A DNA stretch of 64,000 nt from a virus (IMGVR_UViG_2873571580_000001); one strand, 5' to 3'. Shown: positions 1 to 64,000, counted from the first letter of the stretch. The notes: generated from the sequence alone by a model not told the origin. A program made the numbers and translations.

Positions 1-234
1 GCAAGTGGGCTCAATGCCCAACACCTCGCACGCCTTGACGCACTGGCGCGCGAGATAGGCCGGATCGTCGTATTGGTAAGCCGCGGACTCCATCACCACG
101 TACCACGACGCTTTGGGCCGGAACGCAGGGATCAGGACAAGGCAGCGCTCACCGTTGATCCAGGTGTAGACGGCAAGCAGGTCGCCATGCTGGCGGTGCA
201 GATGGGCTTTGCGGAGGTCGATACATGCAGGCAT
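1..234 (-). CDS. Phage hypothetical protein downstream of terL (runs off window)
   Basis: Hand translation from ATG 234: MPACIDLRKAHLHRQHGDLLAVYTWINGERCLVLIPAFRPKASWYVVMESAAYQYDDPAYLARQC..., open to window edge, same strand as terminase genes. Confidence 0.65.
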   Translation of the reverse strand, partial: MPACIDLRKAHLHRQHGDLLAVYTWINGERCLVLIPAFRPKASWYVVMESAAYQYDDPAYLARQCVKACEVLGIEPTC

Positions 235-248
235 GCCCGCCACAGTGG

Positions 249-262
249 CAGGCTTGGTACGG
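249..262 (-). promoter_or_regulatory. 14-bp motif CCGTACCAAGCCTG upstream of late gene (copy 1)
   Basis: Identical copy at 5046-5059; each lies 13-14 nt upstream of a minus-strand late-gene ATG. Confidence 0.5.
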
Positions 263-659
263 GATGGCGCGTTTGTGCCCGCAACCTATGAGAGACATTT
301 AAGAGCGAGAGGCTGGTCTTTCGAGGTCGGCCATTGAATGCTTATAGAGAGCCTTGCTATAGAGAACCTCCGCTAGCGAATCAAGCGGCCTCACATCATC
401 ATGAAGCATCGTGCAGTATTTCCGCGACGCGCGCCACTGCAATCAAAAGTCCATTCGCAGCCATTCGCACTCTACAAAGCGTCACGAGAGTTGAACTCCT
501 CGTATTGAACTTCAAGATTGGGCCCCGACGAGTATCATCCGAAGTGAAAGTCAACAATTGCTATCGCGAATCATTTGCTATAGATACAAACTTAATGTTA
601 CATTGATGGTGATGTCATATTCTCAGAACACACTTTCCTGATCGGGAGTTACATAAGCA

Positions 660-2768
660 ATGAAGATTTGGACACATCTTTTCCGAACAGCGCTTGTTGC
701 TATGCTCATGAGTGCGAATGTAGCGAACGCGCAGAACATTCTTGTTCTGACCACAGGAGGTCAAAACTCCCGACCAGCTCCGGAGCTCGAAAACAAATAT
801 ATGCCAGCGATGGTGCAGGAGTTTTCCAGTCCGCTGACATTCGGCGACTTTACGACTGGTGGCAATCCCTGCAGCGGGACAAATAGCACCACTGTTGGCT
901 CGTTGACGAAGTCCGTCACCTGCAATCAGACCGAATTGGTGAATGGCACCGTCATGGCTTCATCCACCTTTGACCCGGGCTATGACCTTCTGGTAGTGGC
1001 TTCTGCTTACACCACAATAGACGCAGCAGATTGGGCTGTGATCGAGGATGCAGTTCAAACGCGCAAGGTGCGCGGTGCGGTGTTTTTCATCGACACAATC
1101 AACGGGGCCAACACGACGGCCATAGAAGGTTTGCTTTCACGAGTTATGGGAGCCCCCGTTACTCAAGGCTCTCAGTTTCCTGGTGGCAACTTTTACTTTC
1201 CGCTCAACACTGCCGCCGCCGCACAGAGTAGCTTCACCGGCTTACCCACCTTGGAACTCAACAGTGGGTTTTATGCATATAACGGGGTGCCATCACGTTA
1301 CGCTCTGTATACGGGCGTGAATGAATTAGCTACAGCTACTCCGGGGAATGCGACTGACCCAACGTCAGCCACAGGCATTTTCGTACCCCAGAGTGATTCT
1401 TATGCGGGTGCTGGCGCCTGCGTTTTCGGCGTTACGGACATCGGCTGGGGGGTCAGTGGAACTGGGCACAACATTGGCAAGCTCGGCAATGCTTTTCTGA
1501 CAGAATTCAACAAGTCTGCTCCTGATGGAATTTGTGCCACTCCCTTGGCAGCACCTCCCACGCTCGCCATTCAAAAGACAACCACTGCCAACACTGCCGC
1601 CTTTCCATCCAACGGTGTCGCGGTTCCCTATACTGTTGAAGTCAGCAACGTAAGTACCACTGCGCTGGCACTCAACGTTGGAGTAAGCGACCCGCAGCCT
1701 ACAGGCATAACACTAGGTCAGTGGGCATGTACTCAAATTACGCCTGCCGCACCTGCGAATTTGTGCCCCACTGGATTGCCAACTGGCGATCTCGTTACCA
1801 CAATCGCGTCGCTACCCGCTGGTGCGAAGCTTCAGTTCACCACCAGTGGGACCGTGACGGACAATACCCAATCACTGACCAACGTGGCTACGCTTCAGTT
1901 GCCTCCCGGGGCTATCTGCGATGGAGGCGGCAACCCTTGCACATCACAGGTGTCTTTTGCCTTGCCGCCATCGATCAGTGTGATCTGCGAACCAAGCAGT
2001 ATTCTTGATTCACCTTCGCAGACTGCAGTTTGCAGTATTTCCTCCAGCATCTCAGCACCCGCTGGCGGTTTGACCGTCGCATTGATTCCACCAGCCTCCC
2101 CGCACGGACGCTATTCCACCGACTGCGGCTCGACTATCACGATACTCGAAGGAAGTCTTAAGGCTACCTGCAGCATTACCGCGACGCCCAATGACACGCC
2201 TGGAGATGGAGATGTGAATGTGACGCTGGCATTGGCTACTCGACCTGTTGGTGCCAACTACCAAACGGGATTGCCATCCCAAGCCACAGTATTGGTCAAA
2301 GATGACGATGTCGCGGCCGCCACGCCGGAAGCAACACTGTCCTGCACACCGACGACACTGGTCGACGCCGAAAATCAGGTATCCATTTGTACCGTCAGCC
2401 TAAGCGCTCCCGCCCCAGCAGGAGGACTTGGTATCATTATCGTTCCACCAGCGACCAATGGTCGCTACAGCACGACCTGTGCATCGCCCCTCGCCGTTCC
2501 AGCAGGCGCTAGCACTGCTACTTGCGCTATCACAGCCACGCCCAATACAGTTGCTGGCGATGGTAGCGCCTCAGCCCTTGTCCAACTGATACCCGGAACC
2601 GGCTATGGAGTGGGTAATCAAGCGCAGGCGACGGTCAATATCAACGATGATGACCAAACAATGACTGTTGCACCTGTTCCCACTTTGGGTCAGTGGGCCA
2701 TGATGATCCTGTCGATTCTTGTCGCGTCGATTGGCGTTGGATTGTCACGCAGGCAGTTGCGCAAATAG
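660..2768 (+). CDS. IPTL-CTERM sorted surface protein A (signal peptide, unique N-domain, DUF11-like domain, 2 Cys/DDD repeats)
   Basis: Signal peptide ending ANA-Q; C-terminus VPTLGQWAMMILSILVASIGVGLSRRQLRK (PTL..W motif, TM helix, basic tail). Confidence 0.85.
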   Translation: MKIWTHLFRTALVAMLMSANVANAQNILVLTTGGQNSRPAPELENKYMPAMVQEFSSPLTFGDFTTGGNPCSGTNSTTVGSLTKSVTCNQTELVNGTVMASSTFDPGYDLLVVASAYTTIDAADWAVIEDAVQTRKVRGAVFFIDTINGANTTAIEGLLSRVMGAPVTQGSQFPGGNFYFPLNTAAAAQSSFTGLPTLELNSGFYAYNGVPSRYALYTGVNELATATPGNATDPTSATGIFVPQSDSYAGAGACVFGVTDIGWGVSGTGHNIGKLGNAFLTEFNKSAPDGICATPLAAPPTLAIQKTTTANTAAFPSNGVAVPYTVEVSNVSTTALALNVGVSDPQPTGITLGQWACTQITPAAPANLCPTGLPTGDLVTTIASLPAGAKLQFTTSGTVTDNTQSLTNVATLQLPPGAICDGGGNPCTSQVSFALPPSISVICEPSSILDSPSQTAVCSISSSISAPAGGLTVALIPPASPHGRYSTDCGSTITILEGSLKATCSITATPNDTPGDGDVNVTLALATRPVGANYQTGLPSQATVLVKDDDVAAATPEATLSCTPTTLVDAENQVSICTVSLSAPAPAGGLGIIIVPPATNGRYSTTCASPLAVPAGASTATCAITATPNTVAGDGSASALVQLIPGTGYGVGNQAQATVNINDDDQTMTVAPVPTLGQWAMMILSILVASIGVGLSRRQLRK

Positions 2769-2870
2769 GTATTTCCCGCAAAAAATACTGAGCCACCTCC
2801 GGGTGGCTCTATACGTTTTGGTAGGTTGCTTCAGTAGCGTTTCGGATAGTTCTTATCGAGCCATGCTGGA
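2277..2870 (+). repeat. 594-bp direct repeat, copy 1
   Basis: Ungapped alignment to 7066-7659 (offset 4789), about 18 mismatches counted by hand; covers last repeat, sorting signal, terminator and terL tail. Confidence 0.95.
2790..2809. terminator. Hairpin between convergent IPTL-A and terL
   Basis: GAGCCACC-TCCG-GGTGGCTC perfect stem-loop. Confidence 0.7.
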
Positions 2871-4232
2871 TCCGTGCCGCTTGATCTTTTGACCCGGATT
2901 TCCCGCATCGTTGTCCATGCGCGGCAGTGCCATCCCTATATATCGCCACACGTCCGCGCCATGACTGGCGTCATCGTGCAGCGGCGCGCCCGGCTCCTGC
3001 GTGCGTGGATCGATCTGCCGCTTGTACCGACTCAGGCAGTCCAATAGCTGAGCGCACTTCTTCTCGTCAATGTAGGCCTGCGGAAAGATGCCGCGAGCCA
3101 GACGAATGCCCGCCTCCAGCCCGAATCGCTCCAGCACTTCAACCTCGCGCTTCATGTCCTCAAGGATCTGCTGCGCGGTCTGCCCCGTCTTGAAATCACC
3201 GTGCGCACCGTCGTGCGGGAGGAAGTCGATGCCCCAGCGATACGGCAGCTTCTCCATCTCCTCGACATACCACTCGAGTGTCTTCTGGTTGTCCTGCATG
3301 AAATTGATGACGCGGAAATCCACGGGCGTGCGCTGCACGAACGCGATGGCCATATTGTCGGCCCAGCCCAAATCCCAAACGGTGTGCACCGGCAGACGCG
3401 GGTTGTACGGCACCAGACAGACGCGCTCCTCGTTGTAGAGCTTTTCCACCTCTTTGGCGTAGATCGCGCCAGCAATCGCGCGCTTGGGTTTGCCCTCCCA
3501 GACATTCCAGTAGGTCTCGGGATCGCGCTTGAAGTGTCGGAGTCGCTCTTTCTCCAGCACCTCCGGGAACCATGGGTTGTCACGCCAGTTGATCTCGCAC
3601 AGCCATGTGTCCTCATCCGCGTTGGTGATGAAGCGCGAATAGGTCGCATCGCTGGCGAGATCAGGATTGAGCGTGAGCCAAATCTCAGAGCCAGGCCGCC
3701 GGATGGTCGGTACCAGCACCTCCCAAGACCGAGCACTGACGCTCTGCGCCTCTTCCACCCAGACAATATCAATGGCCTCGAACGACTTGATGGTGTCGAC
3801 GGTGTGGCTCTGCAGTCCTGCGAACAGGATCAGTGTGCCGTTGGCTCCACGAATCTCAGTGTCCAGCACCTCGTAGAACCCGCCGAGTTTCAATGCTTCG
3901 ATCTGATCGCGCAGAAGCCGGTGCACGGAATCGCGCATCGACTTCTGGATTTCACGGGCGCACAGGATACGCAGCGGCCGGTTGCTGCCCATGACGAGCA
4001 GCGCCATCGCAACAGACCACGACTTGGCTCCGCCGCGCCCGCCATACATGACCTTGAAGCGTCGCGGCTGAAACAGCCCGCGCAGCTTACCCGGAAACTC
4101 GATGCGAACGCGCTCCCGCTCTACCTCGTAGTCCTGGGCAAAGTCGGCGACGAGTGAGCCGCCATGCACGTCCGCGAGTGTCGCGGCCAGAATGCTGGGC
4201 TGTGTTGTTCCGCGAATCGGAGCGAGTCTCAT
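2853..4232 (-). CDS. terL: Terminase large subunit (PBSX/Terminase_3-like)
   Basis: Walker A GGRGGAKS, Walker B VWVEEAQ, nuclease motifs WDLGW and HDDASHGADVWRY. Confidence 0.93.
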   Translation of the reverse strand: MRLAPIRGTTQPSILAATLADVHGGSLVADFAQDYEVERERVRIEFPGKLRGLFQPRRFKVMYGGRGGAKSWSVAMALLVMGSNRPLRILCAREIQKSMRDSVHRLLRDQIEALKLGGFYEVLDTEIRGANGTLILFAGLQSHTVDTIKSFEAIDIVWVEEAQSVSARSWEVLVPTIRRPGSEIWLTLNPDLASDATYSRFITNADEDTWLCEINWRDNPWFPEVLEKERLRHFKRDPETYWNVWEGKPKRAIAGAIYAKEVEKLYNEERVCLVPYNPRLPVHTVWDLGWADNMAIAFVQRTPVDFRVINFMQDNQKTLEWYVEEMEKLPYRWGIDFLPHDGAHGDFKTGQTAQQILEDMKREVEVLERFGLEAGIRLARGIFPQAYIDEKKCAQLLDCLSRYKRQIDPRTQEPGAPLHDDASHGADVWRYIGMALPRMDNDAGNPGQKIKRHGSSMAR

Positions 4233-5032
4233 GCGCCGCCTGCAGTCGGATCGTTCTCGCGCTTCGGTGGATCAACGAAATGAATCTCGAAGTGTCCGAC
4301 TCCGCCCCCGCCCTGCTGCTCGTTGTCGCGCTTGTACATGCCGTGGTAGCGCATGAGCTTCTCGGCGACATCCAGTTGGCTATGGATGCTGATCTCCATT
4401 CCGTTGCGAGTTTCCTTCGCGCCGCCGAACAGTGCGAGCGCACCTGCCGACATGCTGCGCGTGTCCTTGAGCACAGTGCGCGACGTTCCACCACCAAAGC
4501 ACTCGGGACAGTCCTGATTCGGCGGCTTCCGGGCGTCGTAGCCGATACCGCCCGCCTCCGGGAAGGTCGCTATCGCCTTGCCTTCCTCGACCCACTTCTC
4601 GCGCTTGGTGTTGTATTCCGCCATGGTGTATTGGTACTGGTGGCCAATACCGTAGCAGTGACGGCAGCAAGCGACATAGACCTCCACCAGTTCGCGCGGG
4701 TCAGCCATCAGCATCTGATTCAGGCGGTTCACAACGTCCGCCGCCTTCACCTCGGCACGCTCCACAACCGCCTTGGAGAACTCCCGCACAAACTCCTGCA
4801 CCTTCACATTTCTCAACAGGCGAGCGCCCTGCGACGCTGACGTGTTCTTGCTGTACCCGGCTTTCACTGCCGCCTGCGTGGCATTGAAATCAGACAACAC
4901 ATACTCTCGCGCGAATGCACGATAACGGTCCTCGGTCGTGATTTTTGGCTTGGCCGGTGGTGGTTTGGCCTTCGCCTTTGCCTTACTGCTTCGGGAAGCA
5001 TCAGGCTTGGGCTTTCGGGAGGAATTGCTCAT
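4229..5032 (-). CDS. terS: Terminase small subunit with Cys-rich insertion
   Basis: FAREYVLSDFNATQAAVKAGYSKNTS..G.RLL motif, CCRHC...CPEC; stop overlaps terL start. Confidence 0.88.
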   Translation of the reverse strand: MSNSSRKPKPDASRSSKAKAKAKPPPAKPKITTEDRYRAFAREYVLSDFNATQAAVKAGYSKNTSASQGARLLRNVKVQEFVREFSKAVVERAEVKAADVVNRLNQMLMADPRELVEVYVACCRHCYGIGHQYQYTMAEYNTKREKWVEEGKAIATFPEAGGIGYDARKPPNQDCPECFGGGTSRTVLKDTRSMSAGALALFGGAKETRNGMEISIHSQLDVAEKLMRYHGMYKRDNEQQGGGGVGHFEIHFVDPPKRENDPTAGGA

Positions 5033-5045
5033 CCCTACAACATGA

Positions 5046-5059
5046 CAGGCTTGGTACGG
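5046..5059 (-). promoter_or_regulatory. 14-bp motif CCGTACCAAGCCTG upstream of terS (copy 2)
   Basis: Identical to 249-262. Confidence 0.5.
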
Positions 5060-5439
5060 AATCAATCGCTCAATATACGCACAAAGCTTTCCGCGAAAAC
5101 CAATGCTTCGTGACGAGGGAGCTGACCGCTGACGAATGGGCGAAGCCCCTCGCCAAGCAGGTTTGCATGTGTCGAAATCCGCCCTGCCCCTGCATCAATT
5201 CAATGAGCAGGTCCGAAATTTCAATAACGCCTTTTGGGTCCATGTCATTCCTAGAAGTGCCATTCGCATGGGGGCATCCTTGTAGTTGCCGCATAACGTC
5301 ATCAGACTTGGTGCGGTCAAAAAGAAAATTTGCTTAGAGTCAATCGCTGCTGACATTTTTTTGCAAATACTCTCTTTGATCAACAAGAGATATCAGTTAC
5401 CGTTTGTAGTTAGTTCTATTCAATTGTGATTGAAAAAAA

Positions 5440-7557
5440 ATGATGCCAAACCGATTTTCGATCTGCCTGCTTGGTGCCTTGATTCCGTTGGGCGCAAATG
5501 CTGCTGCCGGAGCCCCACTGCCTCGCTGCTCAGTTGACTCCCAGTCGTACTATCTGATGCGCTATACAGAAGTGGGAACTTCTGCCACCAATCTACGCAC
5601 TCCGACTACCAGTTTAGATTTGGCAGTTGTGCCAGCCAGCGGTTCCGTCACTCTTACAAACATCTGGAATGCACAAGCTGCACCAACTCCCTCTCAGTGG
5701 GACGGCTCCCCGACTGCGGGCGCGACCGTCGCTGGGGGCATGGGTAAAGACGGCTACATCTATGCGATGAGAGCTGTGGGAGCATGGGAGCCGGGCTGGA
5801 CCAACCCAAACTGGCAAACGCACACGCGTCGCTACGAGATGCTTCGGTTTGGCCGCAGCGGCGTGGACAATCTCGGTATCGTGAGCGGTTTGGGGCCTTA
5901 CCGGAATGATGCAAACGTCACGGTGAGTGGAGCGGTGGATCTTCGACTTGGGCCCAACATGAACGCGGCAGACATCGATCCGGTAAGCGGAATCATGTAT
6001 GTGGCGTCTTTCCAGTCCAGCGGATTGTTGGACAAAATCTTCAAGATCGATGTCACACAGACACCCCCGCAGTACGTAGGGACCCTTGCGCTTACCCAAA
6101 GCATTCCAGGAGCTCAATCAGGAGACTTTGCCATAGATGCAGCAGGTCAGTATGCCTACGGAGTGGCCAAGGCTGCAGGAACCTTCGGCAACTCCACAAG
6201 CTATCGCATCAATTTGACTACAGGCGTAGTCGAATCATTGGCAACTGGTCTTGGAATTATCCCTTACGGTGCTGCGGCACGATTGCCAAACAATTCCGCC
6301 AAGATGGCTTTCTATGGCCTAAGTACGCAAATCATGACTCTGCCCACAGGGACTCTGGGCACCAGTCAATCCACTCCAACCTCAACCAGCTCAGATGGAG
6401 CCGCGTGTCTACCGAAGTTCAAGACTACCTTGCAATGCGTTCCACTTACACTGGTCGATGCCGACAACAACGTCGCCACCTGCACCATCGCTCTCGATCA
6501 GCCAGCGCCAATTGGTGGTATTGCCATCGCGCTGACACCTCCAGTAACTGATACACGGTACACGACAACCTGCGCATCATCTGTCACGATCCCTGCCAAC
6601 ACGACCACCGCTCAATGCACCATAGCCGCTACAGCTAACACCACCCCAGGGGATGGAGATGTAACGGCAACAGTATCACTGACCACACCCGCGGCGACTG
6701 ACGACTACGAGCTGAGCACGCCATCGAGTGCCAGTATCCTGATCAAGAACGACGACCTACCTACCGTCAACCTGACATGTACGCCCAATACGTTGACGGA
6801 CTCCCCCGGTCAGGTATCAACATGCACTGTCACCTCAAATGTGCCCGCGTCCGTTGGAGGAATGACAATCGCCTTGGTGCCTCCTGTTGCAAATCCTCGC
6901 TACATTAGTACCTGTGGTGCGAACATCTCCTTGGCGGAAGGCGAAAGCAGCAATACCTGCACCATCACGGCGAATCCAAATACCACTCCGGGTGACGGCG
7001 ACGTTGCCTCATCGTTGGCATTAGCAATACCACAACCAGGTTCAGGCTACCAGATAGGCACACCGTCCCAAGCCACAGTATTCGTCAGAGATGACGATGT
7101 CGCGGCCGCCACGCCGGAAGCAACACTGTCCTGCACACCGACGACACTGGTCGACGCCGAAAATCAGGTATCCATTTGTACCGTCAGCCTGAGCACTCCC
7201 GCTCCAGCAGGAGGACTTGGTATCAATATCATTCCACCAGCGACCAATGGTCGCTACAGCACAACTTGTGCATCGCCCCTCTCCGTTTCAGCAAGCGCTA
7301 GCACTGCTACTTGCGCTATCGCAGCCACGCCCAATACAGTTGCTGGCGATGGTAGCGCCTCAGCCCTTGTCCAACTGATACCCGGAACCGGCTATGGAGT
7401 GGGTAATCAAGCGCAGGCGACGGTCAATATCAACGATGATGACCAAACAATGACTGTTGCACCTGTTCCCACTTTGGGTCAGTGGGCCATGATGATCCTG
7501 TCGATTCTTGTCGCGTCGATTGGCGTTGGATTGTCACGCAGGCAGTTGCGCAAATAG
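5440..7557 (+). CDS. IPTL-CTERM sorted surface protein B (signal peptide, beta-rich N-domain, 3 Cys/DDD repeats)
   Basis: Signal peptide; repeats C-x-P...C...RY.TTC...C.I.AT.N...GDG...DDD; C-terminal ~160 aa nearly identical to protein A. Confidence 0.85.
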   Translation: MMPNRFSICLLGALIPLGANAAAGAPLPRCSVDSQSYYLMRYTEVGTSATNLRTPTTSLDLAVVPASGSVTLTNIWNAQAAPTPSQWDGSPTAGATVAGGMGKDGYIYAMRAVGAWEPGWTNPNWQTHTRRYEMLRFGRSGVDNLGIVSGLGPYRNDANVTVSGAVDLRLGPNMNAADIDPVSGIMYVASFQSSGLLDKIFKIDVTQTPPQYVGTLALTQSIPGAQSGDFAIDAAGQYAYGVAKAAGTFGNSTSYRINLTTGVVESLATGLGIIPYGAAARLPNNSAKMAFYGLSTQIMTLPTGTLGTSQSTPTSTSSDGAACLPKFKTTLQCVPLTLVDADNNVATCTIALDQPAPIGGIAIALTPPVTDTRYTTTCASSVTIPANTTTAQCTIAATANTTPGDGDVTATVSLTTPAATDDYELSTPSSASILIKNDDLPTVNLTCTPNTLTDSPGQVSTCTVTSNVPASVGGMTIALVPPVANPRYISTCGANISLAEGESSNTCTITANPNTTPGDGDVASSLALAIPQPGSGYQIGTPSQATVFVRDDDVAAATPEATLSCTPTTLVDAENQVSICTVSLSTPAPAGGLGINIIPPATNGRYSTTCASPLSVSASASTATCAIAATPNTVAGDGSASALVQLIPGTGYGVGNQAQATVNINDDDQTMTVAPVPTLGQWAMMILSILVASIGVGLSRRQLRK

Positions 7558-7659
7558 GTATTTCCCGCAAAAACTACTGAGCCACCTCCGGGTGGCTCTT
7601 TACGTTTTGGTAGGTTGCTTCAGTAGCGTTTCGGACAGTTCCTATCGAGCCACGCTGGA
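7066..7659 (+). repeat. 594-bp direct repeat, copy 2
   Basis: Aligns to 2277-2870. Confidence 0.95.
7579..7598. terminator. Hairpin after IPTL-B
   Basis: Same GAGCCACC-TCCG-GGTGGCTC stem-loop. Confidence 0.7.
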
Positions 7660-7677
7660 CCCTCTCCTCCGAATCTT
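7642..7677 (-). pseudogene. Orphan 3' tail of a second terL allele
   Basis: Reads KIRRRGSSVAR-stop versus KIKRHGSSMAR-stop at the end of intact TerL (8/11 identical), same position relative to the IPTL gene. Confidence 0.65.
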
Positions 7678-7795
7678 GCCTCCCCCACCCCGCACGCCAA
7701 TGATCCCCGCATCCTTGGCCTGCGCCTACTAACGGATGGCATCAGCCCCTTCTGAGCAGCTTTTGCCAACTACATCAACAAGTGCTGATCACTTC

Positions 7796-8119
7796 TTAAA
7801 TTGCTACTCCTATCGAATACCGCATCACTGGCTTGCGCCCCGGCAAGCTGCTCATCTCCGAGTCAATCAACTCCAGTCGCGCCAAGTACTGCAGCGCCCA
7901 ATCCACCTCGCCCTTCGACCTCCCCAGCGTCAGCACCAGCTCGGGGTGAAAGAACCAGCGGCCGGGGTGCGCGCGCAGAAAGCGCAGCAGCACATCGGAT
8001 CCGCTTCCCGGCTGGATCACTCCCGGCGGCCGTGGGTTTGCTGGTCGTGGCCTCTCCTCGACACCACGGGTGCTCATCTGCTCGGCCATCCAGTTCATTG
8101 GGTCATTCATTGCTGTCAT
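7796..8119 (-). CDS. Phage hypothetical, possible winged-helix protein
   Basis: VLLRFLRAHPGRWFFHPELVLTLGRSKGEVDWALQYLARLELI pattern; coupled to upstream gene. Confidence 0.55.
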   Translation of the reverse strand: MTAMNDPMNWMAEQMSTRGVEERPRPANPRPPGVIQPGSGSDVLLRFLRAHPGRWFFHPELVLTLGRSKGEVDWALQYLARLELIDSEMSSLPGRKPVMRYSIGVAI

Positions 8120-8549
8120 GTGGATATGGCAGGTTTGCAGGCCACTGGCCCATTGCTTTGATTTTTCGTTGCGTGTCGGCGGCCCACACCGATTCCAACT
8201 CGCGGCGAACAGCCTTCGGACACAGCGCTCCCTGATCCAGCCGTGCATGGCAGCCCTGAATGCCGGGCCGATCGCAACAGGCCGGAAACAACGTCAGGTC
8301 ACACGCCTTCATCCCCATACCCTTTCCGGTGTTGGCGTGCGCCGCCTGGCTGAATCCGGGCACGCCGCAAATCACACACGGCAATCCAGCCACCGCCCGT
8401 CGATACGCCTCGCTGCGAACTGGCGTGAGCTTCGGTGCGGCGCTCACTTGGTCGGCAATGACGGCGTACATCACCTGCACGGCCAGCGGCTTGTGCACGA
8501 TCGGCGCGCGCTCGGGGCGTTTTGGGCGCTTGAATCCAGAACGCTTCAT
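8103..8549 (-). CDS. nin-region Cys/His protein (DUF968/DUF1364-like)
   Basis: RRAVAGLPCVICG...QAAH...GMGMK...P.C...CH signature. Confidence 0.7.
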   Translation of the reverse strand: MKRSGFKRPKRPERAPIVHKPLAVQVMYAVIADQVSAAPKLTPVRSEAYRRAVAGLPCVICGVPGFSQAAHANTGKGMGMKACDLTLFPACCDRPGIQGCHARLDQGALCPKAVRRELESVWAADTQRKIKAMGQWPANLPYPHDSNE

Positions 8550-9067
8550 TCGTTGAAGCCTCCCAGAATCGACTCGATCATCTCGATGCGCGCGACCGGC
8601 GTCAGGTGCTTCCACAGCGTGCGGGCGGCATGCTCGGTGCGCAGGAAATTGACCACGTCACCATGGAATTGCTCCATCGCGCCCTGCTCCAACTTGCTGT
8701 AGCTGATCGAGCGCGGAACGGGAATCACGCCGCCCTTCGGCCCCGGATACCAATCAACGAACGATGCGCCCACCTTGAGCCACGCACGGAAACTCTCGAA
8801 GTCCTCGAAGCGCTCTTGCGCCTCATAGACTACTTGCTCCAGCGCCATGTGCTTGCGGTGATACCAGCCAAGACGCGGCTGCACGGTCGAGATCTCCATC
8901 ATCTCGCCCGGCTCCAGGCCCATGATGCGATTCCAGAGTCGGCGCCACTGGCGGCGGCCCTGCTCGCCCAGTCCATCGATGATCCCGAAGACCACCCGGC
9001 GCGCGGCGTCCTTGTCGGCTTCGGTGGCCTGCATGTCTTCTTGGCGAACCAGAATGATTTCAGGCAT
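8546..9067 (-). CDS. nin-region hypothetical (DUF1367-like)
   Basis: WLKVGA.FVDW...VPRSISY.KL motif; coupled ORF. Confidence 0.6.
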   Translation of the reverse strand: MPEIILVRQEDMQATEADKDAARRVVFGIIDGLGEQGRRQWRRLWNRIMGLEPGEMMEISTVQPRLGWYHRKHMALEQVVYEAQERFEDFESFRAWLKVGASFVDWYPGPKGGVIPVPRSISYSKLEQGAMEQFHGDVVNFLRTEHAARTLWKHLTPVARIEMIESILGGFNE

Positions 9068-9416
9068 GCGACACCTCCACGCGCACAAACCCGCCGATCT
9101 CGTCGGCGCGAACGATCGACAGCGACCAATGCTTGTCGTCCACGCCGAGCACATCAGCCAGACCATCGAGCCCCGACTTCATCCGCGCCAGCGCGTTGTC
9201 GAGGTCAAACGCACGCCGGTTCGGCGGAACGAATGTGAGCGCCAGATGCAACTTGTCTGCCTCGATGCGGCGCGCGCCCTGCTCCTTCGCAGTCCAGCCA
9301 CACGCGGCGCGGTAGGCCTTCTTGGCTTTGGCCACTGCGCGCCAGTGCAGACGCGCATTCGGCGAAAGCTCCTTCGGCGGCCATGGCAGAGTCAGTGTGA
9401 AAATTGGATTGCTCAT
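9060..9416 (-). CDS. rusA: RusA-like Holliday junction resolvase
   Basis: LPWPP..LSPN...DLDN....KSGLDGL...LGVDD motif. Confidence 0.8.
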   Translation of the reverse strand: MSNPIFTLTLPWPPKELSPNARLHWRAVAKAKKAYRAACGWTAKEQGARRIEADKLHLALTFVPPNRRAFDLDNALARMKSGLDGLADVLGVDDKHWSLSIVRADEIGGFVRVEVSHA

Positions 9417-9901
9417 AAGGCCACCACCTTGTCGCCCGCGCGCACCGCGCCGCGCAGAATCTCGCGCACGCGGCGCTCGGTCCGGCGGCAAGCCCCGATG
9501 AATTGGCGCTCCGTCAGCGCCTGTACTACAGTGCCGTAGTCCTCGAGCAAACCGCGCAGGATCTGCATGCCCTCGCCAGTCAGTCGCATGACACCAGTTT
9601 CGAGGTGGCGCACACCTGCATGGCCCATGGCGTTCTTCGCCGCAACAATCTGTCCATCGTCGTCGGACACAATGCCCATCTCGACAAGGCTTTCCAGAAT
9701 GTTCACGGCGTCCGACATGTCGCGCCAACCATCCACTTGCGGCACCGCGTCGCGCTCCATGGACATCAACCCTTCGTGCACCTTGATCAGGTGGTTGTTC
9801 AGACGGTGCTCAGGGACCGGATGCACGGAGCTCGCTTGGATCTCGTCCAGCAAAGTGAAATGAAAGAACTGCGCAGGCTTGCGCGTGCCGTGTTTTTTCA
9901 T
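9413..9901 (-). CDS. Phage hypothetical protein
   Basis: Coupled ORF in replication-nin operon. Confidence 0.6.
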   Translation of the reverse strand: MKKHGTRKPAQFFHFTLLDEIQASSVHPVPEHRLNNHLIKVHEGLMSMERDAVPQVDGWRDMSDAVNILESLVEMGIVSDDDGQIVAAKNAMGHAGVRHLETGVMRLTGEGMQILRGLLEDYGTVVQALTERQFIGACRRTERRVREILRGAVRAGDKVVAL

Positions 9902-10197
9902 GATGCATCTCGCTTTGCTCGAGCGAAGCGCCACTTACCAACGGCGTTGCGCTCAAGGTAGCCCTTCTTGGCCAAGATGCTGACGTGCTCGTTCGCAGTG
10001 TTCGCGGAGGTCCATCCGAAGTGACTCGAGATAGCCGACAGCGGAGGCAACTGATCGTTTTCCGCAAGGAACTTCACCATGTGGTCGTACACCTGCTTTT
10101 GCACAGGCGACAGAGCGAGTGGGTAAGCCTTGGCAACTCTCTTCACTGGACGCAGTTTTGCCGCAATGGCGTTGGCTTCAGACATGTAGCTCTCCAT
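9898..10197 (-). CDS. LexA-type DNA-binding (winged-helix) domain protein, no protease domain
   Basis: LSPVQKQVYDHMVKFLAENDQLPPLSAISSHFGWTSANTANEHVSILAKKGYLER matches the LexA N-domain pattern. Confidence 0.75.
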   Translation of the reverse strand: MESYMSEANAIAAKLRPVKRVAKAYPLALSPVQKQVYDHMVKFLAENDQLPPLSAISSHFGWTSANTANEHVSILAKKGYLERNAVGKWRFARAKRDAS

Positions 10198-11582
10198 CAC
10201 AGCATCCCTCTTCCACGAACTGGCGTCGCAATCGGCGCAAGCGTCGGCGGTCCGCCCTCCCACTGCTCGAATGTCGTTGTTTCACCGCCATAGAACAGGT
10301 GCAGGTCGCCAATACGGCCTTGCCGATTCTTCGCAATGCGCATCAGGGCGTAGTTCGCCCAATCGGCGGAGAGCGACGGATTCGCCGCGATGGGCCGATG
10401 GATGAATGCCACCACGTCGGCGTCCTGCTCGATGGCACCAGAGTCGCGCAACTCATGGAGGCCAGGAGGCTGCATCGCCTTCTCGGCAGCGCCCCGGTTG
10501 ACCTGAGCAAGGCAGATCACCACGATGCCCAATTCCTTGGCCAACCCCTTGAGACCTCGGCTGATCTCCTCGATCTGGTAGGCACGCGGCTGTTTGCGGT
10601 CCAGACCTTCCATCAAGCCGATGTAGTCAACGATCAACACGTCCAACCCCTTCGTGCGCTTGAGCTTGCGCGCCATGCTGCGCACCTGCTGGATGTTCAA
10701 GCCCGAGCGATCCGAGACAAACCAGCGCAGGCTTCGCGAGCGCTCGACCCCATCCGACACTCGGCTGTAGTCAAGACCCCGACCACGCCCGGGCCGCTTG
10801 ATATCGCCAATGGAGACGCGCCCGAGAATGGCGGCCTGCCGATCCCGCACGTCGTTGTGCGGCATCTCCATCGACAACAGACCCACGCTGCAGTGCGTCG
10901 CCATGGACAGGCCAATATTCATTGCAAAAGCCGTCTTGCCCATGGCCGGGCGCGCGCCGATCACCACCAAGTTGCCACGCACAAGCCCACCGTCGAGCAT
11001 CTCGTCGAAGTCGTTCAAGCCGGTTGACATGCCGGTAATGGCGCCCTCATGGCGTTGCTCGATCAGCTCGGTGTGCTGAATGGCGGCGGTATACGCATCC
11101 ACCCATTCATCCTCACCGCCCTGCACCTCGAGCGCCTGCACAACGGACTGAGCCTGATCGATGCGATCAGACACAGGGCCGTCGCCGTGCGCAAGCTCGG
11201 CCAGCTTGGAACTGGCAGCGAACAGCGAACGTGACCGGGACATGTCGACCAGCTTGTCGACGAAGAACGGGAGTCCTTGAACGCCATGATCGTGACTTGT
11301 CGTGACATCATGGACATATTTAGGGTCCACCTGCCCCTGCAACGCCTGCATCATGCTCACGGCATCACAGCCGCGGCCCGATGAAATCTGCGCCACGGCT
11401 GTAGAGAACATCAGCTTGTTCTCCGGCACAGAGAAGCAGTCGGCTTGCAGGCGAGCACCCACACGATCCAGCGTGTCCGGAAAGCCGATAAGGATCGAGA
11501 GCACGGCAGCTTCGCAAGCTGGCGCTGTGAGCGAGGATGCTTCGGGCGCATATGCACCGAGCGGGTAGTCGTTCAGGTTCAT
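10197..11582 (-). CDS. dnaB: Replicative DNA helicase (DnaB family)
   Basis: IGARPAMGKT Walker A, LIVDYIGLM, LRDSGAIEQDAD, IAKNRQG. Confidence 0.95.
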   Translation of the reverse strand: MNLNDYPLGAYAPEASSLTAPACEAAVLSILIGFPDTLDRVGARLQADCFSVPENKLMFSTAVAQISSGRGCDAVSMMQALQGQVDPKYVHDVTTSHDHGVQGLPFFVDKLVDMSRSRSLFAASSKLAELAHGDGPVSDRIDQAQSVVQALEVQGGEDEWVDAYTAAIQHTELIEQRHEGAITGMSTGLNDFDEMLDGGLVRGNLVVIGARPAMGKTAFAMNIGLSMATHCSVGLLSMEMPHNDVRDRQAAILGRVSIGDIKRPGRGRGLDYSRVSDGVERSRSLRWFVSDRSGLNIQQVRSMARKLKRTKGLDVLIVDYIGLMEGLDRKQPRAYQIEEISRGLKGLAKELGIVVICLAQVNRGAAEKAMQPPGLHELRDSGAIEQDADVVAFIHRPIAANPSLSADWANYALMRIAKNRQGRIGDLHLFYGGETTTFEQWEGGPPTLAPIATPVRGRGML

Positions 11583-12412
11583 GCAGCCTCCGGTTGTTTG
11601 CGCGTGTCGTAATTGCCCGCCATCACCTTGGCGAAGTTGTCTGCGTTGGAAAGCCACGCCAGATCAGCCGTCCAGCCCCGGTCGTTCTCGCCGACGAGGT
11701 GCGGACAGGTGGCAACGAACGCGAAATAGCGGGCGAAAAAATTGAGCGCTGTCACCTTGTCGCTGGCGTAGCGGTCGCCGTTGCGTCGCTTGGCCGTCAG
11801 CACCCAACGCCAGCGGGAAGCGAGGTTTTTTGCGCGCTGGCCGTCCCACAGCTCAGGCTTGGGTTGTGGCAGGCTGGGCAGATGCTTGCCAAAAAGATCG
11901 ATCAGCTCGATGTGTGGGCAGTTCGGCAGCTTTGCTGTCGACAAAGAAGCTTTAGCTTCTTCATCTTCTTTATCTGTATCTTTATCTGTCGTGACATCGC
12001 GTGACGCGTCGTGACCAGCAAAGAAATCACCAGATTCAGCAGCAAGCTTTTCACGCTCGCGCTGCTCCTTTTTCCTTTGTGCAGAAGACTTTGCGCCTGA
12101 TTCTGCGTCTCCGGAATCCTCGCGCTTAGGCTGACGCTTATCCCATCCGGAGATAGTCGATCCATCCATCACGCGACCCTGCATCGCATCCAGAATTGCC
12201 TGAATCTGTGACTCGTCACAATCGAGCGCACTTGCCAAATCTTCCACCGTGACTTCAACGTGACCACGCGTGACATTGCGTGACGCGTCAACAAGGATGT
12301 GAAGGTACACAGCTTGCACGAGACTGATGTGCTGCTTTGCGTGACGTGCAATCGTCCGCCACTTGGGATCTGTCGGCATGTCGTGCCAGAGTCGGAGCCA
12401 TTGGTTCGCCAT
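11579..12412 (-). CDS. Phage replication initiator (O-like)
   Basis: MANQWLRLWHDMPTDPKWRTIAR N-terminus; directly upstream of dnaB; contains iteron-like repeats. Confidence 0.8.
   Translation of the reverse strand: MANQWLRLWHDMPTDPKWRTIARHAKQHISLVQAVYLHILVDASRNVTRGHVEVTVEDLASALDCDESQIQAILDAMQGRVMDGSTISGWDKRQPKREDSGDAESGAKSSAQRKKEQREREKLAAESGDFFAGHDASRDVTTDKDTDKEDEEAKASLSTAKLPNCPHIELIDLFGKHLPSLPQPKPELWDGQRAKNLASRWRWVLTAKRRNGDRYASDKVTALNFFARYFAFVATCPHLVGENDRGWTADLAWLSNADNFAKVMAGNYDTRKQPEAA
11990..12284. repeat. CGTGAC iteron-like repeats (putative origin of prophage A)
   Basis: CGTGAC at 11990, 12000, 12010 and 12248, 12259, 12269, 12279 (10-11 bp period) inside the initiator gene. Confidence 0.6.
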
Positions 12413-12413
12413 G

Positions 12414-12469
12414 TCAGATCCCCAGACGCTCAGCGATCTCTCGCACCGCGGCTGCGTACTGCTCTTCTG
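12414..12469 (-). pseudogene. 3' remnant of a phage gene truncated by IS3
   Basis: Reads ...EEQYAAAVREIAERLGI-stop just upstream of the initiator ATG; 5' part replaced by the IS end. Confidence 0.55.
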
Positions 12470-12628
12470 TGAATCGCCCCGGGTTTTCTAGACACCTCTG
12501 AGCCTCAAATCTAAGGCCCAATAGGAGGTGCTATGAGTAACCAAAGATATCCCCAAGAATTCAAGACCGAAGCAGTCAAGCAGATCACTGAGCGCGGCCA
12601 TAAGGTGGCCGATGTTTCAGCCCGACTA

Positions 12629-13457
12629 GGGCCTGTTCACGTTACCGAAGCAACTCAAAGATCAAAGCCAGCGAGACAAACGCGGCATACATTGCATCCA
12701 ACTTGTCGTAGCGGGTAAAAACTCGCCGATAGGCCTTGATCCGCCGAAATAACCGTTCAACTTCATTGCGTTGGCGATATTTTTGCTTATCTAGTGGCGA
12801 GGGATTCTTGCGTCGTGGATGCGCAGGGACAACCGGGATAAGGTTTCGATCCTCAGCTGCTGCACGCAAGTCATCGCTGTCATAGGCGCTATCCATGAGC
12901 AAATACACAGCTGAATCTTGCGCGTCAATCGCCTCGACGAGTTTGCGGCCTTCCGGGCTGTCTCCGGCTTGTCCGGGCGTCAAACTCCAGATCAATGCAT
13001 CCTTGCAACTGGCTGCGACCATGTGAATCTTGCAGCTCCATCCACCTCGACTCTTGCCTATGGCTTGTGGTCCGTTTTTTTCTGAGCCCCGCAGCCATCA
13101 GGGTGAACTTTGACGATGGTGGAGTCCAGGCTCAACGCTTGAACAGCCCACTGGCTAAGTGCCTGTTGCTGCAGATGGTTAAGAACTTCGGCAAGTACGC
13201 CGCTATGGGCCCAGCGATACAGCCGCATGTACACGGTGTGCCAGGGCCCGAATCTGCGTGGCAAAGCTCGCCATTTGCACCCGTTGCTGGCCATGTAGGC
13301 CAAAGCATTAAGGAACCTGTAGTGGCTGATCAACTTGCTGCCGCGAGGCTTGGGCAGCAGGTGACGGATACGTTTGAACTGAGAGCGGGTGATGTGCATG
13401 CAGGCCAGCGATTCTCGCTGCTCTGACATGCACTCAACTATTTAGGTGAACAGGCCA
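12629..13457 (-). mobile_element. IS5-family (IS427-like) element nested in IS3
   Basis: IRs GGCCTGTTCAC / GTGAACAGGCC, TA (or TAG) duplication, two overlapping transposase ORFs. Confidence 0.9.
12642..13429 (-). CDS. IS5-family transposase, two ORFs probably joined by frameshift (13058-13429 and 12642-13022)
   Basis: GCKWRALPRRFGPWHTVY, DST.VKVH, MDSAYD, YRQRNEVERLF; A7-C run at about 13074-13081 on the minus strand. Confidence 0.85.
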
Positions 13458-13638
13458 TAGGCGTAAGTCAGCACAGCCTTTATCAATGGATCAAGGCTCA
13501 AGGAACGCCTGCCCATGATCGGCCGGCACAGGTGTCACAAACCGAGGAGTTGCGACGACTGAAGGCTGAACTCAAGCGAGTCACAGAGGAGCGCGACATC
13601 CTAAAAAAGGCCGCAGCGTACTTTGCCAAGCAGTCCGG

Positions 13639-14514
13639 GTGAAGTACGCATTCATCAAGCGCCATGAAGGTGAGTACAGCATTCGCCGACTGTGCAAGGT
13701 CATGGCTGTACACCCTAGCGGCTACTACGCCTGGAAGGCGCAACCGATGAGCCTTCGTGCAAAGGACGATCAACGTCTGTTGGGTCTTCTCAAGCATGCG
13801 TGGCTCGAGAGTGGTGGCGTCTATGGCTATCGCAAGCTGACCATGGACATGCGTGATTTGGGCGAGAGCTGCGGCAAGCATCGCGTGGCACGACTGCTCA
13901 AAATCGAGGGGCTGCGCTCACAGACGGGCTACAAACGCCGTGCAGGCATGCGTGGCGGCAAACCTGCCATCGTCGCGCCCAATCACTTGCAGCGCCGCTT
14001 CGCAGCGGCCGAGCCCAACCAAGCTTGGGTGACTGACATCACATACATCCGCACCCATGAAGGTTGGCTGTATCTGGCGGTGGTGGTTGACCTGTTCTCA
14101 CGTCAGGTTGTTGGCTGGTCTATGGGCAGCCGCATCGATACTGGCTTGGTGCTCGATGCACTGTTGATGGCCTTGTGGCGTCGCAGGCCTAAGCTGCCTG
14201 TCATGGTGCATTCGGATCAGGGTAGTCAGTTTACAGGCCATGACTGGCAGGGCTTTCTGCGAGATCACAATCTGGTCTCCAGCATGAGTCGTCGCGGCAA
14301 CTGTCACGACAACGCCGTGGCCGAGAGCTTCTTCCAGTTGCTCAAGCGCGAGCGTATTCGCCGCCAGATTTACCCGACGCGCGATGAGGCCAGGGCTGAT
14401 GTCTTCAACTACATCGAGATGTTTTACAACCCGAAAAGGCGTCATGGCACCGCCGGAGATATCTCTCCGGTAGAGTTCGAAAGACGGCATTCCCAACGGC
14501 TCAACAGTGTCTAG
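13639..14514 (+). CDS. IS3 transposase OrfB (DDE)
   Basis: WVTDITYI, HSDQGSQF, DNAVAESFF motifs. Confidence 0.95.
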   Translation: MKYAFIKRHEGEYSIRRLCKVMAVHPSGYYAWKAQPMSLRAKDDQRLLGLLKHAWLESGGVYGYRKLTMDMRDLGESCGKHRVARLLKIEGLRSQTGYKRRAGMRGGKPAIVAPNHLQRRFAAAEPNQAWVTDITYIRTHEGWLYLAVVVDLFSRQVVGWSMGSRIDTGLVLDALLMALWRRRPKLPVMVHSDQGSQFTGHDWQGFLRDHNLVSSMSRRGNCHDNAVAESFFQLLKRERIRRQIYPTRDEARADVFNYIEMFYNPKRRHGTAGDISPVEFERRHSQRLNSV

Positions 14515-14532
14515 GAAATCCGGGGCGATTCA

Positions 14533-14875
14533 ATTCAACCCATCCAAATTTGCACCCATTGGTTTCGAGCGTTTGAACAGAGGGCTGATTGAACGCAAGG
14601 TATCGAATACAGGGAATCGACACGCGGATTGGAAGCGTGTCGATGTCATTGAGTGGGAGGCGATAAACGGACCTGTCCCAGACGGCTGCACCCTCGTCTT
14701 GCCGAGAAACGCGAATAGGTGCTATAGCAATTTGAAGCTGGTGAGCGTAGCCGATGTGCCTATCGTCAATTACCAACTAACTGCCCCTCCCGAGGTCAAG
14801 GAGCTTATGTCCCTGAAATCACAGTTCAGTCGGCAATTGCGAAAACTTGAAAACATCTCAAGTCAGCCTGATTAA
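14533..14875 (+). pseudogene. 5'-truncated phage HNH-family gene
   Basis: IERKVS...DWKRVDVIEWEAINGPVP...N...NL.L...PPE resembles phage HNH_3-type proteins; begins at the IS end; Asp where His is expected. Confidence 0.6.
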
Positions 14876-14886
14876 GCGTCGAACAT

Positions 14887-15111
14887 ATGCAGCACGAAAT
14901 CGAGAAATCACCCACTCCTGCGCTCAGCACTCCGGACATCCAAAAGCTCAAAGATGTGCTGACACTCCTTCGCGAGCAAGGTCGACAAATTGACCTTGAT
15001 CGCACCCGTCTCATTGTCAATTGCGCGTCTGATGTCATTGACGCACTCAAACTTCAATATCAAACCAGACAATCAAAGGAATGCTATGACTCCCAGCAAA
15101 ACCAAAGGTAA
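14887..15111 (+). CDS. Phage early hypothetical (weak paralog of next gene)
   Basis: IDLDRTRLIV versus VDLDRARVVC in the next ORF. Confidence 0.55.
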   Translation: MQHEIEKSPTPALSTPDIQKLKDVLTLLREQGRQIDLDRTRLIVNCASDVIDALKLQYQTRQSKECYDSQQNQR

Positions 15112-15469
15112 GAACATCGATCATCTGCGCGACATGCTTTTCAAGCAGCTCGACCAGCTCGTCGATATGGACAAACCTGTTGACCTTGATCGCGCTCGGG
15201 TGGTTTGTGATACGTCTCGACTCTTGATCGAAATGTCGAAGGTTGAAGTGGAGTATGCAAGGGTCATTCAAGGCGCAATAACCCTGCCGTTTATCGAGCA
15301 CCAGGACGGAAGCGAGGAGCGCCCGCACCCAAGCCTTCCATCAGCATCCGCAGGCGACGCAAGCAACACCTCCGCGGAAGATCGCACACTTCAGGCTTTG
15401 AAATCCGGACCACCCGATAACCATCCATGGCGCGGTGCTGGCAGTCGTATTCACCGACTCGACCACTGA
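15086..15469 (+). CDS. Phage early hypothetical
   Basis: KNIDHLRDMLFKQLDQL...DLDRARVV...SKVEVEY; AAGGA RBS-like sequence upstream. Confidence 0.65.
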   Translation: MTPSKTKGKNIDHLRDMLFKQLDQLVDMDKPVDLDRARVVCDTSRLLIEMSKVEVEYARVIQGAITLPFIEHQDGSEERPHPSLPSASAGDASNTSAEDRTLQALKSGPPDNHPWRGAGSRIHRLDH

Positions 15470-15544
15470 AATCACTACACCCCCTCATCAAAGCCGCGCT
15501 CGTCGCGGCTTTTTCTTTGGCCTCAACAATCAGTAGGTAAAGCA

Positions 15545-16066
15545 ATGCATCCAGCTTCCGCTTTTATCTCGGCGAGTTCGACCACGCTTCCTCAGTCGAT
15601 CATCATCAACGGCTACCAGCTCCGCGACGCACTCAGCCTGATCGCCCCAGAGGGCACACCCCAGCAGATGGAAACCCCGGTCTGCATTCAGCCAGGCCCG
15701 AGACGCATCACATCGCAGGGTGTGGAGCCCGCAGGTCTGTTCTGCTGGCTGGAAGAATACCCAGAGGAAGGCAGCGTTCGGCTGGACGAGAACCCGCGCG
15801 ATATCCGTCTGGCCACCCCACACGACGAGCGGATCGTCAACGTCGCCCAGAAGCTTCTGGAGGCAGCCCGCTGGGTGTATGGCAATCCAGAAGCGCGAGC
15901 CCAGCCCGATGCACGCGCACTCGCCAAAGTCGTGATGCGTTTGGTCCATCCGATTCTCAACGCTCACGCTGACACGATCACCACTGGATCGAAGCGGCAG
16001 CACGGGGACTTCATCCAAGTTCCGCCGTTCAACCCCATTCTTCCCAGCCATTCGCCAGCACCATGA
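15545..16066 (+). CDS. Phage hypothetical protein
   Basis: 173-aa ORF in early operon orientation. Confidence 0.55.
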   Translation: MHPASAFISASSTTLPQSIIINGYQLRDALSLIAPEGTPQQMETPVCIQPGPRRITSQGVEPAGLFCWLEEYPEEGSVRLDENPRDIRLATPHDERIVNVAQKLLEAARWVYGNPEARAQPDARALAKVVMRLVHPILNAHADTITTGSKRQHGDFIQVPPFNPILPSHSPAP

Positions 16067-16238
16067 AGCCACTGACACCATCGACTCACAATCGCGCCTT
16101 CTTGGCGCTATTCACTTTGCCGCCCATCAAAGAAAGCAGCGGCACCGAATTGACCGTGCCAGCCACACCAGCTCCCCCTGTTGTCACGGGCAACCGCGAA
16201 CTTGATGCCGTGCCCTCAAAACGCGAAGGTTGAACAAC

Positions 16239-16442
16239 ATGACATCACAAAACACTCTCGACAGCTTGGTCAAAAACGTCTCGAGCGATGCCGACAGCGA
16301 GTGGAATCAATCCCGCGAGCGACTTGAAGCGGCGGCACTTCTTGCTGCGGCAGATCTGCTGGCGCATGCCGGCGCTGCTGGCTGCTGCATTGCTGGCCAC
16401 GGTGTCAGCATCGAAGTCAAAACCATCGAATTGAACGGGTAG
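16239..16442 (+). CDS. Phage hypothetical protein
   Basis: Short ORF directly upstream of xis. Confidence 0.5.
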   Translation: MTSQNTLDSLVKNVSSDADSEWNQSRERLEAAALLAAADLLAHAGAAGCCIAGHGVSIEVKTIELNG

Positions 16443-16448
16443 CAAGCT

Positions 16449-16679
16449 ATGACTCCCAAGACACAACCCGCAATAGCCGCTCCGCAGGTCGTGGTCACGC
16501 CGTCCAGGTATGTGACGATCGATCTTGCCGTCCACATCACCGGCTTCAGCCGCCGAGCCATCGAGGGCAAGATCGCCCGCGGTGTGTGGTTGCTTGGTCG
16601 GCAGTACAAGAAGGCAGACGGCGGAATTTTGATTGACATAAAGGAGTATGAAAAATGGGCCGAGAAGGCAACGGCGTAG
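16449..16679 (+). CDS. xis: Excisionase (prophage A)
   Basis: YVTIDLA...TGFSRRAIEGKIARGVW...IDIKEYEKW; overlaps int start. Confidence 0.85.
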   Translation: MTPKTQPAIAAPQVVVTPSRYVTIDLAVHITGFSRRAIEGKIARGVWLLGRQYKKADGGILIDIKEYEKWAEKATA

Positions 16680-17806
16680 AGGTGCGCGACAAGTCCATTC
16701 GGGTGAATTTCACGCTGAATGGCGTTCGTCAACGCGTGACACTCGACATCCCGCCCACGCCCGCAAACGAGCGGTACGCTGAAAAGCTGGTGACCAAGGT
16801 CCGCACTGCAATCAATCGCGGTACGTTTGATTGGGAGGTGTTCTTCCCCGGCGCTCCACAGGCAAAGGCCAGGAATCCAGCGAACACCTTCGGGGAGTGG
16901 TGCGATCTGTGGCTGGACACCAAGGGGCGCTTGGCAACCAAGACCCTGAACCAGTACCGCAACTCGCTCAACGTCTGGAAAGAGCTGCTCGGTGCGGATC
17001 GCCAAATGGACGAACTCCAGCACGCCACTGTGGCCGCAGTCGTCGGCAAGACTCCGTGGGCGTCGGCCAAGCTGCTCAACAACTACCTGATCACGTTGCG
17101 CGGCGTGTTCGCACTGGCTGGCCGGAGCCTCAAAACGGAAAACCCAATGGCCGGAATCGAGAACAGCAAGCACCAGAAGCCACCGCCAGACCCGCTCTCG
17201 TTCCAAGAGATGGAGCAGGTCTTGGCGCACATGAAAAAGCACTGTGACCCGCGCATGTGGGCCTATTTCGAGGTGGCATTTTTCACGGGCATGCGCCCAG
17301 AGGAATTGATTGCGCTGAAGTGGGGGGATGTGGATTGGAATGGCCAGACCATTCGCGTTGAGCGAGCGCGAACAGCAGGCGAGGTGAAGCCGCTCAAAAC
17401 CTACAACGCCCGTGACGTGGATCTGGTCAGCCGAGCGCTGGCCGCCATCCAGTCCATGAAACCGTGGACGTTCATGGGTGGGCCGGATGCCGAGATTTTC
17501 CAGAACATCGAGACCAGCAAGCCGTTGCACGATGAACGCAGCCAGCGTGACCACTTCTGGACTCCGACCCTACGGAAATTAGGTATTCGTCACCGCCGGG
17601 CGTACCAGACGCGGCACACCTATGCCACAAATTCTCTGGCCGCCGGGATCAATCCGACCTATATCGCTCGCCAGATGGGTCACAAGAACGCGAAGATGCT
17701 TTTCACCGTCTACGCGAAGTGGATCGACGGCGCAGACCGGGGGCGAGAAAAGGCCAAAATGGAAGCAATGCTCGGAAACGAAAAAACCGCCCAGAAGGCG
17801 GTTTAA
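16655..17806 (+). CDS. int: Tyrosine integrase (prophage A)
   Basis: FFTGMRPEEL, HR..YQTRHTYA, QMGH...LFTVYAKW; next to att core. Confidence 0.95.
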   Translation: MGREGNGVEVRDKSIRVNFTLNGVRQRVTLDIPPTPANERYAEKLVTKVRTAINRGTFDWEVFFPGAPQAKARNPANTFGEWCDLWLDTKGRLATKTLNQYRNSLNVWKELLGADRQMDELQHATVAAVVGKTPWASAKLLNNYLITLRGVFALAGRSLKTENPMAGIENSKHQKPPPDPLSFQEMEQVLAHMKKHCDPRMWAYFEVAFFTGMRPEELIALKWGDVDWNGQTIRVERARTAGEVKPLKTYNARDVDLVSRALAAIQSMKPWTFMGGPDAEIFQNIETSKPLHDERSQRDHFWTPTLRKLGIRHRRAYQTRHTYATNSLAAGINPTYIARQMGHKNAKMLFTVYAKWIDGADRGREKAKMEAMLGNEKTAQKAV

Positions 17807-17824
17807 TCTATTTGGAACATTCTG

Positions 17825-17844
17825 AATGTCCCTCCAATGTCCCT
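17825..17844 (+). promoter_or_regulatory. Putative integrase arm-type sites of prophage A
   Basis: Tandem AATGTCCCT at 17825 and 17836 (11-bp period) between int and att. Confidence 0.6.
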
Positions 17845-17880
17845 GAAGCCCCTGAGTCTGGTCAATCTCAGAGAGGGATA

Positions 17881-17907
17881 TTGGTAGGCGCGATTGGACT
17901 CGAACCA
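17881..17907. repeat. att core between prophages A and B (duplicated tRNA-Val 3' end)
   Basis: TTGGTAGGCGCGATTGGACTCGAACCA identical to 61513-61539. Confidence 0.97.
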
Positions 17908-17987
17908 TATCTCTAGGGGAATCGAGTCGCAATCTGTCGCTACGTCACTCTAGGCGATGTGACTGGAAGCGACCAGAAAACCCATCT

Positions 17988-18009
17988 AGTTCCCTGAGAA
18001 GTTCCCTGA
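17988..18009 (+). promoter_or_regulatory. Putative arm-type sites of prophage B (left end)
   Basis: AGTTCCCTGA at 17988 and 18000; same motif at 61458 and 61469. Confidence 0.7.
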
Positions 18010-18015
18010 AGCTCG

Positions 18016-18282
18016 CTAGCCCCGGAACTGCCCGTGCAGCAGTTTTAGCTTGTTCGCCAGCGTCTCAGCGTCGTGGCGCATATGCAGGGCCGGGATCGTA
18101 CCGATACTGACATGCTCATACCAGACGTGAAATGTCTGTGTTTTCGGCATCAAGATCGTGGCATCACGGATCGCGCTCATGATCGATCCTGCATGGAAAT
18201 CTGATTGCTCCGCGTCACCATCCACGACGGTCACGCTGTACTCGCCAGGTGCGGCCTTCTCGATGATCAACGTTGGAATCAT
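18016..18282 (-). CDS. Small hypothetical protein
   Basis: 88-aa ORF MIPTLIIEKAAPGEYSVTVV... next to att. Confidence 0.55.
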   Translation of the reverse strand: MIPTLIIEKAAPGEYSVTVVDGDAEQSDFHAGSIMSAIRDATILMPKTQTFHVWYEHVSIGTIPALHMRHDAETLANKLKLLHGQFRG

Positions 18283-18433
18283 CGCTTCACCTCTGGCGTG
18301 AGTTGGATTGTTGCAAGTTTCGATGAGCGACCTGCACGATTCGGCTTGATCCAGTAGGTCCATAGTCCCTTCATCCACGCCAGCGCGTACAGCACGCTCA
18401 CTCTGAAACCACACATTTGAGCGCCAGATAAGC

Positions 18434-19714
18434 CTATCTAACTTTACTTGAGCGACGGCCCAACAAGCCGAACACACCAAGGAGCGATGCAAGAGAAACC
18501 AAGCCCGTCCAACTAGTAGCTGGAACCGGCGCTATTTCCTTGATCGATGCAGGCGCTAAGGTAACTGTCGCTGTATTGTTGGTAGCAATGGGATCTTGTG
18601 GACTTCCCATCTGGGGCTGCGCAGTTATTCCGTGCACGTCAATCGATGCGACGCTAGGACCCATCCATGAAACCGAATAGACTGCAGTTTGACCAGAATC
18701 CAACGGTTGCGTTGCACTGATGGGGCCAGCACCCGATTGTGTCAAGCAAGGTGAACCTGAAGGTTGAAGCACACAAGTCCAAGCAGCAGTGACCCCATTA
18801 GCGACTCCCGGCAAAGGATCCGAAATAACAGCAGTGGTGGGGTCTGGTCCGTTGTTGTAAACGCTAAACGTATAGCTGTATTGGTTCAAACCGCCAGTCG
18901 GTACTTTCGCGACGGTGCTTGCACCAACAATGACCTCGGCAATAGCCTGCCTACTCATTGTGAAAAGCGTGTCATCCCAAGAGGCGCGACCGTCGGCGTT
19001 TAATCCCGTGCGATAGAGGTAAAAGCGCAACGCGTACGGCGTACCCGGCTGCAACGTGATTCCTGGCCCCGGCCCATCCGGCGCACGAACAAACTGATAA
19101 TCCACTCCGCCAATTAAGCTCACGTCATCTACTTGCTGCAACACTCCTCCAATGGAGTTACCAGCAGCATCCACCACATACGCAGCATAGCCAAACGAAC
19201 GGGGATGGATATTACCATTTAGATTCCAACGCTTGGCAATCAAAGCCGCGTTCAAATAAAATAAAGCGGACGATTCCGTGGAATCCGCATACATCATTGT
19301 TCCGGTTGTAAACGGAAACTCAATGAACTGCTGCGCATCAATGGCTGAGGACGCGTTGTTCGTCGACAAGCCAGAAATGATTTGGAAGTCCAGATATGTT
19401 GCATCGGGACTCGCACTCAGTCCCCCACCAAGTCGCTGCGGGACCGTTCCGGCCAAGAAATTTGTGTCGTGAGTATCACCTAACACAGGTGTTGGTCCCG
19501 TACTTAGCCCACTAGATCCCGGATACCAGTCTTGACTCAGAGTCCCCGGTGGACGGTTGCTCATCCAACCAGCAACCCAGCCGTCAAGCCCCGAAGCACT
19601 TGTCGGGGCGAAAACATATTGCTGCCCAAAGCTTGAAGTAGATGCGCTTACAACTAAAAATGCGCACGCGATAGACCTAAACTTCTTTGCATCTAAAAAC
19701 ATTTCTGCAACCAT
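18434..19714 (-). CDS. IPTL-CTERM-like sorted surface protein C (DUF11-like domain)
   Basis: Signal peptide; YTFSVYNNGPD...ISDPLP...WTC...NN.ATVT; C-terminus VPATSWTGLVSLASLLGVFGLLGRRSSKVR. Confidence 0.75.
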   Translation of the reverse strand: MVAEMFLDAKKFRSIACAFLVVSASTSSFGQQYVFAPTSASGLDGWVAGWMSNRPPGTLSQDWYPGSSGLSTGPTPVLGDTHDTNFLAGTVPQRLGGGLSASPDATYLDFQIISGLSTNNASSAIDAQQFIEFPFTTGTMMYADSTESSALFYLNAALIAKRWNLNGNIHPRSFGYAAYVVDAAGNSIGGVLQQVDDVSLIGGVDYQFVRAPDGPGPGITLQPGTPYALRFYLYRTGLNADGRASWDDTLFTMSRQAIAEVIVGASTVAKVPTGGLNQYSYTFSVYNNGPDPTTAVISDPLPGVANGVTAAWTCVLQPSGSPCLTQSGAGPISATQPLDSGQTAVYSVSWMGPSVASIDVHGITAQPQMGSPQDPIATNNTATVTLAPASIKEIAPVPATSWTGLVSLASLLGVFGLLGRRSSKVR

Positions 19715-20003
19715 TTATCGCTTCCTGCTGAAATTTGCGTTCTTTAACATCATGCTACCAAGACAGGTGGGATGACTGTCAACTAGAAATCGCTTTTTTT
19801 CTTGAGCTTCAGTCGTCTGGTCTGTAGCAACATTGAGTTTGAGCGAATCGTGTTATGTCCTTAAAGCAGCGCTCCGCACTCCAAAGCATGGGGCCGAGCT
19901 TTGTGGCCAGCGTGGATTGGGTCGCTCTGGAGCGGCGCGAGAGCGACCCTACCGCCGCTCTGGAGCGGCTCTAGGTGCAGACTGTGGCACAGTCATGGCT
20001 ACT

Positions 20004-21236
20004 ATGAAAATCCTGATGCTGCTCGAACCAGTGGGCTATCGCGAGGGCCCTCAGTTTCTGACCTGCCACCTTTTTTGGGCGGATCTCATTGATGCAGCCG
20101 TTCGGTGCTTGGGCGGCATATTAGCGTTGGCCTCCAACAATACAATTTGTGAGCACTGGCAAGCAGTAGACGCGACGCGGCCCTGCTTTGCCATCGACGA
20201 AGACGCCGTACTGGCTGATTTCGGAGGCGACCGGCATTTTTACGCGAAAACCTTGTACCGGAAGTCGCTGCATACGAACTATCTATGTCGCAGACTCAAG
20301 GAAATCAAGCAAACCTTTGAACCCGATTTGGTTTTAATGACTTCGCAAAACGAATTTGTCCGTTGCGTGTTCGCCGCCACACCACAATTGTGGCTGGAAC
20401 AATCACCTCTGCCTCGCTTAGGGCAGCCTTTCAGAACATTTTTCGACCCCTGCGGCCATCAGGTTGGATCAATGTTGGAAACGTGCAAGCAAGACATTAT
20501 CTCCCTCGCCCTTGACCCGCTGCGCCGCTCGCAGATGGAAGCGTCGTTCGAGCGGGCTATGCAATTCACACAGAATGTCGATCCGCGCGCTGATTCGGCG
20601 CGCCAGGAATTGGCCGAGCTCCGGGTCGATCACAAGGTCGCGCTGCTCGCTACTCAACCCAGCGACTGGGTCACATTCGAGGGGGCGGGTGGAACGACGC
20701 CGCTGCGCGAACTGGTGCTGGACTGGGCCCACGGCCTTCCTCCGGGCTGGATAGGTGTGCCGACGCTCCATCCCGGGGATCAAGCGGGCCTATTCCTTTC
20801 GGAGTTAGCGCCGCTGAAAGATCCGAAACTGTACTGCTTGTCCCCAACTAATATCATGGGACTGACGGACGCACTTATCCCTAAGGCCGATGGCTTGGTG
20901 ACGCTTAGTTCGAGCTGCGCAATGTCTGCCCTTTTGCTCCAAAAGCCTGTAGTGGTGACCGGCAGCAGCCCTTTTCGGACATGGGGCGTTGAGAGCCCCG
21001 CACAAATCGAGCAATGCGCACCGTTGACGGATGACCAAGTGGTCGGATTGCTGGCTTTTCTAACCAATCGCTACTCTTTCGCGCTGGATGACATGCGTAA
21101 CGACCCAAACATGCTGGGGGCATTGTTTGTCGAAACCGTAAATCGCAACGGCGCAGCACATGCTTATTTCGACCTTTCCGGTTGGAGGATAGAGAAGTTC
21201 AACCGATTGTTCTGTTGGACAGAAGGCCAGAATTGA
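20004..21236 (+). CDS. Capsule-synthesis/KpsS-like glycosyltransferase
   Basis: LLATQPSD...TLHP...LIPKADGLVTLSSSCAMSALLLQKPVVVTG pattern; opposite strand to phage late genes. Confidence 0.6.
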   Translation: MKILMLLEPVGYREGPQFLTCHLFWADLIDAAVRCLGGILALASNNTICEHWQAVDATRPCFAIDEDAVLADFGGDRHFYAKTLYRKSLHTNYLCRRLKEIKQTFEPDLVLMTSQNEFVRCVFAATPQLWLEQSPLPRLGQPFRTFFDPCGHQVGSMLETCKQDIISLALDPLRRSQMEASFERAMQFTQNVDPRADSARQELAELRVDHKVALLATQPSDWVTFEGAGGTTPLRELVLDWAHGLPPGWIGVPTLHPGDQAGLFLSELAPLKDPKLYCLSPTNIMGLTDALIPKADGLVTLSSSCAMSALLLQKPVVVTGSSPFRTWGVESPAQIEQCAPLTDDQVVGLLAFLTNRYSFALDDMRNDPNMLGALFVETVNRNGAAHAYFDLSGWRIEKFNRLFCWTEGQN

Positions 21237-21548
21237 TTACGAATTGTCGAGCTAGTGATCGAGACTCAACCGGCTCCTTAGCCCGAACTTATGATGCTCT
21301 GGCGTGGAGCAAGAGCGACGTCACCTACATTCTGGAACGACTCCAGGCGCACGAAGAGACGCCTCAACCCGGCACAGGGTACGGGGTAATGTCGGGATGT
21401 TACAGCGAGACAACGAGGGGCTCACCGGAAGTGGCCAACGCTGGCCGGAAGTAGTGCCCATCCGGCAACAGACGGCCAGTATCAAACATCCCAGCAAGTG
21501 AAATGAGTGACTGCCACCCTCAGATGCGGAATTTCGTCTTGTGAAGCA

Positions 21549-23009
21549 TCAACCAACGGTGTTTTTGTAAATCACCCCGTCCTTCATAACGACGGCAAGG
21601 TTTTTTTCGGGGTCTGCAAACAGCTGTATGTTTGCCAGCGGGTCGCCATTGACTAGTAGCATGTCTGCATAGGCGCCTTCTTCAATCAAACCAAGTTTGC
21701 CAGGATACGGACTGCGTTGCCCTGACATGGCGAGCACCTCGGCGTTGACGGTTGTTGCAGTCGTCAGTATTTCGAGTGAGCTGTACCAACGGGTCATCTT
21801 TGCGAGTTGCGCCCCTTGTCGTTTGGCCAATTTCGCATCAAACAATGTGTCCGTGCCCCATGCCGTTTTCAGCTTGTATTTCTTAGCCAGCGCGTAGGCG
21901 TTGTCGGTTCCCTGCGTCATCTGCAACTGCTTGGCGCGGTTGAGCGAGCCCTCAGGAAAAGGAGTGGCGTCCTCGTCATCGAGAAACGGCTGCATGCTGA
22001 GCCAGATGCCCTTGTCGGCCATGATGCGGGCCGTGGAATCGTCCATCAGTTGGCCATGCTCAATACAGCGCACACCGCCTCGAATAGCGGTTTGAATTGC
22101 GCGTGCCGTATATGCGTGAACGGTGACGTAGGTGCCCCAGTTTTCTGCGGCGTCGACCGCCGCACGGAACTCGGCTTCTGTGTACTGCGAAACGTCTATG
22201 GGGTCATAGTTGGACGACACCCCGCCGCCCGCAGCAAGTTTGAGCTGGCTAGCTCCGTGCATGAGCTGTTCTCGCGCTCTCTTCAACACTTCAGCAGGAC
22301 CATCGGCTATGGCACCTCCGCCAATTGCGTCGCCGCGGCTCAACGGCGCGCCCGGGGAAGAAGGCAGTTCGTAGAGCTGGCGGTAGTCCCCATGGCCCGA
22401 GGTCTGCGAAATCATAGCGCCAGAGGGCCAGATACGCGGTCCTGCAACCAGTCCGGAGTCGATGGCGCGCTTCAGACTAAAACTCGGACCGGCCATGTCG
22501 CGCACACTCGTAAAGCCTCGCAGCAGCACATCCGTTGCTTCTTTTGCGGCTGCCAAGTTAATGAAGCCCACATCAGCAGTCAGCAACTGACTGATGGGTA
22601 ACGAAGCCATCATGATGTGGTAATGGGCGTCAATCAGCCCTGGCATCAAGGTGCGTCCACCACCATCAATGACCTTGACCCCTGTTAGCGGTACGGCGCC
22701 AGACGCCCCTACCGTTTTTATCTTATTTCCTTCCACAACCACAGTGAGTCCACCACGGAGTGCATTCGATTTGCCATCGAATACCTGCACATCTGTGAAA
22801 GCGACTAGCCCCCTTGGAGGTTCGCCATTGATGGCTGAGGCCGCTTTTGGCCACAGTGCGGAGACACCTGCGGCCGCTGTTCCTGCCAAAAAACTGCGGC
22901 GCGACAGCTTGTCGTCCACCTGTTCGCACCACCTAGCAAAGGCAGGGCTATGGCAAATACACTGGAACAAGCGTGGCGATGAAGCATCGGGAATGGCGGA
23001 GTCAGACAT
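21549..23009 (-). CDS. Tat-exported metal-dependent amidohydrolase (Xaa-Pro dipeptidase-like)
   Basis: SRRSFL twin-arginine motif; PGLIDAHYH, VTVHAY, IEHG, WGTD metal ligands. Confidence 0.85.
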   Translation of the reverse strand: MSDSAIPDASSPRLFQCICHSPAFARWCEQVDDKLSRRSFLAGTAAAGVSALWPKAASAINGEPPRGLVAFTDVQVFDGKSNALRGGLTVVVEGNKIKTVGASGAVPLTGVKVIDGGGRTLMPGLIDAHYHIMMASLPISQLLTADVGFINLAAAKEATDVLLRGFTSVRDMAGPSFSLKRAIDSGLVAGPRIWPSGAMISQTSGHGDYRQLYELPSSPGAPLSRGDAIGGGAIADGPAEVLKRAREQLMHGASQLKLAAGGGVSSNYDPIDVSQYTEAEFRAAVDAAENWGTYVTVHAYTARAIQTAIRGGVRCIEHGQLMDDSTARIMADKGIWLSMQPFLDDEDATPFPEGSLNRAKQLQMTQGTDNAYALAKKYKLKTAWGTDTLFDAKLAKRQGAQLAKMTRWYSSLEILTTATTVNAEVLAMSGQRSPYPGKLGLIEEGAYADMLLVNGDPLANIQLFADPEKNLAVVMKDGVIYKNTVG

Positions 23010-23112
23010 GGCGTAACCTTTCAGATGGAAATCGACGCCATGACCTACGCCAGAAAGGCGCGCTCAAGGCCCTGCGTTGCAAGAACTGAGTGTGGGAGGG
23101 GCGGCAGCGTGT

Positions 23113-23871
23113 TCAGAATTGCCACGTTAGCCCTAAAAGGGGGCCCGCCATGTGGATGTCAATCAAGGTGCCGCTGCGGCGGTAATCGAGTGACAGATAG
23201 CGATAGCCAGCCGAGACGTAAAACGAGTCCTGCAGCTTGTAATTCAACGTTCCAATTACCTGCCAGGTGGACTTGGAATCCACGCCAAAACCGCCAACAT
23301 CGCCATACACAAGGGCAGACCACCGGGGCGTCAACGCTTTGTTGAAACGCACGGCAAGGACGGGGTCTACTATGGAAAGACTGGACTTCGCGTTGATCCC
23401 AATCGCTGGAGCACGAGCTGAGACCTTAATGTCCCAAGCTCTCATGCCGGCCAACAGGTCCACCGTTGAACCGGGTTCATCAAACGCTCGGTAGCCTCCC
23501 GCCAACGTCAGTGAGGTATTGCGTAGTTTGCCGGTAGCGCCAACGCCTGGAGCTACTTCTCCGTCTGCGCCAATGCTGGAGTAGGTTAGGTCGCCGAAAA
23601 GAATAAGGCGACCACGTTGCGCGAGTCCCGACACAAATGCGGCCGCGTTGAGATCGTGCAAAACATCGCGAAACGAATTGCTCATCTCAACCGATGGCGT
23701 TGCCGCCATGGGGCGTATTGTGCCCCCCATTCCGGCCATCCAAATGTATGGGGTGACCTGAAAGGCCCAATGGTCGAATCCCTCCTCCGCAGCGGCAGGC
23801 ATAGAAAGCAGCATGACGCCTGACATCGCAATCATGCCGTTTAAAGACTTTGATACCCAGAGCATTGCCAT
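23113..23871 (-). CDS. Outer-membrane beta-barrel protein
   Basis: Signal peptide, alternating beta-strand pattern, C-terminal GPLLGLTWQF. Confidence 0.75.
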   Translation of the reverse strand: MAMLWVSKSLNGMIAMSGVMLLSMPAAAEEGFDHWAFQVTPYIWMAGMGGTIRPMAATPSVEMSNSFRDVLHDLNAAAFVSGLAQRGRLILFGDLTYSSIGADGEVAPGVGATGKLRNTSLTLAGGYRAFDEPGSTVDLLAGMRAWDIKVSARAPAIGINAKSSLSIVDPVLAVRFNKALTPRWSALVYGDVGGFGVDSKSTWQVIGTLNYKLQDSFYVSAGYRYLSLDYRRSGTLIDIHMAGPLLGLTWQF

Positions 23872-24031
23872 TCGTTGGACCTTCGTGGGTTTGGTCTTGC
23901 ATCATAGTTGGCCGCACCCGATGATGTCCAGCGAACCAGCAGGTCGCTTAACTTATTTTCAAGGGACGAACTTGAACGCCCTACTGTGAACCAGGCGCTC
24001 AGCAATTCAAGGCCAAGGACGGCTTTGGGTC

Positions 24032-24170
24032 GAGACTGCGTGAAAACTCATTCAATCAGGAAGTTCAGAGGTCTTCTCAGCATTCCCCGTCTCAAGAAAA
24101 ACGCATACAGAGCAATCTGAGAGGTCAGTTTTTTGTCGAAGTCAGTGCCGAGCCCGTTTTCGACCGCCTC
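24032..24170. mobile_element. Possible MITE / IS-end remnant
   Basis: Imperfect terminal IRs GAGACTGCGTGAAAAC and GTTTTCGACCGCCTC, no transposase; at the cargo/lysis junction. Confidence 0.4.
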
Positions 24171-24185
24171 GGTAGTATCCGAACG

Positions 24186-24713
24186 CTACTTGTCAACCTT
24201 CATCGCTTCAACCCCAGACCGCCAGCAGGTTTCAGCATACCGCTGAAGGTAGTCGAGCTTTTCGGCGTCAAGCTGGACGGACTCTCGGAGATCGAGAACA
24301 CGGCTTGCAGCTTCGCGGTCGAGTTCGACGGCTGCATCGCCCAAGCTGCTGGCGCTTGAATCTGCGGCCCCGCCACCGGTGGGCTCACGCACGACTCGGG
24401 TGACGATGCGCACCCCGCAAGTGCCAAGACGCACGCACTCGCGCAGGCTACGGTTTTCTTGATCATTTTTGGCGATCCTCTCTGTTGCTGATTTGTCGGC
24501 TATGCTGATTGCGGCGTTCGCGGCTTGCTCGAGCTTGCGAACTGCGGTCACAGCGTCGGTCGTCTTCCGCGCTATCCCGGCCAGCACTTCGGCGTGCTGC
24601 CGCTTCACGTCGGCCTGATCGGCACCGGTGCGCCAGCCGTTGACGGCCCAACCAGCGGTAAGGCCGAGCGCGAAGAGAACGGAGGCGATGATGGCTTTGG
24701 CGTAGGTGGTCAT
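24186..24713 (-). CDS. i-spanin (Rz-like)
   Basis: N-terminal TM helix then Ala-rich coiled coil; end of lysis cassette. Confidence 0.75.
   Translation of the reverse strand: MTTYAKAIIASVLFALGLTAGWAVNGWRTGADQADVKRQHAEVLAGIARKTTDAVTAVRKLEQAANAAISIADKSATERIAKNDQENRSLRECVRLGTCGVRIVTRVVREPTGGGAADSSASSLGDAAVELDREAASRVLDLRESVQLDAEKLDYLQRYAETCWRSGVEAMKVDK
24200..24466 (-). CDS. Embedded o-spanin lipoprotein (Rz1-like)
   Basis: Lipobox LAG-C, Pro-rich, nested in another frame of the Rz-like gene. Confidence 0.7.
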   Translation of the reverse strand: MIKKTVACASACVLALAGCASSPESCVSPPVAGPQIQAPAAWAMQPSNSTAKLQAVFSISESPSSLTPKSSTTFSGMLKPAGGLGLKR

Positions 24714-24913
24714 GCTTGCTCCCATGGCTTACTCTTGGCCTCGGTTTTGATCACGGCTGAAATCTCGCCCCTCGGCACGCCGTCCTTGACTAGCGCTTGA
24801 ATGCGTTTCGCCATCCATGCAAGCTCGGCCTGTGGGATGCCAGAGAACGCAGACATCGCCGCCACTCCGTTGTAGGTTTTTCCGTCTTTGTTCCTGAATT
24901 GCTCAAGCATCAC
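24710..24913 (-). CDS. Small hypothetical inside lysis cassette
   Basis: Start/stop overlap with both neighbours. Confidence 0.6.
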   Translation of the reverse strand: MMLEQFRNKDGKTYNGVAAMSAFSGIPQAELAWMAKRIQALVKDGVPRGEISAVIKTEAKSKPWEQA

Positions 24914-25539
24914 AAACCCTCCTCACACAACTCCCCATTGGCATCCGCCCGGACCATCAACCCCGGCAGCGCCACGGACACGCCATTGACCGTGCCTCTG
25001 TTCCAACGCGGGTTTTCGCGGCACGCGCCCACCAGGTCGCCCGCATTCGCCTTGCGCAGCATCGTGGACGACGCAAAAGCGCCCTCGCCTTTGTTGTGCA
25101 AGAAGTCGATGAACGTGGCTTGAGTGAACGCGCCGTACGTGTCCCACAAACGAAGAAGCCGCTTTGCAGCGGCCTCGGATCGGATGTAGCGGGCTTTCTC
25201 AAGCCGGTAGCAGTCACTCGGCGTGTAGTACCTCAGCACCACATCCGGGCCGGTGATCCCGTTGCAAACAGTCAGGGGTTGCCCCTTGCCCAGCTTGTCG
25301 ATGTACGGGTCGCCAATGTGCCGATAGCTGGACTCGTAGTAAGAGCCCATCACCATGGCGATCTTGACCGCCGTGGATGTGCTTGTGTCCTCGGCTACGG
25401 CTTGGATGTACTCATTGCGCTTGGCTTCGGCTGCTGCAATGGCTTGCTCGCGCTCACCGACAACGTAGCCGCCACCCACCCCACCGAGCAGGACAAGGGC
25501 CAGCAGGCCCGTGCGAAGTGCGTCAGGAATTTTGCTCAT
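24910..25539 (-). CDS. Endolysin, lysozyme family, probable SAR anchor
   Basis: Gly/Ala-rich N-terminal hydrophobic segment; YES...YID......TVCNGITG, FLHNKG, S.MLRK.NAGD...AC...RW motifs. Confidence 0.85.
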   Translation of the reverse strand: MSKIPDALRTGLLALVLLGGVGGGYVVGEREQAIAAAEAKRNEYIQAVAEDTSTSTAVKIAMVMGSYYESSYRHIGDPYIDKLGKGQPLTVCNGITGPDVVLRYYTPSDCYRLEKARYIRSEAAAKRLLRLWDTYGAFTQATFIDFLHNKGEGAFASSTMLRKANAGDLVGACRENPRWNRGTVNGVSVALPGLMVRADANGELCEEGL

Positions 25540-25780
25540 CACACTCTCCAAACTTGCACGCCCAGCGGCCCCATCGATACCGGCAGAGCCAGCGGCACAG
25601 CTTGCGGCCCAAGTCCGTCTCTTCGCGCATCCACTTGCGTGCGTAGTAGCCGATCTGCACCAGCAGCAGCACCACGGTCAGAACCATGATGATCCATTGG
25701 CCCGTGAGCAAAAACGCCGCTTGCCCCGGCACTTGTCCAGCCAGTCCCATTGCAATATCCCTCGCCTCTGTTTGATTCAT
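25523..25780 (-). CDS. Holin
   Basis: 85 aa, hydrophobic segment then basic C-terminus, directly upstream of endolysin. Confidence 0.7.
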   Translation of the reverse strand: MNQTEARDIAMGLAGQVPGQAAFLLTGQWIIMVLTVVLLLVQIGYYARKWMREETDLGRKLCRWLCRYRWGRWACKFGECDEQNS

Positions 25781-25838
25781 CGTTGGCCTTTCGGAAAAAA
25801 GAAAACCCGCCGAAGCGGGTCTGTTGGTGTTGTCAGGC

Positions 25839-26399
25839 TCACAGGGCCTTGGCGTAGTCGAAGAGCGCCTGCAGGTCGCCCTCGGACAAACTGAGCGATG
25901 CAGCCAGCATCTGCACGGTCGGGCTATCGCTCTCAATCGATGCTGCGCCCTGCCAGTCCACGCGCGCCCGGTAGCGCTGCGTCTCGTCCGGGATCTGATC
26001 GATCTGTGCATCGATGTCGCTGTCCTTGATGCCTCGCAGGTCGAACAGCGCGAGCAGCGCCTGACGTTTTGTGATCGTGATTCGTGCTGCATCTGCTGAG
26101 GCCTTTTCATCGGCCACGCGCTGCGCGTCGATTTGCGCCAGCTCGTCGCCGTTCAGGGCAACGATTTGCCACTTTTGCGTCAGCACGCCGCCCACTTTTT
26201 TCGGTGCGATCTGCACGGCCTTATGAGTCGTTGCGTCGTGCTCTGGCTGGACCGTGGCCGAGTAGCTCTCGAAGTGCTCCAGCACTCCCTCAAACTCATC
26301 CGCGATCATCGCCACGCGGCCCGCCTGCGCAAACCACGAGCGCATATCACCAACCGACAAGCCGAATTCGCCCGTTTCTGTGTTTCGAATGTTGTTCAT
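25839..26399 (-). CDS. Tail fibre assembly/chaperone-like protein
   Basis: Follows fibre genes; ITKRQ..LAL...W..A..IE.D.P.V..L motif. Confidence 0.6.
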   Translation of the reverse strand: MNNIRNTETGEFGLSVGDMRSWFAQAGRVAMIADEFEGVLEHFESYSATVQPEHDATTHKAVQIAPKKVGGVLTQKWQIVALNGDELAQIDAQRVADEKASADAARITITKRQALLALFDLRGIKDSDIDAQIDQIPDETQRYRARVDWQGAASIESDSPTVQMLAASLSLSEGDLQALFDYAKAL

Positions 26400-26406
26400 G
26401 TGATCC

Positions 26407-27102
26407 TCAATTGATCAGCCCGCCCAAGCGCGTGCCCGTGGCGATCCAAGTGACTTTGCTGTTGCCGTTGACTGCGTTGCCAGCGGCCACTCCCGCCTGG
26501 GCATATGACTCATATCCAGCTGCCGAATAGTTGCCTCCCACGGAGCCATCAGCGCCAGCAGACCCAGCAGTACCCCATGCGCCACCATTTCCACCGGGGC
26601 CGCCGCTGGCCCATGGGCGCGTGCCAACGACGGAGCCGGAATATTCGCTGTAGCTGCCGCTTGCGCCATTGCCTGCAGCCACAACTGTCAGCGAGCTTGC
26701 ATTCAGGAAGCCCTGCCCATCACCGCCAGCACCACCCGCACCGCCGACTCGACTAGCGCTGTAGTCACACCAGACTGATGCTCCCGCGCCGCCCTTGCCG
26801 CCGCCACCGCTGATGATGCCGAGATTGTTGATCTCCACGGCGACGCCAGTGGTCAATGCGGTTCCTGAGTTCAGCACACCGCCGATCCGCGTGGATGCGG
26901 AAATGTTGATACGCAAGCCACCCGCGAAAGCTGTTGATCCAAGATTCAGCGTATTGATCAGTGGTGCGGTGATGTTGACGATCAGCGGTTTGCTAGGACT
27001 CCAGCCAGCAGCAATGGCGAGTGCGCGGATATCTGGATTTGCGACCGAGGCTGTGATGTTCAGCGTAAACGCTCCACCACTGGCAGCGATCAATCTGGAC
27101 AT
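26407..27102 (-). CDS. Glycine-rich receptor-binding tip (T-even gp38-like adhesin)
   Basis: INNLGIISGGGGKGGAG and several GxGGxG loops; coupled to fibre gene. Confidence 0.65.
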   Translation of the reverse strand: MSRLIAASGGAFTLNITASVANPDIRALAIAAGWSPSKPLIVNITAPLINTLNLGSTAFAGGLRINISASTRIGGVLNSGTALTTGVAVEINNLGIISGGGGKGGAGASVWCDYSASRVGGAGGAGGDGQGFLNASSLTVVAAGNGASGSYSEYSGSVVGTRPWASGGPGGNGGAWGTAGSAGADGSVGGNYSAAGYESYAQAGVAAGNAVNGNSKVTWIATGTRLGGLIN

Positions 27103-28253
27103 CACCATGGGTGCAGCCCTCCGTCGTATGCCTGCCAATTGCCGTCCTGCCGAGCCACGAGCGTGACAGTCAGGATGTGACTCGCGACGCCTGCGCGGAT
27201 GCCGCCCACTGGAGCCTTGACATTGCTCGAAAACGCAATCGACGAGACCGAAGGAAACGAGAACATCAACGTGATCTGATCACCCGGCTTACGCGATGCA
27301 GCAAGCGTGACTGTCAGCGGAGCACTGATGTCGATGTACTGCAACGTGGCCTCGCGGGGGTTCGCCGTGTACGCGGAGCCGGGTGCGGAAACGTACTTCG
27401 ATTTTTCCATCAGCGAGATGTCGCCGAAGAATCGCTGCCACGAGCTCCACGTCGAGTCGTGCAGCGAGCGGACGAACATCGACGACTGCTCAGCGCCGGC
27501 AAAGACTTGCCATGCGATTTGAGTGCGCCGAGTCCCGGAGCCAAACGTGAATACATTCCAGTACGACGGAAACCCCGATGCAGGCCAGTCCGCGCCAGCA
27601 GATGCAGTACCGGGAAAAGTCGCCCACTGCCCCAGTGGCGCATCAGACATGTACGCTGCCTCAGCCATCATCTGAGCGCCGCTTGTCACTGCATTGGTGA
27701 TCCCGTACCCACTGACTGTTGACGGCTTGTTGAGCACCTGAGTCGCCCAATCTACCGTGGCCGGATTCCCCACACCCACAACCCACGCAGTGCCAGACCA
27801 CCAGTGCCAGCTGGAGCTTGTCGTGTTCGTGTACCACGCGCCCACCTGGAGCGCCGCGCCTTGGTTGTCGGTCGTTGGGGCGGAGGTCTTCGCGCCGAGG
27901 TAGAGCTTCTGCATCGTGGCGAGGGATGCGGCTGCCGTGCCCGCACTGGTCGATGCCGCCGAGGCACTGCCAGAGGCAGCCGTTGCCGATGAGGCTGCTG
28001 CATTCCGGTAGCCCATGGCGGCGTTCGCCTGCCCATCCGCAGCCGTCGCAGATGCTGCTGCCGCACCAGCGCGTTCATTCGCCGCCGTCGCGTTGTTCCA
28101 CACATTTTGGATCGCCGCATTCATCTGGCTTACCAGCTTTTTCAAGGCCGCGACAAGGTTGAACGACTTCGTGTTGAACTCTGCTGGCGTGTCCGTTGGC
28201 AACGGCTCAGGGGGCAGTGCGTCAATGCCAGGTGGCGTGACAATATCGGTCAT
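27102..28253 (-). CDS. Tail fibre protein with knob-type domain
   Basis: Ala/Ser-rich shaft; W.V.T.G...R.TQ.A......F.R...D..WS.W knob motif. Confidence 0.75.
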   Translation of the reverse strand: MTDIVTPPGIDALPPEPLPTDTPAEFNTKSFNLVAALKKLVSQMNAAIQNVWNNATAANERAGAAAASATAADGQANAAMGYRNAAASSATAASGSASAASTSAGTAAASLATMQKLYLGAKTSAPTTDNQGAALQVGAWYTNTTSSSWHWWSGTAWVVGVGNPATVDWATQVLNKPSTVSGYGITNAVTSGAQMMAEAAYMSDAPLGQWATFPGTASAGADWPASGFPSYWNVFTFGSGTRRTQIAWQVFAGAEQSSMFVRSLHDSTWSSWQRFFGDISLMEKSKYVSAPGSAYTANPREATLQYIDISAPLTVTLAASRKPGDQITLMFSFPSVSSIAFSSNVKAPVGGIRAGVASHILTVTLVARQDGNWQAYDGGLHPW

Positions 28254-29167
28254 GTGAGACCCTCCAATTCGATTTCTGAATCCGCGTAGTCGGTGTAGTT
28301 GAGGATGATGTCGAACGACTTGTAGAAGCCGTAAACGGTCGTCGATTCGTACTTGCTGGAGCCGATCCAGAGGCACGGTGTTGCGCGAACTTCAGCGAGG
28401 AAATCGTTGAACGCATCGACCTCGCCCGAGGTCATCAACATCGAGAAGTTGGCCCGCTTTGCGAAGGCTCGCTCAACGATCAACACGTCCCCGAACTCAT
28501 TGCGCTCCTTGCGCGAGTAGTCCTGAATTCCGACCCGTGCACCGCGCAGAACACCCATGGTGAACTGCTTCATTTGTCCCAGCAGAATCACACCGACTGC
28601 AAGCTCTGTCGTGCCGATAATCTCGATCACAATCTCTGCTGTTGGGTAGCTCGGCAGATCGGTTATCAGCACCTGCGTCGGTGTTCGGCGCTCCCCGAAT
28701 ACCCACTCCCACCAGCCAGTCGAGACCGGCGTGCTGGCGAGGTTGTAGGTCTTGTCGTGGACCGTTCCGTATGTCGGATCGATCATTCGAACCCGCATCG
28801 ACGTTCCGCCCTTGATGTTCAACACACCGAGCGATGTGATCGCCTGCCCGGGCCTCAGGCTGTACCAGATGTTGGACGGAAAAACCGTCTGACTGGACAC
28901 AGATTTATCGAACGCCTTCCATCGGTTCGTTGCCCCGACTTCGAGCCATTTCGGTTCTGCAACCACTGCCGTTGGATCGTTGCCAACATTGCTGGCAACT
29001 GTGCTTTGATAGACCTTGTGCGTTGCGGCCACAATGACCCGATCACTCACGCCATAGCTAGCGCTGGCGTTCCATTCACCGTAATCGGCTTCAGGAACAC
29101 CAGTGCCAATAAGCATTGCAGGGGTGATCGAGACAGGCCGCACTACACGTAGTGCGGTTGTACTCAT
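28250..29167 (-). CDS. Tail tip structural protein
   Basis: Only gene between tape measure and fibre, coupled to both. Confidence 0.65.
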   Translation of the reverse strand: MSTTALRVVRPVSITPAMLIGTGVPEADYGEWNASASYGVSDRVIVAATHKVYQSTVASNVGNDPTAVVAEPKWLEVGATNRWKAFDKSVSSQTVFPSNIWYSLRPGQAITSLGVLNIKGGTSMRVRMIDPTYGTVHDKTYNLASTPVSTGWWEWVFGERRTPTQVLITDLPSYPTAEIVIEIIGTTELAVGVILLGQMKQFTMGVLRGARVGIQDYSRKERNEFGDVLIVERAFAKRANFSMLMTSGEVDAFNDFLAEVRATPCLWIGSSKYESTTVYGFYKSFDIILNYTDYADSEIELEGLT

Positions 29168-32100
29168 GCAGGTTGTTCCTCTCGTTGCGGTGGCAAGCCG
29201 CCACCTTCCCAGCGCTCCACGATCTTTGCGATTCGCAGATTGAGCCGGACGATTTCACCGGCCTGAGCGCGGTTGTCTTCACGCAGTGCGCGAACCTCTT
29301 TCAGCAATTCGCCATCGCTGCCGGATCCGCCGTTTTGAAGTGCTGCCATGAGCGCCCGGTTATCCGCTGCCGGAATGATTGCCTCTCCCTTGTGAACCAT
29401 TGCGAGCATGTCGTTCGGAACGTAGTTCGTGCCCACGGCAAATTGCGGGATTCCCAAGCGCTTGCCAGCATCGATGAGGTCTTGATAACCCCAGCCCATG
29501 ACTGCCGCGATGTCGTTCATCGAGTAGCCCTGAGCCTTGCCGTCGTTCAGCATGCCCGCGACATCGCCCGTACCGCGCCACTTGTCGATCCACTTGTCCA
29601 AGCTTGTCAGCTCTTCCGAGTTGTCAACGACATACGTTGTGCCAGCGCCTGTGACGACCTCGCGATACCAGCCACCCGAACCGGTTGGCCCGCTCTTGAC
29701 GGGATCACCAGCGACAGCACCGTTGCCCACAGTCGGCCCGGTTGTGCCGGGCTTCGTGGTCGTGCCTGTTGTGGGTGTCGAGGTCTTGAGGTCGTAGAGC
29801 TTGTAGATGTCACGCACGGCCTGCTCGACCGAGATGGTGGCGTCGTACTCACCCTTGCTGATCGCAACCAGTTCCTTGATGTTGGAAAGCTGGTCCTGCA
29901 GATATTTGGTCTGCTTGTCGATGCTCGTGATCTGTTGATCAAGCGCTTCGAGTTGCAGCTCTGCGGTGGTCTTTTGCTCACCGGAAATCGACTGCAGAGC
30001 AGACAGCTTCCCAGCCAGCAGCAGCGTGTCGTAGTCCTTCTCGACTTGTGAGCGATATGCCCCCGCATCGATACCGGATCGCGCCGCACTGATCGCCTCG
30101 GACAGCTTTTCCTGCTCCGGCAGATAGCCAGTGCTCTGCGCTGCGCCGAGAGCCTGCTCGATAAACAAGCGCCCTTGCAGGGCCTGCATCTCTGCAGCAC
30201 TCTCCACCGTGCCGTACAGGTCTCGAGCGTTCTGCCGCACAAGATCAAATACGCCAGTGATGAGGCTCAGTGACTCGTTCGCCAACGACCGTTGCTCGGT
30301 GAGCGCGGCCTTCTGGTCATTGAGTCGGTCAACCTCGCGCGCCGTGGCCTGCTCAAGGTTGCGCATTGCCTTGTTCTGCGCGTCCTCTTTGGCTTTTCGC
30401 GTCGCCTCTGCCGCAGCCGCCTCCGCAGCCTTCTTGGCCTCCTCTGCCGCGCGCTTGTCCTGCTCCTCCCAAATTTTGCGCTGCTTGTCGATGATCGCGT
30501 CGCCGTAGGGCAGCAGCTCCTTGATGCGTTTTTCACGCTCCAGAGCCAGCGCCTCGGTGTCCTTTCCTTGGGCTTTCAGTAACTCAATGTCGAGATCGAG
30601 ATTCAGCGTTGCAAGCTGATCGGCGGCGTTGTAGATAGTGTTCAGTACGTCGGAAATTCCCATGAGTGCGGCGTAAGTCTTGCGCCCGCTCTCGGTGGTC
30701 AGATCCTGCGCATTGAGCAGTGCCTTAAGCTCCTCGCGCGTCTTCGGAATCGAGTCAACGCCAATAGCCTTCAGTGACTCGCTCACCTGCTTGTTCACCA
30801 GGTCGAGCTGCTCAACTTGGCTGAGGTAGTTGCCGATGAAGCTCTGAATGGACGATGCAAACGCATCATCACCGCCGAACTGATCAACAAGTGACGAAGC
30901 CATGTCAGCGCCGACGACAGACACCTCCAGCAAGTTGTCTTTCATGACATCGAGCCAGTGATTGACCGCCACCATGCGAGTGCTCAGGCGGGCCAGTGTT
31001 TCCGACCGCGTTTCTTCGCCCTGTGTGTACTCATCGGACGCAAGCACCATCGCTGCCATCTCGTCGGCAATTCGCTTGAATTCCTCCGCAACCTTGGTGT
31101 TGATTTCGGAGTCGGTGAGCCCCATCATCGAGATTTTGAGTTTCGATGAAAAGCTATCGAGGCTATCTGCACTCAGCCCAATGGACTCGGCCATGTCGGC
31201 CACACCATCCTTGACGCCGCCGAACATGTCAGCGAGCCCGCTACGGGTCTCTTCATCCAACTCCGAATATTTGGTTTTGTTCGAGCGGAACCAGCCTCCT
31301 TTGTAATACTCGAACTTCCGCCCCTCGAAACCCGTTTCGCCGCCGACAGTACCCTCCACCCCCGCGTCCTTCAGCGTGCGTCCAAACATCTTGTTGAACG
31401 TGTACGTCATCACTGGCGCACCAGTCAGGATGTTGGCCCACTTGTCGCCTACGATCTTGCCAAGGATGGATGTTTCAATCTGGTTGCCGATGCCCAGCGC
31501 TTGGCCCGCGCCCTGTCGCCCAAACTGGTTGATGCCTTGGCCATAGAGCTTGTTGGACATGAACATGCCAGCGATGACTGCTAGAGGCCATGCGGCAGAC
31601 ATGCCAGAAAACGCACCGGCACTTGCTCCGCCACTCGAAGGGATCATCCCGGTCACTGCCGTAGCCGCGCCGCTATATGCACCCGATGCAGCCGCTCCGC
31701 CGCCAATCCCCAACAGCCCCTTAATGCCTGTAAGGACAGTTCCCATGATGCCGCCGCTACCGGTAAACATGCTGTAGATCGAGCTACCCAAGCTCGCGAG
31801 ATTGGACAAACCACCAAGGCCACTTGAACCGCCTCCGCCCAGACCAATCGCACCCATTGCGCCTTGCACAACGGTGTTGATCAGCCCGGAGATCGGAGCC
31901 ATCACAGCGCTGATGATCGGCTTCAACACCAGTGTGTTGAACATGTTTTTCAGCGTGTCGCGGAAGTTCTCGGCCATCGACTTGCCGGACTCAAAACCGC
32001 GCAGCAGAGCGTCAGTCAGGGACTGGTTGATCTGGTCGGTGGTCTTGGTCCAATCGTCTTGGATGGCCTTCGAAACAGCGGCCTCACCCTCGATGCGCTT

Positions 32101-34665
32101 GGCCTGCTCAACAGTCGCACGGGCAGTGTCGCGCCCGACTCCCGGCTCCATTTGGTCGATCTTGTCGAGTTCTTTCGCATACTTCAGCTCGACCTGACGA
32201 AGCGCAACGATCTTGGCGCGCTCCACCGATGTCAGCCCGGAAAGCGCCGCCTCGTCCTTGTACGCCGCGGCCATTGCATTGGCGTTCGCAAGCAGCTCGT
32301 TTGCATGCTGATTGATCTGCTTGAACTCACCTGCACGGGTCTCATTGACAACCTTCAACTGCGCATCGAGCTTGGCGTAGAGCGCCGCGATGTATGCCGG
32401 GTCGTAGCTGCTATCGCTACCGCCTTCGACCTCCGCAAGTTTGGCGCGAATCACCGCGAGGCGGTATTCCTCAACCGCAACCTTCCCCTTCCCATACATC
32501 GCGTTGGACGCAGCCAGCTCTTCGGCGTTCTGGTTCAGAGCCGCTGCAGATTTCAGCGTCTCGTCGATCAGGGCTGCATATTCGGTCTTGGATTTCTCCA
32601 AGCCTGCAATGCGTTCCTTTTCGCCAGCCACCTGCTTGTCCACGGCTGCGAGCGCCTCGGCAGCGACCAACGCATCCTCCTTGCGCGCGCGGGCAACACC
32701 AGTGATGCTGGTCTTCAATTCTTCCTTGATCTTGATGACCAGCTTCTCGCCTTCGGTCAGCTTGTCAGCTTGCGCGCCCTGAGACTCCAGTAGTGCCAGG
32801 TACTGCTTTTGCGCTTCCGTGCGCGCCTTGATCTGGGCGACTTCGTTCTCACCAACACCAGCAGACCCCGCGCCAGACTTTTTGTCCTTGTATTTGTCCT
32901 TGATGTCGGCAATACGCTCGCGCAGACCCGCCTCGGTGAGCAGGCCCGCGTTGATGAGCTCACGCCCCTCAACCTCGGCCTTACGCACCTCCTCGTCGCG
33001 CTTTGCGGCCTTGGACTTGAACTGATCGCCTTGCTTCTCCCACTCGAAGAATTGCTGGCTATTTTTCGCGCGCTGCGCCTCGGTTTCAGCACCGCGCTTC
33101 ATCATGCGCTCTTGCTCAGACAGCAAAGCGATCTGCTGGCGCAGGTGCTCGTTACCCTTCTCCCAGTTGCCGCGCACCAGCTCGTTCGTCGGGCCGGATT
33201 GCATGCGTTGATCCAGCGACTTGCGAGCGGTCTCCAGTTGCTCACCCACCGTGGCGGAACGGCCGACATTGAGCATGGCGTCCCAGCCAGCCTTCGCGGC
33301 GTCCTTGATCGCGCGCCAACCACGCTCGATGTACCCGAGGTTCGCAGTGATCTCGCTGGACCGGCTTGTCAGTGCGTCAGCATAGGCGCGCTGCGCGGCG
33401 GCGGCGGCTTCGGTGGTGCGCCCTTGCTCTTCGAGGCTCTTGATCTGCTTGTAGACGCTGACGGTGAGGAAATTGGTTCCCTCGTTCAGCTTGAGCACTG
33501 CGGACAGCGGCTCATTGGCAAGCGACGCGAACTTTTCTGCCGTCTTGGTGGCGGCTGTGCCCGTGGCGCGCTCATACTCAACCGCAGCTTGCGCCGCCTC
33601 TTTCAGCACATCGTTGGTCACCTTGCCGCTTCCGGCCATCGCGGCCAGAGACTCGGCAGCCGCTGCTTGCGTGCCGACAACACCGCTGATCTCGCGCGCG
33701 TAGGACGAGAGTTGCGAGACTGTGGTGCCTGCGGCGTTGCCGGTCAGGATGATGGCATTGCGGTACTCGTCTGCTTCTTTGCTGCCAGAGTTATAAGCCA
33801 TCGCGACGGCGGCAAGGGCCGCAATCGTCAGTGTCACCGGATTTGCGAGCAGCCCCAAGAACGCACCACCGAGCGCCTTGATCGCTGGCACCAGACCGCC
33901 AAACATGTCGCGCAGTTGCCCGCCCTGCTGCAACATGACAGTCATTGGCGCTTGGCCGCCTTGCAGCGACACGATGATGTCGGTTAGCTGCGCGGGCACG
34001 CCGCGCAGCGCCATGGTCGTCTCGCCTGCGGTTTTGCCGTAGGCGTTCAGGGTCTTGGTGTTCTTCGTCATCTCCGCATCGAGCTTGGCGATGCTGGCAG
34101 ACGCCTGATCAGACACACCAAGATCACGCGCGCGGTCGGCGAGTTGCTGGGTATACGACTTGCCGGACGCGGCTGCGCGTTGCTGCAGATCGGCAAGGAA
34201 CTGCGTTTGCTCAGCGAGCTTTCGCTGCGCCTGGGCGGCAGCGGTCGTGCGCGCCTCTTGCTGCTCCAGCAGCGCAATCATCGGGTTCAGCGCGTCGCCC
34301 CACCCGCGAACGGCAGCGGTACTCTTGAAGTACGCCGCGTTGTACTTCCCAACACTTGCGGAGCCGCTGTCCAACGCCACAATTTGGCGCTCCATGGATC
34401 GCTGTGCGGTGCGCGCGCCCGACTCAAGATCGACGCCGCTGCGCTTGATGGAGTCGCTGATTTTCTTCTGGGCAGCGCCGATCTTTTCGGACACCTGCCC
34501 AGCACCATCGCCCATCGACGCAATGCCCTTGGCTGCATCCTGCCCAGACTTGGCGACGTCTTGCGCCATGTCCTTCACATCGCGCTTGATCTGCTCGAGA
34601 CCTGTTTTGACCTCGGAGCCATCCACGCCAAACGCTAGTTGTGCTTTTCGTTCTTCGTTTGCCAT
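29164..34665 (-). CDS. Tape measure protein
   Basis: 1833 aa, Ala-rich helical; LRGVPAQLTDIIVSLQGGQAPMTVMLQQGGQLRDMFGG TMP motif. Confidence 0.92.
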   Translation of the reverse strand: MANEERKAQLAFGVDGSEVKTGLEQIKRDVKDMAQDVAKSGQDAAKGIASMGDGAGQVSEKIGAAQKKISDSIKRSGVDLESGARTAQRSMERQIVALDSGSASVGKYNAAYFKSTAAVRGWGDALNPMIALLEQQEARTTAAAQAQRKLAEQTQFLADLQQRAAASGKSYTQQLADRARDLGVSDQASASIAKLDAEMTKNTKTLNAYGKTAGETTMALRGVPAQLTDIIVSLQGGQAPMTVMLQQGGQLRDMFGGLVPAIKALGGAFLGLLANPVTLTIAALAAVAMAYNSGSKEADEYRNAIILTGNAAGTTVSQLSSYAREISGVVGTQAAAAESLAAMAGSGKVTNDVLKEAAQAAVEYERATGTAATKTAEKFASLANEPLSAVLKLNEGTNFLTVSVYKQIKSLEEQGRTTEAAAAAQRAYADALTSRSSEITANLGYIERGWRAIKDAAKAGWDAMLNVGRSATVGEQLETARKSLDQRMQSGPTNELVRGNWEKGNEHLRQQIALLSEQERMMKRGAETEAQRAKNSQQFFEWEKQGDQFKSKAAKRDEEVRKAEVEGRELINAGLLTEAGLRERIADIKDKYKDKKSGAGSAGVGENEVAQIKARTEAQKQYLALLESQGAQADKLTEGEKLVIKIKEELKTSITGVARARKEDALVAAEALAAVDKQVAGEKERIAGLEKSKTEYAALIDETLKSAAALNQNAEELAASNAMYGKGKVAVEEYRLAVIRAKLAEVEGGSDSSYDPAYIAALYAKLDAQLKVVNETRAGEFKQINQHANELLANANAMAAAYKDEAALSGLTSVERAKIVALRQVELKYAKELDKIDQMEPGVGRDTARATVEQAKRIEGEAAVSKAIQDDWTKTTDQINQSLTDALLRGFESGKSMAENFRDTLKNMFNTLVLKPIISAVMAPISGLINTVVQGAMGAIGLGGGGSSGLGGLSNLASLGSSIYSMFTGSGGIMGTVLTGIKGLLGIGGGAAASGAYSGAATAVTGMIPSSGGASAGAFSGMSAAWPLAVIAGMFMSNKLYGQGINQFGRQGAGQALGIGNQIETSILGKIVGDKWANILTGAPVMTYTFNKMFGRTLKDAGVEGTVGGETGFEGRKFEYYKGGWFRSNKTKYSELDEETRSGLADMFGGVKDGVADMAESIGLSADSLDSFSSKLKISMMGLTDSEINTKVAEEFKRIADEMAAMVLASDEYTQGEETRSETLARLSTRMVAVNHWLDVMKDNLLEVSVVGADMASSLVDQFGGDDAFASSIQSFIGNYLSQVEQLDLVNKQVSESLKAIGVDSIPKTREELKALLNAQDLTTESGRKTYAALMGISDVLNTIYNAADQLATLNLDLDIELLKAQGKDTEALALEREKRIKELLPYGDAIIDKQRKIWEEQDKRAAEEAKKAAEAAAAEATRKAKEDAQNKAMRNLEQATAREVDRLNDQKAALTEQRSLANESLSLITGVFDLVRQNARDLYGTVESAAEMQALQGRLFIEQALGAAQSTGYLPEQEKLSEAISAARSGIDAGAYRSQVEKDYDTLLLAGKLSALQSISGEQKTTAELQLEALDQQITSIDKQTKYLQDQLSNIKELVAISKGEYDATISVEQAVRDIYKLYDLKTSTPTTGTTTKPGTTGPTVGNGAVAGDPVKSGPTGSGGWYREVVTGAGTTYVVDNSEELTSLDKWIDKWRGTGDVAGMLNDGKAQGYSMNDIAAVMGWGYQDLIDAGKRLGIPQFAVGTNYVPNDMLAMVHKGEAIIPAADNRALMAALQNGGSGSDGELLKEVRALREDNRAQAGEIVRLNLRIAKIVERWEGGGLPPQREEQPA

Positions 34666-34756
34666 GCGGACCCCAGAAATGCAAAAGGCCCGCCGAAGCG
34701 AGCCCTAGAAATGAAAAAACCACCCGAAGGTGGTTGTTTGGTTGGGTGTTAGATCG

Positions 34757-35173
34757 TCATTTCCACTCGCCTTCGAGTTTCTTGATGTCCACACCGCCGT
34801 TATCCGTGATCTTCACCGCAACACCGGAGAGACTGGGGGCAGCGAATGCAAAGGCCGCAGCCCGGTACTTCACCTTGACTTTGACGACCGCATCAGCGCC
34901 GACTTGTCGGGCCTTTGCAGCGAGTGAGGCGTAGACACGAGTGGTGTCGCCGTGCACGGCCTGATTTGCGCGAAGCTCGCCCAGCACCTCGAATTTGACT
35001 TCTGCGGGCAGGTCGCCCTTCGTCATCAGAATCAGCTGACTCTCGGGGGTCCACTGCTCGCGCGGGAGCGGCCTCAACAACTCAATGTTCTCGCCCGCGT
35101 AGGTGGTCGTTTTCGACCCGGCGCAACCGGCCAGCGCAGCCGCAGCAAAGATGACCAACAAAGCAATTCGCAT
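34757..35173 (-). CDS. Moron lipoprotein (YbjQ-like) between tail chaperone and tape measure
   Basis: Lipobox LAG-C; KARQVGADAVV motif; hairpins downstream at about 34684-34740. Confidence 0.7.
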   Translation of the reverse strand: MRIALLVIFAAAALAGCAGSKTTTYAGENIELLRPLPREQWTPESQLILMTKGDLPAEVKFEVLGELRANQAVHGDTTRVYASLAAKARQVGADAVVKVKVKYRAAAFAFAAPSLSGVAVKITDNGGVDIKKLEGEWK

Positions 35174-35208
35174 GTGCCCTCCAAAGAAAGCAGGAATGCT
35201 ACCAAATG

Positions 35209-35559
35209 TCACTCTTTGCGCGCCTGCTTCGCCCTTGTCTCGCGCTCTTCATTCATGACCGCCAGCGCCTCAGATTCCATCTCGACCACGTCGTCTTCGA
35301 GCTGCCGCGCATCGTCATCTGAGAGATTCAGCCGCTGCACACGGGCGAACAAGACGTTGTGATCGATTCCGAAGGCCACGCCATCGCTGACCCGCCACTG
35401 ACGGCGCAATGCGAAAAAGAGCTGGAAGGCTTGCTCGTTCTCTGGCCAAACCTCTACACCCTCGTCTGCATAGTCCGTGCGCTTGAAACCGAAAGCCGCC
35501 AGCTTAGAGTCCGATGGTTCGGACTCGTAGAGCGCGCGTGCGGCCTCTCTCAGTTTCCC
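35209..35559 (-). CDS. Tail assembly chaperone T segment (frameshift product)
   Basis: Open frame LGKLREAARALYE...VWPEN...W...GID entered at slippery GGGAAAC. Confidence 0.7.
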   Translation of the reverse strand, partial: GKLREAARALYESEPSDSKLAAFGFKRTDYADEGVEVWPENEQAFQLFFALRRQWRVSDGVAFGIDHNVLFARVQRLNLSDDDARQLEDDVVEMESEALAVMNEERETRAKQARKE

Positions 35560-35945
35560 AAGCGGCCATCGGCCACCGCAGCGCGGTAGGTCTCCATGAT
35601 CGCAGCCACAGCACCCGGCAGTTCATTAGCCAGTTGCTCGGCGCTTTCTTGGTTCAGTTCGGCATCCACATCCCAGCCCTTGAGGATGTCCAGCAAATAG
35701 ATCGCGTTCTTTTCGACCGCGCGGCCCAGCAGATCGCCAAGCGTTACTGTGGTGTCGGCTTCTTCGCCAATCTGATCGGCTTCTGCCTTTGCGGTCTTCG
35801 TGATCGAGTCGATGAACTCGCCGAACTCCTTCTTTGTGCGGTACTTGAAGTCGCACATGATCGCGCCTTCTGTGCCGTCCAGCATCGCGAACTTAACCTT
35901 GCGCTTGAAGGATTCGGGGCGCTTGCCGAGGATGATCTTTGCCAT
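35550..35945 (-). CDS. Tail assembly chaperone G
   Basis: Between major tail gene and TMP; ends GGA AAC TGA. Confidence 0.8.
   Translation of the reverse strand: MAKIILGKRPESFKRKVKFAMLDGTEGAIMCDFKYRTKKEFGEFIDSITKTAKAEADQIGEEADTTVTLGDLLGRAVEKNAIYLLDILKGWDVDAELNQESAEQLANELPGAVAAIMETYRAAVADGRLGN
35553..35559 (-). promoter_or_regulatory. Programmed -1 frameshift site GGGAAAC
   Basis: XXXYYYZ heptamer at the end of G, as in lambda G-T. Confidence 0.75.
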
Positions 35946-36060
35946 GATTTATTGCTTTCGAAAGAGAAAAGACCCTTCCCGCATACGTTCGGGAGGGCAT
36001 GAAAAAGCCCGCCGAGATTGCTCAGGGCGGGCGGTGGCAACCGCTTGCGCGGAAGGTTGA

Positions 36061-36702
36061 TCAGTAGCGGACGGGGCGACCTTGCAGCGAGAACGTGGCC
36101 GTCACCTGCATCACTTGGCCCTTGGTCAGAGTCGGGGTCTCGTTGAACGACACGTAGCCGTTGTAGAGAATTGCCGAGCCGTCTGGCAGGTTCACGCGCA
36201 GCGCGCGGATCTCGCGTTTTTCGCCGGCCACCTTGAGAGCTTGGTAGCCCGGCAGCGATGGGTCATCGCCGATGCCGATGGTGATGGACTGCGCGCTGGT
36301 GGTGGTGGGCAGTTGGCGGTCGAAGTCATCTTCGAGGAACGAGCCTGTCCAGAACTGTTGATCGCCGCCCTGCGTTTCCACGCTCAGGATCTGGGGAATC
36401 TGAGTCCATGCAGTAATTTCGCGCAGCGAGCCGCCCGAGGAACCCGCAGGAAAGCGGTTCGTATCGGTGGTGTCGGAGCCAGCGATCTCGATGGTGTTGG
36501 CAGCGATATTCGCGGCCTTCCAGATGCGTTCGCTGATCTTCTGCCATGCGGTTTTCAGCTCGAAGAACGAGCCGTTGGCGATTGCGTGGGCTGCGCTGGT
36601 GAGCACGCCGGGAGCGCCGTTGGTGATGCTGGAGACTGGCTTGGCGGTGCCGTAGCCAGTAGCGATTTGGATGGTCGCGCCATCAGGGAGACGAATAGCC
36701 AT
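36061..36702 (-). CDS. Major tail tube protein
   Basis: MAIRLPDG...GGDQQF...DDPSLPGY pattern; position in tail operon. Confidence 0.8.
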   Translation of the reverse strand: MAIRLPDGATIQIATGYGTAKPVSSITNGAPGVLTSAAHAIANGSFFELKTAWQKISERIWKAANIAANTIEIAGSDTTDTNRFPAGSSGGSLREITAWTQIPQILSVETQGGDQQFWTGSFLEDDFDRQLPTTTSAQSITIGIGDDPSLPGYQALKVAGEKREIRALRVNLPDGSAILYNGYVSFNETPTLTKGQVMQVTATFSLQGRPVRY

Positions 36703-36790
36703 GTTGGGCCTTTCACAAACAAAAAAGCCCGCAACAGCGGGCATGGGGTGGATGCCCTCGCGGGCGGTGTTGGCCGAAAGGCCTAACTAG

Positions 36791-37147
36791 TCAGGAGCGG
36801 TTGCCCCAAATGGAAAATGTCTGCATCGCACCATTGCGGGCGTCTGCGTCGTCGAATGCGTCATTGACCTCACTCACAGGCGTAACCTGCAACGCGGCGG
36901 AAGCACACAGCGCGGCTTCGATCTGCGCCAGCAGCGCATACGCATCCATGCCTGTGTCGTGCCAGACCGTGATCTGCACCAGCGCGTTGCGCTTGCTGCC
37001 GAGCGATCCTTCGAGGAACTGCACCGATTGGCCGCCGCCACGCTCCCAGATCACATAGGGCGTCTGGGTCGTGTACGGAGCGGTGTTCAGATGCACGCGC
37101 GGGCACTTCGTCTTGAGCAGTACGATGAGGTCGGTTTCAAGGCTCAT
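36791..37147 (-). CDS. Tail terminator (DUF3168-like)
   Basis: TPYVIW..GG...VQITVW motif and gene order. Confidence 0.7.
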   Translation of the reverse strand: MSLETDLIVLLKTKCPRVHLNTAPYTTQTPYVIWERGGGQSVQFLEGSLGSKRNALVQITVWHDTGMDAYALLAQIEAALCASAALQVTPVSEVNDAFDDADARNGAMQTFSIWGNRS

Positions 37148-37704
37148 GACGCCCTCGCCAAAACACGTTGCAGCAGTTCGTTCTCGGCGGCGCGGTACGC
37201 AGCGTCGAAGGCCGTAGCTGCATTGCGCACAAAGAACTTTCCGGGCACATGCACAGGCGTGTCGAGCATCACATAGTAGGCGGCCTTCTGCGCCGCGCTC
37301 GCTCGTCTACCGGGCTTTGGCTTGCCCTCCATGCCGGGACGCACCATGGGCCGGATCTGGCCGTCGTTGCCCTTGTAGTAGCGGTAGCGTCGCAGGTAGC
37401 CGTACTCAACGAGGTGCCCATGCGGCGCTTTCTTGCGGTTCCACGACACTTGGTACTCAGCGTTGCGCCCCTCTTCCGAGTTCGTCTTGCTGTACACCTG
37501 ATAGATGGACGACGCCAGATTGCCGGACTTCTTCCCGATCTGCGCGACGTTTGCTTGCACACGCTCATAGAGCACCTGCACGCCAGCCTGCGCAGCCGGT
37601 CGAATCGCCTTTTCCGCCTCATCCCCGAGTTGGTCAAGGTATGCCGCGAGGCCCGATGTGTCGATCTCAGCCGTGAAAGTGCGAGCACCTGTGAGCTTTG
37701 CCAT
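37144..37704 (-). CDS. HK97 gp10-like tail completion protein
   Basis: KSGNLASSI, HGHLVEYG, VPGKFFVR motifs. Confidence 0.75.
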   Translation of the reverse strand: MAKLTGARTFTAEIDTSGLAAYLDQLGDEAEKAIRPAAQAGVQVLYERVQANVAQIGKKSGNLASSIYQVYSKTNSEEGRNAEYQVSWNRKKAPHGHLVEYGYLRRYRYYKGNDGQIRPMVRPGMEGKPKPGRRASAAQKAAYYVMLDTPVHVPGKFFVRNAATAFDAAYRAAENELLQRVLARAS

Positions 37705-38030
37705 CACATCACCTCTTCGCAAACGAGATCGATAAACACGCGCTTGCCGTCCACCGCCAGCGGTCCAGCCTTGACGTTGTAGATCCGCTCGCCGTGCACC
37801 ACCCGCATACCGGGTTTCACGTCATTCCGAAACCGGATGCGAATCGACGTGCGCACGATGGACACTTGCGCGTCGGCTTTGATGGCGGAGAGGCCCGAAG
37901 GCTGGCGGATGTCGGCCCATGGTGAGCAAACATCGACCCACTGGTCTTTGATCGGCTCGCCCCATTCGCTCTCGCCATCGCCAAGCTTCTGGATCGTGAC
38001 TTTGTGGCGGAGTTGTCCGGCTGTGGTCAT
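37704..38030 (-). CDS. Head-tail adaptor (head closure)
   Basis: AGQLRHKVTIQ...IRIRFR.DV..GMRV motif. Confidence 0.8.
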   Translation of the reverse strand: MTTAGQLRHKVTIQKLGDGESEWGEPIKDQWVDVCSPWADIRQPSGLSAIKADAQVSIVRTSIRIRFRNDVKPGMRVVHGERIYNVKAGPLAVDGKRVFIDLVCEEVM

Positions 38031-38032
38031 GG

Positions 38033-38374
38033 TCAGAATCCGTTCACGATGCGATGCGGACGGAGCAGAGAGCGAGCGCCGAAAGGCAACTGCGCCACAG
38101 TCTGCCCCGCCACCACGTCTTCACGATTGGCGTAGAGGTGGCCGAGCGTCAGCAAGATAGCGGCCTTGATTGCGTAGTTGACGACGAGCGGGTTAGCGCC
38201 CGCCCCCCCTACAGTCGCAGCGTCTTCCAGCACGTCCTGATCCGCGAACACCTGACGATTCAGATAGTCCATCGCGGACTGTTCTGCGGCCAGTGCGTAC
38301 AGCGTGATCAGGTTGTCCTCTGGGCCAGCCTCCACACGCAAATGCGCAATGGCCTCGTCAAGTGTCACGAGCAT
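38033..38374 (-). CDS. Head-tail connector (HK97 gp6-like)
   Basis: LVTLDEAIAHLRV...AAILL.LGHLYANRE. Confidence 0.85.
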   Translation of the reverse strand: MLVTLDEAIAHLRVEAGPEDNLITLYALAAEQSAMDYLNRQVFADQDVLEDAATVGGAGANPLVVNYAIKAAILLTLGHLYANREDVVAGQTVAQLPFGARSLLRPHRIVNGF

Positions 38375-38376
38375 GG

Positions 38377-38535
38377 TCAGGCTTTCGGCTTGGTCTGTTT
38401 GTCGGCCTTGCCTTCCAGCACTTCGAGTTCGCGCGCGGCGTCCTCAAGCTCTGGTGGGCATTCATCACCGGGCTGGTACTCGACGGGGTAGATTTCCCCG
38501 TCAGGCACGCCCTTGAAGGTCTTTGCGAACTTCAT
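38377..38535 (-). CDS. Small capsid-adjacent protein (not in ORF track)
   Basis: Hand translation MKFAKTFKGVPDGEIYPVEYQPGDECPPELEDAARELEVLEGKADKQTKPKA. Confidence 0.6.
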   Translation of the reverse strand: MKFAKTFKGVPDGEIYPVEYQPGDECPPELEDAARELEVLEGKADKQTKPKA

Positions 38536-38546
38536 GGGCGATCTCC

Positions 38547-39725
38547 TTAGGCTGCGGCGACCTTGAGGGCGCGCATCGGTTCGGGGTTGTGCACACCGCC
38601 GCCTACGCGCTTGGTCGTGTAGAACAGTACATAGGGCTTGGCCGTGAACGGATCGCGCAACACACGAACGCCTGTGCGGTCGAACACGGTGTAGGTGCGC
38701 TTGAAGTCACCGAACAGGATCGGCACTGCATTCGCGGCCACATCAGGCATGTCCGGCACTTCCGTCGCGACAAACCCGGCAACGGTGCTTGGCTCCCCAG
38801 CCACATATGTGGGCTGCCAGAGGTAGTTGCCTTGGCCATCCTTGAGCTTGCGGATCACACCCAGCGTCTTGCGGTTCATCGTGAAGCGCGCGCCGCCAGT
38901 GAAGGCGCTCGGCAGGTCATAAACCAGATCGAGAATGCCATCAGCAGTGATTGCAGCGGCCGCGCCAGAATTCACCGTCTTGATTGCGCCAAAGGGGTGC
39001 TTCGCTGCGTTCGCGCCACCAGTGACATAGGTCAGGATGCCGAATGGCTTGTTGGTGCCGTTACCAGACCAGAAACCAACGCCTTCTTGCTTGGAAAACT
39101 CGGTATCGACCTCATTCGCAAGCCACGACTCCAGATTGATCGCGGAGTCATCCAGCATCTGCTGTGTGGCCGCTGGGTTGGCGTAGATTTCTCCCCATCC
39201 GAAGCCCAGCGACGCAAACGTGCTGGTGTTCGTTTGTGGGCGGTCGTCGGTTTCGCCAACCCACCCAGACGATGTGCCGCCCTTGTTGAACAGTTTTGTA
39301 TGTCCCGCACCGGAAACGGTTTGCACATTCGCCAATGCACGCATTGGCGACACAAGCACCAGCTTGTCGGTGATGGTGCGATCCCATTCGACCGGGGCGA
39401 GATAGCCGCCTTCGTCAGCTGCGCCCTTGTTCAGCGCGGACTGGATGTCGCCCTTCTTGAAGTGAGCGCGGAAGGCTTCGCTATATTCCTTGTCCTTCGG
39501 GCCAGCACCGCCGCCAGCACTCATTTGGGCAGCTGCGATCTTGGTGTGAGCATCTTCGATTTCCTTGGTGTGCTGATCCATTGCGGCATTCAGCTTGTCC
39601 AGCTTCGCTTGCAAATCAGCAGTGCCTGCGCCGTCCTTGAGCGCCTTCACTTCGGCGGCGTGGGTGGCCTTAAATTCCTCGAACGCTTGGCCGAGGGCTT
39701 CGATGGTCTTGGTTACGTCAGTCAT
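38547..39725 (-). CDS. Major capsid protein (HK97 fold)
   Basis: GGYLAP.E, WVGE, D.A.NLE.WL, FGDF...Y...DR, KRVGG motifs. Confidence 0.93.
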   Translation of the reverse strand: MTDVTKTIEALGQAFEEFKATHAAEVKALKDGAGTADLQAKLDKLNAAMDQHTKEIEDAHTKIAAAQMSAGGGAGPKDKEYSEAFRAHFKKGDIQSALNKGAADEGGYLAPVEWDRTITDKLVLVSPMRALANVQTVSGAGHTKLFNKGGTSSGWVGETDDRPQTNTSTFASLGFGWGEIYANPAATQQMLDDSAINLESWLANEVDTEFSKQEGVGFWSGNGTNKPFGILTYVTGGANAAKHPFGAIKTVNSGAAAAITADGILDLVYDLPSAFTGGARFTMNRKTLGVIRKLKDGQGNYLWQPTYVAGEPSTVAGFVATEVPDMPDVAANAVPILFGDFKRTYTVFDRTGVRVLRDPFTAKPYVLFYTTKRVGGGVHNPEPMRALKVAAA

Positions 39726-40570
39726 TGTTTGCCTTTCATGGCGGAGATGAGGTTTTGCAGCGATGTCGCTGCGACTTGGTTTGCTGCCGAATCGCTCAGG
39801 CCGCCATTGCCGACCGAATCACTCAGGCCGGACTTGAAATCAGAGAGAAGGGTTTGTGCATCAGTGCGGGACATGCCGCTCGCACGCAAAGCTGCTTCCA
39901 TTCGTCGCACTGCAGCAGCCTTTGTCTTGGTGTCGGACTCGCCGATCTCGGAGTCATCCATCAGCGCGTCAGCCCAGCCCTTTTCGACTGCCGCAGACCC
40001 GCCAATCCATGTCTCTTTGTCCATCATGGACGCGATTTCTTTGGGGTCTACGCCGGTTCGTGCGTGGTAGACATCAGCCATTGCCGCATCAAACGGAGCC
40101 ATTTGCTCGGCGGCTGCAGCCATGTCGTAGCGGTTTCCTACACAGACTGACCAGCAGTTGTGGATCATCAGGAACGAAGGTCGCCCGATGCGGATTTCGT
40201 CAGCTGCCATCGTGATGATCGAGGCTGCGGAGGCTGCAATCCCGAGAACATTTACTGTCACCTTGCCCTTGTGCTCGCGCAACTGGTTGTAGATGGCGAT
40301 GCCCTCGAACATATCGCCGCCAGGACTGTTGATGTTGACCACCACGTCCTTGTCAGAGCCAATCGCCCGCAGCGCTCCGGCGATACGCTTAGAGGTCACA
40401 CCCTCGCCGCTCCACCAGTCTTGTCCGATCACATCAAGGATGCTGATGGTGTTATCCGACTCGCTGGCAGCAGCTTGGACTGGCGACCATTTGGCAAGCG
40501 CACTGGGAGCAATGAACGAACGAAGTCCGCCAAAGCTCGCTTTCAGTTCAGGTAGTTGTTTGAGGCTCAT
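39722..40570 (-). CDS. ClpP-like head maturation protease
   Basis: INSPGGD, AASAAS, FLMIHN, ETW...AVEKG.AD. Confidence 0.9.
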   Translation of the reverse strand: MSLKQLPELKASFGGLRSFIAPSALAKWSPVQAAASESDNTISILDVIGQDWWSGEGVTSKRIAGALRAIGSDKDVVVNINSPGGDMFEGIAIYNQLREHKGKVTVNVLGIAASAASIITMAADEIRIGRPSFLMIHNCWSVCVGNRYDMAAAAEQMAPFDAAMADVYHARTGVDPKEIASMMDKETWIGGSAAVEKGWADALMDDSEIGESDTKTKAAAVRRMEAALRASGMSRTDAQTLLSDFKSGLSDSVGNGGLSDSAANQVAATSLQNLISAMKGKQ

Positions 40571-41786
40571 TCGTTGCCTTTCGTTGGCTCATTGGTTCGG
40601 CCACTTGCGCATGCTTCGGGTCGCCAGATTCAGGCAACTCCGAGAGATCACGCACTTCATCCACACCCATCCAAGGCTGATGCCCGCCAGCGCCGAGCGC
40701 CTTGGCGAAGAACTCAGCCTGATCCTTGAGAGTGCCGCGCATCAGGGCGCGTTCGTTGAACTTGAAATAGAAACGCTCTTGCTCCGAGTCGGACAGCAGA
40801 GAGCGGGATAGCGCCTGCTCCCACGCGGTGAAGCGCGGTGCGAGCGTGAATTGAACGAAGTAGATGGCCAGTTGCTCGATGCCACTGCCCCAGCTCGTGT
40901 CGTCCATCATCAGTAGCGGACGAGGCACGCCGTACAGCCGTGCGATTTCCTCAATCTGGTGATTTCGGTTCTCGATCTGCTGGGCATCCTTGGCGCTGGA
41001 AGTGAACTTGTTCGCCTTCGCGCCCTCTTCCAAAATCATCCACTTGTTGGCGTTCTCCGCGCCCGCATAGTCGGTTGCAAGCGACCCCTGCATCCGCGTG
41101 AATGCGCCATCGGAAAGCTCTCCATCGATCTCAATTGCGCCTCCCGCCATCACGCCTTTCTTGAAGACGTTCCGCGCGGCGGTTTCAGCGGATCGCGCCA
41201 ACTCAATGACGCCTTGCGAGAGCTTGCGACGAGACAGCCCGCAAACGCCATCGGGCGACAACTCGCGGAGGTGCAGAATCTCGGACTGGTCGAGCCCGAT
41301 TTGCCCACCCGTCTCTGTCTGCACCGTGTACTTCATGCGCCAGTCACTGCCGAGCTTGGCGTCTACCTTGCTGAACTCCAGTGGAATCAGGTGAATCGGG
41401 CGGTTGCCTGCACGGATGATTCGCGCATACGCCGAACCGTCCTGCTGCACGCTCATTTCCATCTGACCCTTGAACTCCATCGGCGTCTGCCAAGGGTTCG
41501 GTCGAAGGCGCAGCAGCTTGTGAACCGGGTGATCTTTCGCGATCTCCTTATCCGCGCCAAACTTGTAGATGTTCGTCGGCAACATGCCGATGCCGTTGCA
41601 GATCAGAGTGAGGCTGCGGAACGCCGCCATATTGCGCAACATCTCAACGCTGCCTGCGCCTCCGTTTCGGATGAACTCCAGCAGCGCCGGATCATCCAGT
41701 CCCGAGAACTGAATCCCCCCTGGAGACTCCGCACGCGGGCGCGACTGTGCCTCCGGCTTGAACCGGAACATGTCGAAGAATTTCAT
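40548..41786 (-). CDS. Portal protein (HK97 family)
   Basis: LL..RPNPWQT, EILHLR, EEIARLYGVP motifs. Confidence 0.92.
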   Translation of the reverse strand: MKFFDMFRFKPEAQSRPRAESPGGIQFSGLDDPALLEFIRNGGAGSVEMLRNMAAFRSLTLICNGIGMLPTNIYKFGADKEIAKDHPVHKLLRLRPNPWQTPMEFKGQMEMSVQQDGSAYARIIRAGNRPIHLIPLEFSKVDAKLGSDWRMKYTVQTETGGQIGLDQSEILHLRELSPDGVCGLSRRKLSQGVIELARSAETAARNVFKKGVMAGGAIEIDGELSDGAFTRMQGSLATDYAGAENANKWMILEEGAKANKFTSSAKDAQQIENRNHQIEEIARLYGVPRPLLMMDDTSWGSGIEQLAIYFVQFTLAPRFTAWEQALSRSLLSDSEQERFYFKFNERALMRGTLKDQAEFFAKALGAGGHQPWMGVDEVRDLSELPESGDPKHAQVAEPMSQRKATNEPQTTT

Positions 41787-41795
41787 TGTTCGCCC

Positions 41796-43493
41796 TTACA
41801 AGAAGCGGATTCCGCGCGTTTCGTAGACCGATTTGCGCTTTGCCTCGGGGTTTGTTGCCATGATGGAGATCGCATTCAGCGAAGCCATGACCGGGTCAAT
41901 CTTCGCGGTGCCGCTGGCCTGCTTTGTGATCAACACTGCATTGCCGGATGGCACGACCTTGGCATTGCCGACGCACCAAGCCATCATTTCGGAGCCTGAG
42001 TGTGTAAGCTCGCCAGCCTGCAAAGCACGCTCGGCCACCGCCATCGCGCCTGTCAGTTTCCAGCCCTGCGTAATGCCAATGATCAGATCCTCTGGGATGC
42101 CTACATCCACCAGCGCCTTGAACATCACCTTGTGGGTGCGCTCCGGGTCAAGCCCGATCTGCGCCAGCAACCCAGCGTCATAGACCTGTTTGCACAGCGC
42201 GGCAACCTCTTCCACATCCTGACGCGGGCGCTCGACCACCACCAGATCGCCAGCCCGCTCGAAGTCTCGATATTTCGATTCCTCGGACTTGCGCCGCTCG
42301 ATGCCGATGGGGTGAATCCAAGCCTTGTTCGCAAGCAAGCAGTGCTCGGACTCTTTCCGACGCCCCTCAACAGCAAAGCCGAGCAAGTCATCCAGCCCGC
42401 CGCCATCAATGCCGATGGTCACCACCTCAGACTCACGCAAGATGTAGTCCAGCGTGACGCGCTTGTCGCCGTTCTGCTGCCAGAAGTCGGCGCCTGTCCA
42501 GCGGTCGGAGCGGAGATTCATTCCGACTTCGACGTTCCCGTACTTGGCAAGAAACCCCTTCAAGGAAGCCTCGCCCTCGGACTCCGCTTTTCGGTACTCG
42601 CGCTCCAGGTACTCACGATCCACCGAGTAACCCAGATTCGGGTTCACCATCGGCAGATTTTCGAGCTTCATGTGCTCTTTCGTCGCCACCAGTTCAGGTG
42701 GATGCTCGAACAGGATTGGCACAAACTGCGGATCAATGATCTTGCCGTCCCGCACATCGCGGGCGTATTGCAGCTTCTCCTTGAACACACCTTCAGGAGG
42801 CTCATCGCTCTGCGTCGTGATGTAGATGACAAAGCCCTCTGGCCGCGACGCCAGTCCACCCGTCGCCTCGCGCAGCATGTCCTTGGCCTTGGCCTGCTTG
42901 CCAAACAGCCATAACTCTTCCACCAGCACACCTACGGACTTCTTGCCCGCTGCTGTGTTCGCGTCTGCCGCGATCACCTTCAGCGTTGCATTCTTTTCTC
43001 GATGCGTCAGCGTGCGGACATGCGTCTGAACCTGAATCAGGTCGGATAGCTCGCTCTCGTCCTCGTCGTCATCTCGGTAATGCACCATGTCCTTGGCTGG
43101 GCCAAAGCTATTCGCCGCAACCTCAAGCGTGGGAGCAAGGATGGTGAATTCCGCCGACTGCCGCCAATTGCGGATTAGCGTCGTCAACATGATCGACGCA
43201 GCCAAGCCGGACTTGAAATTCTTCTTGGGCAGCATGACGAACCACTCTTTGATGAGTCGTCGCCCGCTGTCTACGTCATACGCACCAAAGATTGATGCAG
43301 CCAGATCGAACACCCATTGACCACTTGCGTCAGCGATTCGCGGACTACCCGGTGCATCAACAATGCGTAGCTCTCGAAGAACCTCAAGTCCGGCTTCGGC
43401 CTCGTCCGGGAAGATCGGCGGCGGAATGATGGATCGGCCCTCTCGGATGCGATCCGCCCAGTCCGGGCATGCTGTTGTCCAGACTGGCTCCAT
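41796..43493 (-). CDS. terL: Terminase large subunit (cos-type)
   Basis: PKKNFKS, VEELW, GIDGGGLDDL, KIDPVMA motifs. Confidence 0.92.
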   Translation of the reverse strand: MEPVWTTACPDWADRIREGRSIIPPPIFPDEAEAGLEVLRELRIVDAPGSPRIADASGQWVFDLAASIFGAYDVDSGRRLIKEWFVMLPKKNFKSGLAASIMLTTLIRNWRQSAEFTILAPTLEVAANSFGPAKDMVHYRDDDEDESELSDLIQVQTHVRTLTHREKNATLKVIAADANTAAGKKSVGVLVEELWLFGKQAKAKDMLREATGGLASRPEGFVIYITTQSDEPPEGVFKEKLQYARDVRDGKIIDPQFVPILFEHPPELVATKEHMKLENLPMVNPNLGYSVDREYLEREYRKAESEGEASLKGFLAKYGNVEVGMNLRSDRWTGADFWQQNGDKRVTLDYILRESEVVTIGIDGGGLDDLLGFAVEGRRKESEHCLLANKAWIHPIGIERRKSEESKYRDFERAGDLVVVERPRQDVEEVAALCKQVYDAGLLAQIGLDPERTHKVMFKALVDVGIPEDLIIGITQGWKLTGAMAVAERALQAGELTHSGSEMMAWCVGNAKVVPSGNAVLITKQASGTAKIDPVMASLNAISIMATNPEAKRKSVYETRGIRFL

Positions 43494-43504
43494 ATCAAAT
43501 TACC

Positions 43505-43819
43505 TCAAACCTTCTTGCCACCTGATGCCGCCAGCCGAGGCGGTGCAGCCGATGCGAACTTGCCAGCGCCTGCCGCCTTGGCTGCGGCCTGCTTGGCGTC
43601 TTTCTTGCCGCCGTTCTCAGCGCGGCGAACCTGCGCAGACAACAAGGCTTTGGCCGCATCCACGCGGAGCTTTGCCTCGCTCCCGTTATCGTTCATCACC
43701 GCCTTCAAGAACTTATCCGGCTCATCGTAGATGCCGCTCAGGTTCAAGTATTCGGGTTCTTTGGGTGGACGGCCAGCGCCAGGACGCGAGCCGCCGCTTC
43801 GTCCTTTGACTCCGGCCAT
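43505..43819 (-). CDS. terS: Terminase small subunit
   Basis: MAGVKGRSGGSRPGAGRP start; directly upstream of terL. Confidence 0.75.
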   Translation of the reverse strand: MAGVKGRSGGSRPGAGRPPKEPEYLNLSGIYDEPDKFLKAVMNDNGSEAKLRVDAAKALLSAQVRRAENGGKKDAKQAAAKAAGAGKFASAAPPRLAASGGKKV

Positions 43820-43829
43820 AACTACCTCA

Positions 43830-43930
43830 TTTGATTTATTTGAATCGGGGGAATTTTTCTGCGCGTGCGAAACAGGTCGGTTTCCAGCCGTCCGACCTCC
43901 CAGACTTTCGACCACCCCCTCCCCATCGAT
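43830..43930 (-). other. Probable cos (packaging) region
   Basis: Non-coding gap between HNH and terS with GGGGAGGGGGTGGTCGAAAGT...CGCGCAGAAAAATTCCC, the usual position in HK97-like phages. Confidence 0.55.
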
Positions 43931-43974
43931 CCTGCTGGTTCGCGTCAGATCAACGCAGGTGATGCGATCACGAT

Positions 43975-44286
43975 TCAGCCAGTGCGATACCGCTCCTGCG
44001 CCTCTCGCTTCGTCTTGGCCTTATGGCAGTCCACACACCTGACGACTAGGTTTGACTGGTCATTGCTACCACCCTGTTCAAGCGGCTTGTCGTGGTCAAC
44101 CTCGTTCGAGGCATGCACCCGGCCACAGTCCACGCAGGTGAACGAGCCAGCGACCAAAGCCTTCTGCCTTGTCTTCATCCACTGGCTGCCTCGAATGCGA
44201 GGGGTTGCCCCCGCCTTGGTGTCCAGCACCTTGACCCGGCTTGTGTTCAGGATCGGCAGGCTGGATTTAAGCGTCTTGAGCTTCAT
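43975..44286 (-). CDS. Packaging-associated HNH endonuclease
   Basis: CVDCG...EVDH...GG.N...NL...CVDCH..KT..E. Confidence 0.88.
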   Translation of the reverse strand: MKLKTLKSSLPILNTSRVKVLDTKAGATPRIRGSQWMKTRQKALVAGSFTCVDCGRVHASNEVDHDKPLEQGGSNDQSNLVVRCVDCHKAKTKREAQERYRTG

Positions 44287-44488
44287 CCCCATCCTCGGGC
44301 GCATAGGGCCGAACCAGTGGTTCGCTGACCTCGTTCACGAATGGGCCGAGTTCACGTACCGTGATCGCGCCCTCTCCATGAACAAGGAACGAGTGATGTG
44401 ATCCGGGCTGCATGCGGGTCTGACCTGCTTGCGTTGTCACCAGGACTTGCTTGTTGCCGCTGACGGCGATGTGTACTGATGTGGTCAT
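44267..44488 (-). CDS. Small hypothetical protein
   Basis: AAGGCA-type RBS region and overlap with HNH start. Confidence 0.5.
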   Translation of the reverse strand: MTTSVHIAVSGNKQVLVTTQAGQTRMQPGSHHSFLVHGEGAITVRELGPFVNEVSEPLVRPYAPEDGDEAQDA

Positions 44489-44733
44489 ATTGCCTTCTCT
44501 GCTTAAGCTTGGATTGACTGTTTCATCTCACCACCTCACGCCACCGCTTCGGTCATCGATGGTGCAAGGGACCACGGAGCGCGGCCCTTCGTTGTACCGC
44601 CGAACCATCCGATTCCACTTTGCCGTGAACAGATCCTCGATGGCCCGCTTCAAAAGACTTCTGACCCACTTACGGAACCTGATCTCGGCACACATTTGCC
44701 TCTGCCCACGCTTCCTGATTGATCGGATGGAGG

Positions 44734-45078
44734 TCATGCCCAGGACTCCTCAGCCCAGCCACCGAGCAGCTCATTCATCTTGCGCTGCTCGGCAAGGATC
44801 TGCTCCAGCAGTTCGCGCTTGGATGGCTGCAGTTCGCCTTGCCTAAGCGCACGCTTCAAAGCTGCGCCATGAAGCAATGCGGCATTTTCCGCAGGCGAGA
44901 TGATTCGCTCTCCCAAATGAGCCGCCCGCACCATGTCCTCGTAGTCCCAACGCATCGCCTTCCCCAGCCTCCCCATTGTTACGCCAGCGTCATTTAACTC
45001 GCGAATGAAGCCCGCCACATCAGATGTGTGCTTGTACTTTTCATGAATCTGCTTGATGACTTGATCTGTCATGTGCAC
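44734..45078 (-). CDS. Phage hypothetical protein
   Basis: 114-aa ORF with GAGG upstream, late-operon orientation. Confidence 0.55.
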   Translation of the reverse strand: MHMTDQVIKQIHEKYKHTSDVAGFIRELNDAGVTMGRLGKAMRWDYEDMVRAAHLGERIISPAENAALLHGAALKRALRQGELQPSKRELLEQILAEQRKMNELLGGWAEESWA

Positions 45079-45310
45079 CTCTCATTGGGTCGCAGGGGCC
45101 AAGGCTCCTAGATATGCTCGACGAAGCGGTGAGCCTGCCCTGCGGGAAACAAAAAAGCCAGCTCGACGGCTGGCCTTGGAATTGGTGCCCCATCAGACTG
45201 CCACACGGCTGGGGTTGCTGTTCGCTCTACAAGCGCCCCGCGAGCTATCGGAAGGAGATGCCGCGCAATCAATCCACTCATGCGCGGCCCGAGCTTGCTT
45301 CGGGTGATGT

Positions 45311-45385
45311 TGGTGGGCCCGGAAGAATTCGACCCCTCATCGTCCGGTTCGTAGCCGAAAGTCCTGTCCATTGAACGACAGGCCG
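45311..45385 (-). tRNA. Phage tRNA-Arg(ACG)-like gene, possibly degenerate
   Basis: Cloverleaf with anticodon arm TTCGG-CTACGAA-CCGGA and encoded CCA; C1:C72 mismatch and T-loop GTCGAAT. Confidence 0.7.
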
Positions 45386-45454
45386 AGAAATGCAAAAGCC
45401 GTCCACTTGGGACGGCTTCGAAGCTGGGTTGGCAGGAGTCAGCAAAGAGTCAAC

Positions 45455-45760
45455 TTATTCAACTGAACCTTGCTTGATGAGGATTTCGAAAGGCCCGACC
45501 TCCACGACATCACCAGTGAAAAGTATCTTGTGCTTGACAGCAATTCCATTCACGCGAACACCGTTCATGCTGTCATTGTCTTTCAGGCTGACCAGATTTG
45601 ACCACCGCTTGATCACCCCATGCACTCGGCTGACAGAGGGCGATGAGAGCTTGATCGTGTTGCCTGGCTCTCGGCCAAATGTGCTGAGGCCCTGCTTTAA
45701 CACTACCACTCGAACCTCCGAGGTTCCCCTTCTTTTGATGACTATTTCTGGTGTTTGCAT
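45455..45760 (-). CDS. Stand-alone FHA-domain protein
   Basis: TFGREP, SVSRVH, DSMNGVRVNG, GDVVEVG: the conserved GR, SxxH and NG residues. Confidence 0.85.
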   Translation of the reverse strand: MQTPEIVIKRRGTSEVRVVVLKQGLSTFGREPGNTIKLSSPSVSRVHGVIKRWSNLVSLKDNDSMNGVRVNGIAVKHKILFTGDVVEVGPFEILIKQGSVE

Positions 45761-46072
45761 CTCGATCTCCTCACCACTCAACATCCAATTGAATAGGCAT
45801 GTCACTGAATGGGTCGGGCCAGATTTTAGTTATTTGCAAACAATCATTCAGAAACAATAGTCAACAATCATTAACTTTTTAAATCAGATCTCACAAAACA
45901 AAAGCCCCGTCCATTTCTGAACAGGGCTTCAACTCCATTGCTACGGTCCACAAACACGAAACCCTCCGCACAGGGAGGGCTCAATCACTGAGTTTTACCG
46001 ACAAATCGGCCTCCGTGTGCGGAAGGTCGACCCTGTTGGTGCGTCACGCGGCGCTCAGTCGTTAGCGTAATT

Positions 46073-46531
46073 CTACATCAAGTCTTTTTCGACCGTCAAC
46101 ACACGCGCCAACTGTGCGGCTGAGTCCACCAGCGCGGCAGCCTGATCGGAATGACTGCGAGAATTGAAGCGCCTTCCATTCTTCTCAAGCGTGCATACCG
46201 TTTGCCCATTTCTGGTCATGTAGCTGATGCCCCACCCCATCGCCTTCAAGCGCCACTCGACAGGCATGGAGTTCAACCTCCCATGACCTGGCCGGAGTTG
46301 CGAGCGAAGCCACAATTTCCGCTCTTCCTCTCGGCCTGGACGCTGATCGGCGTAGCTCCCAAACTCGATTTCCCATCCGCATTGCCGACACCGCGTCATC
46401 CAGCCAAATGAATGGGAGCGGCGCACGAAGGTATCGTGATGTCCACAGTCTCCAAGAATTCTTTCATTGACCACCAACTCGTCATCGGATGGCAGCGGAT
46501 AGCATTCCAAAGGCATGTCCAGCTTGTTCAT
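46073..46531 (-). CDS. Hypothetical with Cys/His cluster
   Basis: CGHH...CRQC; coupled to Q-like gene. Confidence 0.55.
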   Translation of the reverse strand: MNKLDMPLECYPLPSDDELVVNERILGDCGHHDTFVRRSHSFGWMTRCRQCGWEIEFGSYADQRPGREEERKLWLRSQLRPGHGRLNSMPVEWRLKAMGWGISYMTRNGQTVCTLEKNGRRFNSRSHSDQAAALVDSAAQLARVLTVEKDLM

Positions 46532-46947
46532 CACATCCCCCGGTTGATCAGCATCTGGCGGCCTGACACCAGAAGATCGAACAGGCCGTGAGCCGAGACG
46601 CCCAATGCCTCGCAAATCCGTCGCGGGCTGCATGGACGCACATAGAGCCAGTTCAAGGCATGTCGGTGTTTCTCAGGCAATCCCTGCACGGCACTCGCAA
46701 CCTTCGAGGCGTCCGCAATATCCACGGAGACAGCGCCGCCTCTGGAGGTCACATCACGACGCTGAGGCGGTGTGGGCGGGGTCAGCCGAAACATAGGGCA
46801 AGAGGACGGAGCACCCCATCCACCGAGGCACCAGCGCCCCCAGTTGGCCAAGCGCTTGTCGACTGGTCGCTGCTCTGGCGACACTGCATTGAAATCAATT
46901 GGTTGTCTGTTCAATCGCTGCTCCTTCTGTTCAATCCACTCGCTCAA
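46531..46947 (-). CDS. Late-gene antiterminator/activator (Q-like)
   Basis: RL.NWGRW, AV..LP...R..L...YV, C-terminal HTH; between replication and late genes. Confidence 0.7.
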   Translation of the reverse strand: MSEWIEQKEQRLNRQPIDFNAVSPEQRPVDKRLANWGRWCLGGWGAPSSCPMFRLTPPTPPQRRDVTSRGGAVSVDIADASKVASAVQGLPEKHRHALNWLYVRPCSPRRICEALGVSAHGLFDLLVSGRQMLINRGM

Positions 46948-47170
46948 TCACACCCACACGGCCAGCCGCAGCAAGCCTGTCCATGTTTGCCCGCATCCCA
47001 TCAGCAGCAGCGCGACACGCGTCATCTGATCCAATGAACAGCGGCACGTAATCCATGCTTCGATTCGCAATGAATGCACGGAGATTCGAGCGGAGCATTT
47101 CGGCCAGCGGCTCAACATGAAGCGCGCGCTGCGACTGACTCCAAAGCAAGGCGTGGGATTCAAGTTGCAT
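46931..47170 (-). CDS. Small hypothetical (tandem paralog 2)
   Basis: LLWSQSQRALHVEPLAEML...DYVPLFIG. Confidence 0.65.
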   Translation of the reverse strand: MQLESHALLWSQSQRALHVEPLAEMLRSNLRAFIANRSMDYVPLFIGSDDACRAAADGMRANMDRLAAAGRVGVIERVD

Positions 47171-47180
47171 TTCAGGGATC

Positions 47181-47480
47181 TCACGGCAGTTGGTCATAGG
47201 GCAGATGTCCAACCTCGCCGTTGTGCTTCTCGTCATGGCGCTTGGTCATCGTGTGACGGATCGCCTCGGCGGCCTGCTCCACAACGAACTCATCACCAAT
47301 CACCAGAGGCACATACTCAGTTGCCAAATCCATGCGAAAGGCACCAAGGTGATCGCTCAGCATTTCTGCCAGCGTCTCGATGTGCAGCATCCCTTGCTGT
47401 TGGCTCCACATAAGCACCCAGACCTTTGATGGATCGAACGTTGGATGCTCAGCGAGCAAAGGCTGTTTCAAGCTTTTCAT
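47181..47480 (-). CDS. Small hypothetical (tandem paralog 1)
   Basis: LMWSQQQGMLHIETLAEML...EYVPLVIG. Confidence 0.65.
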   Translation of the reverse strand: MKSLKQPLLAEHPTFDPSKVWVLMWSQQQGMLHIETLAEMLSDHLGAFRMDLATEYVPLVIGDEFVVEQAAEAIRHTMTKRHDEKHNGEVGHLPYDQLP

Positions 47481-49311
47481 GGAATGACTCCTCACGGGAA
47501 TAGTCAACAAAGGAAAGTGGATAGCGGCGCGACTGCGTCCGGTACTGCATCGAGTCTTTGTCAAACCAGAGCAACTGCGTGTAGTCTTGAAAATCGCCAT
47601 GGCGGTACTTGGAGAGAATCAGCTTTCCGTCCGCCTCCTCTTGCTTTGCGCGCCACCTGGCCATCGCATCGACATCACCCTCTGCAGGCATCGCTTCGTC
47701 CTTCTTGTTGCGCCAGACGGCAAACACGTTGTCGGCGGCGTTGACGATGTCCAGACTCCCCGCGATATCCATCTTGCTCGGCGCTCGCGACTCATCGCGG
47801 TCCTTGCGCGGATGGGCAACCATGTGGACATGCACGCCGTAACCTCGGGCAAATGCGCAAATCTTCTGGACAGCCTGCTTCTGCGCAGACAACGCTCCTT
47901 GCCCGTCCACAGGCACGTCAAGCATCATCAAACTGTCGATGACGAAATGCGTGATCCCGTACCGCCGCGCTGCGTAGGCGAACACTTCAAGCAATCGCCC
48001 CAACTTCGCATTGCCCACGATGTCAAAGACCCATAGGCGTTCACGCAGCCATTCGCCAATGGCGCGGCTGTATTGAGGCGCCGGACGGTCGAGCCCTGAC
48101 GCTTGTTTGTGAATCCGCTTCAAGTGGCGCGCAGCAGTGAGCTCACCCGAGAACACCACAACACGCTGATCCTGTTTCATCAGCCCGAGTAGGACTTGAT
48201 CAAGCAGCAGACTCTTGCCGTGACCGTTCCAACCTGTCCATGCGGTGTATTCGCCCGGATGAAACTCGAACCAGTCCAATGGCTTGTCGAGATAGAGGCA
48301 AGGATGGCGCGGCTTGTCAGCACTCGGCCAAAACTCCGCAATGACAGCTTCGGTATGGTCGTCAGCACTGACGAGTTCCTCCGGGTCCATCGCCTTGGCT
48401 TCATCCACCGCCACGCGGAAATCGTAGGCCTCAGCGCCGTACTGAAGGTACTCGTTCGGGTCCTTCTTCGGCAGCATTACCCGGCGGCAACGCTCCAGCC
48501 CCAGACGACGCATGACCTCAGGCGCACCCTTGTCGCCAGCCTCATCGTGGTCAAAGCAGATCGTGATGTCGCTGAATCGCTCCAACCTATCCCAATCCGT
48601 TTCGATCCACTGGTGATTGCCTGCTCCTTGGTTGATCGACAACGCAGGAATGCCCATCTGATGCAGCGTCATTGCATCGATCTCGCCTTCACAGATCGTC
48701 ACAGCGCGCGCCTTCGGATCGATCAGGTGCCAGCCGAAGAGGCAAGGTGCGGCATCCTTTTCCTGCCGCATATCGCCCTTCTTGTCAGGATTCCGATACT
48801 TCACATTCAGCAGCTTCTGCCCTGTCTCATCCAGGTACGGAAACACTGCATACGTATTGCCGTTCAGGACCTGCTCACCGACTTTGAATGCCTTGAGCGT
48901 TTCTTCGGTAAGACAACGTCCATCCGGCGCAGCGCTTGTGAGCCACTGGTGCACCCGCCCCTTGGGCGTTGAGCAGCGCGGCCTCTCGGGCAAGCGATAT
49001 TTCTTCTCCGGAGGCTTTGGCGTGATCTCGCGTATCCCGAGATAGTCTTTCGCCTCACGCATCGCTTCCGTCAGCGTCAAGCAGCGGCAGGCCATCCAAA
49101 GATCGATGAGGTCACCACCAGCACCCGTTGCGAAGTCACTCCACACGCCCGCTTTGGCACCACCGACACATACCGACAGACTGCCACCCTCTTCACCGCC
49201 AACGCTGCCTGCCGTCCATTCACGGCCCTTGCGCTTACCGTTCGGCAACAGGTGCTGGGCAACGTCTTCTGCACGCTGGGCCAGTCGATCCTTGACCTCG
49301 GAGACATTCAT
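47449..49311 (-). CDS. Primase-helicase (T7 gp4/Twinkle-like)
   Basis: TOPRIM ICEGEIDA and FDHDEAG; SF4 helicase GWNGHGKS, FVIDSLM, VAHPRK. Confidence 0.9.
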   Translation of the reverse strand: MNVSEVKDRLAQRAEDVAQHLLPNGKRKGREWTAGSVGGEEGGSLSVCVGGAKAGVWSDFATGAGGDLIDLWMACRCLTLTEAMREAKDYLGIREITPKPPEKKYRLPERPRCSTPKGRVHQWLTSAAPDGRCLTEETLKAFKVGEQVLNGNTYAVFPYLDETGQKLLNVKYRNPDKKGDMRQEKDAAPCLFGWHLIDPKARAVTICEGEIDAMTLHQMGIPALSINQGAGNHQWIETDWDRLERFSDITICFDHDEAGDKGAPEVMRRLGLERCRRVMLPKKDPNEYLQYGAEAYDFRVAVDEAKAMDPEELVSADDHTEAVIAEFWPSADKPRHPCLYLDKPLDWFEFHPGEYTAWTGWNGHGKSLLLDQVLLGLMKQDQRVVVFSGELTAARHLKRIHKQASGLDRPAPQYSRAIGEWLRERLWVFDIVGNAKLGRLLEVFAYAARRYGITHFVIDSLMMLDVPVDGQGALSAQKQAVQKICAFARGYGVHVHMVAHPRKDRDESRAPSKMDIAGSLDIVNAADNVFAVWRNKKDEAMPAEGDVDAMARWRAKQEEADGKLILSKYRHGDFQDYTQLLWFDKDSMQYRTQSRRYPLSFVDYSREESFHEKLETAFAR

Positions 49312-50234
49312 GCGGCAGCCCCTTCAGGCTGAGCCACGCGCTTGCGATCCCGGAATTCCGTGTAGTTCATCCAGTTGCACTGCGAACCCTCGGCGTCCCA
49401 CTTCGACTCAAAGCCCGCGAGCTTCCACCATTCGGGCGGCAATGCTGCTGCCTTCACCATCAACGGGTCGCTTGGCGAGAGCGCTGCCGAACCTGCCACG
49501 CCGATGGCGGGTTCGTCCTTCCAGCAACCTTTGCTGAGCCAAGTCGCCGGATACGGGATGAACTGACCGCCATCCTTGCGCCATTGCTCGGATCGCGCTT
49601 GTATACCGATTGCAGCGACCATCTCGGACACAAGCTCTGGCGTTGGGTTTCGCTTCGCAAATGCCTTGCGAGCATCGTCCTTGGCGACCTTCCGTGGATA
49701 CGCCGTCCAGAATTCCGCAAACCCATCAGGATCGACTTCGGACTTGCCGCGTCGCCCCCCCTTTGGGGGTTGGGGGGTTTCTTCTTTATTCTTCTCTTTC
49801 TCTTTCTCTTTCTCTAGCTCCACAGACCGGCGGATTTCGTCCTCATCTTGTCCGCCATTTGTCCCACAATTGTCCGTATCGGGTGCGGACATCTTGCGCG
49901 TGTAGCCCTTGCGTTGAGCGTCTGTTGCACGACGCTTTGCGGACGCGCCGTTATGTTCTGTGAAGTTCAGTAGACAAACTCCGTCAGAAGTTTCCGCAAG
50001 CCATCCAATTCCGCACAGTGCTTTACCCAGCCCTTGTACGCCGGTTTTGCGGTCGATCTGACGCAACGTGAGGCCCGGCATGAATCCATCTTCAGTGTGT
50101 TGGTCTGCCGTCGCCCACAGCCAGTAGAGAGCGCCGACCACGGCGGCCTCACTGGTGTCGGTCATCTCCACCAAAGCGGCAACACGCGGGTCGTCCCACA
50201 GATTGCCGCGCATCTTGATCCAGTCGCCTGCCAT
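49308..50234 (-). CDS. Replication initiator
   Basis: MAGDWIKMR N-terminus; F.EFW.AYPRKV.K..A.KAF and PYPATWL C-domain. Confidence 0.85.
   Translation of the reverse strand: MAGDWIKMRGNLWDDPRVAALVEMTDTSEAAVVGALYWLWATADQHTEDGFMPGLTLRQIDRKTGVQGLGKALCGIGWLAETSDGVCLLNFTEHNGASAKRRATDAQRKGYTRKMSAPDTDNCGTNGGQDEDEIRRSVELEKEKEKEKNKEETPQPPKGGRRGKSEVDPDGFAEFWTAYPRKVAKDDARKAFAKRNPTPELVSEMVAAIGIQARSEQWRKDGGQFIPYPATWLSKGCWKDEPAIGVAGSAALSPSDPLMVKAAALPPEWWKLAGFESKWDAEGSQCNWMNYTEFRDRKRVAQPEGAAA
49837..49875. repeat. Iteron-like T(T/C)GTCC repeats (putative origin of prophage B)
   Basis: Copies at 49837, 49848, 49859, 49870 (11-bp period), next to an A/G-rich tract. Confidence 0.6.
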
Positions 50235-50239
50235 GAGGT

Positions 50240-50593
50240 TCAGCCCTCCTGAATTTCACCGCGAGCAACTGCCGCGTCGTAGTCACGCTCGGCATGCTCA
50301 CACTTCAAGTTGAATGCGCGCTCGTCCTCTTCGGCATCTGGCAACGCCTGCTCCAATGCGTAAATCAACTTGCGCACATTGGCGCAGGGAACAATAAGGA
50401 ACTGAAGCTGCTTGTCGGCAAAGTCTTGGCTCATCACGACGACACTGCCCTCATCGCCGCCAACATAGACGGCGAGCTTGTCGTACTCGTGATCTACGAC
50501 CATGAGACCTTCGGCGCGCATCTCGTCCCAAGACGGTCCAGCGATCTCTGTGGTCTCGCTGTCAATGGGTTGATTGTTTTCAGTCATGCTCAC
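50240..50593 (-). CDS. Acidic hypothetical protein
   Basis: 117-aa ORF upstream of initiator. Confidence 0.55.
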   Translation of the reverse strand: MSMTENNQPIDSETTEIAGPSWDEMRAEGLMVVDHEYDKLAVYVGGDEGSVVVMSQDFADKQLQFLIVPCANVRKLIYALEQALPDAEEDERAFNLKCEHAERDYDAAVARGEIQEG

Positions 50594-50817
50594 CTTTCAT
50601 GCACCACTTGTGAAATAGGCGCCAACGGCCGGCAGGTGGTGTTTCTGCGTTGCGGGAGCTACCCTGGCCGTCGGCAAAACTGTTCAGCCCGCAGGCTGGG
50701 TCTCGTCGTATTCCTCGCGCCACTTCGCCTGCTCCAACTGCTCACGCAACGATGCGGCAATGCGCTCTGCTTCTTCCAGCTCTTGCTGGAGTTGTGCGGC
50801 GGTTTTCTCGGGCGCTG

Positions 50818-51351
50818 TCACGCAGGCACCTCATTGCGCATGGAGCGCACGGGCAACGTGACCATGTCGCGCTCGGTGCGCGGCTTCCCTGCCGCATTCA
50901 CCGCCTGAGCGGCGCGGCGCAGCTTGCGAAGGGCCTCTTCGGCTTCACTGATCTCGCGCTCGATCACTGCAAGCTCGTTGTCGCTGACCACGCCGTCAGA
51001 CATGGCCTCGATGACCACCGAAGTCACATCACCGGTTTCACGCACGAGCGAGGTGATGCGTCGGACTGGATCTGCGCATGCGATCAACGCCTCGTCGTGA
51101 AGAACGAAGCGCCCACCACACTCTTCTGCAATGTGAGAGGCGTAGTCGTAGCAATGAGGGGTCTGCGCCTGGCAGCAGGCAACAGCCGCCGCGAGAGCAT
51201 CAACAGCCCCGAGCTTGTGATGCGCACTGCCCTGAAGCTCCTTGCGAAACACCTCGTCGGATTTGTCGACACACAGACGGGCAAGCAGCGTCTTGCGCCC
51301 ACCCAAGTAGTTGGTAATGCCGCGCGTCAGCGCATCGAGCAAAGCACTCAT
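50818..51351 (-). CDS. CII-like regulatory protein
   Basis: Between cro and replication genes; ELQG...HKLG..DA motif. Confidence 0.6.
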   Translation of the reverse strand: MSALLDALTRGITNYLGGRKTLLARLCVDKSDEVFRKELQGSAHHKLGAVDALAAAVACCQAQTPHCYDYASHIAEECGGRFVLHDEALIACADPVRRITSLVRETGDVTSVVIEAMSDGVVSDNELAVIEREISEAEEALRKLRRAAQAVNAAGKPRTERDMVTLPVRSMRNEVPA

Positions 51352-51632
51352 GTCCGGTTCTCCGAAATCTGGACGTGGACGCTGCGAGCCGCTTGCCCGA
51401 GGATTGCATCCATGAATACGAAACACAGCCCCATAGCCCGCAACACCAGCCGCGCCATCCACAGCAGCGTCAGGACCAGCGTTACCAGCAACGTCGATGC
51501 GGCAGGCGCGACACGTCGACGAATGCAAACAAGCAGCTTGGAAATGGCTTGGGTCGGGGATGGGCTTGCGATCAGGTTCCGCTCAACATCAGTTGAGCTG
51601 GGCGCGAAGGGGCGGAGATGAGCGGCCATTGC

Positions 51633-51887
51633 TCAGGCCTCCTGTTGTTTGGGTTGGTTGGTGGCGCGGACTTCGCGCTGGAACTGGGCGCGATCAGTGA
51701 GCGGGATGTCATCGAGGCTCAGACGGCCATTGCTCACGGCCACCATTGCGTCAGCCAATCCAAGCTCAACGCGCTTCGAATCTGTGTATGCAAGCTGATG
51801 GCAGAGGCCGGTGGTTGTCCCCGCCTGAGCGGCGAAGTCGGCGCGGTCGGCAACAGCCAATGAGAGGTAATAGGTCTTGAACGACAT
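51633..51887 (-). CDS. cro: Cro-like repressor
   Basis: 84-aa HTH-like protein divergent from cI. Confidence 0.75.
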   Translation of the reverse strand: MSFKTYYLSLAVADRADFAAQAGTTTGLCHQLAYTDSKRVELGLADAMVAVSNGRLSLDDIPLTDRAQFQREVRATNQPKQQEA

Positions 51888-51896
51888 ACCCAACAC

Positions 51897-51966
51897 AATA
51901 CCTAAAGGTATTGAAAAATACAATACCCAAAGAACCATTTACACAAAAATACCTCAAGGTAACAAT
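51897..51966. promoter_or_regulatory. OR operators with PR and PRM
   Basis: Palindrome AATACCT-AA-AGGTATT (51897-51912) plus degenerate copies near 51922 and 51949; minus TTGTAT-17-TATTGT before cro; plus TTTACA-17-AACAAT before cI. Confidence 0.8.
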
Positions 51967-51972
51967 CTGCTG

Positions 51973-52692
51973 ATGGATGACTACGAACGACAGCAGGCGC
52001 TGCTTGCGAAGATCAGAACCCGCTTCTGTGGTGGTGTTGCGTCACGTCTTGCCGCAGCAATAGGCAAAGATCCGAGCTATGTGAATAGGCTGTTCTATCC
52101 GCGAGAAAAGAAGGGCGCGAAAGGAATCGGGCCGGAAATTCAGTTGGCGACCAAAAACGTCTTTGATCTACCTCGCGGCTTCTGGGATATGCACCCAGAT
52201 GAGGTATGGCCGGACGAGCCGAGTGGCGTCGTCATTCACGGAGACTTTGGAGCAAAGAAAAGTGCGCTCCCATTGAGAATTACACAATACAAGACAGGGG
52301 GTGCGATGGGTGATGGGCTGGTGCTCAGGGAACAACCGGGCGTGATTCAAGGGTGGGATGTGTCGCCGGAGTGGGTCCAAAAGAACCTGCCCTATCACAC
52401 AAGCTTTGAAAATTTGAGCATCGTGACGGGCTTTGGGGACTCGATGCTAGGCATGTTCCATCCCGGCGATCCGCTGTTGATCGACCACGGCATCAATATC
52501 TGCGACGTGGATGGCGTCTACTTCTTCCGCGTAGATGGAGAGGGCTTCATCAAGCGACTCCAGCGGATTCCTGGCGAAGGGATTCTGGTGATTTCCGAGA
52601 ACCAGAAATACCGCGACTGGACAATCAAACCATCAATGGATTTCGCGGTTCTGGGGAAAGTCTTGCAAGTCTGGAAGAGCGAAAAACTCTAA
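51973..52692 (+). CDS. cI: CI repressor (HTH + S24 peptidase)
   Basis: N-terminal HTH, GDSM serine, FIKRLQ lysine; near-leaderless start after PRM. Confidence 0.9.
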   Translation: MDDYERQQALLAKIRTRFCGGVASRLAAAIGKDPSYVNRLFYPREKKGAKGIGPEIQLATKNVFDLPRGFWDMHPDEVWPDEPSGVVIHGDFGAKKSALPLRITQYKTGGAMGDGLVLREQPGVIQGWDVSPEWVQKNLPYHTSFENLSIVTGFGDSMLGMFHPGDPLLIDHGINICDVDGVYFFRVDGEGFIKRLQRIPGEGILVISENQKYRDWTIKPSMDFAVLGKVLQVWKSEKL

Positions 52693-52793
52693 CCAACCAA
52701 AGGAGGAGAAGATGACGAGACTTCTTCGCTCCATCTGGAGATGGATGTAACCCCATCCGAGACACCATTTAATCGAATCGAAGGTAGGCAGAA

Positions 52794-53018
52794 ATGTACG
52801 AGTACACCTTGAGAGAACAAGCCTTGAGGCAGGTGCTTGGATGCATCTTTGAGGAGCATCCAAACAGGCCGCAGGCCCTCGCTCAGATAGATGGATTGAT
52901 CTCCCAGATGATGCGCACTGATGGGGTTGTCCATGCATCTCTCCTGCATGAAATAGAAGTCCTTCGCGCCGAACTGGGATGGACCGGGGCAACTGTTCCT
53001 GCTTCATTGCGAGAGTGA
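52794..53018 (+). CDS. Small hypothetical downstream of cI
   Basis: 74-aa ORF in the rex-equivalent position. Confidence 0.5.
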   Translation: MYEYTLREQALRQVLGCIFEEHPNRPQALAQIDGLISQMMRTDGVVHASLLHEIEVLRAELGWTGATVPASLRE

Positions 53019-53487
53019 ATTCGGCTTGCTTACTTGACTCACTGCTGTTCAGGCGTGAATGAGCAACGACGACGAAGCCACCCAAGGCCCAGCACTCAAG
53101 AAACCGAAGCAGCACGCGTAATCCCATCTGAAGTGCTGTTTGGGGACCTGGACGCAACGAAGCCACCCTTAAGATGGCTTTTTTATTTGCGGGTCAGATC
53201 GGCAAGTGCGACCGGTAACGATGGTTGACTTTGCCGATCCATCAGTGGCGGGCACAATTTGCCCATGGTTCCAGCAACACATTTCCAAGAGTATGTGGGC
53301 ACCCTCAGTGAAGATGATTTTGCGCTTTACTTGGAGTCGTTGCCCTCACCGCATCTGACCGAGCATGATGTCCTTTCGCTTGGAGAGGCCATAGTAATGA
53401 TTTTTGAGCCCCCATCGCCGCGGAAGCAAGAGCGGTCAATCATGGCAATTTGCGACTGAAATGAGGTTCTTGTCTACCGAGCTGCAA

Positions 53488-53905
53488 CATGCGCTGGTGT
53501 ATAGATGAAAACACACTCTCCTGCGCGGAGGGGGCTTTTTGGGCAAGCACGGTTTAAGGTCACTTAAAAGCCTACGGTGGGCGCAGGCGATTCATCCTGA
53601 TCCGCAGCCATAGACCGGAGGCCTATATGCCCTCTCCCCTATTCCTGCTCCGAGACTTTCCTTCTGGGAAGTCACCAAGAGCATGCTGTTCGCCACCGCT
53701 AGCAATCCACCACCGCAGAGACAAGAGAAGAAAACCCCGCCCGACAAAAGGAAGAAGAGGAGAAGCAGCAGCAAATCACTGGTCGAAACACCAGCACTAA
53801 GCATGATGTGACCTGATTTGCAACGGCAGCAGACGGGAAGCCATCGTTCGCGGTGGATTTTCTATTTGCAGTGCTGTAGCATGCGCTAGGGTATAGATGA
53901 AAACA
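53488..53905 (+). repeat. 26-bp direct repeats, each followed by a hairpin and T tract
   Basis: CATGCGCT(G/A)G(T/G)GTATAGATGAAAACA at 53488 and 53880 (24/26 identical). Confidence 0.8.
53627..53800 (+). CDS. Possible 57-aa mini-protein
   Basis: Preceded by ATAGACCGGAGGCCTAT, the same leader as 54468. Confidence 0.35.
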   Translation: MPSPLFLLRDFPSGKSPRACCSPPLAIHHRRDKRRKPRPTKGRRGEAAANHWSKHQH

Positions 53906-54074
53906 TGCCCTCCTGTGCCACCCTTCGGGGTGGCTTTTTTTCGCCTATTCATGCAAACCCTATCCGCATTTCAGGGGATGGCGCTAGTTCGCTGGTTGGC
54001 AGACACTAACAACAATGATCAATATTTTTAACAATTCTTGATCAGAGTTTTGCCAAATAGCTTCAGGAGGGGTC

Positions 54075-54374
54075 ATGTCCAAATTGCAATCCCTTGTTGA
54101 TCATCCGATCAACGCAGCACCGCCAGGACTCGCGTTTTGTTGGGCGCAAGAACTGCAATGCTCCAAGATGTTGGGTCATCCTCGCATTGACTGGAACAGC
54201 GCCCCTTCTCGCGCACATTGGTGGGCCATGGATGCAAATGGCGAAGCCCATTGGTTTGTTGATCCGCGAGTATCCGCGTTTGAGACATGTTGGCGATTCG
54301 AGGTTGCAGCAGCTCCAAATTTCGGATTTGTGGGTGACTATAGGCAGTCGTTGACTGAACGACCATCCAAGTAA
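54075..54374 (+). CDS. Small hypothetical protein
   Basis: AGGAGG RBS; DW..AP..A.WWA.D.NG.AHW motif. Confidence 0.65.
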   Translation: MSKLQSLVDHPINAAPPGLAFCWAQELQCSKMLGHPRIDWNSAPSRAHWWAMDANGEAHWFVDPRVSAFETCWRFEVAAAPNFGFVGDYRQSLTERPSK

Positions 54375-54467
54375 GTCTTTGTGCCATCCCCCCAGCAGGG
54401 GAACAATAGAGAGTAGTGTTATCGAAGGCGACCTATACCAGTTCGTCACAATAGACCGGAGGTCTAT

Positions 54468-54617
54468 ATGTTCACACACGATTTCTATGAGCGCTACTTA
54501 GCATTTTGGCGCGACATGTGGGCGACGCTTTGGATACCACTCAATCAGCTGGCACCGCACCCTGTAGATCAAGCTGATGCCGCGAGCAAAGAGCCGCAAG
54601 ACAAGCCTCAGAAATAG
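54468..54617 (+). CDS. 49-aa mini-protein (not in ORF track)
   Basis: GGAGG RBS, MFTHDFYERYLAFWRDMWATLWIPLNQ..., followed by CCCGCCGCGAGCGGG-T tract terminator. Confidence 0.55.
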   Translation: MFTHDFYERYLAFWRDMWATLWIPLNQLAPHPVDQADAASKEPQDKPQK

Positions 54618-54704
54618 ACCCCGCCAAGAATCAACACTCCACCCGCCGCGAGCGGGTTTTTTGTTGCCTGTCGAATACGAGGATACCCGAAGAATTGTAA
54701 CAAC

Positions 54705-54747
54705 ATGACCTTTAGGTATTGATAAAATAGATACCTAAAGGTATATT
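54705..54747 (+). promoter_or_regulatory. OL operators and PL-like early promoter
   Basis: ATACCTAAAGGTAT (54731-54744) and ACCTTTAGGTATT (54708-54720) match OR; TTGATA-17-TATATT. Confidence 0.8.
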
Positions 54748-55100
54748 TCATCCATCGCAGCAAACAAAGCAAAACGACCTCAGCAAGCGATACGAAGCCG
54801 ACAGCCAACAGGATGCAAAGGCGGGTCTAGCTTCAACGGGAGCGCAGCAGATGTTTGTACGCGGTGGGCATCAAGTGATCGAGCCGACTGCCCTACGGTC
54901 ATTAAAAACGTACTCAGGCCGATGTTGCTCACTCCGCCCGTGGAGTGTTCGTCCGGCCAAGCATCTGCAGGCATGGCTGCAGCTCTGCGACGGTGCCCAA
55001 CCGTGACCAGCAAAGTCGAATTGGTGAGGCAAACAGGGTTGCCAAGAACAAAAAATCCCAGCGTGCAAACGCCGCCAGCCCTTGGGCGAGATCAGGGGCA

Positions 55101-55138
55101 AAACAAAAGGCGCTTCACACGAGACGCCTTTTGTTTTT
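55101..55138 (+). terminator. Intrinsic terminator just before the RAMP-like gene
   Basis: AAACAAAAGGCG / CGCCTTTTGTTT stem with T tail. Confidence 0.7.
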
Positions 55139-55151
55139 CAAGGAGCAAGCA

Positions 55152-55721
55152 ATGGAGCAACTGAGGCTCAAGATCACTGGCACCGCACCACTGTTGATGC
55201 ACGCTGACACGCTGGCCAATCCGCTCAGTGTCGCGGCCAAAGCGCACAAGGAGTTGACTGCCAAGCGCAAGAAAACAGACGCTGACCATCTGGACATCGC
55301 ACGGTCGGAATTCCTCGCCGGCTGCTACTGGAGCGCGGAGGATGGTATCTATGTCCCGGGTCAGAATTTCGATGCCGCCTTTTGCGCTGGCGCGAAGCTG
55401 CAAAAGCTGGGCACGCACTGGAAACGTGGGGCTTTCGTGCTCGAGGATCGCGTCAAGCTACTGCACGATGGACCTGACACTCCCGATGCGCTATGGAACG
55501 AGCCCGCCTTTGTGGATTGTCGCGGGGTGAAGGTGGGCCAAGCCAAGGTGATGCGCTACCGACCGATCTTTTTGAACTGGGCGGCAGAGGTGATGCTGAC
55601 CATTAACCCTGAGGTGCTGAGTGTGCGAGAAGCACAGAAGGCTGTCAGTGACGCGGGTGCACTGATCGGTGTTGGGACTTACCGCCCGCGGTTCGGCCGT
55701 TTTGAGGTGAACTATGTCTGA
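55152..55721 (+). CDS. RAMP/Cas7-like protein (Vipr-like RNA-binding filament candidate)
   Basis: AAGGAG RBS; LKITGTAPLLMH, IYVPGQNFDAAF (cf. Csm3/Cas7 IPGSSLKGA) and C-terminal Gly loop AGALIGVGTYRPRFGRFEV; no cas genes nearby. Confidence 0.75.
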   Translation: MEQLRLKITGTAPLLMHADTLANPLSVAAKAHKELTAKRKKTDADHLDIARSEFLAGCYWSAEDGIYVPGQNFDAAFCAGAKLQKLGTHWKRGAFVLEDRVKLLHDGPDTPDALWNEPAFVDCRGVKVGQAKVMRYRPIFLNWAAEVMLTINPEVLSVREAQKAVSDAGALIGVGTYRPRFGRFEVNYV

Positions 55722-56166
55722 TGTCGTACTGCACCCAGCATGGAGGCAAGCTGTGCACGATTTTCTTGCCGAATTTAAGTATGGCGACATCGTTCCGCAT
55801 AGCTGGCTGGTAGCTCACTTTGGGCTGCCTCTGCCGGACGACACAATGTCTGCCGCTTCGTTCCAGGCCAGACAGTTTGAGTGGCTATCAAGCATCGAAG
55901 GCTTCAAGTCCACGCTGCTGCACGACCATCAGGTGCTATTGCAGTCCGTGCGCGGCGAAGGTTATCGCTGGGTTCCTCCCCCTGAGCAAACCCAGGCAGC
56001 CACGAAGGAGTTTGAGCGCGACGCGCGCAAGGCATTTCGCACCGCAGGCAATCGGCTCAAGAACATCCGGCACTTGGAGCTGACCGAGGATCAGCGGCGC
56101 ACGAATGTCGACGCGCTGGCAAGGCTTTCTCAGCTTCGTGGGACCACCCGCGCACTCCTCCGCTGA
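55714..56166 (+). CDS. Accessory protein, probable winged-helix
   Basis: Overlaps RAMP-like stop; LQSVRGEGYRW wing motif then basic helix; directly precedes the array. Confidence 0.6.
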   Translation: MSDVVLHPAWRQAVHDFLAEFKYGDIVPHSWLVAHFGLPLPDDTMSAASFQARQFEWLSSIEGFKSTLLHDHQVLLQSVRGEGYRWVPPPEQTQAATKEFERDARKAFRTAGNRLKNIRHLELTEDQRRTNVDALARLSQLRGTTRALLR

Positions 56167-56173
56167 CGTAGCT

Positions 56174-56397
56174 GCAAGCTCATTGTGAAGTGAGCTTGCG
56201 GATGCGAAAGCATCTTTGGCCGGGCATGGCGCAGTTAGGCAGTGTTTGGCAGGGCAGAGCCAGCCGCGGCAGTGCGCTGCTTGGCTTGGCATGGCAAGGG
56301 CTGAAAACAGCGGCCATCGTCTTCGAAAGAGGGGGATGGTCAGTGGGGTCAGCAATCATCAACCACCGGCCCGGCTTTTGCGCGGGCCTTTTCTTTG
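56174..56397 (+). ncRNA. Putative guide RNA with 17 GGY-NN pentamer units (vrRNA-like)
   Basis: Hairpins 56174-56199 and 56201-56214 (GAAA loop), period-5 array 56218-56302, further hairpins, terminator GGCCCG...CGGGCC-TTTTCTTT at about 56368-56397. Confidence 0.75.
56218..56302 (+). repeat. Period-5 array (NGY)-NN x17
   Basis: ggc cg|ggc at|ggc gc|agt ta|ggc ag|tgt tt|ggc ag|ggc ag|agc ca|gcc gc|ggc ag|tgc gc|tgc tt|ggc tt|ggc at|ggc aa|ggg ct. Confidence 0.95.
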
Positions 56398-56578
56398 GAG
56401 GTTTCGTGAACACCGTTCGATCATTCCTGAACTTAATTGGAATGCGCCGTCATTCCGCTGGCGGCATCAAGTCTCTGAAGTGGGCACTGCGCCTGCTCTG
56501 GCGCAACAACCAAACCAGTCGCCGTCGTTCGCATGTTGAGCGCCGCGCCGAAGTCGAACGCGCTGCACGTCAGCGTCT

Positions 56579-57256
56579 TTGAAAGATCACATGAAAAACA
56601 TCCACCTCAACACAACAATGAAAAGTGAAGTCATTTTGATGATGGCGTATGCGGCATATCGCCCAGGTGCGTCCGACGCTGATGCGCAGGCAAAGCTTCG
56701 TCGAGGCTTCGAGTCCATCGTTGACGAGTTGCGCCGCATTGAAGCAATCCCCAAGGCTGACATTGACGAGTTTGTCGCGGCCTCAAAAGCTGGCGCAGAA
56801 GTCGAACAACTCATGATCCATGCAGTCTTGTTCGCCAACATGCTGCCGGACGTTGACTACTTTGCGGCTCTGGTGGGTGCAGGCTTCGGTGACGATGAGG
56901 AAATCATGCAAGGCCCACCGATTGCGGTCAACGAGAAGTTCATGGAGGCCGGGAACGCCTTGAAGGCCTTGCGCGATCAACATGGTGACGATGCGGTTTG
57001 TTCTCCAGAAGGCGACAGGCTTTTCATGCAGTTGCTGGAGAACGCTCCTCCCGAGTTCATGGACATCGTGAGCAACGAAGCCAAGGAACGCGGTCTACTG
57101 CCTGAAACCAAGTACGTGAACGATGCAGGCGAGCCCGTCTATTCCGCTCAGCAGCTCGCCGATCAATTAGGCGTACCGCTTGAACAAGTTGAGGAGGACA
57201 TCAAGCGACTCGTCGGCGACCGCCTTCCGGTAGGCAAGGTGCATCAACTGCAGTAA
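56579..57256 (+). CDS. Early hypothetical, acidic, C-terminal HTH-like
   Basis: VYSAQQLADQLGVPLEQV motif. Confidence 0.6.
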   Translation: MKDHMKNIHLNTTMKSEVILMMAYAAYRPGASDADAQAKLRRGFESIVDELRRIEAIPKADIDEFVAASKAGAEVEQLMIHAVLFANMLPDVDYFAALVGAGFGDDEEIMQGPPIAVNEKFMEAGNALKALRDQHGDDAVCSPEGDRLFMQLLENAPPEFMDIVSNEAKERGLLPETKYVNDAGEPVYSAQQLADQLGVPLEQVEEDIKRLVGDRLPVGKVHQLQ

Positions 57257-57407
57257 GCCAAAGATCAGCACGGAAAACCTTCGTGGGTTGGGCAAATGTC
57301 GTCCAACACACTTTTGAGTAACTCAACAGTCCCCTACCCGTGACGGAAGTGTGCGTCGCAATTTCTTGGGAATTAACGGATATTCAGGACCAGAAAGGAA
57401 AGCAGCA

Positions 57408-58325
57408 ATGAGCAACATCGCCCCATCCACCCCCACACCGGTCACCATGACCAGCCTCGAAATCGTCGATTTCATCAACGACCTTCGCAAGGAAGATGCA
57501 CACGCTGCAGGCGCGGCATTCCCATCTCAAGGATTCGCCAAGCTGGAGCACTCCGACTTCATGAAAAAGGTGCCTGAAGTACTGGAGGAACGTGCCGGAA
57601 TTTTTTCCGCCACGTACCAAATCCCTGGCCCGAATAGCTCCAGCCGTACAGCGCCCTGCTACCGCTTCCCGAAGCGCGAAGCCTCGCTGATGGCGATGAG
57701 CTACAGCTACAAGATCCAGGCCAAGGTGTGGGACCACATGACGGCACTGGAGGAAAAGCTGAACTCCCGCGAGTCTGCTGCACTGGAGCAATCGACAAAG
57801 CCCGCGCGCGTTCGTGGCCGCACGCCGCTGGAGCAAGTGAAGATCATCAACTTCGTGGGGGATGCGTTGAAGGATGTCCCCGGCGTGCGCCTGGGCCGTA
57901 TCGCCGCCGCCAAGCTCAAGGCCTTTGCCGAGCAAACGGGCCTCGATTTCAGCGACTTCCGCCGTGCGCTGCCACCCTTGCCGCTGGACCAGATGGTGCA
58001 CCTGAACCCCACGCAGATCGGGGCGCGCGTCGGCGAGTTGACCGGGCGCGGGAAGATCAGCGGTCAGGCCGTCAACAAGATTCTTCTCTCGCTCGGCCTG
58101 CAACGCAGGGTGGAGGATGGCTATGTGCTGACCGAGGCGGGCACCAAGTACGGTGAGATCCACGATTACAAGGCCGAGAACGATCACTCAGGCTTGCAGA
58201 TTGACTGGTATGAGTCGGTGGTTTCACTGGTCCGGGACAACCTGCCAGAAGCAACCGGGAAGAGCAGCAAACGCAGCATGAAGCTGCGCCCGGGTCCCGG
58301 CGAGCCGCGGGGAGCCATGTCGTGA
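57408..58325 (+). CDS. Rha-family regulator / antirepressor-like protein
   Basis: TMTSLEI..., PCYRFPKREA.LMAMSYSY...A.V.D motif. Confidence 0.75.
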   Translation: MSNIAPSTPTPVTMTSLEIVDFINDLRKEDAHAAGAAFPSQGFAKLEHSDFMKKVPEVLEERAGIFSATYQIPGPNSSSRTAPCYRFPKREASLMAMSYSYKIQAKVWDHMTALEEKLNSRESAALEQSTKPARVRGRTPLEQVKIINFVGDALKDVPGVRLGRIAAAKLKAFAEQTGLDFSDFRRALPPLPLDQMVHLNPTQIGARVGELTGRGKISGQAVNKILLSLGLQRRVEDGYVLTEAGTKYGEIHDYKAENDHSGLQIDWYESVVSLVRDNLPEATGKSSKRSMKLRPGPGEPRGAMS

Positions 58326-58410
58326 ACAGATCCCCAAAAGGCGAAGCCGGAATGCGCTTGGACCCGCAAACCGGCTTCTAGATCAAAAACCACTCGTAGG
58401 AATTTAGATC

Positions 58411-59256
58411 ATGAGCGAGATTATCGCGCGCCCCGCTGCGGGCGCAAGGGCTACCCACGCCCAACGGAAGGCTACCAAGGCCGTCAGCCTACCGGTGGCG
58501 CAACAGGCACCCGCGCAAAGCGAGCGCGACACGCTGGCGCTGCAGGTGGCGGAGATCCTGCAGACCATGTACATGGCTGCGGCGTACTACGATGATGGCG
58601 GGCCCCGCACGAATAACAACACGCACTTCGATGTCGTTGACCACCTGCTTGGCCTGCTGCTCGCACCAGAGCATCACGAGCGCGGCGAAGCAGATCCGGA
58701 GTGCGGCGACATCCACGAGCATCTCACGCAGATCGCTGATGAACTGCAGGATGGCGCGAGCCTGATGGACGAACACCCGCTCGCGAACCTTGCGGCTCCA
58801 ATGCAGGCGATGTACGCAGCCATGGCTCACCGCGCAGCCGAGTATGCGGATCGCCTGTTCATGGCGTACTGCGCGGACTCGCTCGATGACCTGCGCCACC
58901 TGACGACCTTCGCAGGCATGCGCCCTTTCCGCGACCGCCCGCAGCCGTCGATTCGCCGGGTTGAAGAAATCCCAGTGACCACCGCAACAGAAGCCCACAA
59001 GGCCGGAGAAAAGGGCCGTCTGCTCGCGCTTCAATGCACATGGGACATCGATGCTGTAGCAAATGCCGTGACGTCGATGGCTGATGAGATCGTTGGCGAC
59101 TCCCTTACCGAGGGTCTGCTGCGCTGCTATGGCACTCGCATCATGTCGCTGAACGGAGCACTTATGTCGTATCTGGATCAAGACCCAATGACTGCCAAAG
59201 ATATGCACCGCAAGGTATTCGGCGGAGCAAAGGCATTCGAAGGAGCTGCAGCATGA
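58411..59256 (+). CDS. Early hypothetical protein
   Basis: 281-aa ORF coupled to next gene. Confidence 0.6.
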   Translation: MSEIIARPAAGARATHAQRKATKAVSLPVAQQAPAQSERDTLALQVAEILQTMYMAAAYYDDGGPRTNNNTHFDVVDHLLGLLLAPEHHERGEADPECGDIHEHLTQIADELQDGASLMDEHPLANLAAPMQAMYAAMAHRAAEYADRLFMAYCADSLDDLRHLTTFAGMRPFRDRPQPSIRRVEEIPVTTATEAHKAGEKGRLLALQCTWDIDAVANAVTSMADEIVGDSLTEGLLRCYGTRIMSLNGALMSYLDQDPMTAKDMHRKVFGGAKAFEGAAA

Positions 59257-60044
59257 ACGCCGTCATCGAAAAGCAAAACGCCAAGTTCCTGCCCAAGAAG
59301 GCCGCGCCAGCCCCAGCGAAGAACGATCTCGGCGCATCACTGAGCGTCCTGCAGGGCTTGCTTGACAGCGCATGGCAATCATCATGCGATCCCGAGCAAG
59401 GCTCCTGCGATGGCACCCGCCTGCTGGCCACGGCCACATCTATGGTTGAAGGCCTGCAGGCTGACCACAGTAGCCCGGTCAAAGTAGAGTGCGCACTCTA
59501 TGACGTAGCCGCGCAAGTGAAGGCTGCACTGCTGGTGCCAGGCGATACGCCGTCCGCTGAGCGCGTTGCGCTGGTGGGCCAGATCGGCGTCGTGCTGGGT
59601 GGGTTGCTCGACGATCCGCTGGTGCTGAAGAACTGGGGCCCAGCCCCAAGCAGTACGCCCGCCTTCGCATTCGAAGAGATCGATTTCCCTGAGGTGATCC
59701 CGAACGTACACGCACGCGTCATTGAGGCGCTGAGCGTGCTGGAAATGGCTGCTGAGCATCACGGCGACCATGCGGTCTGGGGTCTTCATCACCTCACCGA
59801 TTGGCTCGACGCGCAATGCGAGATGCATGAGTCTGACCGCACGCCATGGACTGATGGGCAATTCAGTAAGTTGCTCGCAGATGTCGCCACGACCGTTGCC
59901 GTGCTTGATGAGATCAACAACCGGCTGGACTGCCAGTTACTGCACGCAGCGCGGACGATCCTCAACGTAGCCATGGAGTCGCTGAACGCCGCAGATGCAG
60001 CTTCATCTGCCAAGCGCAAGGCAGAGCAGGAGACGCCTCAATGA
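59253..60044 (+). CDS. Early hypothetical protein
   Basis: 263-aa ORF with ATGA overlaps at both ends. Confidence 0.6.
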   Translation: MNAVIEKQNAKFLPKKAAPAPAKNDLGASLSVLQGLLDSAWQSSCDPEQGSCDGTRLLATATSMVEGLQADHSSPVKVECALYDVAAQVKAALLVPGDTPSAERVALVGQIGVVLGGLLDDPLVLKNWGPAPSSTPAFAFEEIDFPEVIPNVHARVIEALSVLEMAAEHHGDHAVWGLHHLTDWLDAQCEMHESDRTPWTDGQFSKLLADVATTVAVLDEINNRLDCQLLHAARTILNVAMESLNAADAASSAKRKAEQETPQ

Positions 60045-60268
60045 CAACCGCAACGAAAGACCCACGCCCAGTAATCACCGCTGCCCGGTTCGTGACTGTC
60101 GAGTTGGCTGCCGTGATGACAGGGCTGTCTGCAGGAGCCATTCGCAAGCGCATCGAGCGCGGCGTCTGGCTGGAAAACAAGGAATGGCGACGCGGTCCTG
60201 ACGAACGCGTCTGGATTGACACCAAGGGGATTGAGGCATGGGTACTTCAAAAATCGGCGGCGGCGTAG
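60041..60268 (+). CDS. xis: Excisionase (prophage B)
   Basis: FVTVELAAVMTGLSAGAIRKRIERGVW; homologous to 16449-16679. Confidence 0.85.
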   Translation: MTTATKDPRPVITAARFVTVELAAVMTGLSAGAIRKRIERGVWLENKEWRRGPDERVWIDTKGIEAWVLQKSAAA

Positions 60269-61437
60269 AGATTCGGGAAAAGAGCATCCGACTCTTTTTC
60301 GTCTGGAACGGCACGCGCTACCGCGAAACGCTGACCATCGGCGGGAAGGTGGCAATGCCCACCGCCGCCAACATCAAGCACGCCCACCGCACTGCGCTTG
60401 AGATTCGCAACAAGATCAACGTAGATGCATTCGTGCTGGCCGAATACTTTCCGGACTCGCCACGAGCGAAGCAGACCATAGCCACTGACGAGCGAAATTT
60501 TGGCCAGTGGTGCGAGCTCTGGCTTGAAACGAAGGGGCGTCTTGCCAAGAACACGCGCGACCAGTACAGGTGCGCCCTCGAAATCTGGAAGTCGCTCTAC
60601 GGCGCCGAGTCGGCGATGAAAGACCTCACGCACGCGGTCATTGCCGCCAAGGTGGGCAACACGCCGTGGAAGTCACCGAAGCTCCTGAACAACTACCTGA
60701 TCAGCTTGCGCGGTGTATTCACGCTCGCCGGTCGCGAGCTGAAGATCGAAGACCCCATGGACGGGATCGAGAACAGCAAGCACCAGCCCCCGCAGCCGGA
60801 TCCACTCTCGCCCGACGAGATGGAGCAGGTTCTTGCTCACCTGCGCGAGAAGCTTGATGTGCGGGCATGGGCCTATTTTGAGTTCGCCTTCATGACCGGA
60901 ATGCGCCCAGAAGAGTTGATCGAGCTCCGCTGGGGGGATGTCGACTGGAAAAGCCGCACCATCCGGGTCGAGCGCGCCCGAACGGCTGGCGAGGTAAAGC
61001 CCCTCAAGACCTACAACGCGCGTGACGTGGACATGGTCAGCCGGGCCATTGCGGCTTTGGAAGTCATGAAACCGTGGACGATGGTGGGCAGCAGCGGGCC
61101 AGAGGATGGCCCGAAAGGTCGCCAGATCTTCGAGAACCCCGGCACCGACAAGCCGTGGCACGACGAACGCAGCCAGCGCGACACCTACTGGCGCCCCGCC
61201 CTGCGAGCTGCCGGGATTCGCTGGCGCCGGGCGTACCAGACGCGGCACACCTACGCGACCAATGCACTAGGGGCCGGGGTGAATCCTGCCTACATCGCCA
61301 GGCAGATGGGGCACAAGAACGCGAAGATGCTTTTCACCGTCTATGCGAAGTGGATCGATGGGGCTGACCGTGGCCGGGAACTGGCAAAACTGGAGGCCGT
61401 GCTCAGAAACGAAAAAACCGCCCAGAAGGCGGTTTAA
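60238..61437 (+). CDS. int: Tyrosine integrase (prophage B)
   Basis: FMTGMRPEEL, RR.YQTRHTYA, QMGH...YAKW; adjacent to att/tRNA. Confidence 0.95.
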   Translation: MGTSKIGGGVEIREKSIRLFFVWNGTRYRETLTIGGKVAMPTAANIKHAHRTALEIRNKINVDAFVLAEYFPDSPRAKQTIATDERNFGQWCELWLETKGRLAKNTRDQYRCALEIWKSLYGAESAMKDLTHAVIAAKVGNTPWKSPKLLNNYLISLRGVFTLAGRELKIEDPMDGIENSKHQPPQPDPLSPDEMEQVLAHLREKLDVRAWAYFEFAFMTGMRPEELIELRWGDVDWKSRTIRVERARTAGEVKPLKTYNARDVDMVSRAIAALEVMKPWTMVGSSGPEDGPKGRQIFENPGTDKPWHDERSQRDTYWRPALRAAGIRWRRAYQTRHTYATNALGAGVNPAYIARQMGHKNAKMLFTVYAKWIDGADRGRELAKLEAVLRNEKTAQKAV

Positions 61438-61457
61438 TCTACGAGAACTCTTTGACG

Positions 61458-61478
61458 AGTTCCCCAAGAGTTCCCTGA
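61458..61478 (+). promoter_or_regulatory. Putative arm-type sites of prophage B (right end)
   Basis: AGTTCCCCAA (61458) and AGTTCCCTGA (61469). Confidence 0.7.
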
Positions 61479-61512
61479 AATTCTGAAGTCTGGTCTCCTT
61501 CAGAGGGAAAAC

Positions 61513-61539
61513 TTGGTAGGCGCGATTGGACTCGAACCA
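61513..61539. repeat. att core in tRNA-Val 3' end
   Basis: Identical to 17881-17907. Confidence 0.97.
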
Positions 61540-61590
61540 ACGACCCCCACCATGTCAAGGTGGTGCTCTAACCAGCTGAGCTACGCGCCT
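61514..61590 (-). tRNA. tRNA-Val(GAC)
   Basis: Reverse complement AGGCGCGTAGCTCAGCTGGTTAGAGCACCACCTTGACATGGTGGGGGTCGTTGGTTCGAGTCCAATCGCGCCTACCA. Confidence 0.98.
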
Positions 61591-61729
61591 GTTAATCTTT
61601 TCGAGAAGCTGAAATTATAGCAGTAAAAATTCGCTGTTTTTTTTGAATCTCGAAGATTTTTTCTTCAAATCTCTCAAACCGCTTGCTTTGCCGCCTCAAC
61701 CCCGCGAAGCCTTCGATTATGGCACAGTT

Positions 61730-64000
61730 TTAACGCCTTCTCGCAGAAAACACCCCTTGAACGTTCGCAACCAGTCCCAACACCTTGTTGAGGCGGCCAG
61801 AGTCGGAGACTTCCACGGTGAAGGTCATCCAGGCTGTGCCCTTGACGGACTGGGTCTGCACGCCGATGACGTTGGTCTTTTCGCGGGCGAAGACTTCGGA
61901 GATGTCGCGCAGCAGGCCCTGACGGTCGTGGGCTTCGACGGAGACGTCGACGGGGTAGACGGCGCTTTCCTTTTGCGGCTTGGATGCGCCCCACTCCACT
62001 TCGATCACGCGCTCGGCGTTGCGGGCGGCCATTTCGCGGAAGTTGCTGCAGTCTGCGCGGTGCACGCTCACGCCCTTGCCGCGTGTGACGAAGCCGCGAA
62101 TCTCGTCCGGTGGCGCGGGGCGGCAGCATTTGGCGAGCTGGGTCATGAGCGAGTCGATACCCACGACCAGCACACCGCCCTTGGAGCCCGAATCGCTTGC
62201 GCGGCTCTTGCGCACGAGGTTCATCTCGTCCGCTGTGATCTCGGTCGGCGCGGGCGCGGGGCGCAGCAGCGTTTCAATCGAGCGCAGGGACAGCTCATCC
62301 TTGCCGACCACTTCAAACAAAGCGTCGGCGGACTTGAGCCCCAGTTGCGTGGCCAGGTCATCAAGCTTGATGGCCGTTTTGCCTTCGCGCTGCAGCAGCT
62401 TTTCAACCGCTTCGCGCCCCTTGGCGACCGTGACGTGTGTGGCCTGCGCGTTGAACCAGGCGCGCACCTTGGCGCGGGCGCGATTGCTGGTGAGATAGCC
62501 GAGTTCGGGATTCAGCCAGTCGCGCGAAGGACGCCCTTCCTTGACTGTAGTGATCTCGACCGTCTGCCCGTTTTCGAGCGGCGTGTTGAGCGTCACCATG
62601 TTGCCATCCACCTTGGCACCGCGGCAGCGATGGCCGACGTTGGTGTGCACGGCGTAGGCAAAATCGACCGGCGTGGAGCCGCGCGGCAGCTCGATCACGG
62701 CGGCGTCGGGCGTCAGCACGTAGATGCGATCGTCGAACAGCCCGCTGCGGCTGGCCGTGCCGGTCATGTCGCGTTCCCAGGCGAGCAGTTGGCGCAACAC
62801 GGCAATCTTCGCGTCGTATTCGCTCGCGGCCGACACGCCCGCGTAGCCCTTGGTGCCTGCTTCCTTGTAGGCCCAGTGCGCAGCCACGCCGCTTTCGGCG
62901 TGGTCGTCCATGGCCTGCGTGCGGATCTGGATTTCGATGGCCTTGCCAGCTTCATCGCGCACCACGGTGTGCAGCGATTGATAGCCGTTGGGCTTTGGGC
63001 GCACGATGTAGTCGTCGAACTCGGCTTCCAGCGGCTCGAAATGCGAATGTACCCATGACAGCGCGGCGTAGCAGTCCTTCACCGAAGGCACGATCACACG
63101 CAACGCGCGGATGTCGAACAACTGGTTGAAGTTGAGCGACTTGCCGCGCATCTTCTTGATGATGCTGTAGATGTGCTTGGGGCGGCCCTTGACCGTCGCG
63201 CTGATGCTGCGAGCACGCAACTCGGATTCAAGGCGGCTGCGCAACTGCTCCATGTAGAGCTCGCGCTCGGCACGTTTTTCATCGAGCAGACGCGCGATTT
63301 CCTTGTAGGTGTCCGGCTCCAGAAAACGGAAGGACAAGTCCTCCAGTTCCCACTTGATCTGCCAGATGCCCAGGCGATTGGCGAGCGGCGCAAACACCTG
63401 CAGCGCCTCGCGCGCCATGCCGGGTGACACCGGGCGCTTGGTGGCTGCATAAAAGCGCAACGTCTGCAGTCGCGATGCAAGGCGCAGCAGCACCACGCGC
63501 AAGTCCTTGGAGAACGCGAGCAGCATCTTGCGCACGTTCTCGGTTTGCGTGGCCACGTCGTCCACCTGCATGCCCGCCACCTGCGCCGCACGCGCCTGCT
63601 CCTGCACGCGCATGAGCTTGGTGGTTTCGCAGGCCAGCTCGGCAAAGTTCTGACCGAAGGCCTTGGTGATGACTTCTTCGGGCTTGTTCAGATGCGACGA
63701 GGCATAGACCAGATAGACAGCCGCCTGCAGCGTTTCCGAGCTGCCGATGCCTTTGAGAATGGCGGCCACCGCATCGGCGTGTGCCAGCGTGCTTTCGCCG
63801 GTTTCAAGAAATTCGCCCGTGAGCAGCGGTACGGAGAACGCACGCACTTTGTCGAGCGAACCCACATGCTCGGCACCCACATCGGCCGTGGCTGCGATCA
63901 ATTGCGGAACGGCTTCAGCCGCCAATCCGGACAGGGACGCTGAACCCGATGCCGGTCCGTTTCCGACATTCAGGGATGTGCCGATTGCATTGGTTTTCAT
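61730..64000 (-). CDS. relA: (p)ppGpp synthetase RelA
   Basis: GRPKHIYSI, DIRALR, KPNGYQSLHT, EIQIRT, TGS and ACT domains; HD hydrolase motif not evident. Confidence 0.95.
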   Translation of the reverse strand: MKTNAIGTSLNVGNGPASGSASLSGLAAEAVPQLIAATADVGAEHVGSLDKVRAFSVPLLTGEFLETGESTLAHADAVAAILKGIGSSETLQAAVYLVYASSHLNKPEEVITKAFGQNFAELACETTKLMRVQEQARAAQVAGMQVDDVATQTENVRKMLLAFSKDLRVVLLRLASRLQTLRFYAATKRPVSPGMAREALQVFAPLANRLGIWQIKWELEDLSFRFLEPDTYKEIARLLDEKRAERELYMEQLRSRLESELRARSISATVKGRPKHIYSIIKKMRGKSLNFNQLFDIRALRVIVPSVKDCYAALSWVHSHFEPLEAEFDDYIVRPKPNGYQSLHTVVRDEAGKAIEIQIRTQAMDDHAESGVAAHWAYKEAGTKGYAGVSAASEYDAKIAVLRQLLAWERDMTGTASRSGLFDDRIYVLTPDAAVIELPRGSTPVDFAYAVHTNVGHRCRGAKVDGNMVTLNTPLENGQTVEITTVKEGRPSRDWLNPELGYLTSNRARAKVRAWFNAQATHVTVAKGREAVEKLLQREGKTAIKLDDLATQLGLKSADALFEVVGKDELSLRSIETLLRPAPAPTEITADEMNLVRKSRASDSGSKGGVLVVGIDSLMTQLAKCCRPAPPDEIRGFVTRGKGVSVHRADCSNFREMAARNAERVIEVEWGASKPQKESAVYPVDVSVEAHDRQGLLRDISEVFAREKTNVIGVQTQSVKGTAWMTFTVEVSDSGRLNKVLGLVANVQGVFSARRR

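Follow-up and report, generated by a model that had tools for sequence, protein, structure and literature searches.

[quoted passage not shown] So far, the examples that have been tested are from a lytic phage of E. coli and a prophage of Pseudomonas (2026 preprints). In the type II system of Escherichia phage SUSP1, the GGY is held by residues H17, R138, D177, W178, and R179, with D177 hydrogen-bonding the first G and a D177A substitution abolishing silencing; at natural VIPR targets in coding sequence, it is the wobble base that is skipped (bioRxiv 10.64898/2026.04.26.720920,.720927). Type II Vap proteins are described as winged-helix-like and predicted to bind DNA, targets are called at an NN identity of at least 0.8 (≥0.8), and the published work contains no self-contig matches of ≥80% (VIPR preprints, 2026). 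In a second type II clade, that of Pseudomonas fulva, the systems are prophage-borne, and the reported vrRNA targets are resident prophages, mainly their lysis-lysogeny regulators.

We compared these systems with a locus in a lambda-like prophage whose host is a Comamonadaceae-like betaproteobacterium; the locus lies in the 64-kb stretch of DNA that was analyzed (hereafter, the window). An earlier note on this DNA, whose account of VIPR agrees with the preprints (bioRxiv 10.64898/2026.04.26.720920,.720927), described three contiguous parts at this site, and all are present as stated: a 189-aa ORF, a 150-aa ORF that shares 8 nt with the 3' end of the former, and a hairpin-flanked array of 17 units followed by a terminator-like hairpin (Table 1). 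The features of type II VIPR found here are Vipr homology, a RAMP fold, at least four YNNGG repeats on the same strand, a 3' tail, vap1, and a proviral, non-CRISPR context, and from its sequence the locus is almost certainly a type II VIPR system consisting of vipr, vap1, and one vrRNA. Type II VIPR has already been published; the locus adds a member and not a new system type.

Like SUSP1, the locus has a full-length Vipr homologue, vap1 directly downstream, a YNNGG vrRNA with a structured tail, no cas genes or CRISPR array, and a target (predicted here) in the coding sequence of a rival mobile element, with the wobble position skipped. SUSP1 is a lytic Felixounavirus with four vrRNAs and a satellite as its target, whereas the locus described here belongs to a temperate betaproteobacterial prophage with one vrRNA and, as predicted, a sibling prophage as its target. 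The biological logic proposed below resembles that of the P. fulva clade, compared by its published description. In P. fulva and in LESphi2, however, the vrRNAs lie upstream of vipr, whereas those of the present locus and of the Medea1/Acidovorax clade come after vap1.

Table 1. Features of the VIPR locus and its prophage surroundings (positions are counted from the first nucleotide of the window).
Feature	Position	Strand	Description
CI-like repressor, S24 peptidase domain	51877-52692	+	phrog_4, phrog_6201; Pfam Peptidase_S24, E 1.1e-14; true start probably later than 51877
Two 14-bp palindromic operator copies (ATACCTAAAGGTAT type)	51898-51960		cI 5' region, OR-like position
PL-like promoter	54719-54747	+	TTGATA-17-TATATT; operator copies at 54708-54719 and 54731-54744 flank/overlap the promoter
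Intrinsic-terminator-like hairpin	55100-55142	+	13 bp, A-tract/U-tract; -23.4 kcal/mol, z -4.2
vipr	55152-55721	+	189 aa; minimal Cas7-like RAMP; phmmer to PDB 36pp_D, phrog_4652, AF2 and Foldseek
vap1-like gene	55714-56166	+	150 aa; winged-helix-like N-terminal domain (predicted), then long helical hairpin; phrog_5926
vrRNA 5' region	56174-56214	+	11-bp hairpin (56174-56199), then clade-conserved GATGC-N4-GCATC hairpin (56200-56214)
vrRNA guide region	56215-56299	+	17 YNNGG units (16 GGYNN units by the published parse)
vrRNA 3' tail	56300-56354	+	GCTG-N4-CAGC hairpin (56300-56311); 13-bp covarying hairpin (56312-56341); CAGTGGGNTCAG motif (56342-56354)
Terminator-like hairpin and U-tract closing the cassette	56368-56396	+	
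Small early ORF	56406-56582	+	58 aa, begins with GTG; C-terminus Arg-rich; recoded version, in this phage, of the guide-matched gene
Prophage end	60238-61590		Integrase 60238-61437 (+, phrog_1) beside tRNA-Val 61514-61590 (-, ARAGORN)

The 189-aa protein, for which the earlier note had reported RAMP-like motifs, is homologous to SUSP1 Vipr from end to end, with about 42% identity: residues 1–187 align with residues 1–188 of the SUSP1 protein (phmmer, E 1.8e-41). Conserved positions include H17, K33, R39, K82, G87, R137 (SUSP1 R138), Y177 (W178), and R178 (R179), and the G-loop motif GxG/CxYRPRFGRF is found. The suggested structural check against Cas7, Csm3, and Vipr was carried out with an AF2 model based on 27 homologues (pLDDT 72.6), and it recovered the RAMP fold. 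The top PDB matches of this model in Foldseek are exclusively Csm3/Cas7-type RAMPs (probability 0.96–1.0), among them 6ifn_E, which was the query behind the discovery of VIPR (bioRxiv 10.64898/2026.04.26.720920,.720927). Model confidence is low in the thumb (126–134) and the G-loop (172–181), as expected in a model without RNA. Pfam returned no match for Vipr or for the 150-aa accessory protein.

When compared to the gene following vipr in a SUSP1-type Felixounavirus, the 150-aa protein shows 27% identity (BLASTP, E 4e-14), and the counterparts in Pseudomonas phage Medea1 and LESphi2 are 60% and 37% identical, respectively. Its AF2 model (pLDDT 89.7) gives weak structural matches to the winged-helix DNA-binding domains of OmpR/PhoB, and a winged-helix-like model of this kind agrees with how type II Vap proteins have been described in print. 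The gene is thus a vap1 homologue, and the layout is the standard one of type II. The earlier note had allowed for two identities, a VIPR-like system or a new variant with an accessory protein; the first is borne out by the Vipr homology, the RAMP fold, vap1, and an array with a conserved tail, whereas the homology to vap1 leaves no novelty in the accessory protein.

The array starts 49 nt past the vap stop codon, on the same strand as vipr. A pyrimidine occupies the Y position in all 17 units, the second G is kept in 16, and the first G in 12. Using a purpose-built YNNGG scorer, we obtained a score of 11.0 for the array and less than 4 for the rest of the 64-kb window, and no run in the rest of the 6.2-Mb genome, scanned on both strands (12.4 Mb), scored above 5.0, showing that the array is well beyond chance. 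Tandem Repeats Finder does not detect it, because two of the five positions vary. The CAGTGGGNTCAG motif that ends the tail also occurs in several terminal vrRNAs (motif comparison), and among 15 aligned tails (alignment A2, RNAalifold), 13 of the 17 predicted pairs show compensatory changes. The tail of SUSP1 is modeled as a pseudoknot, whereas here it consists of two hairpins, GCTG-N4-CAGC and a variable stem. This pair, with the first hairpin directly 3' of the array and a second one of variable sequence behind it, is conserved within the clade, and the GATGC-N4-GCATC hairpin or a close variant stands beside most of the related arrays (eight loci).

The absence of cas1 and of a CRISPR array, asserted before, holds: Cas1 (PF01867) was not found in the 100%-complete genome, in a search whose positive controls worked, and no CRISPR-like direct repeats occur in the 52–60 kb region. 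The RAMP fold is common to this Vipr and to Cas7/Csm3 of class 1 CRISPR-Cas, and by homology, one protomer per guide repeat and a thumb-driven periodic base flip would be common as well. Unlike class 1 CRISPR-Cas, the locus lacks a CRISPR array as well as Cas1 and other cas genes, and its guide is genome-encoded, has a 5-nt period, and reads two of every three target bases. The locus is not a member of CRISPR-Cas.

Vipr has 686 homologues in a large protein database, mostly unnamed and with at most 77% identity; the closest come from Acidovorax, Rhodoferax, Variovorax, Burkholderia, and other Proteobacteria. Within the family of the host, vipr is rare (2 of 401 sampled genomes), and a megablast search of the VIPR locus against phage records gave no match. 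We compared ten related loci: Medea1, LESphi2, Acidovorax facilis, G281, four IMG/VR contigs, one ENA contig, and a Felixounavirus. In each of the ten, one to five YNNGG arrays adjoin vipr-vap on the vipr strand, and they share a common scaffold with hypervariable NN positions that differ from locus to locus. The earlier note had held that homologues lacking adjacent period-5 arrays would speak against its reading; such arrays are present in every homologous locus examined. The single vrRNA found here compares with one to five, mostly two to four, in the related loci scanned (n = 9). The closest named relatives are Pseudomonas phage Medea1 (Vipr 68% identical) and a prophage locus of A. facilis (Vipr 77%), in which the proteins are annotated as hypothetical. 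Both have the same vipr-vap-array order, 5' hairpin, and tail. A. facilis differs in having four vrRNAs, and the Medea1 cassette stands behind an Arc/Rha antirepressor module, whereas the cassette here stands behind a PL-like promoter.

The gene order of the prophage runs from the CI-like repressor through about 2 kb without long ORFs to the VIPR cassette, followed by a 58-aa ORF, a 225-aa ORF, an Ant/Rha-like gene, the integrase, and the tRNA-Val, which is likely the attachment site. A primase/helicase and a replication initiator are encoded on the minus strand at 47.4–50.2 kb. Half-sites of the operator occur six times in the window, compared to 1.0 expected, and none of 100 shuffles reached six. 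Operators both at cI and at a PL-type promoter correspond to the OR/OL arrangement of lambda. The near-consensus PL-like promoter lies about 400 nt upstream of vipr, and the sharing of the 14-bp operator between this promoter and cI provides sequence support for the proposal, also made in the earlier note, that the VIPR genes are the first of a PL-type, CI-controlled early operon. Given a PL-like promoter with the operators of the cI region, expression of the cassette probably begins when the prophage is induced or on infection, and not in the lysogen. This arrangement is complicated by a strong terminator-like hairpin between the promoter and vipr, ending 14 nt before the vipr start, just before an AAGGAG ribosome-binding site; this type of hairpin is absent from the relatives examined.

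The 17 NN dinucleotides of the guide were decoded and scanned over the whole genome with 0–3 skipped bases. Only the 1-nt skip produced an outlier, which matches 26 of 34 positions at G000:C1:3401694–3401743; skips of 0 and 2 gave at best 23 or fewer (≤23), a skip of 3 returned the array itself and nothing else, and shuffled unit orders reached 22–24 over the same 34 positions. This best genome-wide site covers the first 15 codons of a small 59-aa ORF, start codon included, in a register where each NN covers the first two positions of a codon and the wobble base is skipped. The prophage that carries it is a sibling of the one in the window: along 5.7 kb the replication modules are 98.2% identical, and identity in the structural and early-left genes is 76–93%, whereas its immunity region is unrelated and lacks the shared operator. 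Judged by these comparisons, the two prophages are heteroimmune rivals in one chromosome.

Based on the guide match, we tend to favor the start of this small early-left-operon gene, in sibling phages, as the natural target, while giving appreciable though clearly smaller weight to the alternative that VIPR is active against a phage or element not yet sampled and that the 26/34 match arose by chance. The chance reading draws on the level of identity, which falls on either side of the published cut-off depending on the parse (26/32, or 81%, by GGYNN; 26/34, or 76%, over all 17 units), and on the precedent of the published work with no self-contig match of ≥80%. Units 1 and 17 mismatch at the site, and the core formed by units 2–16 matches at 26/30, with four internal mismatches, against a shuffled maximum of 20–22; null counts drop about 6-fold with each step, and extrapolation puts the expected number of hits at about 2e-4 for a 15-unit core that was chosen post hoc, after the 26/30 match was seen. 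Several points speak against chance: the match is the single outlier among 12.4 million positions, it is obtained only with the correct skip rule, and it falls at the start codon of a gene in a sibling phage's homologous operon, in the frame that skips wobble bases.

Comparisons of alleles point in the same direction. The phage's own allele, directly downstream of the guide terminator, matches the core at 13/30 compared to 26/30 for the sibling allele, and nucleotide homology to the sibling prophage restarts at 56441, just beyond the guide footprint, so that the own allele has diverged precisely over the footprint. In ENA metagenomes, four more alleles of the target ORF have matches of 20–26/30, some as good as that of the sibling allele, and fill in its mismatches: taken together, they satisfy all guide positions except one base in codon 9. 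Probably, then, either the allele that the guide fits exactly has yet to be sampled, or a small number of mismatches is tolerated.

Further searches with the guide or the target gene gave the following results. No perfect target was found in scans of the own genome, the genus, IMG/VR, and JGI metagenomes, and the last three gave nothing better than the sibling allele, although two of the patterns used, and perhaps a third, were miscounted and carry no weight; the guide pattern with up to three mismatches had no match in eight genomes of the genus, and a 10-unit sub-pattern had none either. A search of JGI metagenomes for target-ORF alleles, using one pattern, gave no match, and a family-wide search with the 225-aa neighbor returned distant homologues alone, whose small-ORF starts match at 19–20/34. 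ESM Atlas, PHROGs, and Pfam returned no function for the target ORF. An exact match to a 9-unit sub-pattern on an IMG/VR contig was rejected as chance, the contig being an unrelated AT-rich phage with 21/34 overall. When the guides of eight related loci were decoded and compared to the genome studied here and to all fetched loci, matches of ≥80% were limited to short guides and look like chance.

The G-loop of this Vipr is unusual. The motif reads GVGTYRPRF, with GVGTY in place of the GVGDW of SUSP1, and the equivalent of D177, a functional residue in SUSP1 that lies outside the authors' definition of the family, is Thr176, whereas H17, R137, Y177, and R178 are retained. Among the best 120 of the 686 homologues, the motif is readable in 118, and all 118 have Glu or Asp at this position, mostly as CEY; the residue is likewise acidic in LESphi2, G281, and the Felixounavirus, and it is found as CEY in Medea1 and A. 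facilis. The first G, which D177 contacts in SUSP1, is present in 12 of 17 units here, compared to 264 of 268 in eight related loci (Fisher p 4.5e-5) and to 100% and 94% of the units in Medea1 and A. facilis, respectively. The five degenerate positions carry A or U, with no comparable loss at Y or at the second G across the array. In the Felixounavirus arrays, where the protein has Asp, the first G is likewise missing from some units (present in 57 of 66), making the link between Thr176 and the degenerate first G suggestive only. The combination could mean that protein and repeat have adapted to each other, or that decay has begun.

Taken as decay, these changes would make the cassette a disabled VIPR remnant with the right parts but silencing lost. 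This is improbable, even though an acidic residue essential in SUSP1 has been replaced by Thr, a change unique among the roughly 120 closest homologues, the first G is lost in 5 of 17 units compared to 4 of 268 in relatives, one vrRNA is present where most relatives have two to four, and a perfect target was not found. Both ORFs are intact and full length, with all other RNA- and DNA-contacting residues kept, and the tail and 5' hairpin are intact. The losses in the array fall on one position, with Y at 17/17 and the second G at 16/17, unlike the spread expected from random decay. The Gly-Thr here differs from the Cys-Glu of nearly all of the clade by five of six nucleotides over two codons, implying that this is no fresh point mutation. 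The guide also retains a significant in-frame match to the rival prophage. The co-adaptation reading, in its strongest form, makes this Vipr a natural specificity variant, with protein and scaffold having co-evolved within type II towards a YNNNG-type repeat; from the sequence, we consider this a tentative and rather doubtful suggestion. A last reading, that the period-5 tract is coding sequence (a 130-aa ORF at 56190–56582) or a chance G-rich repeat with no guide RNA, can be given hardly any weight: an open frame does run through the array into the small 58-aa ORF, and no Rfam family matches the region, but conserved coding cannot be reconciled with a 5-nt period, the architecture is found again next to every vipr homologue examined, with variable NN and covarying flanking hairpins, the two to four tandem copies of relatives come without such an ORF, and the array is unique in the genome.

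We therefore return to a working type II VIPR system as the preferred reading, and by analogy with SUSP1, it is likely that the full mechanism, activity included, operates as proposed here. The proposal starts from the homology, anatomy, and code match observed in the locus, and it takes expression, processing, RNP assembly, and silencing from homology to SUSP1 and the timing from the PL-like promoter. Transcription of 56174–56396 would yield a vrRNA no longer than about 200 nt, on which one Vipr protomer would bind each 5-nt repeat, sequestering GGY and presenting NN. The resulting Vipr filament would pair two-thirds of the bases with the guide on double-stranded DNA and block transcription, with the winged-helix-like Vap1 presumably assisting. 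The guide would act on the first ~15 codons of the small early-left gene of the sibling phage, and the phage's own recoded allele would escape. Silencing at this site may turn off the early-left operon of the rival when both prophages are induced.

The locus leaves the general picture of VIPR unchanged while widening the range of type II, whose carriers now include a lambda-like prophage from a Comamonadaceae-like betaproteobacterium. As a natural test bed it is compact: there is a single guide with a single predicted target, and attacker and target are heteroimmune sibling prophages that share a chromosome. Because the attacker's recoded copy of the target lies beside the guide, prophage-versus-prophage silencing at co-induction would be directly testable. 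Through its odd G-loop residue and degenerate first G, the locus also offers a natural means of studying repeat recognition by Vipr. If the protein is indeed a specificity variant, the repeat-recognition pocket would be evolvable, and orthogonal Vipr/vrRNA pairs may be possible.

The leader of about 400 nt between the PL-like promoter and vipr, the gene for the Cas7-like RAMP protein, carries a match to the Rfam family Burkholderiales-2 RNA, antisense to the vipr strand. The match scores 83.9 bits, above the family's gathering threshold of 67.9 (E-value 1.3e-13). No mention of this RNA was found in the literature searched. The hairpin at the 3′ side of the leader, which is absent from the relatives examined, might act as an attenuator or an antitermination point, or a leader RNA might have its 3′ terminus there.

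Features in and around the VIPR region (window positions unless stated; L010, sibling prophage locus; G000:C1, host chromosome)
Feature	Location	Strand	Remarks
Interval from cI to PL-like promoter	52700-54700		about 2 kb
Burkholderiales-2 RNA (RF02917)	54918-54988	-	full-length Rfam match
Strong A-tract/U-tract hairpin	55100-55142	+	bidirectional-terminator-like; directly 5′ of vipr ribosome-binding site
130-aa open frame	56190-56582	+	spans entire vrRNA array, continues into small ORF
Genes filling the VIPR slot in sibling prophage	L010:10051-12739 (G000:C1:~3402050-3404738)	-	

The interval between the repressor gene cI and the PL-like promoter occupies the same position as the lambda rex/moron region. 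Its G+C content is reduced (48–54%), its largest ORF does not exceed 138 aa, and several terminator-like hairpins lie on both strands. Elsewhere in the prophage, a tRNA-Arg (ACG) gene (45311-45385, minus strand) adjoins the replication module.

Gene callers could predict a protein in the open frame through the guide RNA (vrRNA) array and thereby mask the guide RNA. The stored annotation of the host genome gives vap, the gene following vipr, 137 aa, which is 13 codons too short.

In the heteroimmune sibling prophage, the slot equivalent to that of VIPR is filled by other genes, including one for a 353-aa Ser/Thr-kinase-like protein (HFDIKPDN motif), a 151-aa partner encoded upstream of it, and two uncharacterised ORFs (138 aa and 106 aa). 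Possibly this gene set is a further cassette for defence or counter-defence. In Pseudomonas phage Medea1 and an ENA contig with a related vipr locus (L031), an Arc/Rha-antirepressor module (immI-like) precedes the vipr-vap-vrRNA cassette, whereas in the window an Ant/Rha-like gene (57351-58325) lies downstream. The cassette appears to move as one unit between antirepressor-type regions of temperate phages.
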